A stretch of 64,000 nucleotides of DNA, taken from contig NC_067403.1 of assembly GCF_016432865.1 (NCBI RefSeq), positions 255,502,001 through 255,566,000 on the forward strand. Reading direction: 5' to 3'. Under the pieces are notes generated by a model. The model saw only the letters and a list, made by a program, of their open reading frames with translations, was not told the DNA's origin and searched no databases. Each line of letters starts with the position of its first letter. The first letter of the stretch is position 1. Below are positions 1 to 64,000 of the stretch, piece after piece. This DNA comes from Antechinus flavipes (lineage: Eukaryota). The position numbers were made by a program, and so were the translations under genes.

Positions 1-469
1 TTGAGGGGTGCCCCTCTTCATTCCTAGCTCTTTAATTCCCCCCACCCTGGAAAGTGCTGCTGTGGACGTTTTGTTGGAAATGCCCAATGTTGTGATGGCC
101 GGGCTGAGGAATACGAATGAATTCGTGATTTTTCTTGCATAATTTTAAAGTATGATCCAGAAGGCTTAGAATTTCACTTTGCTATTGGTCTATTAGGGTG
201 ACTCTTTCGCCATAGCCCCTCCAATATTAACTTGTTTCCATTTAAGAACACGAAGCTATAGTCAGAGTCAAACCGCACCCCTGGCACTTCGTACCAGGAT
301 GCCATTGCTCAGGTTGGGTAACATTTATCGGCCTTCGTTTCCAAAATTGCTCGTTGTAGATAATCTCTGAAGTTCTTTCCAGATCTAGACTTAGGGCTCT
401 ATCACCCTTTGTTGAAAGGAACCAAATTCTCACTAATTTGGGGGACAGTTTGAGCACACATCCGCTCAC

Positions 470-545
470 CCTGAACAATCTTTCATTCGGTTGTTGATGG
501 CTTACATTTCTTCTTTTGAGAACCGTGTGTTCTGCTCCTTGACCC
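470..545 (-). mobile_element. Small degenerate LINE-1 ORF2 C-terminal fragment
   Basis: Minus strand reads EQNTRFSKEEM*AINNRMKDCS, resembling the L1 ORF2 segment (R.FSKE.I...N.HMK.CS). Short and interrupted. Confidence 0.5.
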
Positions 546-1987
546 AGGTGTTCTCATTGAGAGAAAGGGATTTCTTGGGGCTTACCATGGTCCTTGAAGA
601 AAGAAATGTCAGAGTCCTCAGTCTCCCCCTCTTCTGAGGCAGATTCTCGGGTCCAGTTCTGATCAAAAGAGAAATAAGGGCCAGCTTTCACCTGGGAGCG
701 GGTGGTGGGAAATGAAGCCGTTGGGCTCTGACGACCGAGGAGCTGACCTCTGGCCGGCACTGGGGCTGGCTTTCCGTGGCTAATTTGGCCCTGATTTTGC
801 TGTCTATAGAGAAAGTTAACTTTTGGGTCTCTTTCCATTTGAGCTACTCATGACCGACCCACCCCAAACCCGATCCCTTGAGGTTTAAATGCCGAGAACA
901 AACAAGGCTAGGGTTACCGGGGCCGAGCTGAGCTGAGCTGCCCGGTCCGGGTGAGCCCCGTCCTGAGAGCCCAGGGCAGTCCCGGGCCGGCCCCCTTCTC
1001 TCTGTTTAGGAGATCTAATTCCACAAACGCCGGCCCAGTGCTCGTCCCGCGCCAGCCCGGGGCCGGTGAGAGGACGACTGTTTGGAGAAATGGCATCTCC
1101 TTACAGCCACAGAGCTTCCCCCAGCGTAAGAAGCTTGCTCTGTATATTTTCTTTGGGTTTCATCTCCAGCTGCGGGATCAGCCCAGAAACAGACTCAGCA
1201 TCTGGTGGTTCTGGGGGTGCCGGCAGGGGAACGAGGTCTGCCAGGGGTCAGGGGACTGTCATTGCCCGCCGGGGCCCGAGTTTGGGGAGAGGGTGAGGCC
1301 GTCAGGCCCCAGCCTGTCCGGGAAGGGGGATACCTGGGCGGGGCGCCGCTCAGATTGAAGAGTTAGGGGGAGGAGACACGAGGGGATGTAACGGGCACCC
1401 TGCCAGCCATCCCATCGATCCACAAGCGCCAACTACGTTCCAGGCACTGGAATGAGCTCTGCCCATTCACCGTGGGCACTCAGATCCTCTGCTCTGCTGG
1501 TGTGGAAATAGCCTCCACTGCTCCTCCCAGGCCAAGCAGGAGAAAGCTAATCCCTCTTCTCTATAACACAGCCCTCTAAATATTTAAAGACCTTATCATG
1601 TCAGTTAATGAGCCCATCAACAAGCATTTATTAAACTCCTACTGTGCTCCAGGCCCTGTGAGCTCTGGGGATGAAAAAACAAGAGAGTTTACTTCTTTCT
1701 GGAGACCCCGGCCTCCCCGGGGCCTCCCCAAATCTTCTCTTCCAGGCACTACTGTTCCTTTAGCTTAACACCCTAGGACAGCCTCCCCCCCCGGTTCTCC
1801 AGATTATCTGTCCACGTCCTTCCTAGAACGAGGTGCTCAGAGCTGGACCCCCTACTCCAAGGGTGATCCCCCCTGGAGAGCCTACAAGGGGAGTCTCCCT
1901 CCGCCCACCGGGGACACTATATTCTGCTCCTGGCATTCTGGGGACAGGTGGGAGTAGCTGTCACCCCCACATTGAGCTTGTGGTCCC

Positions 1988-4900
1988 CTAAAAGCCCCAG
2001 ATCTTTGTTGTACTTCCCGGTGAAGATCTCCAAGCCAGGCCTGGAGGGTGTTTTCCTGTTTGGGTCGGGATGGTTGCTGCAGAGAGCCCTCCTAATTCCG
2101 GGATTCTCTGAACAGGGGTCCCAGAGTCTGACCCAGACTCGGTCCCTGGAGACCCTTCTGGGCCCACGTGAGGCCCTCGGGAGCCAGCCAGAAAGCTGTG
2201 AGCGGCCTCCTCCTGCGGACAGACGGACAGACCGAGGCCCGGAGAGGAAGCCCTGCCCCGCGCTAGCTGGAACAACAACTCCGGGCTGTCTGCCAGTTCC
2301 TTCCAGATGCTGGTGATGGAGACGTGCAGAAAGCCCTGGCCTTCTCAGCCAGGGTCTTGCCGCACCCCAGGAAGAGGCAGTGAAGCTTGGTTGCCAATTC
2401 AATCTTTCCAGCCCAGGGGACTGGCACAGAGAGTCCCTGTGAGCGCCCTGCTTTGGGCTGATCCTCCCCGGGGATGGGCTCCGGCCCCCCCGCCACGGGC
2501 TGGGCTGAAGGGATGGATAGGACGAGTAAAAGGCCTTGGGCACCGGGCTGGAAGGGGGCACGAGAGAAGGGGAGAGGCGCACCAAGGGGGGTGAATGCTC
2601 CCGGGCCACCATTCCCGGGCCGTGGTACAAGGCGCCTTTGTTCTGGGGAAGCTCGCCTTTCTCCTCCCTACCAGGGCTGGGGCCGACGGCTTTATCTTCC
2701 TCAGGCAGGAAGACAGCACTGCTCGGCTTCCCTGGGGCGCTCAGAGACCAGAAAGCAAGGGGAAGGGGGGGCTTCTTCCCAGCCAAACTGCACGCACTCG
2801 GAGGGCAGGGACGCACGGCCCGCAGGACTGATCCCCACTCCCCAGTCTGCCTTGACTGGGAACGTCTGATTATCCAAGAGGACTCTGGGAAGGGCTGGAA
2901 GGGGCTCTCGGGGAGAGGGTGGTGAGCGTTCGCTCTCGGAGGGGGTCCCAGGGGAGTGGTCGGCCTTCTGTGACCCTCCTGTCACCAGGTGACTGATCTC
3001 ACAGGCTTGTAGGGGGGCAAGACCCCTCCCTGAGGCAAGGAACCTCAGCAATCAGGGAACCCCTAGTCCTTACAGAGAGGGAAACTGAGGCCGGGACCGC
3101 ATTTCCTTTTTGTCATTGTACTCCCAGGACCTAGCACATAGTAGGTCTTTAATAAATGCTTGTGGCATTTAACTGAATTGAGGGGACGCTGGTGGTGAGG
3201 GGCCGAGTCAGAATCTGAACCCATATCCTCTGCCCCCAGCCCCTTCGCCTCCCACCTCAGGTCAGCCAGCATGGTCATCCCCACCTTTCCTTCCCTGGCT
3301 CCCTGGCCCTCTGGGATGTCTATCTCAGGAGCCTCCGGAGGTGTCTCGGGGTCAGGAAGGAGAAGGGAACAGGGTGAGATGGCGGCTGTGGGGGAGGGGG
3401 GGGCGGCAGGCCAGGTTCTGCCCCCCACCCCAACACCATTTATAATGCAGAGCAGAGTGGCGCCCGCTTGGGCCCAGGGAACAGAGGAGCGGGCCGGGGC
3501 CCACGGGAGGCCTGGAGGCCCTGCTGTGGAGCTCACCCTGCTGGGAGGCGCCGGGGGCTTCTTCTTCCTGGAAGTTTCCGTCCCAGGCCTGCAAAAGAAG
3601 CGATCAGCGGGGTCCCTGAGGCCCAGGAGAGCCACCCGCCGCCCGCCCACCCCGAGCTCCATGAATATTTCAGCAGAAAGGCTATTTTTACGCAGAGCAG
3701 ACAGAGCAGCCAAGTCCCTGGCCACTGCCAATAATCAGTGCAAAGGTCCTACCTCAATGCCCAGGGCTTTTCTAGGTCCTACCTCAGTGCCCAGGGCCCT
3801 TCCAGATCCTACCTCAACGCCTAGGGCCCTTCCAGGCCCTACCTCAATGCCCAGGGCCCTTGTAGGTCCTGGAGACAAGCAGACACACTAGAGATTGGTT
3901 TCCCTTCTCTTCCTAGCCCAGACTCCACCCAGTAGTAAAGAGCTCCCCTCCTCAAAAACCTTCACTGGCTCCCTACTGCTCCAGGATCAAATACAATCTC
4001 ATTAGCCTGGTATTTAAGACTTTCCAAATCGGGGGCCTTTCAGTCCCACTGAACATTACTCCTTTTATGTACTCCCAATCCTAGTCCAAAGGGAGTGCAA
4101 ACTCTTGGCATCTCCTCCTTCCCAGTCTTTGTCCAGGCGGTTCTGCAAGCCAGGCGCGCCCTCCTTCACCACTGTCCCTTAGGCTCAGTTGCTTCCTGCT
4201 CCCTGAGGCCTTTCCTCAACTCTCTAGTTATTGATATTTTAAGTGTGGCAGAGCACAGAAAGCTGGATCTGCCTCCAATATCCACTGGATACACGGGCTT
4301 GGGCAACTCTAAGCATCTCTCAGGGACAGAGAAGGAAGGAAGGAAATGGGAATTTCTTAAGTGCCTGTTAGGTGCCAGTGCTTTACAAAGACTATCTCAT
4401 TTGGCCCTCATCACCACTCTGGGAGCTAGGGGCTGTTATGTCCTCATTTTACAGATGAGGAAACTGAGGCAGGAATTGAGTGACTTGCCCATGGTCACAT
4501 AGCTAGTAATTGTCATAGGCTGCATTTGAAATCAGTCTTCTCGCCTCCAGACCTGGCACTGTGGGCACTCTGGTGCCATCTAGGTGCCCAAGGTCACAGA
4601 TGGTCAAGGTCTTGACTCTGGCTCCCAATGTTAGTGGTCTTTTGCTGCTATGGGCTACTCCCAAATTTATCTGGTAAGTATCCCTGTAGCTATTGATTAA
4701 AATGTTAGACAGGCCAGANNNNNNNNNNNNNNNNNNNNNNNNNNNNNNNNNNNNNNNNNNNNNNNNNNNNNNNNNNNNNNNNNNNNNNNNNNNNNNNNNN
4801 NNNNNNNNNNNNNNNNNNNNNNNNNNNNNNNNNNNNNNNNNNNNNNNNNNNNNNNNNNNNNNNNNNNNNNNNNNNNNNNNNNNNNNNNNNNNNNNNNNNN

Positions 4901-7900
4901 NNNNNNNNNNNNNNNNNNNNNNNNNNNNNNNNNNNNNNNNNNNNNNNNNNNNNNNNNNNNNNNNNNNNNNNNNNNNNNNNNNNNNNNNNNNNNNNNNNNN
5001 NNNNNNNNNNNNNNNNNNNNNNNNNNNNNNNNNNNNNNNNNNNNNNNNNNNNNNNNNNNNNNNNNNNNNNNNNNNNNNNNNNNNNNNNNNNNNNNNNNNN
5101 NNNNNNNNNNNNNNNNNNNNNNNNNNNNNNNNNNNNNNNNNNNNNNNNNNNNNNNNNNNNNNNNNNNNNNNNNNNNNNNNNNNNNNNNNNNNNNNNNNNN
5201 NNNNNNNNNNNNNNNNNNNNNNNNNNNNNNNNNNNNNNNNNNNNNNNNNNNNNNNNNNNNNNNNNNNNNNNNNNNNNNNNNNNNNNNNNNNNNNNNNNNN
5301 NNNNNNNNNNNNNNNNNNNNNNNNNNNNNNNNNNNNNNNNNGAAGAGAAGAAGGAAAGAAGGAGGGAGGAAGGGGGGAGAGAGACAGAGAGAAAAAGGTA
5401 AACATGGGCAATCCCAGGTGATCCCAATGGTCTCCAAATCTCAAGCAGGGAAGGTTTCATGGAGGGACCTTGGAAATGAAGCTGTATCTCCCCAGGTACT
5501 GAGCTCATCACGGGCAGGCACAGCATCGGTGCCCCCTGAATGCAGCATGAATTTGCATGGGGATAATCTCGGAACCTTCATTTTTGCCAATGGAAAAGTC
5601 CTGGACGTGCGTGTGCTCAAAACGGACGGCCTTCCCTGGCCACACTTCATGTATGGAAGTGCTGGAACCAGTAAGGCCTACAGAGGGGAAATGACTTGGC
5701 TAAAGATACCCCCACCATCAGTGACATAGCTGGGAACAGAGCAGGCTAGTCCCCTCTCCCAGGCTGGCTCTCACGCCCAGGCTAGTCCCCTCTCCCAGGC
5801 TGGCTCCAGAATTGACCTGCCTTTGGATTTTCCCCACCACTGACCTGTCCTTTTCCTGTGCTGTGGAGAACATGCAACCTTCTAGTTTTCTCCTCTTTAC
5901 AGCCGTGGCTCTCACTTCTGCTTCCTCATCATCCCCCTTCAGATGGGAACCAGACCCTTGGGATTCTTGCGGCCCCAGAGCAGGTGGGTGCTGAGCCACT
6001 GAAGAAGGGCGCTAAGGGAGGAGGGAGGGGCGTTTTTCTTTAAGAGCTGGAAAGGAACCCTTGATACCAACCTCTCCCAGGAGAGACATATCGTCAGAAA
6101 CAGGTTAATGGGGTCCTAAGTTTAGAAGCGACCTCAGAGGGGTCATCTAGTCCAAAATCCCAAAGAGCATCAAGGGCTCATCCAAGGTCACACAGCCTCT
6201 CCTCCCAAACCCAAAGCCTTGGCTCGGGAGAAGCTATTTTTCCATTTTACTCAGAGGAAAACTCACCATGTCTGGGAGCTCGCTGTCTCCTCTGGAGGGC
6301 CCTGGGGGAGGACAAGAAGCACAGGGCTTCAGGAGACATGGCCGCTAGGATCTGGGGACCCCCTCCTCTGAGCAGGTCTGCCCGCAGCAAAGTGGTCAGG
6401 GGAGTCCTTTCTGCCTCCCTTCCCGCGGGCCCGCCCGGGCAGCCTCCATGTCTGCCTCCGGCAGCCTATTCATCTCCAGAAAGCTTCCAGGACGCGGCCC
6501 GTAGTGAGTGAGTGTGTGTGTGTGTGTGTGTGTGCGCTATGTGAGGGGTGTGTTTGTGTATACATGTATACACGTGTGTACAGGAGGGCACGTGTGTGTG
6601 TACATGTGTGTGTGTTGTGTAAGTGAAGGTGAGCAAGTGTTTGTGGGCTGGGGGCCCCCAGGACAAGGTCAGCTTCTTGAGAACAAGGGCTGATTCATTT
6701 TTTTCTTCTTTCAATCCCTAGCTCTTTCTAAGATTGTACTTGGAATGCAGTAGGAGGTTAATAAATGCTCACCAAATGGAACTGAACGGAATTCCTGAAA
6801 AAGTCCTGATTAACCCCTTCATGCCAAACTGGAGATGACTGGCAACAAGGCCAAAGCTTCAGACCTAGGGAGTTACAGAGAACTTACACCTCCATTACCC
6901 CATTCAAGGAGGACAAGTATTATTCTCCCCATTTGGAAAATGGGGAAACTGAGGCCCAGAGAGAGGCTAACTGCCCCGCAGGCGGACCAGCGAGCTGGGC
7001 AGGGGAGCCTGGGGAGAGGAGCTGCCCCTCGGTCTGCCCTCCCCCCTCCCCTTACTCACCGGCCGGCGCCCACTTCATCTCCACGTAGAGGGTGCAGACA
7101 AAAGGGTAGGGCTCGAGGAGGGCCGCCCCGTGCTTGAATCTCAGGTGGGACACGCGTTCCCATTTGCTCTTATCTGCCAGCCGGGGCTAAGGAGCACCAG
7201 GACATTTGAGAAAGGACCACAGGCTCCTGGGGGGTGGGATTCTAGCTCCCCACTCTCCATCCTCCCACATGGACCGGACTTTGGCAGTCCCCCTTAAGCC
7301 TAAGCAAGGCAGATGGAAGCCTGTTCCCATCCTTCCACACACAGAATCTGGGGGGTCGGGAGGGATTTCAGGGGACCAGGCCAGACCCCCTTCCGCGAGA
7401 ATCCCCAAGTGGCCCATCGGCCTCCACTTGGGTACTTCTGGTCCGTAAGCAAGTTCACAGACACGAGGTTATCCACGTCTTTCATAAACGATGGTGCCCA
7501 GAATACCCCACGATGCTCCGGGTCAGTTCTGACCAGTTTGGGGCCCCCTGCTCTGCTCTTCTCCCTCCCCTTGACCTTCCCCACCTACTTCTTTCTCCCT
7601 CAGGCCTGGACACTCTGCCCACTAAGACACCGCCAAGGTGCCATTGGCTTCTTTCCCCACCATATTCTCTGTAGACTCAAGTTGACCTAGAACCCAACAT
7701 TGCTGGAAGAAAAGATACAAGGAAATATGACGAAATGGTCAGTGGTAAATGGCTGCAGATTGTCCAGGTTCCCCAAGACGGCCCGAATGGAGTCCTAAAA
7801 ATGGGGGGAAAGCTTGTTTTAGCATTGTAATGGTCACGTGGCTCAGCCCACCTGTGCCCCTATCACCTTCTTCTGGGCTATTTCTTCTCTTGCTTTAGGT

Positions 7901-10415
7901 TGGGAGGATGTTCCACGGAGGCCCGGGGGCCCATCCTGGGCAGACTAGGGGAGGGAGGCCCTCAGGACTCTGACCCTTTTAGGGCAGGTGGCTGGGCCAT
8001 ATGTGATATCCACAAGGTATCTACTGGGCCAAGGCTGATGGCGAGACCCTGATCCTGCTGGGGAGGCTGGACGCTCCGGGGACCCGACAGAAGGCACGAG
8101 GCTCTGAGAACTGGGGGCCCGGCAGCAGCAAGTGTTTCTAATTAAGGGCAAGATGTGGCCGCCCGGCCTGGGTATTTACAGTTGGGCTTCCTGGACTGTC
8201 AGGCCCCAGGCAGGGGCAGAGCCAGGGCAGCGGGCCAGAACCCCGGGAGGCTCCATCCTTCCGGAGCAGAAGGCCCTGCCTGCCAGTCACCCGACGTCGG
8301 GCAGAAACAAAAGGTCTTGCGGCATCAGCATCGAAGATGCTGACATTTCAGCCAGCGAGAGCGAGAAAGGTCAGAGGCTTTAAATGCATTAAAAAACCCA
8401 GGAAAACAGGAAATGTGCACATCCGCTGCCCTTCTGCATGGAGCGAGCTACACAGGCAGGCCGGGCCAACCAGGGGCTGTCAAGACTCCCAGAGCTCCAG
8501 GAGGGCAACCCCCGCTCGGGGCCTTCCGCACAAAGGAGCCCCTTTCCTGAGAAACGCCTGCTTCTTGCGGTCCCTACCTCCAGCTCCTGGCTGACAATCT
8601 TCTTATCCTCTATTTCTTCCCCTCTGGAAGGCAAACAAACAAGTGAGTCATGACGGAAGACACCGAGAGAGACGTTCTCTCCAAGCAGAGCCTGGTTGTA
8701 GCTGAGGAAGGTGCAGCAGAAACCAGAAAAATGATAGAGCAACCAGTTAAAAGATGGGAAAAGGGAATCGTCGACATCGGATGGGTCACAGGGAGAAAGG
8801 GGCACTCCTACACTGTCGGGGGCCCTGTACACGGAACAGTTCTGGGAGGGGGAAATCGGAATCACGTGAGAACAACACGAGTTCCCATGTGAGGTGTTCC
8901 AAAAGTGTCAGTACAATTTAAAGCCTTTGAAGTTAGAAATCAAGTGAATATTTAAAGCTGAGTATTAAGTAATTAAGACTGAGATTTTCTCTCATGTTCT
9001 TGGAACACCCTGTATACGTGAAAAGATTCCTAACAGATTTGGAAGGTTCGGAGAAACCTCAGAAGTTTCATCTGAACCGTCGCAGATGGCGAGGGTTCGG
9101 CATTCACTGAACTCTTGCTCAGCTTGGTCCTTGACTTCCCTCTGGTCAAGTGCAAGGAACCTGTGTCTCGTTTGTTTGTTTGTTTGTTTCTTTACCCAGT
9201 TTTTTTTTTTTTTAATTCTAAATCCAATGTTCTTTTTTGTTTTTTGTTTTTCACACACATTGCTTTGGAATCACATTGGGAGAGAAAAATCAGAGCAAAA
9301 GGAAAAAACGATGAGAGAGATTTAAAAAAAAAAAAGTGATCTTAGAGTATGTTGATTTACATCCAGTCTCCTTAATTCTTTTTCTGGATGCAGATGGCAT
9401 TTTCTGTCCAAAGGCTATTGGGATTGCTCTGGATCACTGACCCCCTGGGAAGAACTGAAACTGTTGAGATTGCTTTGGATCACAACCCTGGGAAGAACCG
9501 AGTCTATTGGGATTGTTTTGGATCGCTGAACCCTGGGAAGAACAGAGTCTTTTATAATTGATCATTGCCTCTGCCTCCCTTGTAATGGACACTCCAATAA
9601 CTGAGGGGGGCTGTGCCTTCTCGGGGCTTCCTGTTTTCTCCTCTGGATCCCTAGGCTTGGCATTGTGCAGGCCTAAGTAAGTTCCTCAAAGCTCCTGGCA
9701 CAGAAGAACCTGGGTCAGAACCCTTCCTCTGGCATTGGGTTAGGGACCTACTGTGTGTCAGGAGGTGGGAAGACACGGCAGGAATGTGCTCCCCCATTCC
9801 GGAAGATGACATTCACGTACCTGACTATATGAGACTTTTTGAAGGCAGGTGCTGCCCTTTGCCTCTTTTCATTTCCCTGGCACAATGCCCGGTACACAGT
9901 AGGCACTTAATAAATGTTTACTGACTCAGTGATTCGGGCTCCATCCTGGTAAGAACAGTCGCTGGGTGAATCGGTCAAGAGCAGGCCCCTCTCCCTCTCC
10001 CCACTCCTCTCCTCAGAACCATTCGAGCCATTGCTGCAAAGGCAAGATTCAGAGCCGCTTCTTCTAACGGGAACTGCTTTTGGGATGAGAGGCTGGTCAG
10101 AGGACAACTCAAATCGAGGGATTCTGTGACTCCAAGTTTGTCCCCAAGAAACCTCCCTAGGGGTGGCTAGCTGGCTCAGTGGACAGAGCACCGGATTTGC
10201 TTAAACAAAGAAGAGGAGATCTCCCCGTGGATCCCCACGCGGCTGCCCTCGCTGGGCGAGGCAGAGAGGGATGGACCAGAGCGGGCGGCCTGGGCCCGGG
10301 GCCCCCCCAGTTACCTGACACTGCTGCCGTATCTGATCTTGAACTTGTACACACTGCTGCCCGCGTGGAGGAACCTGGTCTCAGGCAGTGGGTACGTGAA
10401 GGCTTTCAGACTCAT
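1988..10415 (-). CDS. MAJIN: Membrane-anchored junction protein (meiotic telomere TERB1-TERB2-MAJIN complex), ~271 aa
   Basis: Phase-consistent GT-AG exons: 10315-10415 (MSLKAFTYPLPETRFLHAGSSVYKFKIRYGSSVR), 8578-8623 (GEEIEDKKIVSQELE), 7719-7794 (DSIRAVLGNLDNLQPFTTDHFVIFPY), 7060-7173 (KSKWERVSHLRFKHGAALLEPYPFVCTLYVEMKW), 6267-6301, 5845-6011 (..AVKRRKLEG..EKDR), 3537-3588 (PGTETSRKKKPPAPPSR), and a probable terminal exon 1988-2212. The N-terminal domain matches human/mouse MAJIN closely. The last exon is much less certain. Confidence 0.9.
3745..3870. repeat. 30-bp minisatellite, ~4.2 copies, in a MAJIN intron
   Basis: Unit ggtcctacctcaatgcccagggcccttcca is repeated with few substitutions. 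Confidence 0.9.
4359..4590 (-). mobile_element. CORE-SINE (MIR/MAR1-like)
   Basis: Core ttttacagatgaggaaactgaggc..gtgacttgccca.ggtcaca; the tRNA-like head is at the right end (minus strand). Confidence 0.7.
4719..5341. other. Assembly gap (N run) in a MAJIN intron
   Basis: 623 consecutive N, flanked on the right by a purine-rich GA repeat. The MAJIN exons either side already join in phase 2. Confidence 1.
6505..6620. repeat. (TG)n / imperfect TG-rich microsatellite
   Basis: A gtgtgtgt run followed by degenerate TG/TA dinucleotides. Confidence 0.9.
7174..7718 (-). other. U12-type (minor spliceosome) GT-AG intron in MAJIN
   Basis: Donor GTATCTTTTC. Branch site TCCTTAGC about 14 nt upstream of the AG. 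No polypyrimidine tract. Confidence 0.7.
9195..9365 (-). mobile_element. Marsupial L1 3' UTR fragment
   Basis: acacattgctttggaatcacattgggagagaaaaatcagagcaaaagg plus a poly-T tail; a related copy lies at 15810-15960. Confidence 0.65.
9420..9555. repeat. ~45-bp tandem triplication
   Basis: Three diverged copies of g(g/a)gattg.t.tggatc...ccctgggaagaac.ga.tct.tt. Confidence 0.75.
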
Positions 10416-12970
10416 TGCTTCAGGGTGCAGCTAAGGGAACCAAAAGAACATTCAGCATGAGAGAAGGGCCAAAGCTGGGGCCGGGGCTCGGACTCTTGGT
10501 GGCAGGGGAATCAGGGGTGCCCAGGAGAAAGGCCATCCTCCAGAAAGGCAAGCTGAGGCCCCGGGGGCCTTCTCAGCAAGGTCACCCAGCTGGTCCTGGG
10601 GCCCAAGGGTGGAGGCAGGCATTTTCACTGGGCAAGAAACTGGCAGCTGGACCTCTCTGGATCTCCGGTCTTACCCATACAGTGGGGTCTGTGGGGAGAG
10701 GTGGGCAGAGAAGCCCCCCCAGTCAAACCTACTTCAGACACCACACTCTGGGGGACCTGGGTAAGCAGCAGCTTCCGCAGCAATAAATGGGGCCCGTGCC
10801 AGCTGCACCTCTATTTCTATCTGGGGGAGTTCTGAGGAGGTCGCGTGGCAGGGGCAGAAATGTCAGGGTAATGATCTCTGCCACCCGCTGGGCCCCTGGC
10901 CCCCAGGGCACTTGGCCCAGCCCCGGTATGGCATGGTCCCGAGTAGGCAGGGCTGTCTGCGGGCACGGCCCGGCCCTGTCTGCATCCTCTGAGATGCTGA
11001 CACCTCTGAGATGGGAGGATGCAGAGGTGGAGGCTCCAGCCTGGGAGGCCTGAAAGGGCCTAATTGCTGGTAATTGCTGGCTGCCAGTCTCAGCCAGCCC
11101 AGCGCCCGCGCTGACGGCTCCATCTGAGATGGAGACGAGGGCTCTGCACAGACTCCATGTGGCCTCCAGGACCCCAGAGCCCAGGGCCAGCCAGGCCAAG
11201 CAGGGAGGCCCCATGGGTGCCCGGACATCCCTGCCAGGAGAGCTGGCACAGGCAACTGCGAGGGCCCGGAAGGGGAGGGGGCTCCCTAGGGCTGGAATCC
11301 AAGCTTGGGCCCTAATGAGAAAGGCTCTATTCTGTCAGAGAAAACATGGCTCCTTTGTTTCATGAAGGCCCAGAGAACCTGGACATGGCCGGGCCCCGGA
11401 GCTTGGGAGGTCGTGGTGATGATGGTGACCAAGGGGTAGGGAGGGAGAGGAAGAGGAGGAGGAGGAGGAAGGAAAAGGATCTTGCATCCAGAGCTGGAAG
11501 CTGCTGCTCTGCCAGGCCCTGGCTGCTGTTGGGAGTTCGGGGGTACCCAACTGGGTCCTGGGAGCGCCTTCATCTGTGAAATGGGCAGGAATGGAGAAGG
11601 AACTGGACTCCACTCTGGAGGGCCCTGGGGGAGGCCCTCAGTCACCTGTCTGTACAATAGGCCCAGAATTCCCCTCCTCCATCCCAGCTCTGGTCCACCT
11701 TTGCTTCCTCTTCCCCACAGAGATGGTAGTGAGCTGGGGCTGGGGGGGAGGGGGTGTCACCCCAAGTGGTCCCACCCCCTCCCTGCCTACATGCCTGAGG
11801 GCCCAGCTCCAGGAGCAGGAGCAGGGGCTGGGCCTACCTCAGGCCTTGGAGCCACTGCCACCAAACAGAGACACCCAGAGGCCAGAAGGAGGCAAGCAGG
11901 GACCTAGTACCGCCCCTCCCCAGGAGGCCCCACTTCTACCTGGGCCCCGGGGGCAGCCAGTCCCCAGCCCCCAGCTTTACACAGCGGGAAACTGAGGCTC
12001 GAGCTTGCCCCAGGCATCCTCAGATGCGCATTTATAGGTTTGCCAAGCATGATCTCATTCTGTCCTCCCCTTAACCGGGGTGGGGCACGATTTATACCCA
12101 TTTTAGGGCTGAGAAAGCCTAGGCCCAGGCAGGTCACACGGCCAAGATAAACCCAGGACTTCCTGATTCCTGACCTGGGCAAGTCCCGATCCTTCTGGGC
12201 CCTGGCTTTACCGTTGTTGTCAATCGTCATCATTGTGGTTAATTATAAATACTGAATTAAATATTAAATCAAATATTACATAAATATTAAATCAAAATCA
12301 ATTAAATTTTAGAAGAAATCAAAATATAAATTATGGATACATTATAATGCAATAGTTAATAATAATTGTTCCCACAGACATAGCACTTCAAGGTTAACAA
12401 AACACATTTGTTGCAGCAAATTCAGGTGAGTGACCATCTCTGTTCCTCAGTTTCCTCCTCCTGCAAAAGAAAGAGGTCCGCCTGGCCCTGTTCTAGCTGT
12501 GCAGGGCCTGAGAGGCGCCTGGGCCCCGGGGGGAGTCTCAGTCTGCCAGACCCTTTCAGGCTAGTGACAGAAACCTTAGTGAAATGACAGGACCCCCTCT
12601 GGTCACCAGCCTGGTCCTTCATGGGGACAGCGCGCCCCCCCCCCCCCCAGCCACCAGAGCCCCCTCAGGGTGTAGGCTTCCTGAGGCCAGGGGACTTGCT
12701 CCCTTTTGTATCCAGATCCCTGTGACAGGGACCTAGGAAAGAGCGTTTACTTCATGCATTCAATGACTCAGTTTCTGTAAAGGGCACAGCCCTTCCCGTG
12801 ACTCACTGGCACTCCCCCACAATCCCGAGGTCACATTTAAAGGGAACGGGGCAATCATTCACTAGCGTTAATGGGAGAGCCCAGCTGGTGTGCCTGGGTG
12901 GAAGGGAATCATGTCTGAAGAGCCTCTTCCCTTATGAAGATTATTTTATGTATAAACATTATTAAAAACA

Positions 12971-13170
12971 GGCAGCTAGAGGGTGCAGTGGTCAGAGCAC
13001 TAGGCCCAACATCAGAGAGCCCCGAGTTCACTTTCTACCAGTTTGACGCTTAACCCTACTTGCCTCAGTTTCCTCATCTGTAAAATGGCAAACCACTCCA
13101 GTATCTCTGACAAAAAAAAAAAAAAACAAAAAACCCAAATGGGGTCATGGAGAATAGGAGACGACTAAAT
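12971..13170 (+). mobile_element. MAR1-like CORE-SINE
   Basis: tRNA-like head ggcagctagagggtgcagtgg, core gcctcagtttcctcatctgtaaaatgg, and RTE-like tail caaaccactccagtatc..aaaacccaaatggggtca. Confidence 0.7.
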
Positions 13171-13399
13171 TGATTTTTTAAAAAACAAAGCAATATACGA
13201 ACTGTACTTTCAGTCCATTTACTGCAGCTTGTCATTAGCCAGTAGAAAAAGTATTTTATATTCTATCGAGTTGGGCAAGTGATTATACGGCTGAAGATAA
13301 AAACGAATTTTCTATTTTTGCAAGAGAGTAAACTTCTCCCTCCATTTTTAAAATCATATTTTTGTAAGTTAGAGTTTTGACTTCTTACTTGCTTTATTT

Positions 13400-13650
13400 T
13401 CTCATTTCCCCCTTTTTAATAGGATCTTTCTTGTGCAGCGTGATCAGTGTGGATATATGCACAGAAGAATTACTCATTTAACACATTGGAGAAAGAGGAA
13501 AAAAAAAAGAAAAAACCGCAAATATTGGATTACTTGCTATCTAGGAGAGGGGGAAGGAGGGAAGGGAGGGAGGAAAACATTTGGATCACAAGGTTTAATG
13601 TTGAAAACTATCTTCTCATATATTCTGAAAATGAAAAATTATTATTATGG
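13400..13650 (+). mobile_element. Marsupial L1 3' end fragment
   Basis: attggattacttgctatctaggagagggg..acaaggtttaatgttgaaaactatc resembles the marsupial L1 3' UTR. Confidence 0.6.
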
Positions 13651-15023
13651 GGGGAAAAAAAACAGAACACAAAAAGAAACTCGAAGCAGAACCCAGGTTT
13701 CAGACGGTTTGGTACGACGGAGTCTAATATTTCAAACCCTTTCCCAAATTTGAAAAGCCTAACATTTAAATTGTTTAGACACGATTATTATATTACATTA
13801 AACATCATCCAAATTGTAACTTATTTAAAGGGTTTTTATATCCAACAAAATGTGCAAAAACAGGAAATTTAATATGAAATCTTACAGATAATAGTCAGCA
13901 TAAAAGGCCTTGCTGGATTCCTTCTTTTAATTCTTACAAAATGTCCCACATAGAAGTATTTGTAATTATTTTATGAAGAGGTTTATAATTCGATTTTTAG
14001 AGCTTTCATAAGTGCAACTGGAATACAATTTTATATTTGATGATTACAAAATGTTCTTTTTAATTTGGAGGGTTGTTTGGGCAAAAGTTATTTAAGTGCT
14101 TAAAGACGAAATCTAAAAGAACGTTATGAGTAGTATATTCAATTATCCTAGTGGTCCATGGCCCGGTTTGTATTGTTGTGGAGAGGGATTTGAGGAGCAA
14201 AAAGTTGCCTTAGTGTACCCGCACACAGTAAGTGCTTAATAAATGCTTCTTGACTAACTTCAGTTTGTACAGTTTTCCTCTTCTCCAGCATTCTCTGGCT
14301 GTAATTGGTGAGGAGAAAAGGTGCTATGTGCTCCCTCTGCTCCCAGGCCTTCACTCTGGGGTCTTGGATGGCTGTAATCGGTGGAGGAGGGCCAATATCA
14401 CTTTATGATTGACCGAGGGCTTTCTCCCATAAAGACAGTAAAGGCTGTTCTCCTGGCCTTGGCCGGACCCTGTAACATATTCCCAGAGTCCCAGGGCCCA
14501 TCCTTTGTACAGATGGCCATTAGCTCCATAAAACAAAGATAGATGGCATCATTAAATTTGTTCTTGTCCTAGAGCTCAGATTTAACTCTGTAGCCACCTG
14601 ATCCATCATCCTGGCTCTGAGCTTTATCTGGGCTAAATGGATCCTCTGAGCTTCCTATTTGCCCCTTCTTATACCAGGGGCCTCAAGGTCATTACTGCTG
14701 TGTGGAGGCAGGCAAAGGTCTGCCGATGACCCATGTCCTTTATGGGACCGGCTGTGGGATGCTGGGAGAGTCTTTAAATCTCTTTTAAGAGCATAAGGGC
14801 TGAAAAAAAATTTCATTTAAATATTTTTAAAGAAAAGAGAATAAGTTTAAAAAGAAAATTTTAAAAAGAAGAAAAAGTCTAAGTTCTAGATAAGATGACA
14901 CTGACCAGCAGCAGAAAATGGACTTTCCTTTTGTTCAAAAGCACATGAAATGATGTCTCTTGTTGCTTTCGAGCCTTTCTCTGCTTCTCTGAAGAGAGCC
15001 TGTAAACCGTCCACCTCTCGTTT

Positions 15024-15565
15024 TGTTATGCCACAGTTTTCTTTAACTGTCCTGACTCAGTTTCCCTGTCTCAGTTACCTTAACTGTTCTGTCTCTGACC
15101 TAGTAAAACTAAGGATTATTCGCTCTTGGGTTATAAATTAGCAAGATAAAAGAGTAGATCTCCTGATTCTTTTATGGGATTTACAATATTCCTTAAAATA
15201 TTCCAAGATCAACCCATGATATCTTTACTTCTTTGTCTCTGGAATTTTTAGGTTTTATGGCTTCCCCTCCCTGATAAAAAAACTTTCCCTCCCTTTCTCT
15301 TCTTTGTCTCCAAAAATGTATTTAAGAAGTTGTTGTTCCTCCATTCATTGCTGGAGAATGGCATCTGGCAGCTGTATGATGGACGCTGGATTCTTTGGGT
15401 CCTCCAGCCCTGGGACCAATATGGATTCCTGGGTCCCAGTATACTTATCTCTGTCTGACTGGATAATCTGAGACAAGAGTCCTGTCCAGTCAATCTTACT
15501 CTCCCATTAATAAAAATATTAAAACTCTCTAATCTCTCTCCTGCCTCAGTTTCTCTGGCATTACA
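15024..15565 (+). mobile_element. Solo ERV LTR (542 bp)
   Basis: TG...CA termini. Imperfect inverted ends TGTTATGCCACAG / CTCTGGCATTACA (11 of 13 match). 4-bp target-site duplication GTTT (15020-15023 and 15566-15569). AATAAA near the 3' end. Confidence 0.85.
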
Positions 15566-15809
15566 GTTTGACATCCTTTTTTCTTTTCGTTTTATTTATT
15601 TATGGTGAGAAATCACCTCTGATAAAACTCCATCCACTGGTCTCTAGACCAGGCTAGAGTATCAGCAGCTCAGTTAATGTTGCCAGCCTAAAAACTGTAT
15701 TTCTTGACACCCTTGCCTCCTCTCCCAACACTCTCTGAGTCTTGCCAGAGGAGACGCCATTTTATTTCTTCATTCTTTTCTCCTTTCATGGGTTTCCATG
15801 GCCAAAGAT

Positions 15810-15960
15810 TCTTTTTTTTTTTTTTTTTTGGTCAATTTATTTATTTTTAAAACACATTGCTTTATGAATCATGTCGGGAGAGAAAAACCAGAGCAAAAGG
15901 GAAAAACCATGAAAGAGGGGGAAAAAAACAGAAAAAGAAGTGAACATAGCATGTGTGGCC
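15810..15960 (-). mobile_element. Marsupial L1 3' UTR fragment
   Basis: Poly-T followed by acacattgctttatgaatcatgtcgggagagaaaaaccagagcaaaaggg; similar to the 9255-9320 copy. Confidence 0.65.
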
Positions 15961-17451
15961 CAAGAATCATCACCGTGACACGACGGACAGAAGAGTGGAC
16001 TGAAACACTTCTCCACTGAGGGCAGGCTCAGCTCCTCTTTGGTTCTGGGAACAAATCCCTTCTCCTCATCTAGCTCCCAGAACCCTTTCCCACCCAGCCC
16101 CAAGCTATGGTGTCAGCTCTGTCCCTCCTGCCTTCCTGTCCAGCTCGAGCTCCTTTGCGGGGGGACTCCCACACTGCAGGAGGATTTTAGTTAAAGCTCT
16201 CTAAGGGCAGGGACGGTAGCCCAGTGTCTGGCACAGAGCAGGCACTTAACACTAGGAGGTCCGCCGGGCTCAGACTCGGAGATCCAGAAGGATCTTATCC
16301 CCGACACGGACTGGGTGATCATGGGCAAACTACTTAGAACTTTGGTCTCCTCTTCTGGAAAGTGGAGATAATGATACAAACTGGATGTACCTTCAGGAAA
16401 GTTTCTGATGAAACCTTGCAAGTCCTAATGGGCAGAAAGATGAGCAGAGACTAGTATGACCTCAGCCTCTTTCTGAAAATCCAGCTCCCTTTCCACTGCA
16501 CCCTGCCTGGGGGGGGAGGGGAGAGTAGCTCATGATCCAGGCCCCACCCCCTGGGAGCCCCTCGCCTTCACAAGCCCCAGCCCCGTGTCACACATTCTCC
16601 CCAGTCATCCCGATTCAAGGAAAGGGAGCGAGACTTTATAAAAGGAAGTGCTTTTGTCAAACCAGGTGTCCTGATTTTTGCATTTGGAAAACTAGGGCAC
16701 GGAATGCTTCAACTGAGGTTCAGGGGCTCCCCTGGGGATGGGGTCTGCCCATCGATCAATCAATTGTACACGTGTATCTCTAAAAAAATCACTGCAAATC
16801 TACATATGTGGATGTACAAGGACTCAGATATGTCTAACTAGAGACGGAGATGGGGAGCAACGGAGGGAGAAAAGGGAGGAGGAAGAGGAGGAAGCCATCG
16901 GTAGGGGTGCGGGCAGCCCGGTGACTCGGTAAATACAGTACCAGGCCTGAATTAAAACCCAGTCTCCAACACTAGCTCTATGACCCTGGCTGCCCCTGTT
17001 TACCTCAGTTTCCCAAACTGTAAAATGAACCACAGAAGGAAACGGCAAACAGCTTCAGACTCTTTTCCAAGAAAACCCCAAATGGCGCCACTATTGCACA
17101 CTATTGACCTTGAAGAGGGGCTGCAATCTCTCTGCCCTGGGGGGTGGGCCAGATTCCAGAGCTAACCAGTCACTGCCCATCTCACCTGAGCACACTTGCA
17201 ATGCAAGAATTGCAGGAATCCTGAATTAAGTCTGAATGAAGAGCAGTTTAGGACGTTTAAATTTCATCCTAGGAACCGTGGGCTCTTCGTTTTAGAGCTC
17301 ATTTTTTAGTTTTCAGTTGGGGAAACTGAGGCAGGGGTGAGGTCATACCTAGAGGGTCACAGCCACCTAGTGTCTGAGGCCGGATTAAGGTCTCCCGGGC
17401 TCCAGGCCCGGGCCTTCGGCCACAGACCTTGGTGAGGACTTCCATGCTAGG

Positions 17452-17962
17452 TGTGGTGGACAGAGAAACTGATACATATTAATTCCTTTGGAAGAAGGCT
17501 CTGAAAAGGAGATGAGCTTAGGCCCTGGTCCCACCCCGTCCAGGTAATCCAATCAGAATGCAAGTTCTCCCAAGAGCCTGAGGCTAAATGTCCCCATAAG
17601 CCAATTTCCGGCAGGTGCCTTTCTTTGCCCCCCCCCCCCCAGCACCCACCTCGTGGTGTCCTTCCCCCTCCCTCCCCCCTAGCCCCAGTTCGCCCCCTTA
17701 CAGCTAACCAGCTCTTTCAGGTCCCTTTCAGGATGCCCCCACCTCATGGGCTCCCTTTCCCCTGGGAATTCCTGAGTTCCCCTGAGGACCCCGTCCTCCC
17801 ATGCTCTCCCCCTCTATTTCATTTCTACCCCTCCCCGTGTCTATTGTATCCCTTCATTTTGTCAGTGACCTCTCCCCTAAATAAAGCTACCTTTTGCCAG
17901 AGAGAATGCCCATTGGGAATCCTTCCCATGACCGACCCCAACTTTGGGGGCCAAACCCCACA
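17452..17962 (+). mobile_element. Probable solo LTR
   Basis: TGTGG...CCACA inverted ends, internal CCAATCAG, and AATAAA at ~17880. No clean target-site duplication found. Confidence 0.55.
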
Positions 17963-18946
17963 ACCTAGATCGCATCACCCTGAAACGGGTTAGTTTTGTA
18001 GGCCTCGACTTTCTGCTCTGTAAAACGGGCTGGTAACCTATACTGATCCTTCTGGCCTCACAGGGCATTGGAGTGTGCTCTCCCCGGCTGGGCCCTGGCT
18101 CCTGAGGATCCCCAGTGGGGGCCCCAGTTATGGCCGGGATCCTTGCTCCCCAGGCCTGGCCCCATCTGCGGGTGGGGGAGAGCTTGTCCAATGCACCAGC
18201 TAGGAGCCCCGGGGCATGGGGGGAGCGCCGGCCGAAGACTTGCCCAGCTCCACATCCGGGGGAGGCAGGCAAGGCAGAGAGCCCGGGGTTTGGCCCTTGG
18301 AGAGGCTTCTGCGCTTCCCCAGGCCCCACAGGGGCCTCCTGATCGGCAGCCTCACTTCCTGCTTCTCCTGGGCCTCCCCGGAGGCTTCCCAGACCGAGGG
18401 CTCACAGGCTCCGCTGGGGCTCCCGCTGCCGGCATCACACAGGCGGCTCAGGAGCCCCGGCTGGGGCTGACCTTGGCTCAGCGGCTCCTGACTCCCCAAC
18501 ATCCGGGCCGCCTGCGGTCCCGCCCTCCAGCCTGGGGCTCCAGCCCCTCATTTACGGCGCTACCTACCGCCAAGGGCAGAACAACGACCAGAGGCATGGG
18601 CCAAGTACAAAGACCATTGTGCCCATCTTACAGGGGAATAAACTGAGGCAGAGAAGCAAAGTGACTCCGGGCTCAACCTAACTGTGGTACTTGTAAGCCC
18701 CTGGGGGGGAGGGGGGGCTGAGGGTCCTGCCAGGGCCAGACAGCGAGCCTTTATTAAGCGCAGCGCGCAGGTGGCGGCACACAGCGGGCGCTTCGGTTTA
18801 TTGACTTCCATTAAGTGCTCGCCAAGCCCCTCTCCCCGAGGGCGGGCCCTGCCCTCCTCAAGCTTACAACTGAATGCGGTGACTCTGAAGCCGCCCCCCG
18901 GAAGCCCCGAGAGCCCCCCAAAGGGGAAGCCACTGCAGGGAGTCAC

Positions 18947-19070
18947 CTTTGGTGAGGAGGACGCCCCAGGGGCCGAGGGTGGCGCAGAAAGCCCGAAGCC
19001 GTCCCTGTGGTTATTAGTGTGAAGACACCGGGCCTCCGCCGCGACATCCCGCGGCCTTGGCTACGGTCTG
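18947..19070 (-). promoter_or_regulatory. Probable MAJIN TSS / non-coding first exon in a CpG-rich segment
   Basis: Donor AAG|GTGACT with the exon ending at 18947. A 5'UTR acceptor precedes the coding exon at 10430. Lies directly downstream of the CCAAT array. TSS position is inferred. Confidence 0.45.
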
Positions 19071-19072
19071 CA

Positions 19073-19431
19073 AAGTGAGGGCGCCTCCCTTACGGCCAAT
19101 CAGAACGTCAGGAAAGTGAGGGCGCCTCCCTTAGGGCCAATCAGAACTCCAGGAAAGTAAGTGAGAGCGCCTCCCTTACGGCCAATCAGAACGTCGAGAA
19201 AGTGAGGGAGACTCCTTTCAGCCAATCAGAACGTCGAGAAAGTGAGGGAGACTCCTTTCGGCCAATCAGAATGTCAGGAAAGTGAGGGCGCCTCCCTTAG
19301 GGCCAATCAGAACGTCGAGAAAGTGAGGGAGACTCCTTTCGGCCAATCAGAATGTCAGGAAAGTGAGGGCGCCTCCCTTAGGGCCAATCAGAACGTCGAG
19401 AAAGCGAGGGTGCCTCCCTTTCGGCCAATCA
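19073..19431. repeat. ~41-bp minisatellite carrying nine RGCCAATCA (NF-Y) boxes
   Basis: CCAAT starts at 19096, 19137, 19182, 19222, 19262, 19303, 19343, 19384 and 19425. Unit approx. gaaagtgaggg(cgcc/agac)tcc(c)tt(a/t)(g/c)ggccaatcagaa(c/t)gtc. Confidence 0.95.
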
Positions 19432-20137
19432 CAGGATTTTCTGTGAAAATGGATCCTTGAGACTGGCTTTCCTGAAATCCGCTTTTCCAGCTCATTCCCT
19501 CCCCCAAGCAGCCCCATAGCAGAACTCTTGACTTGGAGCCAGGCCAGAGCTGCCCCAGCTGTCCCCTAACACCCCCTCCCCCCCTCCCCCCCCATAAAGT
19601 AAGTGACTTGTCCAGGGTCGCACAGCCGGGAGGCGGGATTTGAAGCTGGCCCCGGGCCCAGGACTCCACCCTGGAGACCCGTCTTGCTGGGTACAGACGT
19701 CATCTTCACAGATAAGAGATACAGGATGAGGTGAGGGAATGACTGGGCCTCCATCTTTGCCCATTTTATTTCTTCCTGGGGGGAGGGGAATGGAGGCTGC
19801 AGATGGCAGGGAGGCGGCAATAGGAGGCTGGAGGGAGGCTGGCCTCCCTCGCCGTCCGGTAGGGAGCTCCCCGGCCCTGAGCATCCCTGGGGCTCCTCAC
19901 TCCGGTCGGGTTGGCCGGACGCCCCCTCTCGGCTGCTTTCTCCGGGCGTGGCTCCCTCCTCTGGACCTCGCCCGGCCGCCCCCCCCCCCCCCAAGGCAGG
20001 GCTCCTCCAGCAGGGGCCAACGCGAGCAGGCCTGCAGCCCCCAAACCCCCTGCAGCGCCCCCTGGGGACCCCAAAGCCCGTTGGTTTCCGGGCTGCGCAG
20101 CTGGAAGAAGAGGCCGGACCGACTGAGGAAGCTTCTG

Positions 20138-20143
20138 TTTAAT
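20138..20143 (-). terminator. Candidate BATF2 polyadenylation signal (ATTAAA)
   Basis: ATTAAA on the minus strand about 1.3 kb past the BATF2 stop; assignment is inferred. Confidence 0.4.
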
Positions 20144-21469
20144 TTCTATGATGCCCCCCAGACTCCCGGCAGGGGGCCTGACACCTGCCCATAGCGCAGA
20201 CGCACCCACTTTGGAGCCCGAGGCAGGCCCCTGCCCAGCGCCTGGGCCGGGGCTCAGACTCCGGGTGGCCGGGCCCAGGCCCAGGCTGGGCGGGGCCGTT
20301 TCGGAGGTCTGGCCCAGCGTGGCGGCTGCGGCTCCGGGCCTCTGCGGCCTGGGGTGAGGCTCCCGGTCTGGGAGGCCGGCTGGGTGCTGGGGGGGAGGGG
20401 GAAGGGGGGAAGCAGTCTCCTTGGGAGCCTCTCGCTGGGAGCAGAGCTCATTTCTTCTCCTCGTCCACGGCCTCCCCTCGCTGCCCTCCGCTTGGCATTC
20501 AAAGCCTTTTGTCGCCTCCCATCTTCTCACCCCTCACTGCCCAGCCTGGACCCTCGTTCTGAATAGCTGCTCCGTGAGCAGGAGCCTCGGTCCCTCAGCC
20601 CTGGGCATCCTCTCGGGGGCTCCCGCCCCGACCTCCCTGCCCCCTCTGGGCTTTCCCGCTCCTTTCCGGTGCCTCCCCTCGGCCGATCGGCCCCAGGATC
20701 CCCGAGACATCCCGCTGGCCCGGAGCCGTTTGCGCGTTGTTCCCTGTTTGGGGGGGGGAGCCCCCAGAGGCGGGGCGCTTTCTGTCCCTGGCACCAGCAG
20801 GGCGCGGTGAGTGTCTGGACTGGCCTAGAACCAGGAGAGGCAGAGGGCCCGCAGCCCCCAGCCCGGCTTCCTGCCTCCGCCTTTTCCCGCGGCGTTTCCC
20901 CCCTGTCCGGCATCGGGGCAATGAGAAGACTCGGAGAAGACTCGGAGAACCACGGGCCGGAGTTGCTGCGAAGGCCGGACCACAGCCGGCCACTGGTTGG
21001 AGAAACCGAGGCGCAGAAAGGGGACACGGTGGGGGCAGAAGCGAGGATTCTCTGGCTGACCCCCGCAATGTCTCAGACACAGGCCCGAGCGGAGCCCACC
21101 AGCGGATTCTGTCCTCGGCCGTCGGGGGGGCGCCAGAGCCTGCGGGAATTCTGCCACTGGGCCAAGGAGGGGCCGGCTGGGCAGGATCGCGGACCTCGTG
21201 TCCCAGGTGGGCCGACCAGGCCCCCAGAGAGGAAGCCCTCCCCGGCCCTCCCCAGGCTCAGCAGCTTGTTCTCCGGGTCAGGGTTCTGCGGATGGAGGAG
21301 CCAGGATGAGGGAAGGAAGCTGGGCCGGCCGGATGCAGCCTCCAATCCCAGGCCAGGGCGGAGGTCGGAGCCTCAGTGGGACACGCTGGGACGCAGAGTC
21401 GGGCAGGGGGCAGCGGGAGAGCCCTCGGTGGGGGGGGGGGGGGGCTGGAGGGCCCTGCACGCGCTCTTC

Positions 21470-23990
21470 TCACGCCCTCTCTGGGGTCTCTGGGCAGCGG
21501 AGGAGCAGGTTGCCAATGGGGGCGGGGGGAAGAGGCCCAAGGCCAGAGGAAGAGGCCGGGAGGCTGGGAGGCCCCCGGGTTTGGGTCAGGGCTGCCCCAG
21601 GGAAAGGCCCTGCCAGAAGCGGGAGGGGGGAGGAGAGGGAGCTGGCAGGGAAGAAGCCGGGAGGAGGCGGGGCCTGCGTTGCAGCGGCTGCAGGGGGCCC
21701 AGCAGAGGGGGAGGCAGGGGCCTGCGGGGGCGGGCGGCAGGTCTGGGCCGTACAAGGGGGGCGCTGGCCCACCCGGGGCGCCCGCTCGGGCTGGGTCTGG
21801 GCGGAGCCGGGAGCCTCGGTCAGGAGGCAGACGCGCTGATGCTCCTCCAGCGTCCGGAGCCACCCTTTCACCTCGGCCTGCAGTGACCAGATCTCCTTCC
21901 GAGGACTTGGTTCGCCTTCTCCAGACACTCGTGTTCCTGGGGCCAGAAAGACACAAGGGAGCGGCTCCCTCAGCCTGAGGAAGCCCGAGGCTGCTGCGTG
22001 TGGGCGGTTCTGGGGGAGAGCGGGCACGCGCCGAGCCACCAGCCGGGCCGAACCAGGGAATTGGGCAGGAGGAGCGGTCACCCGCTCCGGCCCACGATTC
22101 CTCCCTCCGGCGGAGGCCAGAGCCGAGGGCCACACTGCCCACCTCACTCCGGCAGCAGAAACCAAAGAACCAGAACCAGAACTTTCAGCCCGTTCACGGG
22201 GGAGGCACAAAACTCGGGCCTTGGATGCAGTGGGCTTTTAGGGGCAACGGGAAAAGGGAGGGGAACGGATCCAAAATGGAGATTCTAAAACCCCAAAGGA
22301 GGGATTGTCTGGGGAGGAGAGTGAGCCAGGAGGGAGCACGGGGCAGGAGGGAGCAGGGGGCCACCTCCCTTCCCCGGAGCCGAAGCGCACATATTTATTG
22401 CTTTTCCCTTACGATCTGGGGGGGGGGAACCCCTCTGCCCCCAGCCCCAAGTGGCTGTCACCAAAAAGCATCCACAAATGAACAAAATGGGGAGATTCTA
22501 GTTCAGCCTTTGCAGATCTTGGGGTGGACTGCTTTGTAAAGCAGGGAGTTCCCCATCACCTGAGGTATCCAAGCCAGGGCTAGGAGTGTTGTGGAGGGGC
22601 TGGGCCGGTGTCCCCTGAGGTCCCCCCCAGCTCGAGGATGCTGGGGTTCTGGGGAGGGAAGAGGGGGCGAGAAGGCCCAGGACAGTCCTGGGTGCGAGGA
22701 TTGCCAGACCTGGTGCAGCCCATCGGCCTTCTGGGTGTGCTTGTGCCGGCTGCGCTGAGCCGCCGCCCGGTTCCTCTCTCGCCGCTTCTGTCTGTCCACC
22801 TCCCTGGGATCCTGGGAGCGAGACGTCCTTGCTGTAGTACAGGGAGGGATTTCTGCCAGGGATGAGCCACCTCCCGTGTCCCAGGATGCCCCTCAGGAGC
22901 CTGCTTCCTCCAGGAAGCCCACCCTGACTGGAGTACCGTGGGCAGGTTGGCCCTCTCCCCAGGGGGGCTGCCGTGCCCCAGTTACCAACGCTGGATGACA
23001 GGCTGCTGGTCACCAGCTGCTTCCCGCCATGTGCGGGACAGGCCCTTCCTTCTGGGGCCTCCTCTCCAGTGTGTTCGGACCTTGTTTGGAGCCGGCGGTT
23101 CGCACGGTGCCCCCCCCCCCCCCAGCTCCCCCTCAAGCTCTGTACACACTTAAGCCCCGGACTGACCTGGGGCCTCAGTTCCCAACCTGGAGCAAATGAG
23201 CCCCAAGCTCCCTTCTGGCTGTGTCAGGCAGGTTGGGGGGCACAGGCGACCCTGCCTCCTCTCCCCGCTCTGCATCTGCCCTAGTAGGGGGCTCTAATTC
23301 GGGGAAGACTTTCCTAACACTGAATTTTGCAGAACACTCACACGTTCCTTCGTTTGAACCTCGCCCGGGACAATTATCCCCATTTTATACGTGAGGAAAC
23401 TGAGTCTGGGAGAAGGAACCTTGTTCAGGGTCTCGGCATCAGCAAATATTGGGGGTGAGATTTGAATCCAAGTCCAGCACGGGACCAGGAGAAAAGGCGG
23501 GGAGTGAGACAAAGCCGGGCTGGGGTCTGGGGTCCCTGGTAACACCAGGACGGGCGAGGGCCCGGAGAACGCCGGCCCTCTGGGAGAGGAGAGGAGGAAG
23601 CCTCGCCTCCGCTGGAGGAACCAGGCAAGGAACACGGGGTTTAAGGATGAGCAAAGTTCAGAGATGAGACGGGATGGGAGCTGACTGGGCGGGCGTTTGG
23701 CTCTCTAGATTCAGTGTCTTAGCAGAGAGCCCCCTCATTGTACAGGAAGGGAAACTGAGGCACAGAGCAGGGCCGGCCGACTTGGACTCCTCCACGTCTC
23801 TGCCCTCAAGCTGGAGAGAGAGCTGTAGGCTTAAGTCTGGGGTCAGGTTCCCCCTCAAATGGAAGCTACCTCCCTTTCTGTCCTTCCGATTCCCTCCTTT
23901 CCCAGACTCCCCCGCCCTTGCCCTGCTACTCACAGCGGCCAGCAGAAGGTTCCCTTCCTTGCAAGGGGGGGCCCCGCTGCACAGGTGCAT
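21470..23990 (-). CDS. BATF2: Basic leucine zipper ATF-like transcription factor 2 (apparent 1-bp frameshift in exon 3)
   Basis: Exons 23934-23990 (MHLCSGAPPCKEGNLLLAA), 22710-22811 (DPREVDRQKRRERNRAAAQRSRHKHTQKADGLHQ, basic region) and 21470-21936 (EHECLEKANQVL / RKEIWSLQAEVKGWLRTLEEHQRVC... Pro-rich tail). The two halves of the zipper are offset by one base near 21900. The C-terminal end point is uncertain. Confidence 0.88.
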
Positions 23991-24099
23991 GGTCTGATTC
24001 CCGAGGGGGGCTGGGGGTGCTCCCCGCAGCCTCTGAGGTCCCCGGCAGCTCGAGGAAGCAAAAGTGGAAATCTCTGCTGACCACTCCGCCCCCGAGCCC

Positions 24100-24193
24100 A
24101 GTTTCGGTTTCTCTGAAATCCCGGGGCTGCTCCGAATCCCAGGCTGCGGCCCACGCGGCTGGACTTTCCCAGTGTGACCAAGCTTTCCGGGAG
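24100..24193. promoter_or_regulatory. BATF2 proximal promoter: ISRE, NF-kB-like and GAS-like sites
   Basis: AGTTTCGGTTTCTC (24100-24113), GGACTTTCCC (24161-24170) and TTCCGGGAG (24185-24193), 110-200 bp upstream of the ATG. Confidence 0.65.
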
Positions 24194-25879
24194 GGCAGCA
24201 GCCTGCGGGGGGAGGGAGAGGGGGGGGCGCTGGGGGGCGGGGACCTGGGGGGCCAGGGGAGAGATGGGCAGAGCCGGGAGAGGAAATGCCCCCGGAGGCC
24301 CGTGGAGGGGAGACTTGGGGCTCCCGGCAGGGCCGGCTAAGTCAGAGCAAGGGCAGAAGCGGCTGGGGAGCCGGAGAAATCCCATGAGCTCTCACCCCTG
24401 TGAGCCGTGTGAACTTGACCTCCTGCCTCAGTGTCCCCACCTGTACAAGGGCTGGAAAACACGCTCCCTTCCCGGGCTAAGTGAGTCGGATGGTACAGGG
24501 CCGGACCTGGAGGAGGGGAGCTGGTTCAAAGCTGTGTGACCACCACAGGGCGAGCCTGCTTCCCCACCCGGAAAGTTAGGGATTCGAGGGGAGGCCTGGT
24601 GAGCCCTGGCTGTTTGTGACTCTACTTCCTGCTGGAATAATCACCCCAACATTTCCTCCCCGCCTCGCTTTCCCTGGGGCTCATGGGAACAGAACAGAGC
24701 AATGTTGGGAGATGGGACTCGGCTGGGGTCCGAGAGCCGGGTTCAAGTGCTGACACTCTCTGTGGCCCTTGGGCCGTGGCTTCCCTGGCTATAGAAATAA
24801 GGGGGTTGGAGATGATGCCCTCTGGAGTCCCAGATGCCCCAAAGCCCAGATGAGAACGTTCCTTGTGAGGGGGCGAGTTGAGGCTCCCCTTGATAGAAAT
24901 AAACATATTTAAATTCTGGGTCTCCCCAGGAACCGAAAAGAAATCCGACTCTTCGGGAAGACAGCGCCGGCCTCCCTGGAGGCTGATGGAACGGCCTCCC
25001 TCGGAGACTCCCTGAGCATGATGTAACTGCCAGAAAGCAGCCCTGGCTTGGGGGTGTGGCCAGGCCTGAGGCTCAATTTATCCCATTGGGATCACGGGGA
25101 GCTTTGAGCTCAGGGTCTACAAAGATCTAGAAGTGGGAGGTCTAGAAGAACTAGAGTTCAGATGCAGCCTCAGATATTAGGTGCTCTCATCTGTAAAATG
25201 GGATTATAACAGCCTGGGGATCTGCCACCGCCCGGCCCTCCTTGGCCAGCCAAAGCTTCCCTCCGGGAGCTGACATTGAGAGGCCGACCTGAACATGCTG
25301 CCTCTCCTGGTGTGACCTCCCTGGGCCTCGATTTCCTGATCTGTAAATTGTATCAAACATAATGAGGTCAAGCGGGACCCGAACTCCCCACCTGGGCCTC
25401 CCCGATTCCACAAACCAACTTTTTTCCTCTGTGTTTTGGTGCCTTTTATCTCTATGTCCCAGGCAGTGCCCGGAGCCCCACCTCCCTCCCTGCTCCCCCG
25501 TATCGAGGGAAAACAGGCACAGAGGCTGCCTTTTCTACACCACACCGAGGAGCATGGGACTTCATTTCTGAAGTGCGTCAGGCTCTGGGCCCAGGCCCTC
25601 TGGGCAGCCTCTCCTTGTTGGGGGGCTTTTAAAAGCTGACCTCCAGTAGCTGGACTTTAGGCAGGGCTCTGCCCTCTGGAGCCCAGGAGAACGAATCTTC
25701 CCATGATCCTTTGGGTGACTGTGCTGGGCACATGAGCTCCAATATCTCTGGTGTCCTAGAGGGGGGCCAGAGGAGCCTGGTGTTCCCCCAAAGAAGTTCC
25801 CGTGGGCAGATCTACTCGGACATGGCTTTAGAAATACAGAGGAGGGGCACCACCTCACACCTCTCAGAGGGGCTAAGAC

Positions 25880-26410
25880 AGCAGGAAAAGATAATGAGAA
25901 TGTTGGGGAAACTGGGACACTGATGCATTGTTGGTGGAGTCGTGCAGTGATCCAACCATTCTGGAGAGCAATCTGGAACTATAGCCAAAGGGCTACCAAA
26001 CTGCATACTGGATCTGTATCCCAAAGATACAGATATCCCCACTTTTCTGTTGTTTTTTCCTGAGGCAATTGGGGTTAAGTGACTTGCCCAGGGTCACACA
26101 ACCAGGACGCGATAAGTTTCTGAGGCCAAATTTGAATTCGGGTCCTCCTGACTTCAGGGCTGGTACTCCATCCACGGTACCTTCTAGCTGCCCTCCCCCC
26201 ACCCCCGCTTTTAAATTTCCTTTCTTGTGTTTTTTCTCTCTTTTGATCTGATTTTTCTTTCACAACATAAAGATGGAATTATGTTTAGAAGAATTGTAGT
26301 GTTTAACCCATAGGTTAGGGAGAGAAGGAGAAAAAATAGGAACACAAGGTTTTGCAAGGGTGAATGATGGAAACTATCTTTGCATGTATTTGGAAAAATA
26401 AAATATTATT
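25880..26410 (+). mobile_element. L1 3' fragment interrupted by a WSINE1-type SINE (26050-26195, minus)
   Basis: tgcattgttggtggag..ccattctggagagcaatctggaactat (L1 ORF2 end), then SINE gaggcaattggggttaagtgacttgcccagggtcacac, then L1 3' UTR. Confidence 0.7.
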
Positions 26411-26649
26411 TAGAAATTAAATAATTTTTTAAAAAAAGCCAACCCCTTCCCTGAAGGAGCTTATGATCTATCAGGAAGACAAGATATCTGAGACATATCC
26501 GTGTGTGTATACAAACACACATAGCTACAGACAGGATGAAGAGGAAATGATTACCAAAGATAATCAGATTAAAAGGGGCTGTGAAAGGCTTTGGGTAAAA
26601 GCAGAGTTGAGTGGCTCTCTCCAAAGTGAGCAGGGATCTGGGAAAACCC

Positions 26650-26890
26650 AATGGACTTTTCTAATCCTCATCCTCGGGGGCCTGGGCAACCTTCGACACC
26701 GTTACTCCCCCCTTCTCCTTGACACTCGGGTTTTGGGACAGACACTCCCCTGGTTCTCTTCCCTCTCACTCCTCGGTCCCCTTTGCTGGATCCTCCTTCA
26801 GGTCACACCCCCGATCTGGGTCAAGGCCTGGGGATTTCCCCTCTGATATTCCTCACACATGTCTCTTCTCCCCTGCCACCATCCCCAAAC
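26650..26890 (+). mobile_element. LINE-2 reverse-transcriptase remnant
   Basis: Degenerate translation (FLILILG..LRHRYSPLLLDT..LPWFSS.L) follows the L2 RT motif region LILLDLSAAFDTVDH..LSWFSSYL. Confidence 0.55.
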
Positions 26891-27259
26891 CCAGATTATC
26901 GCACTAGCTTTTTTTTTTTTTTTTTTTGGGAGGGGTGGTCTGCCTGTCCAAGTCTCTCCCTACTTCACCCCTTCCTCCTCTCAGCTGTCAAATTTATCAA
27001 TCTCAAATTTTAGCCACAAGATTTTGTAAGGGTGAATGTTGAAAATTAAAGCCAGATTAGAGTTCTGGTTTCCCTGGCGCCGGGGCCAGTGTGCCCTCCT
27101 CCACCTCCCGCTGCCCCTTTAAGTCACCACTGAGTTGAGAAATGTAAAGGGAGACAATTCTGAGGCACCACGTCACACCCGTCGGATGGGCTAGCGTGGC
27201 AGAAAAGGAAAGGGACAAACGGAAAAGTAGGGACCCCAAAGCACCGCTGGTAGAACTGT

Positions 27260-27830
27260 GAGCCGATCGGCCATTCCGCCGGGCGATTTGGAACAATGGC
27301 CAAAGGGCTACAAAGTATTACCAGGTATGGGTGAGTGACACAGGCAGAGGTCTTCTATGCACAAAAATAGCCACGGCAGCTTTTTGTTGTGGGAAAGAAT
27401 TGGAAACTGAGAAGCTGTTCATCGACTGGGGAATTGTTGAAAAAGCTGTGGGGCATGATGGGAAGGGAATACTGTTGTGCTTTCCGAAAAACCTGAATTC
27501 CCACGAACCAATGCAAAGTGAAGGAAGCAGAATCCGGGAAACGTTGTACGTGGTAACAGCAATACTGTGTGTGATCATCGGCCGTGAATGACTTCGCTAT
27601 TCTCAGCAATACAGTGATCTCAGCCAAGTCCGAGGGATTCGAGGGAAACACGCTACCTAAATCCAGAAGAACTGAGGGGACGTCGACGCCGATTGAAATA
27701 CGCTCTTTTTTGTGGGTTTTTTAATCTGTTTTTTTTTTTTTTTTTAACATTTATCTAGAAACGTTCTGCACGATTGCACACCTATAACAGAAAATTGCTT
27801 TTCGCATGCAATTGTACACATGTGTTTGTA
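27260..27830 (+). mobile_element. Marsupial L1 3' end (ORF2 C-terminus and 3' UTR)
   Basis: gggaaagaattggaaactgag..catcgactggggaa..gtaacagcaatactgtg..ttctcagcaatacagtgatc matches the marsupial L1 3' region. Confidence 0.75.
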
Positions 27831-27971
27831 TGTTATCTTCCGTACTGGGTTGTATGTCTTTTCCCTTTATTTACTCGCAGAGGTTAACCCAGTTCTTGGC
27901 ACACAGCAGGCGTTCAATGAGTTTGTTGACTTGCCCGCAGCTGCCACCCCGTGGCCGCCACTCGGCCTCCC

Positions 27972-28490
27972 GGGAAATGTAGTCCAAAGAATCTCCCTGA
28001 GCTTCATGGGAAATGGAGTCTTTGTAGGTTTCCTTCTACAGAGAGCGCGGCTTTTGAGGCGGGAGGGAAACACGCCCGCCGGACTTCCAACACTAGGCAC
28101 CCCTTCCACCCCCGCCTCCAGAGCAGGACCGCGGTGACGCCCGATCCAGACTAGGAAAGTGCTGGTCGGAGCCTGAAACCCCCTTACCTGTCAAGCCCCC
28201 TTCCGCGCACCGTCACTAGATAAATGTATGTGCAATGGTAATCTGTGGGTCACACCACTGCGGGGCGCCCTCCAGTCCCGAGGCCCGGGTTCCGCGGGGG
28301 CCCGTACATTAGGGGTTAAGCGGCGGAGGCGGGATAGTTTGGGCTCAGCCGCCTGCCGTAGTTCCGTCACTGTGCTGCTCCAGCAGGGTGGTGCCTTTTC
28401 CAGCCGCCGGCTCCGCGGAGAAGGGGCGGGCCCAAACAAGAGCCGGGCCAATCGTGTTGAGGCCGGAGGACGCGCTAGCCAATGAAAGGG
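27972..28490. promoter_or_regulatory. ARL2 CpG-island promoter
   Basis: ZNF143/THAP11-type ACTACATTTCCC motif (reverse, 27972-27985) with a second partial copy at ~28008; GC box gggcggg; CCAAT boxes at ~28448 and ~28479. Confidence 0.65.
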
Positions 28491-28545
28491 GGGAGCGGGG
28501 TCCCGGACTAGGGAGGCGCCGCTTCGGGGAGGGGAGGCGAGGACC

Positions 28546-30144
28546 ATGGGGCTCCTGACCATCCTGAAGAAGATGAAGCAGAAAGAGCGGGAGCTGCGGC
28601 TCCTCATGCTGTATCCTCCAGCTCACAGAGCCACGGGTGGCGAGGGGCGAGGGAGAAGCGGGGGCGGGCGCTACCAAGCGTTCCGCGCGAGGGGGGAGGG
28701 TAAGGAAGGATGCGCCGCTCTGGGCCTGGCCGGGCCGTACAACTGTCCTGCGTGGGTTACGTAGGCCCGGGGTCGACCAATAGCCTTTGGAGGGGTGTTG
28801 TGAAGATTGGTCCATACCATGTAGGACCAAGACGGGGGAGTTCTGGCCTACTGGCTTAAACCAATGTGCCGAAGCGAGGGGGTGGGGGGCGCGTGCGAGG
28901 AAAGTGGAATGGACCAACTGCCGGGGGAGGGGGAACGGGAGGGCTGGAATGTCCAGAAGTCTGTTGAACAAGGACCTGGACGGGTCAGAGCGATGGCGTG
29001 TCCCTAGCTGTCTGACTGGGGTCTCATCCCTTGGGCTATGAGCTCCTCCTTGGTGGGGGCTGCTTCTTGCCTTTCTTTGTGTCCCTGGTACACAGTAGGC
29101 GCTTCATGTGTGTATGTTGCCTTCCCTCTCTGGTCCAGTTACCATCCAGTAGAACAGAAGCTCCCTGAGGGCAGGGCCTTTCATTCTTCAGGTACTCTGT
29201 AGGTATTGGACCTGCTTGTGGAATTGATAGAATCATTTCATTGGAGGTTACTTGATGCCTCAGGCAAGTGATCCTCCCACCCGCCACCCCCCACCCCGGG
29301 GTTACAAGTCCCCTCCCCTGAGGTTGGATGGCCTGTGCTCTCCTTAACCCCAGCCACCCCCAGCGGGCTGGACAACGCGGGCAAGACCACCATCCTGAAG
29401 AAGTTCAACGGGGAGGACATCGACACCATCTCGCCCACACTGGGCTTCAACATCAAGACACTGGAGCACCGAGGGTGAGGGAGGCCCCACGCCCCAGAGC
29501 TGGTGGGCCGGTGGGCCTGGGCCTCACCCACCCAGCGGCCTCTCCCCCCTTCTTCCCCAGGTTCAAGCTGAATATCTGGGATGTGGGGGGCCAGAAGTCC
29601 CTGCGCTCTTATTGGCGGAACTACTTTGAGAGCACCGACGGCCTCATCTGGGTGGTGGACAGCGCTGACCAGCAGCGCATGCAGGACTGCCGGAGGGAGC
29701 TGGAGAGCCTCCTGGTGGAGGAGGTGGGCAGGGCCTGGGGGGAGGGGAAGCTTGACTTCTCACTTTGCCAGAAAGGGACACTGAGCCACAGGGAAAAATA
29801 AGCTTCTCGGAGATCCCTGGCACTAGTAGAGGGCCTGCTTTCAGTAGGGGCTTAATCAGTGCTGGCTTGATTGTGATTTTGCATCCACAAGAACTCCTTT
29901 CTTGCTGTGTGCCAGACATGGTGCCCTAGCACTGGGGAGAAAAAGGGTGTGGGTGAGTCCTCAGAACGCTTCCATCCGCTGGGGATGTGACAGGTCACAG
30001 GTAGGCTCCGAAACGGGAGATTCTACCCCCAGGTTGAGGAAAGATGGGCAGACGTGGAGGAGAGCGGATCGGGGAGCCCATGAGAGGAGGCTGCAGAAGG
30101 TGGGGGGACCAGGGCAGAGCCTCCAGCTGTGCACGCACACTGTG

Positions 30145-30179
<35 letters not shown>

Positions 30180-30713
30180 CGGCCACCAGGAGCCAGGGCC
30201 CAGCTGCCAGCTCTTCTCAAAGACCGGGCAGCTGCTTGCTGGAACCTCCTGGTTGTCCTACCCGACTGGCTACTGTGCACAAGCCCAGGGCACACAGCCC
30301 CCTTCATGCCCCTCTCTGCCCACCTCCCTCCCTCTCCTTTAAGGAATAGAGGCCGTGGAGCTCCTGGGTCCCTTCCTGGGCCTCCTGCCACCTTTCTTTC
30401 CCTTTTAGCGCCTGGCGGGAGCCACTCTCCTGATCTTTGCCAACAAGCAGGACCTCCCCGGGGCTCTGTCCTCTAACGCCATTCGAGAGGTAAATTGAGG
30501 GCTTGGGGGAGGGAGGGGGGTGGCACGGGCCCAAGGGCTTGTGGGGCCGCTCCCTGAGAGTCACTGTCCCTCCCCCAGATCCTGGAGTTAGACACCATCC
30601 GCAGTCACCACTGGTGCATCCAGGGCTGCAGCGCGGTGACAGGAGAAAATCTGCTCCTGGGGGTCGACTGGCTCCTGGACGACATCTCCAGCCGCATCTT
30701 CACTTCGGAGTGA
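28546..30713 (+). CDS. ARL2: ADP-ribosylation factor-like GTPase 2, 184 aa
   Basis: Exons 28546-28610, 29364-29474, 29561-29723, 30409-30489 and 30579-30713 total 555 nt. [30 protein letters not shown] (P-loop), WDVGGQ, NKQD. AATAAA at 31090-31095. Confidence 0.98.
28611..29363 (+). other. U12-type GT-AG intron 1 of ARL2
   Basis: Donor GTATCCTCC; consensus branch site TCCTTAAC at 29341-29348, about 15 nt before the AG. Confidence 0.9.
30146..30177. repeat. (CA)n microsatellite in ARL2 intron 3
   Basis: Uninterrupted acacacac run. Confidence 0.95.
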
Positions 30714-32420
30714 CTCCTTCCCCACCCACTTGTTAGCTCCCGGACTGACCCCCGAGACCCTCCCGAAGGATGCCCCCCCTCCCCCGCGAGTCCGTGGCTC
30801 CCCCAGACCATCCTTTGTCCTGATCTTCTCTGGCCCAGGCCCCCGGGGAGCCATGACCAGAGGGGGCAGAAGCCAGCGGGACCCCGACTAATGCTTCCCT
30901 CCCCATGTCATAACCAGATGCTGCTCGCGCTATTTAACAGGAGAGACGCTGCTGCTCTGGGGGAGTGCCTTCCCTCCCAGGGGAGGAGCAGCCCCCGTTC
31001 CCTAACCCCGTCCCTCCTGAAGCGCTTGGTGGATTGGTGGAGCAGTCTTGGGGCACCACCCAAGGGCCCCTTCCCTGCTCAGCTGTGAGAATAAAAGTCC
31101 TCTGTATCCCAGCTCCTGCCTGTTCTTCCCCCCAAGCTGTTCTGCAGCCGCCTCTCGATTGTGCCCAAGAGAAGGGTGGCAGTGTGGGGAGACCCAGAAA
31201 GGTCGGGGGAGCCCGTGAGGTTTCTCCCTTTAGGACCCAGCTTCCCCTGCCAGCAGCTGGGGGGGGCAGGAAAGGCAGCTCGAGAACCGTGGGAAGGGAG
31301 GAAGAGTATTGAGGACTGGGGTAGAGGCCAGAGCCGAGGCCCAGAGCCGGCCAATGGAGCAATGGGGCGAACAGGGAGAGGCTCGGCCCCTGGGCCTTCT
31401 GGGCCCTCTCCAGCCCTGAAGCAGCGGCCGCTCATCACTTCAACCACAGAACATGAAATACTGGGGATGGCAGAGAACTTGAAGAGGATGGGGGGAGGGG
31501 AGCTTAGAACAGGGAATGTCCCTGATGGGGGAGGCAAGAGAACGGGCAAGTGCCTGGGTTGGGGGAAGTGGGCCTGGGAGGAGCAGAAACTGCAGAAAGA
31601 TGCGGAGATGGAGCAGCATCCGGAGCGCACGGGAGACCCCCCCCAACCCCCCCAACAAGCCTGAGGAGATTGTCTGAGGGAGGTCCTAGTCAGTTCAGCC
31701 CAAAAGCGCCATTCCCCTGCAGCGGGTGTGGAGAGCAGCCTTCCAAGGAAGGGAAGGAGAAGGAAGGAGGTTCCCAAGTGTAGCTCCCAAAGGACCCCTG
31801 CGGGCGTGGGGGCAGGGCTGAGGGCTGGCTCTGCCAGGTGGTCCCTGGGTCCCCAAGCCTCTGGCACCAAGGGCCAGCGCTTGGCCAACTGACGTTTTTG
31901 CCCCTGCCACTTCCCGGGGCTGCTTTCCCCGGCCAAGCACGGGCAGGCTGGAAGCCGGGCTGGGGCACGGGACCTACTGTGTGCCCAGGCCCGAGAGAAA
32001 CCTGGCCCTGGGCCTCAGTTTCCCCAGATGTGAAACGAAGGCCTGGCCTCGGTTTTCCCTAAGCTCCCACTCACAGGAGTTGCTTGGCTCAGTGCCGGGC
32101 ACCAGCAGGTGCTTAATAAATGCCCGTTGCCTGGAGTCTGCGATTTCTCCCCGGAAGGTGTTCTTCCCTAGACTCCAGGGGGCGTCCTTTCCTGCCCGAC
32201 GGCTCAGCCTACGCCCTTCCAAAGAGCAGAGTTTTAGGACCATCCCCGCGTGCGCCACCTCCTGGAGTGGGAGGGGGGAGAGAAACCGAGGAGAACCTTG
32301 CGCACGCGCAGACGAGGCAGTACCCGTGGAGGCTGGACGGGAGGGGAGGGGACAGCGTGGAGGAGGAGGCCCGCGGCCAGGCCGAGGTGTCGGGGTCCGC
32401 AGGGCCCCCGCTCCTCGGAG

Positions 32421-35400
32421 ATGTCCCTCAAGGCGAAGGACGACTTCCGGCGGCTGTACACGGTGTCGGACACAAGGACGCACCCCAAGGGCTACACGGA
32501 GTATAAAGTGACCGCGCAGGTGAGTGAGGGCGAGGCCCCTTTAAGGGGAGGGGTCCCTTTAAGTGGGCGGATCCAGACGGTTCCATCCTCTACTGTCAGG
32601 AGGGGGTGGAGCCCGAATTTGAGACTATATTAATTTACGATGCAGGGAGGACGCGCAGGGGCGGGGGCGGGGCCCCAACGCCTGAGTTGTTTATTTAGGG
32701 TTGCTCCTTTTTCATGTAATTAAAAAATTAGACGCTGTTGTCTCCCTTTGCGAAACGGCTGTCCTGGGGCCCCAGGGCCTGCCAGAGCCTCAGTTTCCTC
32801 CTCTGTGAAATGGACGTCTCCCTCTCAGAGTGGCTGAGAAAACCGGGGCGCCAGATAGCGAAAGCTCTCTCCCCTTGGCCGCCTCCCCCAGGCTCTGAGC
32901 CTCGGTTAATGTCCCAGACACGTAGTAGGATTTCACCAGGCCTGGGTCCGGGCCAGTTTCACCTCTGCAGGCGTGAGCAGGGGGAGGGGCTAATCTTCTC
33001 CCCTCATGCAGAAGTTCAGGGCTGGGAAGGGCTGGACTCCCCTCCCCCCATCCACCCACCCAGCTCTGCCCCCGAGGGAGGGAGAGGTTAGTACCCCCAT
33101 TTTACAGTGGAGGACACTGAGGCAGCCGGGTTACACGGCTTGGCCAGGTCGAAGGCTGGGTTTGAATTCAGGTCTTCCCAAAGCCAGGACAGACTCCCCC
33201 ATGTCCCCCCAAGTTCCCTTTTCCGCAGTCACTGGAGGGCTCTCAGCCTGGCCTGGGAGGTGGCGGGGCTGGGGGCAGAGAGGGGGCTCTCCCGGGGGTG
33301 GGGGCAGGGGGAGGCTCCTCACCTGCCTTGGTTTTCTTTGCCCCCAGTTCATCTCAAAGACAAACCAGGAGGATGTTAAGGAGGTGAGTCTGGGGGCCCC
33401 CCCTCAGGTGGGTCAGCTCTGGGCGGATCACAACTGAATTTGGGCTGGAGAGGAGAGGGCGCCCCCCTCAGGTGGGTCAGCTGGGGACCAGAACCATGAG
33501 TTTGGGCTGGGGAAGGGGAGAGGGCGCCTCCCTCAGGTGGGTCAGCTCTGGGCGGATCACAACTGAATTTGGGCTGGAGAGGAGAGGGCGCCCCCCTCAG
33601 GTGGGTCACTGGAGGGACAGAACCATGGCTTTGGGCTGGGGAAGGGCAGAGGGCGCCCCCCACAGGTGGGTCACCGGAGGGGCAGAACCGTGGGTTCGGC
33701 CTGGAGAAGGGGCAGCCTGGAGGGCGGGAGGCCCCTCTCCGGTCAGGCCCGTGCGCCCCGGGTGGGCCCGGTTTCCCAGCCGCTGCCCCCGTGGCCCAGG
33801 TGGTGGTGTGGAAACGCTACAGTGACTTCCGGCGGCTGCACGGGGACCTGGCGTACACGCACCGCAACCTCTTCCGGAGGCTGGAGGAGTTCCCGGCCTT
33901 CCCCCGGGCCCAGGTCTTTGGTGAGTGGCCAAGGCCGGCCTTTCCAAGGCTCCCCTGGACTCTGGGCCCTGGGAGGGGAGGGGGGTCCTCTGCAGCCAGG
34001 CCCGAGGTTCTCCGGCCTCCTGCTCCCCCTTCTCCCCCCCACCTCTGTCTTGGGGGGCCACGCAGACAAGCGTCCCCTCCCCCATGACTACAGATCATGA
34101 ATCATGGGGGGTGGGGGGAGGAGGATGACATTCGACTCTGAATGAGAAAATGCAGATTTGATGAAGGAAAGGAGCACCCTTAGTGGCCTGATTGGCTTGA
34201 GGTGGGGCGCGCGGGGGGCATGACCCCTGCCTCGGGGGCATCCATCCGGCCTGGAGCCCCCCGATTTTTGGCTGCCTCCGTTTCTCCGTCCCCTCGGCAC
34301 GTCTTGGGTGACTTGGGGTGTTCTTTGCCTGGCCCCCTTTGCCCTGAATGGGGGAGGGGAGGCCTGACGCCCGGTCCTTGGCCACAGGCCGCTTCGAGGC
34401 CGCGGTGATCGAGGAGCGGCGCAAGGCTGCGGAGGACATGCTGCGTTTCACCGTCAACATCCCCGCCCTCAACAACAGCCCCCAGCTCAAGGAATTCTTC
34501 CGAGTACGTGCCCTCCCTGCGCGCCCCGACCCCGGCAGGGGGCATCACCCGGGCCTCGCGCCAGGCGGCTCTGGCCCTCCCGCGTGCAACCCCGGCCCCT
34601 CCCCCCCCCCCCACGTGCGACCCCAGGCCCCCGCCGTGTGTGATCCCAGGCCCCCCTTGTGCGACCCCGGGCCCTCCTGGCTGCGGCTCCCGAGCCAACG
34701 AGCCTCCCGACTCTCTCCTCTCCTAGGGCGGGGACGTGACCCGGCCCTCCGAGCCCCGGGAGCTGCACATCCTGCCGCCGCCCCTGGTGCCCACGCTGCC
34801 CCCAGAGGAGGCGCGGCTCCCCCAGCCTCTGCCAGTCGAGCGGCTGGGCCGGGAGGAGCTTGAGGACGAGCCCGAGAAGCCAGGTACTGGGCAGGGAGGG
34901 AGCCGGAGCCGGCCGTAGGAGCCGCCCTTCCCCGCCTCCTGAGGGACAGCACGGGGTGCGAGGGCGCGGCTTCGGCCGGTGACCCCGGGCCCGTCAGCCC
35001 GAGGATGGGGACCTCGGGCTCTGCGTTTGTGGGCGAGGCCGATGGTCTCTGAGGTCCTTCCCGGCTCCCTGACCGCAGGGCTTGGCCAGGCTCCCTGCGC
35101 TCCTGGGGCGCCCACCCTCGGCAGGAAGGGGCAGACCCTCGTGGCTTCTTTCCGCAGGGGACCAGCCTCCCTCCAGCCCCGCTCAGGAAGCCCTCGACCT
35201 TCTCTTCGACTGCGGGGCTCCCGAAGAAGAGCCGGGCCCCGCGGCCCGAGGAGCGCTCACCGAGGCCGAGCTGGCTCTCTTTGACCCGTTCTCCAAAGAA
35301 GGTACGTGCTGGGGAGAGCGGCCGGGGCCCCGGGAGATAGTGAGCCTCCCATCGCTGCAGAGAATCCTAGTAAAAGCCGGTGACCCATGGGGAGCCCGTC

Positions 35401-36640
35401 AGAGGGGAGCACGGCAGAGCTGGAGGGACCGGGACAGACGCTGGTCCGGGAGGCTGTGCGGCCGCGGGGGTCCCGGGAGAGCCTGGAGGGGCCCGCGCTC
35501 AGGGCCGGCCGTGGCCCAGGGCAGGAGGAAGAAGCTCTCCATCTCCATTTTATGGAAAAGCTCAAATCCCTGAGATGGGATTTGAACTCAGGCCTTCCTG
35601 TTGCTGTCTGGGCTCAGGCTCCCCTTCTACCTTTGCTGACTGGAGCAGCCACTGGGGGCCCCAAACTTGGGCAGGCCTGAAGGGGGAGGTGGGGGAGTGG
35701 CCCTGAGTCCCCCTTCTCTGGGCCGCAGAAGGCGCCGGACCGGGCCCCAGCCCCACCCACGTAGCTGACCTGGCAGCCTTGGGGGCAGAGCCACAGACCC
35801 GGGGCCAGACGCCCTGGGAGCCCGGAGGGGAGGACGAGGATGAGGAGGACGGAGAGGAGGGCCCACGCCCGGCCTACCTGGACCGCGCTACAGAACTCAT
35901 CACCCAGGCCCTGAAGGACGAGCAGGCGGGGGCCTATGCCTTGGCCCTACAAGGCTACCGGGACGGCGTGGACGTGCTCCTGCAGGGGGTGCCGGGTGAG
36001 CTGGGCGCCCTTTGGCCCGAGCGGTGGCTGGGACACCAGGGAGGAGAAAAGAGGCCGGGCATCAGGCCTGGGCCTGGGGAGATGGGGGAGCCGGCAGGGC
36101 CGGGGCAGCCTAGACTCTATCATGAGCATTCATGGGGTAACGACTGTATACAGTCAGTATCCCCTTTTTATAGATGGGAAAGCTGAGGCAGAGAGAAGCA
36201 AGTTGTCCGGGTCTTCCTTACTCCCAGCCCAGTCCGGCAGCTCCATGTGAAGTGGGCCGATATTAGGGAGCCCCTCAAGAGCAGGTGCACCTGGTGTGAA
36301 GGAAGGGACCTGGCTTTGGAGTCAGGGAACCCGAGTTCACATCGTGGCTCCGCTCCTGTCTTCCTGAGTGATGGTGGACAAGGCCCTTCTCTGGGCCTCA
36401 GTTTCTCTCTCTATAAAGTGAGGGGCTGGGACTGATTCTGGTGTCCGATGGAGCCGTGCCTAGATATTGGGGGTGATGGGCTCAAAGGGACCCCCGAGGC
36501 TGTCCGGATCAGGAGCCTGAGGCTCTGGACTCCTCCCCACAGGTGACCCCAACTGTGCCCGCCAAGAAGGGGTGAAGAGGAAAGTGGCGGAGTATCTGCG
36601 GCGGGCAGAAGAGATCCTGCACCTCCACCTGCAGCCGTGA
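32421..36640 (+). CDS. SNX15: Sorting nexin 15 (PX and MIT domains), 345 aa
   Basis: Exons 32421-32519, 33348-33383, 33800-33920, 34388-34503, 34727-34883, 35158-35301, 35729-35995 and 36543-36640 total 1038 nt in frame. PX domain HPKGYTEYKVT..VWKRYSDFRRLH; MIT domain AYALALQGYRDGVDVLL..KVAEYLRRAEEIL. Confidence 0.96.
33395..33700. repeat. 64/65-bp alternating minisatellite, ~5 units, in SNX15 intron 2
   Basis: caggtgggtca recurs at 33405, 33469, 33534, 33598 and 33663; units alternate A/B, giving a 129-bp higher-order period. Confidence 0.9.
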
Positions 36641-37299
36641 GCTTCGTTTCCTGCCACCTGGCCTCAGTTTCCCTGCCTGTCACAGGGAGGCGGCAGACTT
36701 GCAGTGCCTCCCCAGGGGGTCTCCTGAGGATGGTGCTGGGGGGTCTCACGGGGGTTTTCGCCTTCTCTCCTACGGCCGCGGCATGGGATGACCGTCTGAG
36801 GGCCTGATCAGCATCCCCCAAGCTGGGGTCCACACAACTGCCAAGTAGACACTCCCCAAGTGCCCTTCAGACGCCACACTGCCCGGCCCTGCTGACCTGC
36901 CCGCTCTTCCTTGGGTGATACCTTCCATCTCCCACCTCCAGGCCTTTGCCCAGGCCCTTCCCCATGACAGGAATGCCTTCCCTCATTGTCTCACCCAGAA
37001 GTGAATGACTGGATGGTTGTGTACATATGGTTCTCCCGAACAGGGTAAACCCCGGAGGGCAGGGACAGGGACACCTGGCTCCGTATCCCTGTGCCCGGCA
37101 CAACACGAACACTTAATAAATGCTTGCTGAATGCATTAGAATGAATGGAAGCTGCTTCCAGCAGCCTGGATTGCGATGTGAGGCATTCTGGGAAAATGAG
37201 GGTGGGGGCCCGGGGCATAATGGGAAGGGAGCTGGAAGTCAATTGCCATTTTACCGGTTTAATGCGTCATCAACGGGCGTCATGTGGCGCATTATGGAA

Positions 37300-39119
<1,820 letters not shown>

Positions 39120-39597
39120 AGCCCCCTGCCCTCGCCCCTCAACCCCTCACGCCAAAGACTCGGGAGACTCCTTTGCCCACTCTGCCAGTAAAGGCGCCTT
39201 TCTTAACCGGCCGACTCTGCGGATGATTTGGGGGGAGACAGGGAGGCTAAGCACCCCCCTGGTGTCAGAGGACCATAGAGAGCACTGAGGTTTTCCCAGA
39301 CCCAAGCCAGGACGGGGCCTCCCATCCCGGGTCTGAGTTCCAGGTGTATGTGGGGGTCAGAGAGGGCCCAGGAGCAGGTGTGACCTCACCCCGGGCTGTG
39401 TCAGCAGAGGCAGTGCCCTCCCCCTTCTGAATCCGTGGTCCCCCCTCCCCCTCTCGTTAGGGAGTAACGACCAGAAGGACAGAGGGCTTGGTTTCCAGAC
39501 TTTCTTGTACACTCGGGGTACCAGGAGAAAGATCACAGACACAGGAGCTGCCACAGACATGGGGGGGGGGAATCTGGGGGGGGAGCTGGGTCCGAAG

Positions 39598-42500
39598 TCA
39601 GGCCACGGGCTCCAGAGTGGCGGCCGCCCCCTCCACAGCCATCACGGCGATGCTGAGCTGCTTCCTCACCTTGGCCCAAGCCTTGGGGTCATTTGAGGTC
39701 TTGGAGGCCTCCTCATAGGCATTGGCCAGGCCCGGGAATGTGGGCACTGAGGATGTTCGGGGGGCCCAGAGCACGTGGCTGTAGGGAGAGAAGACAGGGC
39801 CATGGAGCCTGGGGCCGGAGAAGGCGGGTTTCCCCTGCAGATTCAGCCAGTGGGCTTGGCAACCTGGTGCTTCTGAGACCTGGGGGGGGGGAGGGGGAAC
39901 CAAGAGGGCGAGGCTCCATCACCTGTAATAGTATTGTTCAGGGAAGGCTCGAGGGTTCAGGAAAGCTCGTTCCAAGAGCATGAGCTGGTCGTTCACCATC
40001 CGGACCTTCAGGGGGCTGGAACAGAAGTGGGGGCGTTCAGAGCTGCCTCTATTCAAGTTGTTCAGTCCCTTTTGGCTTTCTGTGACCCCAGTTGGGGTTT
40101 TCTGGGCAGAAAGTGGTTTTTTTCTCCAGCTCATTTTACAGATGAGGAAACTGAGGCAAACATGGTCAAGTGACTTATTTTGGGGTTCACAGCCAAAAAG
40201 TCACTTAAGACTAGATTCGAACTCGTCTTCTTGGCACGATCCACCTAGCTGTCCCCCATTCAAGTTAGCAAACTTTTATTAGGCCCCTAGAACGTGCACA
40301 GCCACACACTAGGTCGTATGGGAAAGTCAGCCGGTCCTTCCCTCCGGGCGCTTCTGTTCCTCTGGGCAGCTGGGAGAGTAACTTGGGCTGGGGCTAGGAA
40401 GGGCTCACGAGTGGGGGGAACAGGGAAGGCTGCCCCTCATCTGCACTTTGGGGGACGCCTCCCAGAGGCAGTGGTGGCAAGGGCGGTGTGCAAGTCAGCT
40501 GGTGGGACCTCCAGGCTGGCGGTCCGGGGTTCCAGACTGGGCCGTTATCTGATCTGTAACAGGGCCAAAACCTTGCCCATCTCTCCTGTGGTGCTCCCCC
40601 CCCCCCATCACCTCCTGTTTGGACAGTGCAGTGGCTGCTGGGGCAGCCCCCAGTCTAGCCTCCCTTAAGCTACTGAAGGATCTTCTCTAAAATGCTGAGC
40701 TGACCTCTTAGATACCCCCACCCCCACCCCCCGGAAGCTCTGGGCCACGGCTGCCTTTCACCTCCAGGATTAATGATGGACTCCGGCCCTTTCCCACTCC
40801 CCTCCCTCACTCCTGCCATCTTGCAAGACTCAGTATCTCCTGGCTCCTTGTTGAGAACGACCTTCCTCCATCTCGGGCTCCGTGGCCACCTCCTGCAAGA
40901 GGCCTTCCCTGGAGCTCGGCTCCCAGTCACACCATGCGTGTATGTCTAGCTGCCTCATCTCAGGCCTGTGACCCTGGGCAAGTCACTTGACCGTTTGCCT
41001 CAGTTTCCTCATGTGTAAAATGGGACACAGTAAGCTGTGAGGGCAGGGGTGGGCACGTTCAGGAAATAAGAAACAGGCCGAATGAGAAGGTCAGAAGGGA
41101 GTGGCGGAAGCCCAGCAAGGTCGGCAGCCCCAGACTGGGAGGGCTTTGATCCCAGCAGAAGAGATCAGGCCCGGGGAGCCTGGGGAGCGCTGGCGCTGGC
41201 TGCTCTCCATGTGTCGGGCCGTCCCTCCCTGCCCTGGCGGGATCTCGGCCTGAGCTCCCCCTGCCCTTCCTGGGACCCGTAACTCACTCTGACGGGTTGT
41301 TCTTGAGGGTCTCGATGTGACGATGCAGGGCAGCTGCTGCCTGTTCAAAACTCTCGACCGCAGAAACCAGAGGCCCTGGGGGGGGGGTGTAGAATGACCC
41401 CTCAGCCCAGGGTGGGCAGTGACCAGGGGCCTGGTGCTGGGGAGGGCAGTGCCAGGGAGGATGGTGCCCGTGAGGGACAGTGCCCTGGGGGCCCAGTGCT
41501 GGAACAGAAGGGCCTGAGCAGTACCCAGACTGATGCCGTGCTGTGCCAGGGAGGGCCCCAGGGCGTCCTGGGCAGCCTGGAGGAAGCTGCGGAGGGTCTC
41601 GCTGTAGTCGCTGGTGTTGAGGGGCAGCAGGAGGCTGTCGCTGAGACGGAGCAGGGCATTGGCAGCCGTACGGGCCACGGCCTGGTGGCTGACGAAGCCT
41701 GTGCACAGAGAGGCGCCCGGTGGCTCGGCCCTGCTCCCCGCGCTCCCTGCCCCGCGCCCCCGGAGCTCCCACTCACCAGGGTCCAGGAACTTCTCCACGT
41801 ACTGGAAAGTGTCGAAGGCCGTGTGGTAGGTGGGGTAGATCCGGGCCGAAGTTTTGCTCTGGGGGCGGAGGTTGCTCAGCCACAGGGTCTCAGGGCAGGA
41901 AGGGCCCTGTCGGGGGCTGGGGAGAAGGGGCCCCAAGCCCGGGGGCTCTGCACAGAGCCTCAGAGTCCGGACCGGAGGGATGTCTGGGAGCCCCCAGGCC
42001 CCACTCCTGGCCCAGAGGCTCTCCCCGCAGTGGGGAGGGTCCGAGCAGGCGGTCCCAGCTTAGCCGGGGCCGGTGGCGGATGCCCCCCCCCCGTCTGTGC
42101 CCGCCCCCCCCCCCCGGGTCTGCGCCCCCCCCCCCCGTCTGCGCCCGGCCCCGCTCGCTCACCCGGTCGTAGGTGTAGGCGATGTCCATCGAGGTGATTC
42201 CCAGGAAGTGGACGAAGGCGGCGTAGTCGCTCCCGGAGCCCAGAGAGCCCAGGCTGCGGAGACAGGCGGGCCGGGTTCCCTTTACCCTGGGACCCCCCCG
42301 AGGGTACGGGCGGCAACCCCGACACAGGCACACGCCCCCAGGCGATGCCAGGCCCCGGCCCCTCCTCACCTGGGAACGACGCCGTGAGCGGGGCTGCTTC
42401 GGTTGCTGTGTTGGAGCCAGCGGTCGTACACGGTCAGGGCGCTGCTCCCCGGGGCTGGGACCTGGGGCGGGGGGGAGTAGGCCGGGAGCCGCTCCCGCTG

Positions 42501-45500
42501 CCCAGACCCTGGGGACGCCCCCTCCCTCTCCCTGCCCCCCTCCCTCCCTCCCGGCACCTGTTTTGCTGCAGAGAAGATGACGCTCTGGGCAGGAGGCGTC
42601 CCCTGTGCCCGCAGAGTCGCATTGGCTGAGAAAGGAGCCGGGGACGCCAGTCAGTCTCCCCTCCCCCCACCCTCCGGTGACGGTCCCCCCCCCCCCGGCC
42701 CCGCCCCGACCGTACCAAACACGGCAATGTCCACGTTGATGTAAGCCACGGCGCGCTCCTGCAACTTGGTGAAGAACTCCTGGGGGTCAAGGGCCAGAGG
42801 TCAGCGGGACACTCCTCTCCCCCCCCTCCCCCCGTCCAGCTTGTGGGGTCACTCACTTCTGTGAACTCAGTGGAGCCAATGAGGCCGAACTCCTCGGTCC
42901 CCCAGCTTGCGAACACAACCGACCGGCGGGGGCGCCACTTTCCTGCAGGAGCAGAGTCGGAGGCCGGGGCTCTGGGGGCGCAGGCTCTGGGGCCGAGTCC
43001 CTGCTCCGGCCCCCACCTGGCCAAGGCCTTGGGAGCCTCCGGGAGGAGGGAAAGGGGGGGAGGGAGCCGGGCCTGTCAGGCTGAGCCCCCCGGGGCACGG
43101 GGAGTCTGGGGGGGGAGGTTGGGCACTTGGGAGGTGGGTGGCTCACCCTTCTTCACCAAGGTCCCCAGCACCCTGGAGATCTCCAAGAGCACGGCCGTGC
43201 CGCTGCTGGGGTCAACAGCCCCGTGCACCCAGCTGTCCCGGTGGTTCCCGTACAGGACGTAGCGGTCTGGGGCGGAGGAGGGGAGCGGGTCAGGGGTGGA
43301 GGTCAGAGGTGGGGGGGCACGAAGGGCGGGGGGCGTGGAGGAGGGGAGCGGGTCAGGGGTGGGAGGTCAGAGGCGGGGGGCACGAAGGGCGGGGGGCGTG
43401 GAGGAGGGGAGCAGGTCAGAGGCGGGGGGCACGAAGGGCAGGGGGGCGTGGAGGAGGGGAGCGGGTCAAGGGTGGGAGGTCAGAGGTGGGGGGGCACGAA
43501 GGGCAGGGGGGCGTGGAGGAGGGGAGCGGGTCAAGGGTGGGAGGTCAGAGGTGGGGGGGCACGAAGGGCAGGGGGGCGTGGAGGAGGGGAGCAGGTCAGA
43601 GGCGGGGGGCAAGAAGGGCGGGGGGTGTGGAGGAGGGGGACAGACAGGTGGGGGGCACAAAGGGCTGCCGGGGGGGCGGCGGGGCTCCTCACCAGGCTCC
43701 ACGGCCCCGCGGATGACGCCCAGGACGTTGGAGGAATTCCTCAGTTCTACCCGGTTGTGGACAGTGACGTTCACCTGACTGGGGGGCGGGGGGAGGGGTG
43801 AATGAGAGGCCTGGGACGGAGGCTGCACCCTGGGGAGTGCCAGGGGGGGTTCTGGGAGGGGAGGGGAGCCGAGGGGCGTCCTTACCTGTCCGGGGGGAAA
43901 CGGCCGCCGTCCAGGAAACCCGGCCCCAGCCTGTACTGGCATCCCAGGGCGCCCTGCCAGGCGGCGGGAGCCGCAGACCCGCCGAGGTTACTGAGGAGAC
44001 AAAGGCCGGAGTTCAGACCCGGAGCCCCCGTGTTACAGGTGGGGAAACTGAGGGGGAGGGGCTGGCCCGGCCAAGGGGGCGGGGGGGGCTCCCTGGAGGT
44101 GAAAGGGAAGGTCCTGCCCCCAAAATGGGGGGGGGGGACTCACCAGAGGAGCTGCTGGGCGTCCTCGAAGCCGATGGGCTGGGTGGGAATTGGGGGGAAG
44201 CCCTGGATGTCGGCAGTCTCCAGGCGGAAGGCAGAGCGGGTAGCAGGGAAGTAGGGTGTGGAGGGGTCCCCAAAATGCTCGTAATAAGAACCGCGCTCCA
44301 CCCCCGACGGAGGCAGCGCCCAGGAGTGGGGGAAGGTCTCGTTGGGCAACGTCAGGTTGTCGTTGATGTCCCCGGGGTCCGTGTAGACCAGGACCCCGGC
44401 CACCCCATGCTTGGCTCCATTCACCGCCTGCAGGGGGCAGAGTTCAGCACGGGTCACCTCCAGCCTTCCCTCCCCCTGCTCCGGGGTCAGGGGGCGCCTT
44501 GGAGAAGAGGGTCCGATCGTCTCGTGACGGGATCCGGACCTCGGCGCCCCGGGAACCCGTCATTTTACAGAAAGCCTGTCCCTGCTGGGGGTCCCTCCCA
44601 GGGCCCCCTGCAGGACCGGGAGCCAGCTGCAGGCCGGTCACAGCCAGAGGGGGCCCCAAGAAGGCTGCCTCCTCTCAGCCCGAGCCGCCCTTAAAGGAAG
44701 TCTCCCTGACGGGTCCAGGCCGGGCCACGTCGCGCCCCCCGGCCCAGCTCCCGACGCTTCTCACCTTGGCTCCCCGGCCCACCCCCCCGTAGCGGGTCAG
44801 GGCTATGGTGCCAGTGAGGTTGACGCCCTGAGCCTTCAGCTCCTCATAGTCACTCTCGGAGCCCCTGTTGGCGTAGACCAGAAGCCCCTGGGCCAAAGAA
44901 CAAGGAATTAGAGAGGAGCAGGGGGAGACGATGCAGGCCGGGGGGAAGAGCAGAGGCCCGAAGGGACCCCCTTTTACAGAAGGGGAGACAGGCCCCCAGA
45001 AGGGAAGGGACTCGCCAGGCTCGTCAGGGGCCAAGGTTCTGCCCAGTCCCCAAGTGCAGGAGAAAGCGGCCCCTCCTGGGCAGTGGGGGACAGCTGGGGC
45101 GGGGTCCGTACCTGAGGGGTCCCTGCCGGGGCATAGGCGGCATAGGGCTGCACCACCTCTGGGTCTCCCTGCTCCCCAGTGAGGTTCTCCTCGCTCCGCC
45201 GGGCGGAGAAGAGAATGGCTCCTCCGGGACTCACTGGGGAAAGTGGGGCTGGAGTGAGGATTTGAACCCTGGCCCCCGCATCCAGGACCCCCCCCCCGGG
45301 GCCAGACCAGCCTCTGAGCCGTCCCTCGGCTGCCCGGCTTGGGCCGTGCCCAGGGCCGGAGCCCACTCACCTACGTGCACCGCGTTGGGCTGCTCCCGGC
45401 TGGGGAAGGACAACAGCACCTCATACACCCCCTCCTCGGCGGCGTCCAGCCCCGACTCGGGGCTCTGCCATCGCTGCAGGAGGAGCCGGACCAGAGCCTC

Positions 45501-45895
45501 GTCCCTCGGGCTGGTGGCCATGTGGGGCTTCGAGGACAGCTCCCTGCGGGCGGCAGGGAGGAGGCGGGTCGGTGGGGGGACCCCAGGGAGGGCCCCTGGT
45601 GCGACATTCTGGGCGGGAAGGGGCTCTCGATCAGGGTGGGAACCGCCTTGGGGGGCCGGGGCCTTCGGCCAGGTGCAGATGCTCCACGAGCCCCCCTTTC
45701 TCACCGGAGGTTCTCCTGGATCCTCTTGGCGTCCAGCTGACTCATGACGGTCTCCAGCAGTTCCTGATCCAGGTCCTGCGGGGGGCCGGAGGTGGGGCCG
45801 TCCTTCTTGGGGATGGCAAAGTGCCCCAGGATGATCCCCAGCCCAAACAGGGCAGCGAGCCCCACCCCCACCAGGGTCACCTTCCACCACTGCAT
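39598..45895 (-). CDS. NAALADL1: Aminopeptidase NAALADL1 (M28B family, type II membrane protein), 740 aa
   Basis: 18 phase-consistent exons total 2223 nt: 45705-45895, 45371-45543, 45112-45233, 44765-44887, 44144-44427, 43886-43990, 43693-43778, 43147-43266, 42857-42942, 42716-42779, 42558-42625, 42370-42461, 42163-42253, 41777-41858, 41525-41698, 41288-41375, 39923-40015, 39598-39778. N-terminal TM segment and zinc/catalytic motifs ([24 protein letters not shown]) are intact. Confidence 0.97.
43270..43680. repeat. G-rich minisatellite (~45-62-bp modular units) in NAALADL1 intron 7
   Basis: Recurrent ggggggcacgaagggc(a/g)ggggggcgtggaggaggggagc(g/a)ggtca modules. Confidence 0.9.
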
Positions 45896-45930
45896 GGCGT
45901 AAGGAAATGCCCCCACTCCAAGCTGGAGAC

Positions 45931-45995
45931 TTCTTATAGCTGGGGTGTCCACGGCCCTGGTTAACTATTATCCTGGAAGACCTGCACTTTGCACC
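45931..45995 (-). promoter_or_regulatory. NAALADL1 core promoter: TATA-like box, HNF1 and HNF4 sites
   Basis: TATAAGAA (minus, 45938-45931); GTTAACTATTATC (45960-45972, 2 mismatches to the HNF1 palindrome); TGCACTTTGCACC (45983-45995, HNF4-type DR1). Confidence 0.6.
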
Positions 45996-46499
45996 TGCCT
46001 GAGGGTGGGGAGAAATAGGGAACCAGCCTTCCCCATATGGGGAACCCTGCTGGACAGAGACCCCTTTGTCCTTTGGAGTCGCCGGAGTCCCAGCTCCAGA
46101 GTCAATCTCAGTCGGTCCCTCTCCATCACCGCGCGCCCTTCAACGAGCCCCCGGTTTGGCTTAATTCTCCTCCCAGCAGCCCTTGGCCGACCCCTCCCCT
46201 CCTAATCTTGACACCCTCTCGTAGGTCACACGAGGACCCTGCTGCGTCTTCTCCTTGGAGACCCGGCAAACAACTGCCAAAATTACCTTGTTACAGATCC
46301 GGCCTAGGTTCCAATAGATTTGTGATGGAAAGAGCCATCTGTGTTCAGGGAGAGAACTACAGAGACGCGTTCATTCGTTAAATGTTCAATTTCCTAGTTT
46401 CCCCCCACTTTTTTCTTTTTTTTTCTATCCCCTTTTTATTTATTTTTAATTTTTTTTTACAAAGGCAATAGCTCACTAAATACTCGTAAACATGCCCTT

Positions 46500-47530
46500 T
46501 GTTCCCATTTAAATGAAACTCTATTTAGAATCCTTCCCACCAGCTTTTGTTAACTTCCGATGCCATTAAATTTGCCAAAAGGCAGAATAGTTCATCTTAA
46601 TTGTATTTAACAGTGTTTTTAGTTTATTAAAAAGACCCAAAATGTCTTGTAGGGTTTTATTCAGTTGCACTCCCTCTGCAAAATGTGGATTGAAACATAA
46701 AATGTCTTTAGGGCAGTTGTTTGTTTGCTTTTTTTTTTTTTTTTTTCCTTTCTCGTGTTTTCCTTGCTTTTGATCTGATTTTTCTTTTTTACAAAACTTT
46801 TTTTCCTCTGAGGCAATTGGGGTTAAGTGACTTGCCCAGGGTCACATAGCTTTTTATTTTCAAAACATTCGTAGTTTTCAACATTTACTCTTGCAAAACT
46901 TTGTATTCCGATCTTTGTCTCCTTCCTCCCTCCCCACGGTAAACGTTTCCATCTTCCATCATGTTGTGCAAGAAAAATCAGATCAAACTATCTTTGCATG
47001 TATTTGGGATAATATTTTAATTGAATTAAAATTAAATTAAATATAATTAATTAAAAATGATTAATTAAAAATAATGGCAGATACTGAAGGGATTTATTTC
47101 TTCCCTCTGTTCCCATTTAAATGAAACTTTATAATCCTTTCACCCAACGTTTGCCAACTTCTGATGTCATTAAATTTGCCAATAGGCAGAATACTAAATC
47201 TTAATCATTTTATATTTTATTTATATAAAATATATTTCATATTATATATTTATTTATTTTATAAATATATAAAAATATATTTATATATTTTTTATTTTTT
47301 GCCGAGGCAATTGGGGTTAAGTGACTTGCCCAGGGTCACACAGCTAGGAAGTGTTAAGTGTCTGAGACCAGATTTGAACTCTGGTCTCCTGACTTCAGGG
47401 CTGGTGCTCTGTCCATTGCACCACCTCGCTGCCCCTCTTAATTGTATTGAACAGTTTTTAATTTATTAAAAAAAACCCAAAATTTTTTTTAGAGTCTACT
47501 CTGCAAAAATGTGGATAGAAGCATAGAATT
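46500..47530. repeat. Diverged ~200-bp AT-rich duplication; second copy interrupted by a SINE
   Basis: gttcccatttaaatgaaact..ttaaatttgccaa.aggcagaata..tcttaattgtatt.aacag at 46501-46710, and again at 47110-47205 plus 47436-47530. Confidence 0.8.
47206..47435 (-). mobile_element. Young full-length WSINE1-type SINE with AT-rich tail
   Basis: Minus strand GGGGCAGCGAGGTGGTGCAATGGACAGAGCACCAGCCCTGAAGTCAGGAG..AACCCCAATTGCCTC. 7-bp target-site duplication TCTTAAT at 47199-47205 and 47436-47442. Confidence 0.85.
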
Positions 47531-47643
47531 TTCATCCTTTTTTTCTTGTTTGTTTTTTCTTTCTCCTGTTTTTCCTTCTCCAGCTCATTCTCCAGTAACC
47601 CTTCAAGATAGGTGGTGGTATTATCCCCATTTTGTTAGTATTG

Positions 47644-47858
47644 TTGTTCAGTTGGGTTCCACCCCTTGTGAACTTACTTAGGGTTTTTGTGGCAGAGAGA
47701 CTGAGGGGGTTTGCTATCTCCTTCTCCAGCTTGTTTTTTACAGATGAGGAAACTGAGGAAAACAGGATAAAGTGACTTGCGCAGTCACCCAGATAGGAAG
47801 CCGGGGAGATGAGTCTTCTGACTCCAGGCCTGGTGTTCTAGCCGCTACGTCACTGCCC
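47644..47858 (-). mobile_element. MAR1-like CORE-SINE
   Basis: Core ttttacagatgaggaaactgagg..aagtgacttgc with an RTE-like tail. Confidence 0.65.
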
Positions 47859-47959
47859 TAGACCCGTTTTAGAGGAGGAAACAGGCAGACACTTTCTGAA
47901 AGTGGATTTATTTGAAGTCAGATCCTCCTGACTCCACTGTGGAGCGGAGCCTTCGCTGG

Positions 47960-48260
47960 CTCCCTATTGTCTCTAGGATGGAATAAACTTCAGCTTCCTT
48001 CCTTTAAAGCCTTCCCAATCCCAGCCTGCCCACTTTCCAGATACTTCCCATTCCTCCTCCTTAGTCTCCGTTCTAGCCAAGCTGACTCGGCTGCCCTTCC
48101 CCAAGCTCCCCACGCCGGTTCCCATCTCCGTGCAGGCTTTCCCCACGGCCCAGAAGCTCTCCTTCCCCGGGTGAGCCTGTTGAAGTCCTTCTCTTCCTTC
48201 TAGGCTCAGGCGCCAGCTGCTTCTGGATCTTTTCCCCAGTGTCTTCCTCCTGGGATTGTC
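47960..48260 (+). mobile_element. LINE-2 3' remnant
   Basis: Pyrimidine-rich tctagccaagctgac..cccatctccgtgc..tccttctaggctcagg follows the L2 3' pattern. Confidence 0.45.
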
Positions 48261-49444
48261 CTTGAGCCTCTGGGTGTCTCCTTGGTCCCTCCCTCTTTAT
48301 TGGTGAACTCCCGAGGGAGATCAAAGCGGGACAAGGCCCGGCTGGGGCTCGGTTTCGGGATGTGGAGACGGGGCTTGGCTCCGGTCGCCTCCTCGGCCCC
48401 TTCCAGCTCTAAATCTGCCGTCCTTTGCTTAGAATTGTGTCCCCGGGCCGACCGGTGTCAGTGTCAACGATCAGCGGGGGCTCCTGAGCCCTGGTTTTTG
48501 GTGGATCCAGACTCTGAACCCGGGAGGCTTTTGGGTAACCCTGCTGTAAAAGTTGGGGTTCGGGTGCCTCCGGATGCCCGATACTTACTTGTATTCACAC
48601 CCTGAGTTTCCCCAGAGGAGGGATTCCATCTTTAGTCTCAAGGCTCAGGACGGTGCCCTGAAAACAGCAGCCGCTTCTTGACAAGCCCACCCTGAGATCC
48701 CAGTCTCACGGACGAAGGGCAGAGAGAGGGAAACTGCGCTCCAGTCCCCGGGAACTCGGCTGGTCCCCCACTTGTTCCACAAAGGGGGAAACCGAGGTTT
48801 AGAGCCTCGAAGGGGGTCTGCCACCTTGCTAAGGGTGGGAAGGGATACAGCCAATGGGTCTCATTGCCTCGGACCAGCCCCTGGCCCCTCAAACTCTCCC
48901 CTCGTCTAAGGTGACTGCGGGGCATGGCTCCCATCTCAGGGGGTGTAGACTGGCAGACCTCCACTCCCCTAGGCCTCCCCCCTAGCCCCGGGAGCTATTC
49001 CCGCACGGGAAGGGGACAAGGGGGAAAGTGGGGTTGGTCCTGCATAGGCGGGGGGAGGGGGAGGGGGGGAGAGGCAGAGTGTGGGCTCTGCCACCTGGAG
49101 GCTGCCCCTTCCCCCCAGGGGAAGCTGAAGCGGGAGGAAGCCAGTACCAATGGAAGGGGAAAGCCTGTCTCCCCTCCCCCCAGCACCTTCCTCCCCTCCC
49201 CCATCCCCCACCCCCCCACCGACCAGGCCGGCTCCTTCAGGGTCAGGACTTGCCAGCTGAGGGTCCTCCTCCGGACAGCCCCATGTCCCGACCCCAAGGC
49301 CCGGCCAGAGCGAGATGGCTGCCCTGGACCAAAGCAGCGAAGGGCCATAGAGCAGGAGCTGGCCGAGACCTCAGAGGAAGCACTTCCACAGATGGGGAAA
49401 CCGAGGCCCCCAGAGCTCCCAGCGCTGCCGTGAGCAGGGTCCGA

Positions 49445-49655
49445 AGTGGGCCTTTCTCGCAGGCGTCCCAGCCCAGCCCGCGGGGGGGGGGGGGGGGGGG
49501 GGGAGGGGACGGGGGGGGGAGCGGGAGGTGTCCCAGCCCACAGTGGGGGGGGATAGGGGGATGGGAGGGGGGGAGCGGGAGGCATCCCAGCCCAGCCTGT
49601 GGGGAAGGGGGGATGGGAGGGGGGGAGCGGGAGGCGTCCCAGCCCAGCCTGCGGC
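49445..49655. repeat. ~50-bp G-rich tandem repeat, ~4 copies
   Basis: gggagcgggagg(c/t)(g/a)tcccagccca recurs between long G tracts. Confidence 0.8.
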
Positions 49656-49918
49656 GGGAGTGGGATCCCAGGGCTGGCCCCCGGCCCTCTTTTCCAGTGA
49701 TTCATTTCTTTGGCTTCTGGGATGGGACGAGCCTTATCTCCTGGGGGGGGAGGGGGCCTCTCCCAGGCTCCTATCTCTTCCATCTCAGCCTTATCTCTCG
49801 TGAGTGTCCCTGTCCTTGAATCACTTGGGGATGGGAGGGGCTGGGGCCAGAATCCAGGGGGTTGTTCCCACAGCCCCCCCAGACACAGGCCCAGGCAGGC
49901 GCGGGGACAGCTAAGGTT

Positions 49919-50532
49919 TTATTGGGGACACTGAGGAGGGTGCGACACAGAACCCTGGCGTGGGGCCTTCTCGCAGGGGCGCAGCCCCTCCCTCCCGCCT
50001 GCGCCCAGAACCCCCACATCCTCCCCTCCCCAGGGCATGGGGGAGAGCGGGGAGCCGCTGGGAGCCTCGTTCAGAAGGAGGAACACGGGCGGTCCTGGGG
50101 GGCTGGAGGCCAACCTGGAGACCTGGGGGGGGATGAGCGTGAGCTTGTCGGGGGGGATTCGGGGCTGGCTGTCCGCCACCTCCGCCCTCCTCAGGCCGGG
50201 CCCAGCCCCCTCCCGATGCCGGCCCAGGGCCTCACCAGGCTTTGGAGTTTCTCCTCCAGGTCTCGGTGGGCCTTGTGGGCACTGGCCAAGTCCTCCTGCA
50301 GCCTGGGGGGAGAAGCCCTTCAGAGCCCTCCCTCCCCGCCCTCGGAACCTCTGGGATACCGGCTGTGGCCAAGGAAGGATCCGCAGCGACACGTCCAGGG
50401 GAGGGCCCGGGGCCCCCGCACCTGCTTCATACCTGCCATCTCCTCCCCTTCCAGCCCCTCGTGGCCGTCCTGGCTGATCTCCGTCCTTGCTCCATCCCTC
50501 CCCTCGCCTCCCTGAAGCCACGGCGGGTGGAG

Positions 50533-50566
<34 letters not shown>

Positions 50567-51897
50567 AAGGGGGGGGGAGCTGCTCGGTGCCAGCCCAGAG
50601 CTGGCCTCCCCCGGCCGGGGTCACCATAAAAGTCGGGGGCCGTTCCTGCCCTTTTCTCCGGCCCCGCCCAGTCCATCTTATCCCCACACGGACAGACTGA
50701 GGTTCACACGGGCCGCAGGATTCCGGGCCAGGCCCAAGGCCTGGAGAGACTCGCTCCCCCTCCCTCACAGCGAGCCCCCACCTGACAGAGCTGCCTGCGG
50801 GCCCTTAATCTGTCCCCCCCCCCCCCCCCGCACCAAGTGGGGGCTGAAAGGGGCCCAACTCCTCAATCCGGCCTCACCTCAGGAACTGCTCCTTCAAGGT
50901 CATCAGCTCCTCCCACACCTGCCCCAGGTAGAGCTTGGGCTCCCCTTCCTCCTCTGTGGATCCCAGGGAGCCCCTGGGGAGAGGAGGCGGGCTTGAGGGA
51001 AGGCTGGGGCCGCAGCCCCAATGAGATAAAACTCCCTGCTCCACAAAGCCCCCGACGCCCCCATCCTGCCCCTCGCACCGCCGTGCTCGGGTTCCCTCCC
51101 CCCACCCCGGGGCGTTCAGCGGGTCCCAGTCATCCCGGATCGGGGGAGGGCCGGGGCCGGGCTCTGTCCCAGGAGATGCTGAGGAAACGGTGAGGATGAA
51201 GCCAGACCATGGGGGCGGGAGGGGGGAACAAGGAGAGCCCAAGGGGGAGACGAGCTGTCCCCAAGCTCCCCCCCTCCACTCACCCTCCGGGCTCAGGCAG
51301 CTCTGGGGGCCTCCGGACAGCTGCTCCTCCAGGAAAGTCGGCTGAAAAACAAACGGACGGGGGGATGGCAGGGCCAGCTTCTCCCAGCCCCCTCCCCTGC
51401 CCTTCTCTTACCTGGCGCGGGGGCTTCGCTCCCTGTCTTTCCTGGGGAGGAGAGTACCCCAGATGGTCCAGAGCCCCCTTCCAGCCCAGAGCCCGGAGCT
51501 GAGCGGGACTCAGCACCCTCTGCGTGATCTCGTCAAGGAAGGCGGAAAACCTCAGCCTCTCCCCCAGGCCCCGGCCGCCAATCAGCGGCCCCCTGCCCAG
51601 CCTGGGGGGGTGACCCAAGGAGCCCGGGGAGGAGCACGGCGAGCTCTGGGAGGACTCCTGGGCCCAGGCCCCTGGAGGCTGGAAGAACTTTTCTAGGACC
51701 TTCAGTTTGCCCTCAGCCACTCCCGGCGCGCCCCTGGCCCAGGACCCTAAGCTCTGGCTCATGGCGGCTGCCGCGTACCCAGCGAAGCTGCCCCTTCTGG
51801 GGCTCCGACCTCCCTCTGGCGCCCCCCCCCGTGTGCCCTCTCCCCGCCCGGAGTCTGGGAGAACAGCCCCGGGCTGGAGCTCGTCGATATCCTCCAT
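49919..51897 (-). CDS. Unnamed 6-exon protein-coding gene, 327 aa, with a C-terminal coiled coil
   Basis: Exons 51412-51897, 51284-51341, 51106-51178, 50878-50973, 50236-50302 and 49919-50122. All introns are GT-AG and phases join (0,1,2,2,0), giving 984 nt with no internal stop. Good Kozak context (caaATGG with an in-frame TAG upstream) and AATAAA at the stop. Confidence 0.72.
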
Positions 51898-52447
51898 TTG
51901 CCAAGTGCGGGGAATAGGCTCGGTCCCGTCAATACCTTCGCTGACATTTATTGAGCGCCGACCTCCCTCCTAGCCCTGACCTTGGAGGGGACGCCGGGGC
52001 TGCCTCTGGGATTGGATCTTTCCTCCAGGATGGCCCTGGCAGAGCCTAATGGTCTAGAGCAGTGCTTTGCACGGGGTCTGACCGAGCCGCTCCCCCCACT
52101 CAGTAATCTCCCGTTGTCAGGATCCAAGAGGGCTCATGTAGCGCCTTCCAGAACTAGTCCTCGGGTCTGGCCGGCCTGGGGGCTGTTCCTCGGGCCCACC
52201 AATCCTGCCTCTTGCCCTCAGGCCCCCGTCCTTCCCGTCCAGGCCAGTCTCGGGACCCCTTAGACCTCCATTTTCCTCAGAAGCTCAGTTCCACACTGCC
52301 CCCCCTCCCCCAGTGCCTTGGAGGCAAGGACCATTGGAAAAGCTATTTCCTCAATTGCCCCTTGTACTGAATTGACCTTAGGTGGGCCCACGGGCCCAGG
52401 CCCGACCTCCATGAAACCAGACACAACGCAGAGATGGAAGGAAGCAG

Positions 52448-52453
52448 TTTATT
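52448..52453 (-). terminator. CDCA5 polyadenylation signal AATAAA
   Basis: tttatt on the plus strand about 1.3 kb past the CDCA5 stop. Confidence 0.6.
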
Positions 52454-53758
52454 CAGCTTTTAAAACAAAACCTCCACCTTTTCCTGATGATTACAACACC
52501 GGGCCCCTGCTGGGGAAGGAGAGTCCTTACTGAAGTCTCTAATGACTGCTTCTCGCCTCTGGCCTGGGCGCTGCGGGCACCAGCAGTGCCGTGACCCGGC
52601 TCCCCTCCCCAGCTGCCTCCCCTCTGGGTTGATGGTGCGTGGGGACCCTTCGCCAAGGGCCAAGCCGCACTTCGGGGCTGGCCTTGTTCCTGCAGACAGA
52701 CCTGTCCGTGCTGAGCCTCACATGATTGGAGAGGCAGGAGATGCCCGAGCTGGGCTTGGGGACCAGCCCTGGTGCCTCCAGGCACCCCTGGCCCTGGCAG
52801 ACCCTGCAGCCCAGCTGTGGCGCATCCTCCTCTTGATCTGAAGTCGGGTTTGGCCAGAGACCACACTGATTCACCGAACTACAAGCCAGATTAAAAAATA
52901 ACTGGGAAACATTTCACAGGGTAAAGCAAATCGTCAATACTCTTCATTTGGGTCCATCTGTTTGACCTCTCTCCCCTCCCCCCGCCCCCCCAAGGCTGAG
53001 CCCACAAGGTCATCCGGAGGAGCAAGCAGTGCCACCTGGTGGTCAGCGGGAGACTTCCAATCACCTCGCCCTCCCTTGTACTTCTGGGACACCGCAGACC
53101 CTCCTAAGGGTCATCTAAGAGGGGTCGGGGTGATTCAGCTCGACCCAGTGCCTCTGTCCATCGGTTTACTAACTGTCTCTTCAGAAGGAACCAGCAGGGG
53201 CTGGTCCTGGAGGGGAGCACAACGCCGCCCCCTTGTGCCTGCTGACCTCAGCAGCCGGGGCACCCTGGGGGAGGAAGCCCTCAAAATAAATGCGCAGACA
53301 GGCCCCGGCTGGGTGACCCGCTCCTTCCTCCCAGGAACAACAGGGCCTTCCCGGCCACAGGAAAGCTGGAGGAAGCGGCTCTGCAGCAGGGGCAGGGGGG
53401 GACCCACTCCACCCCCCCCCCCCCTTGCTCCCTTTCCAGACAGCCGCCTTCCGGCCACCTCCACCTTAATTCTTTCTGGCTAAAACCTGGGAAAGAGGAA
53501 ATGAGGCACCTCGAGAAATCCAAAGACACCGGGATGTGCCCAAGCACCATCTGCACGGCTGAGAAAAGCCAGTCCTCGGCGACGCCCCCACCCCGGCAGC
53601 CTGGCGGGTGCCCACAGGGCACAGGGACCCACAGGGCAGGTGCCAACGCCCCGCAGGAGAAGGGCAAACCAGGGCAGTCCGGTGCTAGAAAGGGGTGAAC
53701 AAAGGAACACTATGTACAGGGAGGGAGTGATCCAGTCCAGAGATCCTCTTCGTCCACC

Positions 53759-56700
53759 TCACTCCACCAGGAGATCAAACTTCTCGGCAGCCTCAAACTG
53801 GGCGTTCATGGCGGCGGCCCACTCATCCAGCTCTGACTTCTGCAGGGACGAGAGGGGGTGGGTGAGCGGGGGAGAGACAGCCAAGGACCCCCCTCCCCAA
53901 GCCGAGCAGCTCAGACACTTCAGAGGGTGAATGACAGGAAAGGAGCGTCAGTGATTCTCGGAGGACCCTGGTCTGGAAGAACAAGACCCTCGGGCCCCTC
54001 CTTGCCCAGAAGTCATGGGGTGGGCCGGACATTAGGAAGGGATAAGAGCTCTAGTAGCAGGTGAGCAACAGCCCAGCACGAGAAAACCACGAGGCGGGGG
54101 TTGGGAGACAGAGAAGAGCATCCAAATGGGGGGAAAGGAAGGAGGGCTGGGCTCCCCTGGTCTGACCAGCAGAAGGGGGAAGGAACGGCCCCCAAAGCTT
54201 CCTCGGGACTGGAGATGAGCCAGGAGCCCTTCACAAGGACCCTGGGCCCTCGCAGACAAGGCTAAGGCCGGAAGCCCCGGGAGCTGGGCCATCCCTCTGG
54301 GGAGAAGACTGCAACCCCCCAAGACAGTGGCCAAAGTAAAGGAGAATCCGTGAGGGGGGTGGGGGGCAGCCAGGAGCTGAGGCTGCACCAAGACAGACGG
54401 GACAGGGACCCAGAGCAGAGCCTGAGGCCTGATGACAAGAGGGGCGGAAGGCTGGACTCTACACAGAATGACCTTCAAAATGGGGAAGCCAGACCCAGGC
54501 CGGTTTACGGAGGGCAAGACAGGGGCGGAAGTGGGGAGAGGCCCACAACCGGCACTGGCAGAGGCGGGGCCAGGCCTGGTCCCATCCAGAAGGGCTTCAC
54601 TTTGCTTCCTGGCGCATGATTAAAGGGAAGGTTTGTGGGCGTGACTACAAGGAGCCAGTGCGGCTTCCTTGAGCAGGGCCCCCCCCCCAGCCTTGCCTCT
54701 GAGCTGTGGGACCAGGTAAATGCCCGCGTACAGAATGCCGAGGACGGGGCTTCCGGGCGGACTGGGCGACAGCAGCGCCCTCGAGTCATCTCGAGATGGG
54801 GAGGGTCCAGGAGCTGGCACCTCCCCCCCCACCCCCCCATGTTTTTATCAGCAATCTGGATGAAGGCAGAGGCCAGGAGTAGCAGATGGGGGCCGGGCGG
54901 CCCGAGCCACAGCTAACACGAAGGACGTCCGAAGTTGGATCCAAAAAGCCTCAAAGCGGCTGCGCGAGATGCGTCTTGTCCAAAAAAATGCAAAACCCCT
55001 ACTGGGGGTCACTGAGCCGAGCCCCAGAAAAGCAGAGATGGGGACTGGGGGAGCTCAGCGTCAGTTAAAGGGGAGACGCGGCAGGCAGGCTGCTAAGGAG
55101 AGTTTAAGTGGCAGGCGGACGTTCAGCAGGAGGGAAGAGAGATCCCTCTCAGGGATGGGGGTCCCTGCCAAGTGGATTCTGTCTCCAGGAGGGTGGGACA
55201 GTGACAGGACGGGAGCCCCCAACTGCCATCAGCGCTGATCCAAGGGACAGCAAAGCTCTGACTAGAGCAGAGGAGGCGGCCGACCTGAGCCCCCTCCCGG
55301 CACCGTCACACAGACCAAGACTGGCCCAGGCTCCACAGGGAAAGTGCTCACCAGGATCTCGGGCACCTTCCTCTTCCGGCGCTTCTCCTTGGTCATGGGG
55401 ATGCCGGGGAGGATGGAGTCCGGCCCCCAGGCCTCCGTGCTGGGGGCGACTGCTGGTTGTTTCGGCTCCTTCACCACTGGGGAGACGTTCTCCAGCTCCT
55501 CTCCTGAGAGCAGCCTTTCAAAGCCAAAGAAGGAACGGCGCCGGTAGTTGGGTGTCGAGGTAGAGCCCAAGCCCAGCTCATCGAGGCGGCTGTAAGAACG
55601 CCGAACTTTCCTGGACATCTCCAGGTCTCTGGCATCCATGAGTGGTGGCCCAGCGACGGCATTAGGGGTCAGAGGGCTTAACACTGTGGGGGTCACTTCT
55701 GGAGCTGGGCCTGCGGTCAGAGAAGACCCGCCTTTGTGGAGGGGGACGTTTTCCTGCAGAGGGGGCGAGTTCTCCTTCTCCGAAAGCGTAACCTGTAGGA
55801 GGGAGGCAGAGGAAAGGGAAAAGCATGGGGGAGGGCTCTACAGACATGGGCCCTTCCGCCCCCTTCCTTGACTCCAGGGGCAAAGTGAGGACCTGGTTCT
55901 CCAGCCTATTCCCTCCCCCCCCACCCCGGTTTCCAGGACCACCACCAAAAGGCCAAAGAAAGTTTCCCGGCTCGCTGCCGCGATGTGCTGCAGGCACCAA
56001 CCCTTCCCCCCAGCCCCACTCCCGATGCCCCCGCTCTCCAAGGCCGCAGAGCACAGACGGAAATTCCCCGAAGGGAGAGTCTCCGCATAGACGGGAGAAA
56101 ACCAAAAGGCAGAAGTGAGCCGAGCTGAGGCTGGAGCCTGGTGCCGGGGTTAGATCACAGAGGACAGTCAGAGTAAGAAAACTGGGAAGATGAGAAGGGC
56201 TTGGGACACCAAAGAGAGTGAGAGAATGCGGCCGGAGCTCCGCGAGCAGGGCCTGGGTGCTCCTGCGATCCCCCTGCCGAGTGCCTGGGGGGCCTCAGCC
56301 TCCAACTGCATGAGGGGAGGGAGGATGGGGGCAGAGATGTCAGCCTGGCTGAGCTCCAAGTCCTTGGTGTTTCCCTGACTCTACTGGTCTACTCAATAAC
56401 GTACAAACACTTAATCACCGCACTCGAGCCTTTTGCTGCCCCCCCCCCCCTTTCCCACTGCTTCCCTCGGGGGGATTCATATTCTAGCCCAGCTGGATGG
56501 GTGCCTCCCTACCTCCTGTTCTCAGGGCCCAACTTCAAGCATGAACCACCTGCCCATCACTGGGAGGTCCCTCGTTGCCTTTTCCAGACAGCCCCCAACT
56601 GAAAACGATGGCTCCTGCCTTCAGACTTCTCCCGGCAATCTGCTCCCCCTCCCCCCGACTGTGGACCCCTCCTTCGCCATCTGGCCGGAAGCTCGCGGGG

Positions 56701-58873
56701 ATCAGGGTCTAGCTCAACAAGCCTGCTTCAGCTGACGCTTGTCTCTCGGGGCCCCGTCCCCAACTCCCCTTTCTGTTCCACATACGACACCCGTTTGACA
56801 GAAAGCACCTGCCGTGTCCCGGCTCCTGCCCTGTCTGGCTGGGGGCACAAAGCGGTGACAAAAACAAAGGTTCACATGATGTGCTAGTGACGTCACGCGG
56901 AGGCTGTTCTACCCAGACCGGGGGCATTTGTGAATGGAGGCTCCCCAAAGAATGCTGGGGAGACGGGTGCGAGTGAGGAAAGGTCAGGGGGCAGAAGTCA
57001 CGTAACGGGAGGCACTCGCCCCGGAGCCCAGCCTCACCTCCGCAGACGGGGACACCTTCCTCTTGGTCGCAGACCGGCCGCCCTGGGAAGCAGGACTCTG
57101 TGACTGAGAAACGACAAAGGCGGAGGGGGGCTGGGGGCTGGCCGCGGCTGTGAGGAGGGGAGGGGAGAGATGGGGACTGCGGCGCAATCTCCCCCATGGA
57201 GACGACCCTCGGGCCAGACAACGGAAGCCCAGGAGAGGAGCAGCGTGTCCCCGCCTACGCCTCTGGGAGTCCTCCAGCACCTGCAACTTAACTTAGGAAA
57301 GTCTCCTCAGTCTAAACGACAGCCGGACTCGCAACAGACATTAACCAGACCTGCGTGGCTTTGTCCTCCTCACGGCAGTAAGAGAAAGGCGCCCTCGGCG
57401 GCCCCATCCTCCAGGCGGAGGGACCGGAAGCAAACAAAGAACAAGCGGCTTTCCCAGGGCTGCACAAGGCACGTACGGGGCTCTACTTAAACCCAGGGCT
57501 TTGTGGGGCTGCAACTATTGCCAGGAGGGGAAAAGCGGAGAACAGTGGGGGGAGGGGCTCACCTCCGGGGTCCTGGCCACCAGCTTCTTCACTGAGATGG
57601 CCCTTCTGGCTACAGGCGGGGCGCCCTGAGGGAGAAGATTAACAGAGATTGGTTCTGAGGCTGAGGGAACGAGACAGGGCCACAGGGAAGGAGGCTCACC
57701 TTGGGGGTCCGGGGCACACTCCTCTCTGCGGGAATCTGGGGGCCACTTCTCTTAGCCCGGGAGCCGGGTGCACCCTTCTCGATGGAAGTCCCAGGAGTGC
57801 TCCTTTCTGCCGGGGTCTGGGGTGCACTCCTCTCCGCAGAGGTCTGGGGTGCGCTTCTCTCTGCAGGGGTCCGGGGAGCACTCCTCTTGGCTGGGACCCG
57901 GGACTCACTCCTTTTCGCGGGGATCTGGGGTGGACTCTTCTCTGCAGAGGCCTGGGGTCCAATTCTCTCTGCAGAGGTCTGGGGTGCACTTTTCTCTGCA
58001 GAGGCCTGGGGTGCACTTCTCTCTGCAGGGGTCTGGGGTGCACTTTTCTCCGCAGGGGTCTGGGGTGCACTTCTCTCTGCAGGGGTCCGGGGAGCACTCC
58101 TCTTGGCTGGGACCTGAGACTCACTCCTTTTCGCGGGGATCTGGGGTGCACTTCTCTCCGCAGGGGTCTGGGGTGCACTTCTCCCTACAGGAGTCTGGGG
58201 TGCGCTCCTCTTCGCTGGGATGGACTTCTGGACTCCAGGGGAGGGGGCCTAGTCCGGACAAGGATGAGGAACGGTGTCAGCAGCAGAATGGCAAAGGGGT
58301 TTATGGAGGGAGGCAGTTGAGGGCACAGACCGTGGCTCACCTCAGGGGTCCCGGGCTCCCTCCCCTTCGCGGGGGTCTCTGGTCCACTCTTCACCGCGGG
58401 TGGGCGGGGCCCTATCTTCCTCAGAGAGAAGGCTTTCCAGGGCACAGGCGTTGCAGGCTGGAACAAGAAAGCAGGCAAGGTCAAAGGTCATCCTTAGGGC
58501 AAGGTGGAGATGGGGAAGGGGGGGGGGGGGCCGGGCTCTGCCCAGGACTGGATCCATAGGCTGGAAAAGGGCTCACCTGGGGAGGGGCGTCAGGCTCCGG
58601 TCCCGATTTCCGCTGGGACCTACGCAGGGCAGGAGCCTGCAGGGGCGGGGACGCGGGGTCTGAAGAGGGAATGGGGGGAGGTGATTAATGGGAGGCCAGG
58701 ATGCAGCCGGAACACTCCGCCCCCGCTGCCCCGCCCCCAGCCCCTCGGACCGCGCTCGTTCGCCCCCCACCCCCGTCCCGGGCCCTCCGCTCACCAGAGC
58801 GCCTCGTCCCACCCCCTCCTCGCTCCCCCGCGGCCCCGGAGCGGCTGCGGCTCCGGTTCCGTGTCGCCGACAT
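53759..58873 (-). CDS. CDCA5: Sororin (cell division cycle associated 5), N-terminally expanded to >=470 aa
   Basis: Exons 58795-58873, 58577-58659 (LRRSQRKSG), 58341-58457, 57700-58248 (repeat exon), 57563-57625 (RRAISVKKLVARTPE), possibly 57038-57103 or 57038-57280, 55352-55792 (KEN box EKENSP, DARDLEMSRKVRRSYSRL, FGF motif) and 53759-53839 (KSELDEWAAAMNAQFEAAEKFDLLVE*, sororin domain). Confidence 0.93.
57700..58248 (-). repeat. 27-bp coding minisatellite (18 full 9-aa units) forming a CDCA5 exon
   Basis: Unit agtgcaccccagacccctgcagagaga encodes SAPQTPAER. Flanked by a TAG| acceptor and an AAG|GTGAGC donor; 549 nt, phase 0 to 0, no stop codon. Confidence 0.85.
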
Positions 58874-61901
<3,028 letters not shown>

Positions 61902-62213
61902 GCCCCGTCCCTCCCTTCCTCACCTCTGGTAGGAATCCCACGGAGCGGGGAGGAGACTTGTGGCCACTGTGGGGCAGGGCCTGCTGGCTCCCCGGCCCGC
62001 TCCTTCCCACTCCTGTCTCCTGAGACACTAAAGCCCCACTAATACGAGGGGATGAGGGCTGTTTGGCCGCTGCCACTGAGGTTCTGGGGCTCATTTGGGG
62101 CTGAGTCCTGTCCCCTGACCTGCTTTTCCTCGGGAGTGGCCCCGGGGCACCAGTTCACAGCCACCTTTTCCCCTCCAAACTCCCTCTCCCTCAGGAAGAG
62201 CTGTGGTGTTGAA

Positions 62214-62233
62214 AATAAATGACAGACTTTATT
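62214..62233. terminator. Back-to-back polyadenylation signals of ZFPL1 (+) and TMEM262 (-)
   Basis: AATAAA at 62214-62219 (+) and AATAAA at 62233-62228 (-). Confidence 0.75.
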
Positions 62234-62284
62234 AAAGTTGAGCCAAGGCCTTTCCTTCCCTGGCGCTAGCACCTCACCAGCCTC

Positions 62285-62866
62285 TCAATGCTTCTCCTCC
62301 CGGTAGTTGATGGTGAGGAACTCCAAGGTCAGGCGATTGATGAACATGGCCGTGTTGAGCACTGGGGCAAGAGAGGGCTGGAAGTGGCCCCAGTCCCCCT
62401 CCCCCCGCTCCCCGCACCTCTTTGGGCCCAGGAGTCGTGGGGTCCACTGTTGCCGCCCCCTCCCTCCTCCCCCTGCCCTCGGCCTCCCCGCCTCCCCACT
62501 TTCAGGTTCCCTGTTCTTACTCAGGATGGTCAGGGAAAAACATTTCAGAACCCTATCTTCGATCAGCTCTGCGAAGAGTGACCCCAGGGAGGCCCACCAG
62601 ATGCTCATCACCTGTGAGAACTGGCGCCCCCACGAGCTGTAGGAAGGGTCCCGCCGGCCCCGGCCCCGGCCCCCTGCACCCCCTTCACTCACCAGGAGGA
62701 TGATGGTGCTGCGGAAGCTCATGTAATTGAAGTTGCGGGTGATGCAGAAGTGGTGCACGTCATTGGCAAAGATGCTCACGTGCAGGATCAAGAGCAGCAG
62801 CGCGGCCAGCGTCAGCACCACCCCCTGCGGGAAGAAGAGCACCGAGATCCTGTCACGCCAGCGCAT
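62285..62866 (-). CDS. TMEM262: Transmembrane protein 262 / CatSper channel auxiliary subunit eta, 116 aa
   Basis: Exons 62693-62866, 62521-62620 and 62285-62361 total 351 nt. [64 protein letters not shown]; three hydrophobic segments. Confidence 0.93.
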
Positions 62867-64000
62867 GGCAGCAGAGCCGGACCACACACCTCACTGGGGG
62901 CAGGCAGTTCTAGAACGCGGGAGGAGGAGGCACAGTGGGCACCAGAATGGCCGGAGGGCTCTAGAACCAAGAGGCAATTGTGGGGAGAGGGCAGCTCCCT
63001 CGCCCACCGCCTTTGGGATCTTGGCCCTGTTGTTGGGAAGTCAGTCACCCAAGGGGGAACGATCCTCTCTGGTTCCTGAAAGAATCCAGAAGGGGGTCTC
63101 AGTTTCCCCCTTTGACTCAACAGACATATTAAGGTTCGGTTCTGTAGGCCCTGAGCTGGAGGTGCAGGACTCGGTTCTCATCTTCTTGGAATTCTAGTCG
63201 GAGAACGGGGAATGTGTTCACATGAACAGCCACGGGCTGGAGAGAGGGGGAGGAGAGCTTCCCCAACGGGCGGGCAGTGGGAATGAGGAGGGGCTTTCGA
63301 AGAAAGAGGAGACCCATGGAGTGGGGCCAGTCTGTGGGGAAGGGGCCTGCGAAGGTAGTGGGAGGGGCTTACAGAGGCAGAGATGCCCCACTTACCCTGG
63401 GCCCCCTTCTCTGACATTTCTCCACCCGACCCATCACTCAGCATGGCCCTACCCGCAGTGGACATTGCATGAGCCGCCCAGCTTTGTGTGTCCATTCCAC
63501 CTCATTTCCCGTCTTCCCCCATCACGCAGCCCTCACATTGGCCACATTTGAGCACTCTTCCCCCTTCTCCACTCAGGGTCGCTGCTTCCAAGGAGCAGGT
63601 GCCGCCGGCCCGAGAAAACTACTTTTGGTTCCTTGTTGAATGGCAGGGTTACCCAGTTAGGAAAGACCCAGTGGCCAGCTGTCCAAGGGAGCCAGAATCA
63701 CATGAGGCCCTAGAGATGGCCGCCAGCCCAGGTGCCTCCTGCGTGATGCTCCTTTGACTCCTCAGAGACGATTATTTTGACCTGAGGATCCCTTTCCCCC
63801 AGCTTTTTCCAGGCCAAAGGTCATTTTAGCATCCTGGCAGGCAGCACATTGACTCCTCCCCCCAGCTTTCCCCCAGGCCCTTTGTGGACTGTTAGAGTCC
63901 TTTGGTCTCCACTGGTGGAGCGGGGGCCAGGAGCCCGGCTAAGCTCTTTGCCAGGGTCCGGGTGAGACCGAGCCAGACTGGTGGCAAAGGTCATCGCGGG

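Follow-up and report, generated by a model that had tools for sequence, protein, structure and literature searches.

A selectively maintained five-exon gene between CDCA5 and NAALADL1 in marsupials is probably a much-reduced relative of TJAP1 and BEGAIN

In the genome of Antechinus flavipes, the interval between CDCA5 and NAALADL1 contains a long open frame at a position where the initial annotation could name no human protein-coding gene. This raises the questions of whether a gene is present there, how it is built, and what it descends from. In the 64,000-nucleotide stretch of DNA analysed here (the window), the initial annotation had joined six minus-strand segments (51897-51412, 51341-51284, 51178-51106, 50973-50878, 50302-50236, and 50122-49922) into a single gene. 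All of these segments have AG/GT borders, and when joined they yield a stop-free frame of 327 amino acids with a TAA stop codon lying within the AATAAA at 49918-49923, so that the description is accurate for the letters as assembled. Because the GC content of the region is 64 to 69% and long open frames are present on either strand, the openness of this frame in itself says little. As set out below, comparison with other genomes points, with a probability of about 0.8, to a real, selectively maintained minus-strand gene that has five coding exons, starts at the ATG at 51762, encodes ~258 amino acids, and is the marsupial positional orthologue of a TJAP1/BEGAIN-family gene.

A word-based protein search with exon 1 returned eight proteins. 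Seven of these come from named marsupials (Sarcophilus, Sminthopsis, Vombatus, Notamacropus, Phascolarctos, Petaurus, and Dromiciops) and carry the label "uncharacterized protein (LOC...)," and the eighth, a MetaClust entry, groups with the marsupial sequences. Thus, the gene is not unannotated; NCBI models of it already exist, and it is known as a prediction in seven marsupial species. What is new is the corrected structure in the Antechinus flavipes genome, the likely indel in the assembly, and the link to a gnathostome-wide paralogue, a result that we regard as useful rather than field-changing and as being of moderate interest. Identity of the marsupial orthologues is 66 to 87%. In Sminthopsis, the gene order is ZFPL1-sororin/CDCA5-gene-NAALADL1, and colinearity with the window extends over the entire locus.

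We mapped four of the orthologue proteins onto their loci and found five coding exons in three of them, with the first four exons common to all four; the Sarcophilus model has a sixth, alternative 3' exon beyond these. The Sminthopsis exons are 351, 65, 102, 67, and 204 nt long, with phases as in the window model. In the orthologues, exon 2 is joined straight to the counterpart of the segment previously counted as exon 4, and nothing corresponds to 51178-51106. The conserved model in the window is therefore as follows.

51412-51762, minus strand: coding exon 1, 117 codons, ending in phase 0; the orthologue proteins begin here
51284-51341, minus strand: coding exon 2, 58 nt in the assembly, 59 nt once the base present in relatives is added
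50878-50973, minus strand: coding exon 3 (earlier exon 4), 96 nt, ending in a split Arg codon
50236-50302, minus strand: coding exon 4 (earlier exon 5), 67 nt, ending in phase 0
49922-50122, minus strand: last coding exon (earlier exon 6), a Pro-rich, marsupial-specific tail

Exon 1 carries two motifs, AGKLKVLEKFF at ~51720-51676 and the RFSAFLDEIT...LGW block at ~51567-51478. Exon 3 encodes the first half of a coiled coil as well as an acidic stretch, and its counterparts in the orthologues are 102 to 108 nt long with identical phases. Exon 4, which encodes the second half of the coiled coil, has a length of 67 nt in each of the four marsupial loci. The RFSAFLDEIT block and the heptad-like segment assembled across the 50878/50302 junction, both of which had been singled out at the outset, are indeed present and are the most conserved parts of the gene. 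The tail encoded by the last exon includes a conserved PPGPPVF(L/F)LLNEAP stretch, and its TAA stop codon (49924-49922) overlaps the polyA signal AATAAA at 49918-49923.

The start codon of this model (51762-51760, in the context GCCGCCATGA) lies downstream of the ATG at 51897 that had been chosen earlier. The two candidate starts are separated by a short open stretch, and a further conserved segment lies beyond it.

51763-51897, minus strand: 45-codon N-terminal extension, open and in frame in Antechinus flavipes only
51898-51990, minus strand: non-coding conserved block upstream of the gene, containing an AATAAA at 51947-51952

The orthologues begin at the counterpart of the ATG at 51762, and this ATG and its frame are kept in four other marsupial loci. 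The sequence upstream of 51762 varies between species by indels whose lengths are not divisible by three, one of them a 5-nt gap immediately after the ATG at 51897; no in-frame, stop-free upstream ATG was found in Sminthopsis, Sarcophilus, Dromiciops, or koala; and one close relative (X3, see below) has a 2-nt insertion behind 51821, within the extension. For these reasons, the 45 residues are most likely 5' untranslated region. In alignments with Sminthopsis, Sarcophilus, Dromiciops, and koala, the block at 51898-51990 matches about as closely as the coding exon, and it is probably promoter or 5' untranslated region. The initial annotation had also placed its ATG ~550 bp past a polyA signal of CDCA5, and a minus-strand AATAAA does lie at 52448-52453, 551 nt upstream of the ATG at 51897.

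On the assembled letters, the five-exon model shifts frame after "EEQLS" and runs into stops. Compared with the orthologues, exon 2 is in one frame as far as "EEQLS" and in the other frame from there on ("PPELPEPGG"), and in a DNA alignment the window is 7 nt short of three orthologues at the point where the frame changes. Over 49900-52000, close relatives are represented by four DNA runs (X1, X2, X3, and X6) from three organisms with a divergence of 0.3 to 3%. The runs derive from animals other than the one that was assembled, with a best word share of 0.70. Six runs contain the stretch, none of them recorded as RNA, and the contigs of the four DNA runs are genomic, without joints. All four DNA runs contain an extra base in exon 2 at ~51312/51313, read on the plus strand as a C behind 51312 in X2, X3, and X6 and as a T behind 51313 in X1. 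With this base, exon 2 is 59 nt long, six fewer than in the orthologues (65 nt; koala, 71), and remains in frame. It then reads "...EEQLS(G/E)RPPELPEPG" and joins directly to 50973, giving a protein of ~258 amino acids (with the base entered as an N placeholder). No frame-breaking indel was found in the conserved coding sequence of the relatives in these four runs. The listed coding differences among the close relatives, five synonymous and five non-synonymous, are too few to weigh.

Two explanations of the missing base have to be considered. The site is a polymorphic G/A position in a short G run, and a short G run beside a polymorphism is a typical spot for consensus errors in long-read assemblies. 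For this reason, an error of the assembly is much likelier than a private allele, and the missing base is most likely a consensus error. Alternatively, the deletion could be real in the sequenced animal, in which case the locus would be a fresh pseudogene or a loss-of-function allele of that individual or lineage. The frameshift and stops in the assembled letters are what such a deletion would produce, and the DNA runs that carry the base come from other animals; but the base is present in four of four runs, two of which are only 0.3 to 1% divergent, the site has the G-run context just described, and the coding sequence contains no further disabling change. We consider a real deletion unlikely. 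The locus should be annotated as a five-exon, ~258-amino-acid gene, with the 1-nt indel in the assembly flagged.

The missing base also accounts for the segment previously taken as exon 3.

51106-51178, minus strand: earlier exon 3, 73 nt, intronic; it restores the frame broken by the missing base

We rejected this segment as an exon on several grounds. No orthologue model contains it; Sminthopsis and Sarcophilus lack its donor GT; large indels occur in the region; X6 carries a 5-nt insertion behind 51135, inside the segment; and its inclusion would break the frame in relatives that have the extra base. Moreover, of the 59 possible AG..GT cassettes in the 310-nt intron, 11 restore the frame and are free of stops, and finding one such cassette is therefore unremarkable. 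The six-exon model would still be right for Antechinus flavipes if a newly exonised 73-nt cassette at 51178-51106 offset a real deletion, giving a protein of 327 or 282 amino acids. The cassette does have a good polypyrimidine-AG acceptor, a GT donor, and an exact restoration of frame, but the last property is found in 11 of the 59 cassettes, the donor (GG|GTGGGG) is weak, and the orthologue models and the reads of the relatives speak against it as described above. We regard this explanation as very improbable. The six-exon, 327-amino-acid gene model is thus not supported, since one of its exons is most likely a by-product of the single base missing from the assembly. Nor is there support for the suggested isoform retaining the 132-nt stretch between earlier exons 3 and 4, although that stretch is open, as had been noted. 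We also rejected a donor 4 nt farther downstream (TGA|GTGGAG), which would likewise restore the frame: the perfect G|GTGAGT next to it is the stronger donor, and such a rescue is needless once the base is accepted.

We estimated dN/dS, which had been proposed as a check on the gene, by pairwise NG86 comparison and obtained whole-gene values of 0.23 to 0.51; with 300 bootstraps for each pair, the ratio never came to 1. The ratio was 0 to 0.15 over the RFS block (residues 56-96) and 0.15 to 0.35 over the coiled coil, with values above those of block and coil in the linker and values of ~1 for the distal tail in the most divergent comparisons. The last value would suit a third explanation, in which a long ancestral gene has left a non-coding or decaying remnant whose open frame is a by-product of GC richness. 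A GC content of 69% makes long open frames common on both strands, and two thirds of the ancestral protein are gone (see below). Against this, at least eight marsupial species, covering the Australian orders and Dromiciops (with P0006 as the most divergent), have an intact frame. They also share splice sites and phases, the RFS block hardly varies among them, and omega lies well below 1. A decaying remnant is therefore a most unlikely description of the locus. Orthologues, synteny, and dN/dS agree with the original proposal of an intact gene between CDCA5 and NAALADL1 and show it to be selectively maintained. In the four runs of close relatives, frame-breaking indels lie in the earlier exon 3 and in the N-terminal extension, and none occurs in the conserved coding sequence.

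What kind of protein does this gene encode? Pfam and NCBIfam scans of exon 1 and the marsupial proteins gave sub-threshold coiled-coil noise alone (e.g., ATG16 and Lebercilin). An ESM Atlas feature search with exon 1 returned RabGAP-TBC clusters with scores of no more than 0.88, which we took to be chance and rejected. An AF2 model built from the eight-sequence alignment has helices at residues 66-83 and 86-91, in the RFS block, and at residues 153-200, with disorder elsewhere. Its mean pLDDT is 49, rising to 72 to 80 in the 48-residue helix 153-200, in whose sequence the hydrophobic residues follow a clean 3-4-3-4 spacing over 5.5 heptads. The "uncharacterised coiled-coil adaptor" first proposed is a fair description of such a protein, and it can additionally be placed in the TJAP1/BEGAIN family.

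The family link emerged from more distant relatives. An exhaustive profile search found 46 proteins at E < 1e-3, including three marsupial representatives, and in most of the non-marsupial matches whose sequence was inspected, both the RFS block and the coil were matched. The matches to which an organism could be assigned come from turtles, lizards, alligator, frogs, sturgeon, Polypterus, teleosts, and sharks, and they are named "uncharacterized" or "TJAP1-like" or carry misnomers; one plant protein among them is an evident false positive. A word search with the turtle protein returned 26 proteins, most of them with the BEGAIN_coil domain (PF27583) on record, and added salamanders; there was no bird or mammal among these 26. 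In sharks, fishes, amphibians, and reptiles, the protein is a long form of 650 to 1190 amino acids, which NCBI labels "uncharacterized" or "TJAP1-like," the catfish member (P0016) being named after zebrafish si:ch211-276i12.4.

The gene of the turtle Mauremys reevesii (LOC120369056) encodes 867 amino acids and has a precomputed PF27583 BEGAIN_coil match, and its cluster mates are named "tight junction-associated protein 1-like." A gene with PA, Peptidase_M28, and TFR_dimer domains (NAALADL1 type) lies 1.5 kb downstream on the same strand. The long gene is thus directly upstream of NAALADL1 and on the same strand as it, as are the genes in the window and in Sminthopsis. Searching the window with the turtle protein by tblastn gave four blocks, which are colinear.

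Turtle residues 34-48: window 51720-51676, minus strand
Turtle residues 283-312: window 51567-51478, minus strand
Turtle residues 488-504: window 50927-50877, minus strand
Turtle residues 504-531: window 50304-50233, minus strand

The correspondence extends to gene structure. The turtle gene has six exons. Phase 0 closes both exon 1 and exon 4, a split Arg ("KFSR|LQED") closes exon 3, and its exon phases match those of marsupial exons 1 to 4. From the mapped residues, we infer that turtle exon 4 is 67 nt long, as is marsupial exon 4. An hhalign comparison of the marsupial coil with turtle residues 486-526 gave a probability of 97.9% over 41 columns. The long NAALADL1-adjacent proteins and the marsupial protein have the same three motifs in the same order, namely, AGKLxV[LM]EKFF, [KR]FSxFL[DN]E[IV]T..[VI].SP..L..LG, and the WEEL..LKE.F.RLQE coil; the marsupial proteins have both the amniote LGW and the RLQED coil type. 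In a tree of 72 columns, which contains no confirmed BEGAIN sequence, the marsupial proteins fall with the reptile, salamander, Polypterus, and catfish type, on a 100/99 branch apart from the TJAP1 type. With a positional and structural orthologue in turtle and family members from sharks to reptiles, the suggestion that this is an ancestral gene is borne out.

Its fate in other mammals is a separate matter. We found no eutherian, monotreme, or bird protein of this type in the protein databases, an absence from protein sets and not from genomes. The earlier alternatives for human, loss or lack of annotation, both fit this result, since neither of two very large protein searches gave a eutherian match. 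If eutherians and birds truly lack the gene, it would be a clean lineage-specific loss beside a cell-cycle gene.

The characterised members of the family are the coiled-coil proteins TJAP1 (also known as Pilt) and BEGAIN, which bind to DLG1, PSD-95, and similar MAGUK scaffolds. The TJAP1 of Amia (P0079) has the Pilt domain (1.4e-134) as well as the RFS block and the coil, and the marsupial coil aligns with its residues 453-505 in hhalign with a probability of 92%. A teleost TJAP1 (P0021) also carries the RFSxFLxEIT block. Because Pilt-bearing Amia TJAP1 and teleost TJAP1 both have it, the RFS block is ancestral to the TJAP1/BEGAIN family; the canonical mammalian TJAP1 and BEGAIN isoforms are not known to carry it. 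By profile comparison, the homology of the marsupial coil to the family extends over 41 to 49 residues.

The marsupial gene nevertheless differs from both named members. The first part of its coil is homologous to that of TJAP1, but the two fall in separate clades of the tree (100/99), and the marsupial protein has neither the Pilt domain nor a G-x-L-L-D/N C terminus. Neither the marsupial proteins nor the turtle orthologue gave a match to Pilt (PF15453). With this domain missing, MAGUK binding via Pilt would be excluded for the marsupial proteins. A word-based search with the turtle coil (residues 480-600) for true TJAP1 or BEGAIN returned reptile orthologues alone. PF27583 is precomputed for the long orthologues, and the marsupial proteins have no Pfam match of any kind on record; our local Pfam gave no BEGAIN_coil match even for proteins with PF27583 on record, and the model is apparently absent there. 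Judged by these sequence comparisons, the marsupial gene appears to be a derived, much-reduced member of a TJAP1/BEGAIN-related paralogue and to be neither TJAP1 nor BEGAIN. Nothing on a third TJAP1/BEGAIN paralogue was found in the literature. Through this family link, the "uncharacterized LOC" genes of marsupials gain a name, an evolutionary history, and testable motifs.

The extent of the reduction can be read from the alignment with the long form. At ~258 amino acids, compared with 650 to 1190, the marsupial protein lacks the second half of the coiled coil of the long form and the C-terminal exon of ~300 residues, in place of which it has its Pro-rich tail. Queries with four long proteins, including turtle, gave no tblastn match to a counterpart of turtle residues 532-867 in the window or in the four marsupial loci. 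In tetrapods, the long form has DSTLL at its C terminus, a sequence resembling a class I PDZ ligand, whereas the marsupial C termini differ. Marsupials thus retain AGKLxVxEKFF, the ~30-residue, predicted helical RFSxFLxEITxRVLSPxxLxxLGW, and the first ~45 residues of the coil. They have lost the ~240 residues that separate AGKLxVxEKFF from the RFS block in the long form, the remainder of the coil, and the C-terminal half with its DSTLL end. The marsupial split is ~80 million years old by our own estimate. The lineage therefore offers a natural deletion experiment in which selection has spared nothing but the KFF motif, the RFS...LGW helix, and the opening heptads of the coil, and these are accordingly the parts to test for partners.

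A protein of this composition would be a small, mostly disordered adaptor, in which a short, leucine-zipper-like helix might pair with itself or with a family member and the RFS...LGW segment, as a helix-turn-helix, might be offered to a partner. We tentatively propose, at slightly less than even odds, that marsupials have under purifying selection a minimal version, made of two motifs and half a zipper, of an ancient, uncharacterised vertebrate scaffold gene that eutherians and birds have lost. In this proposal, the invariant, ~30-residue RFSxFLxEIT...LGW helix, which is shared with fish TJAP1, would be a docking module for other proteins that has not been described before, and it would form the functional core of the long N-terminal exon of the family.

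The one hint of function comes from the zebrafish optic tectum, where si:ch211-276i12.4 is mentioned in passing as marking a cluster of mature neurons (PMC8869500). This is an indirect connection to the marsupial gene, made through the name of the catfish protein P0016.

The RFSxFLxEIT block of the third paralogue, the gene adjacent to NAALADL1, also occurs in TJAP1-type proteins of fish (P0079, P0021, and P0020), where it lies in a large N-terminal insert. One of these is listed here.

P0079: Amia calva protein annotated as "TJAP1," 1,026 aa

What marks the block-bearing fish proteins as TJAP1-type is the presence of a Pilt domain or of a C terminus of the form G-x-L-L-D. Because the same block is found in these proteins, sequence comparison indicates that it is ancestral to the whole TJAP1/BEGAIN family and not specific to the third paralogue.

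The NCBI model for Dromiciops, at 216 aa, takes an internal Met as its start, and the underlying DNA (L003, positions 5839 to 6190) encodes the complete conserved N terminus, including the KFF motif, in frame and intact from an ATG at 5839. In the Sarcophilus model (L002, positions 9280 to 9378), splicing from within the last exon adds a further 3′ exon, located 1.4 kb downstream, such that the C terminus differs; this exon is possibly an alternative 3′ end.

Among the DNA runs of close relatives, X3 and X6 both lack 24 nt at 51009, within the intron preceding the first coil exon, and X6 carries an additional 5-nt insertion (CGGAT) after 51135. The intron separating the two coil exons contains a long poly-C/poly-G tract (window positions 50521 to 50581), and contig breaks fall at this tract in all of the relatives' runs that we compared.

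Between the gene and NAALADL1, the window holds the following reading frames.

48995-49819, opposite strands: two overlapping Pro/Gly-rich ORFs of 262 to 263 aa

These ORFs show no similarity to the C-terminal half of the turtle protein (Mauremys reevesii LOC120369056), which the marsupial gene has lost, and they are probably GC-rich low-complexity sequence.

A conserved element lies on the other side of the gene.

51898-51990, minus strand: noncoding block immediately 5′ of the gene

Its conservation across four marsupial orders is about that of the coding exon. The block includes CTCAATAAATGTCAG, with an AATAAA at 51947 to 51952, and we take it to resemble the terminal part of a MIR-type SINE; the same presumably holds for CATTTACTCAGCATCTCC, at the acceptor of exon 3 (51178 to 51106) of the initial annotation.

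Follow-up and report, generated by a model that had tools for sequence, protein, structure and literature searches.

Sororin, the product of CDCA5, is essential for sister-chromatid cohesion. How can the coding sequence of such a protein take up a long tandem repeat, where does the repeat come from, and does it act as a regulatory device or is it simply tolerated? These questions are raised by 549 nt of a 64,000-nt window of the Antechinus flavipes genome (the whole stretch of DNA analysed here, contig NC_067403.1, positions 255,502,001 to 255,566,000). An earlier note, made from the letters of this DNA, had described positions 57700-58248 as an exonised minisatellite in sororin that is packed with proline-directed phosphosites. 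That description joins several claims, on the identity of the gene, on the existence of the exon, on its origin, on selection and on phosphorylation, and these do not all fare alike.

The gene is sororin. An eight-exon model on the minus strand encodes a predicted protein of 492 aa, which begins at an ATG at 58873 in exon 1 (coding part, 58795..58873) with an N-terminus that matches those of marsupial sororins. The following exons, all on the minus strand, are exon 2 (58577..58659), exon 3 (58341..58457; 39 codons), the repeat-bearing exon 4 (57700..58248), exon 5 (57563..57625; 21 codons, GAPPVARRAISVKKLVARTPE), exon 6 (57038..57103; 22 codons), exon 7 (55352..55792; 147 codons) and exon 8, the last coding exon (53759..53839; 26 codons and the stop). 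Exon 7 matches Pfam PF09666 Sororin_middle (E 2e-8, above the curated cut-off), and exon 8 matches PF25220 Sororin_C (E 1.8e-10; 40.9 bits against a cut-off of 27.4). Exon 8 holds the Sororin box, whose 26 residues are identical to those of other marsupial sororins, and the best database relatives of exon 7 are again marsupial sororins with 71-91% identity. By the consensus of the YSR, FGF and basic-patch motifs used for exons 7 and 8 (PMC10656103), exon 7 can be read to contain the YSR motif MSRKVRRSYSRL, the FGF motif SFFGFERL and the basic patch KEKRRKRK, in addition to the KEN box SEKEN. The KEN box, the YSR and FGF motifs, the basic patch and the Sororin box are thus all intact and lie downstream of the repeat array. 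Furthermore, the plus strand encodes the N-terminus of ZFPL1 from 59428 onwards, head-to-head with CDCA5 and with the two starts 555 bp apart. The same arrangement is found in the Trichosurus and Dromiciops loci, and presumably holds for eutherian CDCA5 as well. Both Pfam domains, the marsupial orthologues and the ZFPL1 neighbour thus bear out the identification of the gene in the earlier note.

Exon 4 comprises 183 codons on the minus strand, translates without a stop and is bordered by the acceptor ...ggactag|GCCCCC and the donor CCCAAG|gtgagcc, both in phase 0; its translation is the peptide that the earlier note had quoted. Cut in the register of the consensus SAPQTPAER, it consists of a head of 14 aa, 18 nine-residue units and the tail SVPRTPK, which agrees with the cutting given in the earlier note. 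In the register KRSAPQTPA, the exon resolves into exactly 12 codons plus 19 nine-codon units, that is, a non-repeated head (58213..58248, APSPGVQKSIPA), for which protein comparison and a MAFFT alignment that included Dromiciops and Trichosurus were used, and an array (57700..58212) of 19 units of 27 nt, which was delimited by TRF and by unit cutting. TRF finds 15.3 copies at the 27-bp period, with 77% matches, 0% indels and a score of 390, and gives a score of 534 to a period of 108 bp. Shifted against itself, the exon is most similar at 216 nt (self-identity 0.79), as expected from the 216-bp higher-order duplication proposed before, and next at 108 nt (0.74); the higher-order organisation is one of 4- and 8-unit repeats. 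Copies of the longer repeat are exemplified by units 3-5 (58072..58152) and units 11-13 (57856..57936), numbered in the register SAPQTPAER, which share 26/27, 25/27 and 27/27 bases. With head-to-tail units of 27 bp, a multiple of three and inside the 10-100 bp range of minisatellites, lying within a spliced exon, the array is a coding minisatellite. Its residues are mainly proline (34), alanine (32), serine (27) and arginine (20), so that the peptide is rich in proline, alanine and serine and strongly basic (net charge +18), and to judge from this composition the segment is presumably disordered.

Is this open stretch part of the mRNA? Four public runs from one study were compared with positions 55300-58950. 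Two of them (X1 and X2) are genome-size sets of DNA contigs; the other two (X3 and X4) amount to about 100 million letters each and are transcriptome-like, and they are treated here as RNA-like from their behaviour, the library type not being on record. Contigs of X3 carry joints with CT..AC ends, which is GT..AG on the strand of the gene, at 58659>58795 (exons 1-2), at 58457>58577 (exons 2-3), at 58247/8>58340/1 (exons 3-4, with a shorter side of 111 letters) and at 57624/5>57699/700 (exons 4-5, with a shorter side of 62 letters). The joint between exons 6 and 7 (55790/2>57036/8) is present in both X3 and X4. The remaining connections come from loose contig ends: one in X4 at 57627 continues with a 17-nt string whose sole match, 57702-57718, lies at the 3' end of exon 4, and so links exon 5 to exon 4; others in X3 and X4 link exon 6 to exon 5; and those of both runs at 55352 match 53811-53839, leading from exon 7 to exon 8. 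The two junctions on which the earlier note had staked the exon, 58341>58248 and 57700>57625, are thus both found in X3 contigs at exactly the predicted borders. None of the splice joints is present in the DNA runs X1 and X2, and a processed pseudogene or retrocopy as the source of the spliced contigs was rejected on this ground. Taken together with the translation, the splice sites and an orthologous exon in a related protein (see below), these joints establish that 57700-58248 is a genuine transcribed and spliced coding exon of CDCA5.

The origin of the exon becomes clear from the other marsupials. Protein models from NCBI for Monodelphis, Notamacropus, Phascolarctos, Dromiciops, Trichosurus and Gracilinanus were used for this comparison. 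Marsupial sororins have two to four tandem exons of 63 nt between exon 2 and the exon that precedes the KEN box; the roughly 21 residues encoded by each follow the pattern ..P.A.RK.ITLKKI.P.TPE and end in TPE. In the window, exon 5 is one of these paralogous exons, the orthologue of exon C, and in exon 3 an ancestral paralogous exon of 21 codons is followed by two additional nine-codon units, VKSGPETPA and KGREPGTPE (58341-58394), which are identical to the exon 4 consensus at 20/27 and 18/27 bases. The second copy, exon B, measures 48 nt in Dromiciops, 60 nt in Trichosurus and 63 nt in Monodelphis and Gracilinanus when the annotated proteins are mapped onto their loci. In a MAFFT alignment of the window sequence, with the interior units removed, against the Dromiciops and Trichosurus loci, intron 3, the head of exon 4, the last unit, the donor gtgagcctcct, intron 4 and exon 5 align to exon B, its flanks and exon C, and the last unit with its donor falls on the 3' end of Dromiciops exon B. 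The head of exon 4 is orthologous to the start of exon B (ATSPGAQKSITV in koala, VSSPAVQK in Dromiciops), and the repeat unit derives from the nine codons that close the ancestral exon of 21 codons; their koala counterpart is KKIGPQTPE. Exon 4 is thus, by position and sequence, the orthologue of the second of the marsupial 63-nt exons, with which it has the flanking introns, the phase of splicing and the donor gtgagcc in common, but it is 549 nt long, whereas exon B has 48-63 nt and no internal 27-nt array, and unlike those exons it has lost the hydrophobic ITVKKI core. The exonisation of an intronic minisatellite was rejected, since other marsupials already have an exon to which the head and the last unit correspond, and both introns match its flanks. 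Of the phrase "exonised minisatellite", the coding and spliced repeat exon stands, and exonisation gives way to expansion within an existing short exon, the orthologue of exon B.

How widespread is the expansion? No 27-bp array is found in CDCA5 at five other marsupial loci (Trichosurus, Dromiciops, Monodelphis, Petaurus and Gracilinanus). With exon 4 as the query, an exhaustive search of proteins gave one strong match (E 1.3e-70), a predicted sororin of 582 aa known from its UniParc entry (UPI00062BF059, here P0163), with the same exon chain as the gene in the window; it probably comes from a dasyurid, for example the Tasmanian devil. Three weaker matches, read from a list with 89 more (P0172, P0175 and P0178), were set aside as other proline/threonine- or proline/serine-rich repeat proteins and not sororins. 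P0163 shares with the present protein the 12-residue head, the nine-residue unit and four unit types; the head and the last four units are orthologous one to one, and the same two extra units are found in its exon 3, an extension that also occurs in P0001, an older model from the same species. On the other hand, P0163 has 24 units instead of 19, a three-unit higher-order pattern (QTPAER-QIPAKR-RTPAER) in place of the 4- or 8-unit pattern seen here, no unit of the type SES(Q/R)VPAKR, and an annotated N-terminus that runs in from the 5' leader. Eutherian sororins (human and ferret, 252-253 aa) have the same KEN box, YSR motif, FGF motif, basic patch and Sororin box, but they are about half the size, lack the array and, in the proteins read, contain the KPIVLKKIV-type module only once. 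The expansion claimed as lineage-specific in the earlier note is accordingly confined, among the loci and proteins compared, to the lineage of this animal and at least one relative. A prediction containing the exon has sat in protein databases without remark. Searches of the literature for sororin with marsupial, or CDCA5 with Tasmanian devil, found no paper, and among the eight matches listed, of 22, for sororin with tandem repeat, none concerns a repeat within the protein as far as titles and abstracts tell.

The older model P0001 joins exon 3 straight to exon 7, which raises the question of how often exon 4 is included. It might be a minor alternative cassette that is skipped in most sororin mRNA, with the long protein being rare. 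Some of the paralogous 63-nt exons in marsupials are indeed annotated as alternative, opossum and tammar isoforms differing by the inclusion of single ones, and in X3 the contig joining exons 5 and 4 has a depth of 27, less than the 41.6 of exon 7. However, the depths in X4 are 43 for the exon 4 contig and 56 for exon 7, the inclusion joints were assembled, and no joint that skips exon 4 is among the joints listed for X3 and X4. The later model P0163 includes the exon. P0001 is most simply read as an incomplete model, because it also lacks exons 5 and 6, whose joints (4-5, 5-6 and 6-7) occur in the contigs here. Since contigs give presence and not proportion, exon 4 could still be skipped in some transcripts, but a predominantly skipped exon strikes us as very doubtful. 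Units 4 and 12 contain a GTGAGT, from which splicing inside the exon would be conceivable. For annotation, the locus carries a warning on two counts: an older model of a relative skips the exon, and tracks of open reading frames miss it because the exon contains no start codon.

The number of units is that of the genome assembly, since short-read DNA contigs break inside the array and give no array length; a polymorphic repeat number, which the earlier note had suggested, would not show in contigs of this kind. The length or sequence of the array might in principle be partly an artefact of collapsed or expanded units, in which case 19 units and 183 residues would be inexact. Contigs of X1 and X2 are contiguous over the outer 184 nt and 99 nt only; the interior is covered by unitigs of 42-97 nt, and several apparent variants occur inside the array. 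Nevertheless, few differences are seen in any of the mapped unitigs, the array stays in frame, the unique edge units are confirmed in both DNA and RNA contigs, and P0163 has an array of similar size, all of which makes such an artefact extremely improbable.

Has selection shaped the array? The earlier note had taken the lack of stop codons as a sign of selection on the frame. This argument does not hold, because four frames besides the coding one are open for 138-263 codons across the array (5/6 frames are open) and because whole 27-nt units can be gained or lost without any shift of frame. The units depart from their consensus 23, 23 and 44 times at the first, second and third codon position, and this enrichment at the third position hints at some protein-level constraint. 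The excess of synonymous changes among the units is not significant when distinct variants are counted once (14/36 against 28% expected, p = 0.10). Candidate phosphorylation sites are numerous: the exon encodes 9 TP and 2 SP sites, the same numbers as counted before, and 6 [KR]-R-S motifs, so that 11 S/T-P sites cluster in 183 residues of a presumably disordered segment. The putative phospho-acceptors are, however, not more conserved than their surroundings when unit positions are compared. Of the nine positions, that of the threonine varies most here (kept in 58% of units), and in P0163 it is kept in 67%, tied with position 9 and second lowest after position 1 (58%); a TP in register is kept in 8/19 units here and 14/24 there. 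Measured against the CDK consensus S/T-P-x-K/R (PMC4230602), none of the 11 S/T-P sites of exon 4 has K/R at +3. Comparison of the two arrays by sequence thus does not support selection on individual phosphosites. Both arrays nonetheless have many PxTP sites (9 here and 15 in P0163) and a strong positive charge (+18 and +26), which would be compatible with selection on bulk properties.

Could the array still work as an adaptive multisite phospho-switch? In such a scheme, Cdk1 docked through Cks1, or another proline-directed kinase, would phosphorylate the PxTP sites and neutralise the +18 basic tail, and the release of sororin from chromatin or Pds5 in prophase would be sharpened or re-timed. 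Several features fit: exon 4 has 9 TP and 2 SP sites and P0163 has 15 TP sites; the putative acceptors are threonines preceded at -2 by proline, and the basic, presumably disordered segment that carries them precedes the YSR and FGF motifs in the protein. Docking of Cks1 requires a phosphothreonine, and along disordered chains multisite phosphorylation proceeds from N to C (PMC4230602). In addition, phosphorylation of sororin by Cdk1 and Aurora B weakens its binding to Pds5 (PMC11148194, PMC12976308). That part of what the earlier note had given as established stands. In tying the release of sororin to phosphorylation of this region, however, the note goes further than the published evidence, because the Aurora B site that proves decisive and acts as the main switch for Pds5B, S145, adjoins the YSR motif and because the human fragments 1-149 and 1-222 are inactive in arm-resolution assays (PMC12976308). 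In human cells the N-terminal half is, moreover, dispensable in overexpression assays (PMC12976308). Against the scheme also count the sites themselves, with their lack of the optimal +3 residue, their poorly kept threonines and the non-significant synonymous excess, and the fact that other marsupials and eutherians manage without the array. A phospho-switch is therefore unlikely. A more specific version is decidedly unlikely, namely that in dasyurid-like marsupials the PxTP array is a Cks1-primed, charge-neutralising timer, in which the number of units would tune the kinase threshold for the release of arm cohesin. According to this version, the tail of +18 to +26 would hold sororin on chromatin in interphase, and phosphorylation by Cdk1 would spread from N to C toward the YSR and FGF motifs.

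Known repeat arrays provide a useful measure. The KSP repeats of neurofilament-H, the 54-bp VNTR of PER3 and the heptads of the RNA polymerase II CTD presumably resemble the sororin array in having in-frame units with an S/T-P per unit, in being disordered and in changing their copy number between or within species. In those three systems phosphorylation and function are established, whereas the array of exon 4 is known from sequence, and only about half of its units retain the site.

Exon 4, then, is an expressed sororin exon, very probably amplified in frame within one copy of a paralogous exon, and its array is most likely a tolerated, basic and disordered spacer upstream of the KEN box. 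The second exon copy was already degenerate, without its hydrophobic I-T-V-K-K-I core, before the amplification. Later, on the branch leading to this animal and one close relative, its last 27 nt were multiplied in frame, with replication slippage and unequal exchange as the probable mechanism, and the same process put the two additional units into the first copy, exon 3. The predicted outcome is a sororin of 492 residues, of which the 183 of exon 4 include about 162 beyond the ancestral 21-codon exon. We propose that the frame of the array was kept because sororin is an essential protein and the unit length is a multiple of three. Phosphorylation of the minimal S/T-P sites in mitosis, with the negative charge it would bring, could well occur, even though the sites are not individually conserved.

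Sororins are regarded as largely unstructured and poorly conserved outside their C-terminal motifs (PMC10656103), and exon 4 shows how far the N-terminal half may drift: nine codons of a redundant paralogous exon have nearly doubled the protein while every known functional motif is intact. The number of units differs between related genomes, with one unit in other marsupials, 19 here and 24 in P0163. Such a natural length series could serve to ask whether the timing of cohesin release depends on how many minimal CDK sites there are, or on the bulk charge that precedes the KEN box.

The nine-codon units of the CDCA5 (sororin) gene are not confined to exon 4. Exon 3 is 39 codons long rather than the usual 21, because two extra nine-codon units, VKSGPETPA and KGREPGTPE, lie at its 3' end (58341-58394, minus strand), and both belong to the same family as the units of the exon 4 array. 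The ancestral end of exon 3, near 58395, carries a donor-like sequence, GCG|gtgaag. Within exon 4, GGA followed directly by an exact GTGAGT hexamer occurs in the SES(Q/R)VPAKR units, at 58113-58121 in unit 4 and at 57897-57905 in unit 12 (minus strand), and this motif could act as a cryptic donor internal to the exon. Among the joints listed for the RNA-like contigs, none starts from the GTGAGT of unit 4 or unit 12.

Two insertions in the introns of the gene, both found in the DNA contig run X2, namely 23 bp in intron 5 at window position 57539 and GG within the intron 2 poly-C tract at 58517, are ordinary intronic polymorphisms among the samples of the study. Upstream, the start codons of CDCA5 and ZFPL1 lie on opposite strands with 555 bp between them, and this GC-rich stretch (58873-59428) is most likely a bidirectional promoter. 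A 316-codon open reading frame that crosses it on the minus strand (58573-59523) is spurious; in the model of P0163, the 582-aa predicted sororin of a close relative, the corresponding leader seems to have been translated as the N-terminus.

Tandem units of the SPPGKENAP type are present in the sororins of platypus (P0033), with two KEN motifs plus KEN-like variants, and echidna (P0055), with four KEN motifs, and from these sequences monotremes seem to have expanded the N-terminal half of the protein independently, via the KEN-box module. In the Trichosurus CDCA5 locus (L001), an unannotated sequence resembling marsupial exon C (exon 5 of the window) is found at approximately 2790-2850 of that locus, as counted from the alignment, and is followed by gtgagcc. 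Compared with Dromiciops and the window, this sequence has a gap of one base, and it could thus be a paralogous exon that has decayed.
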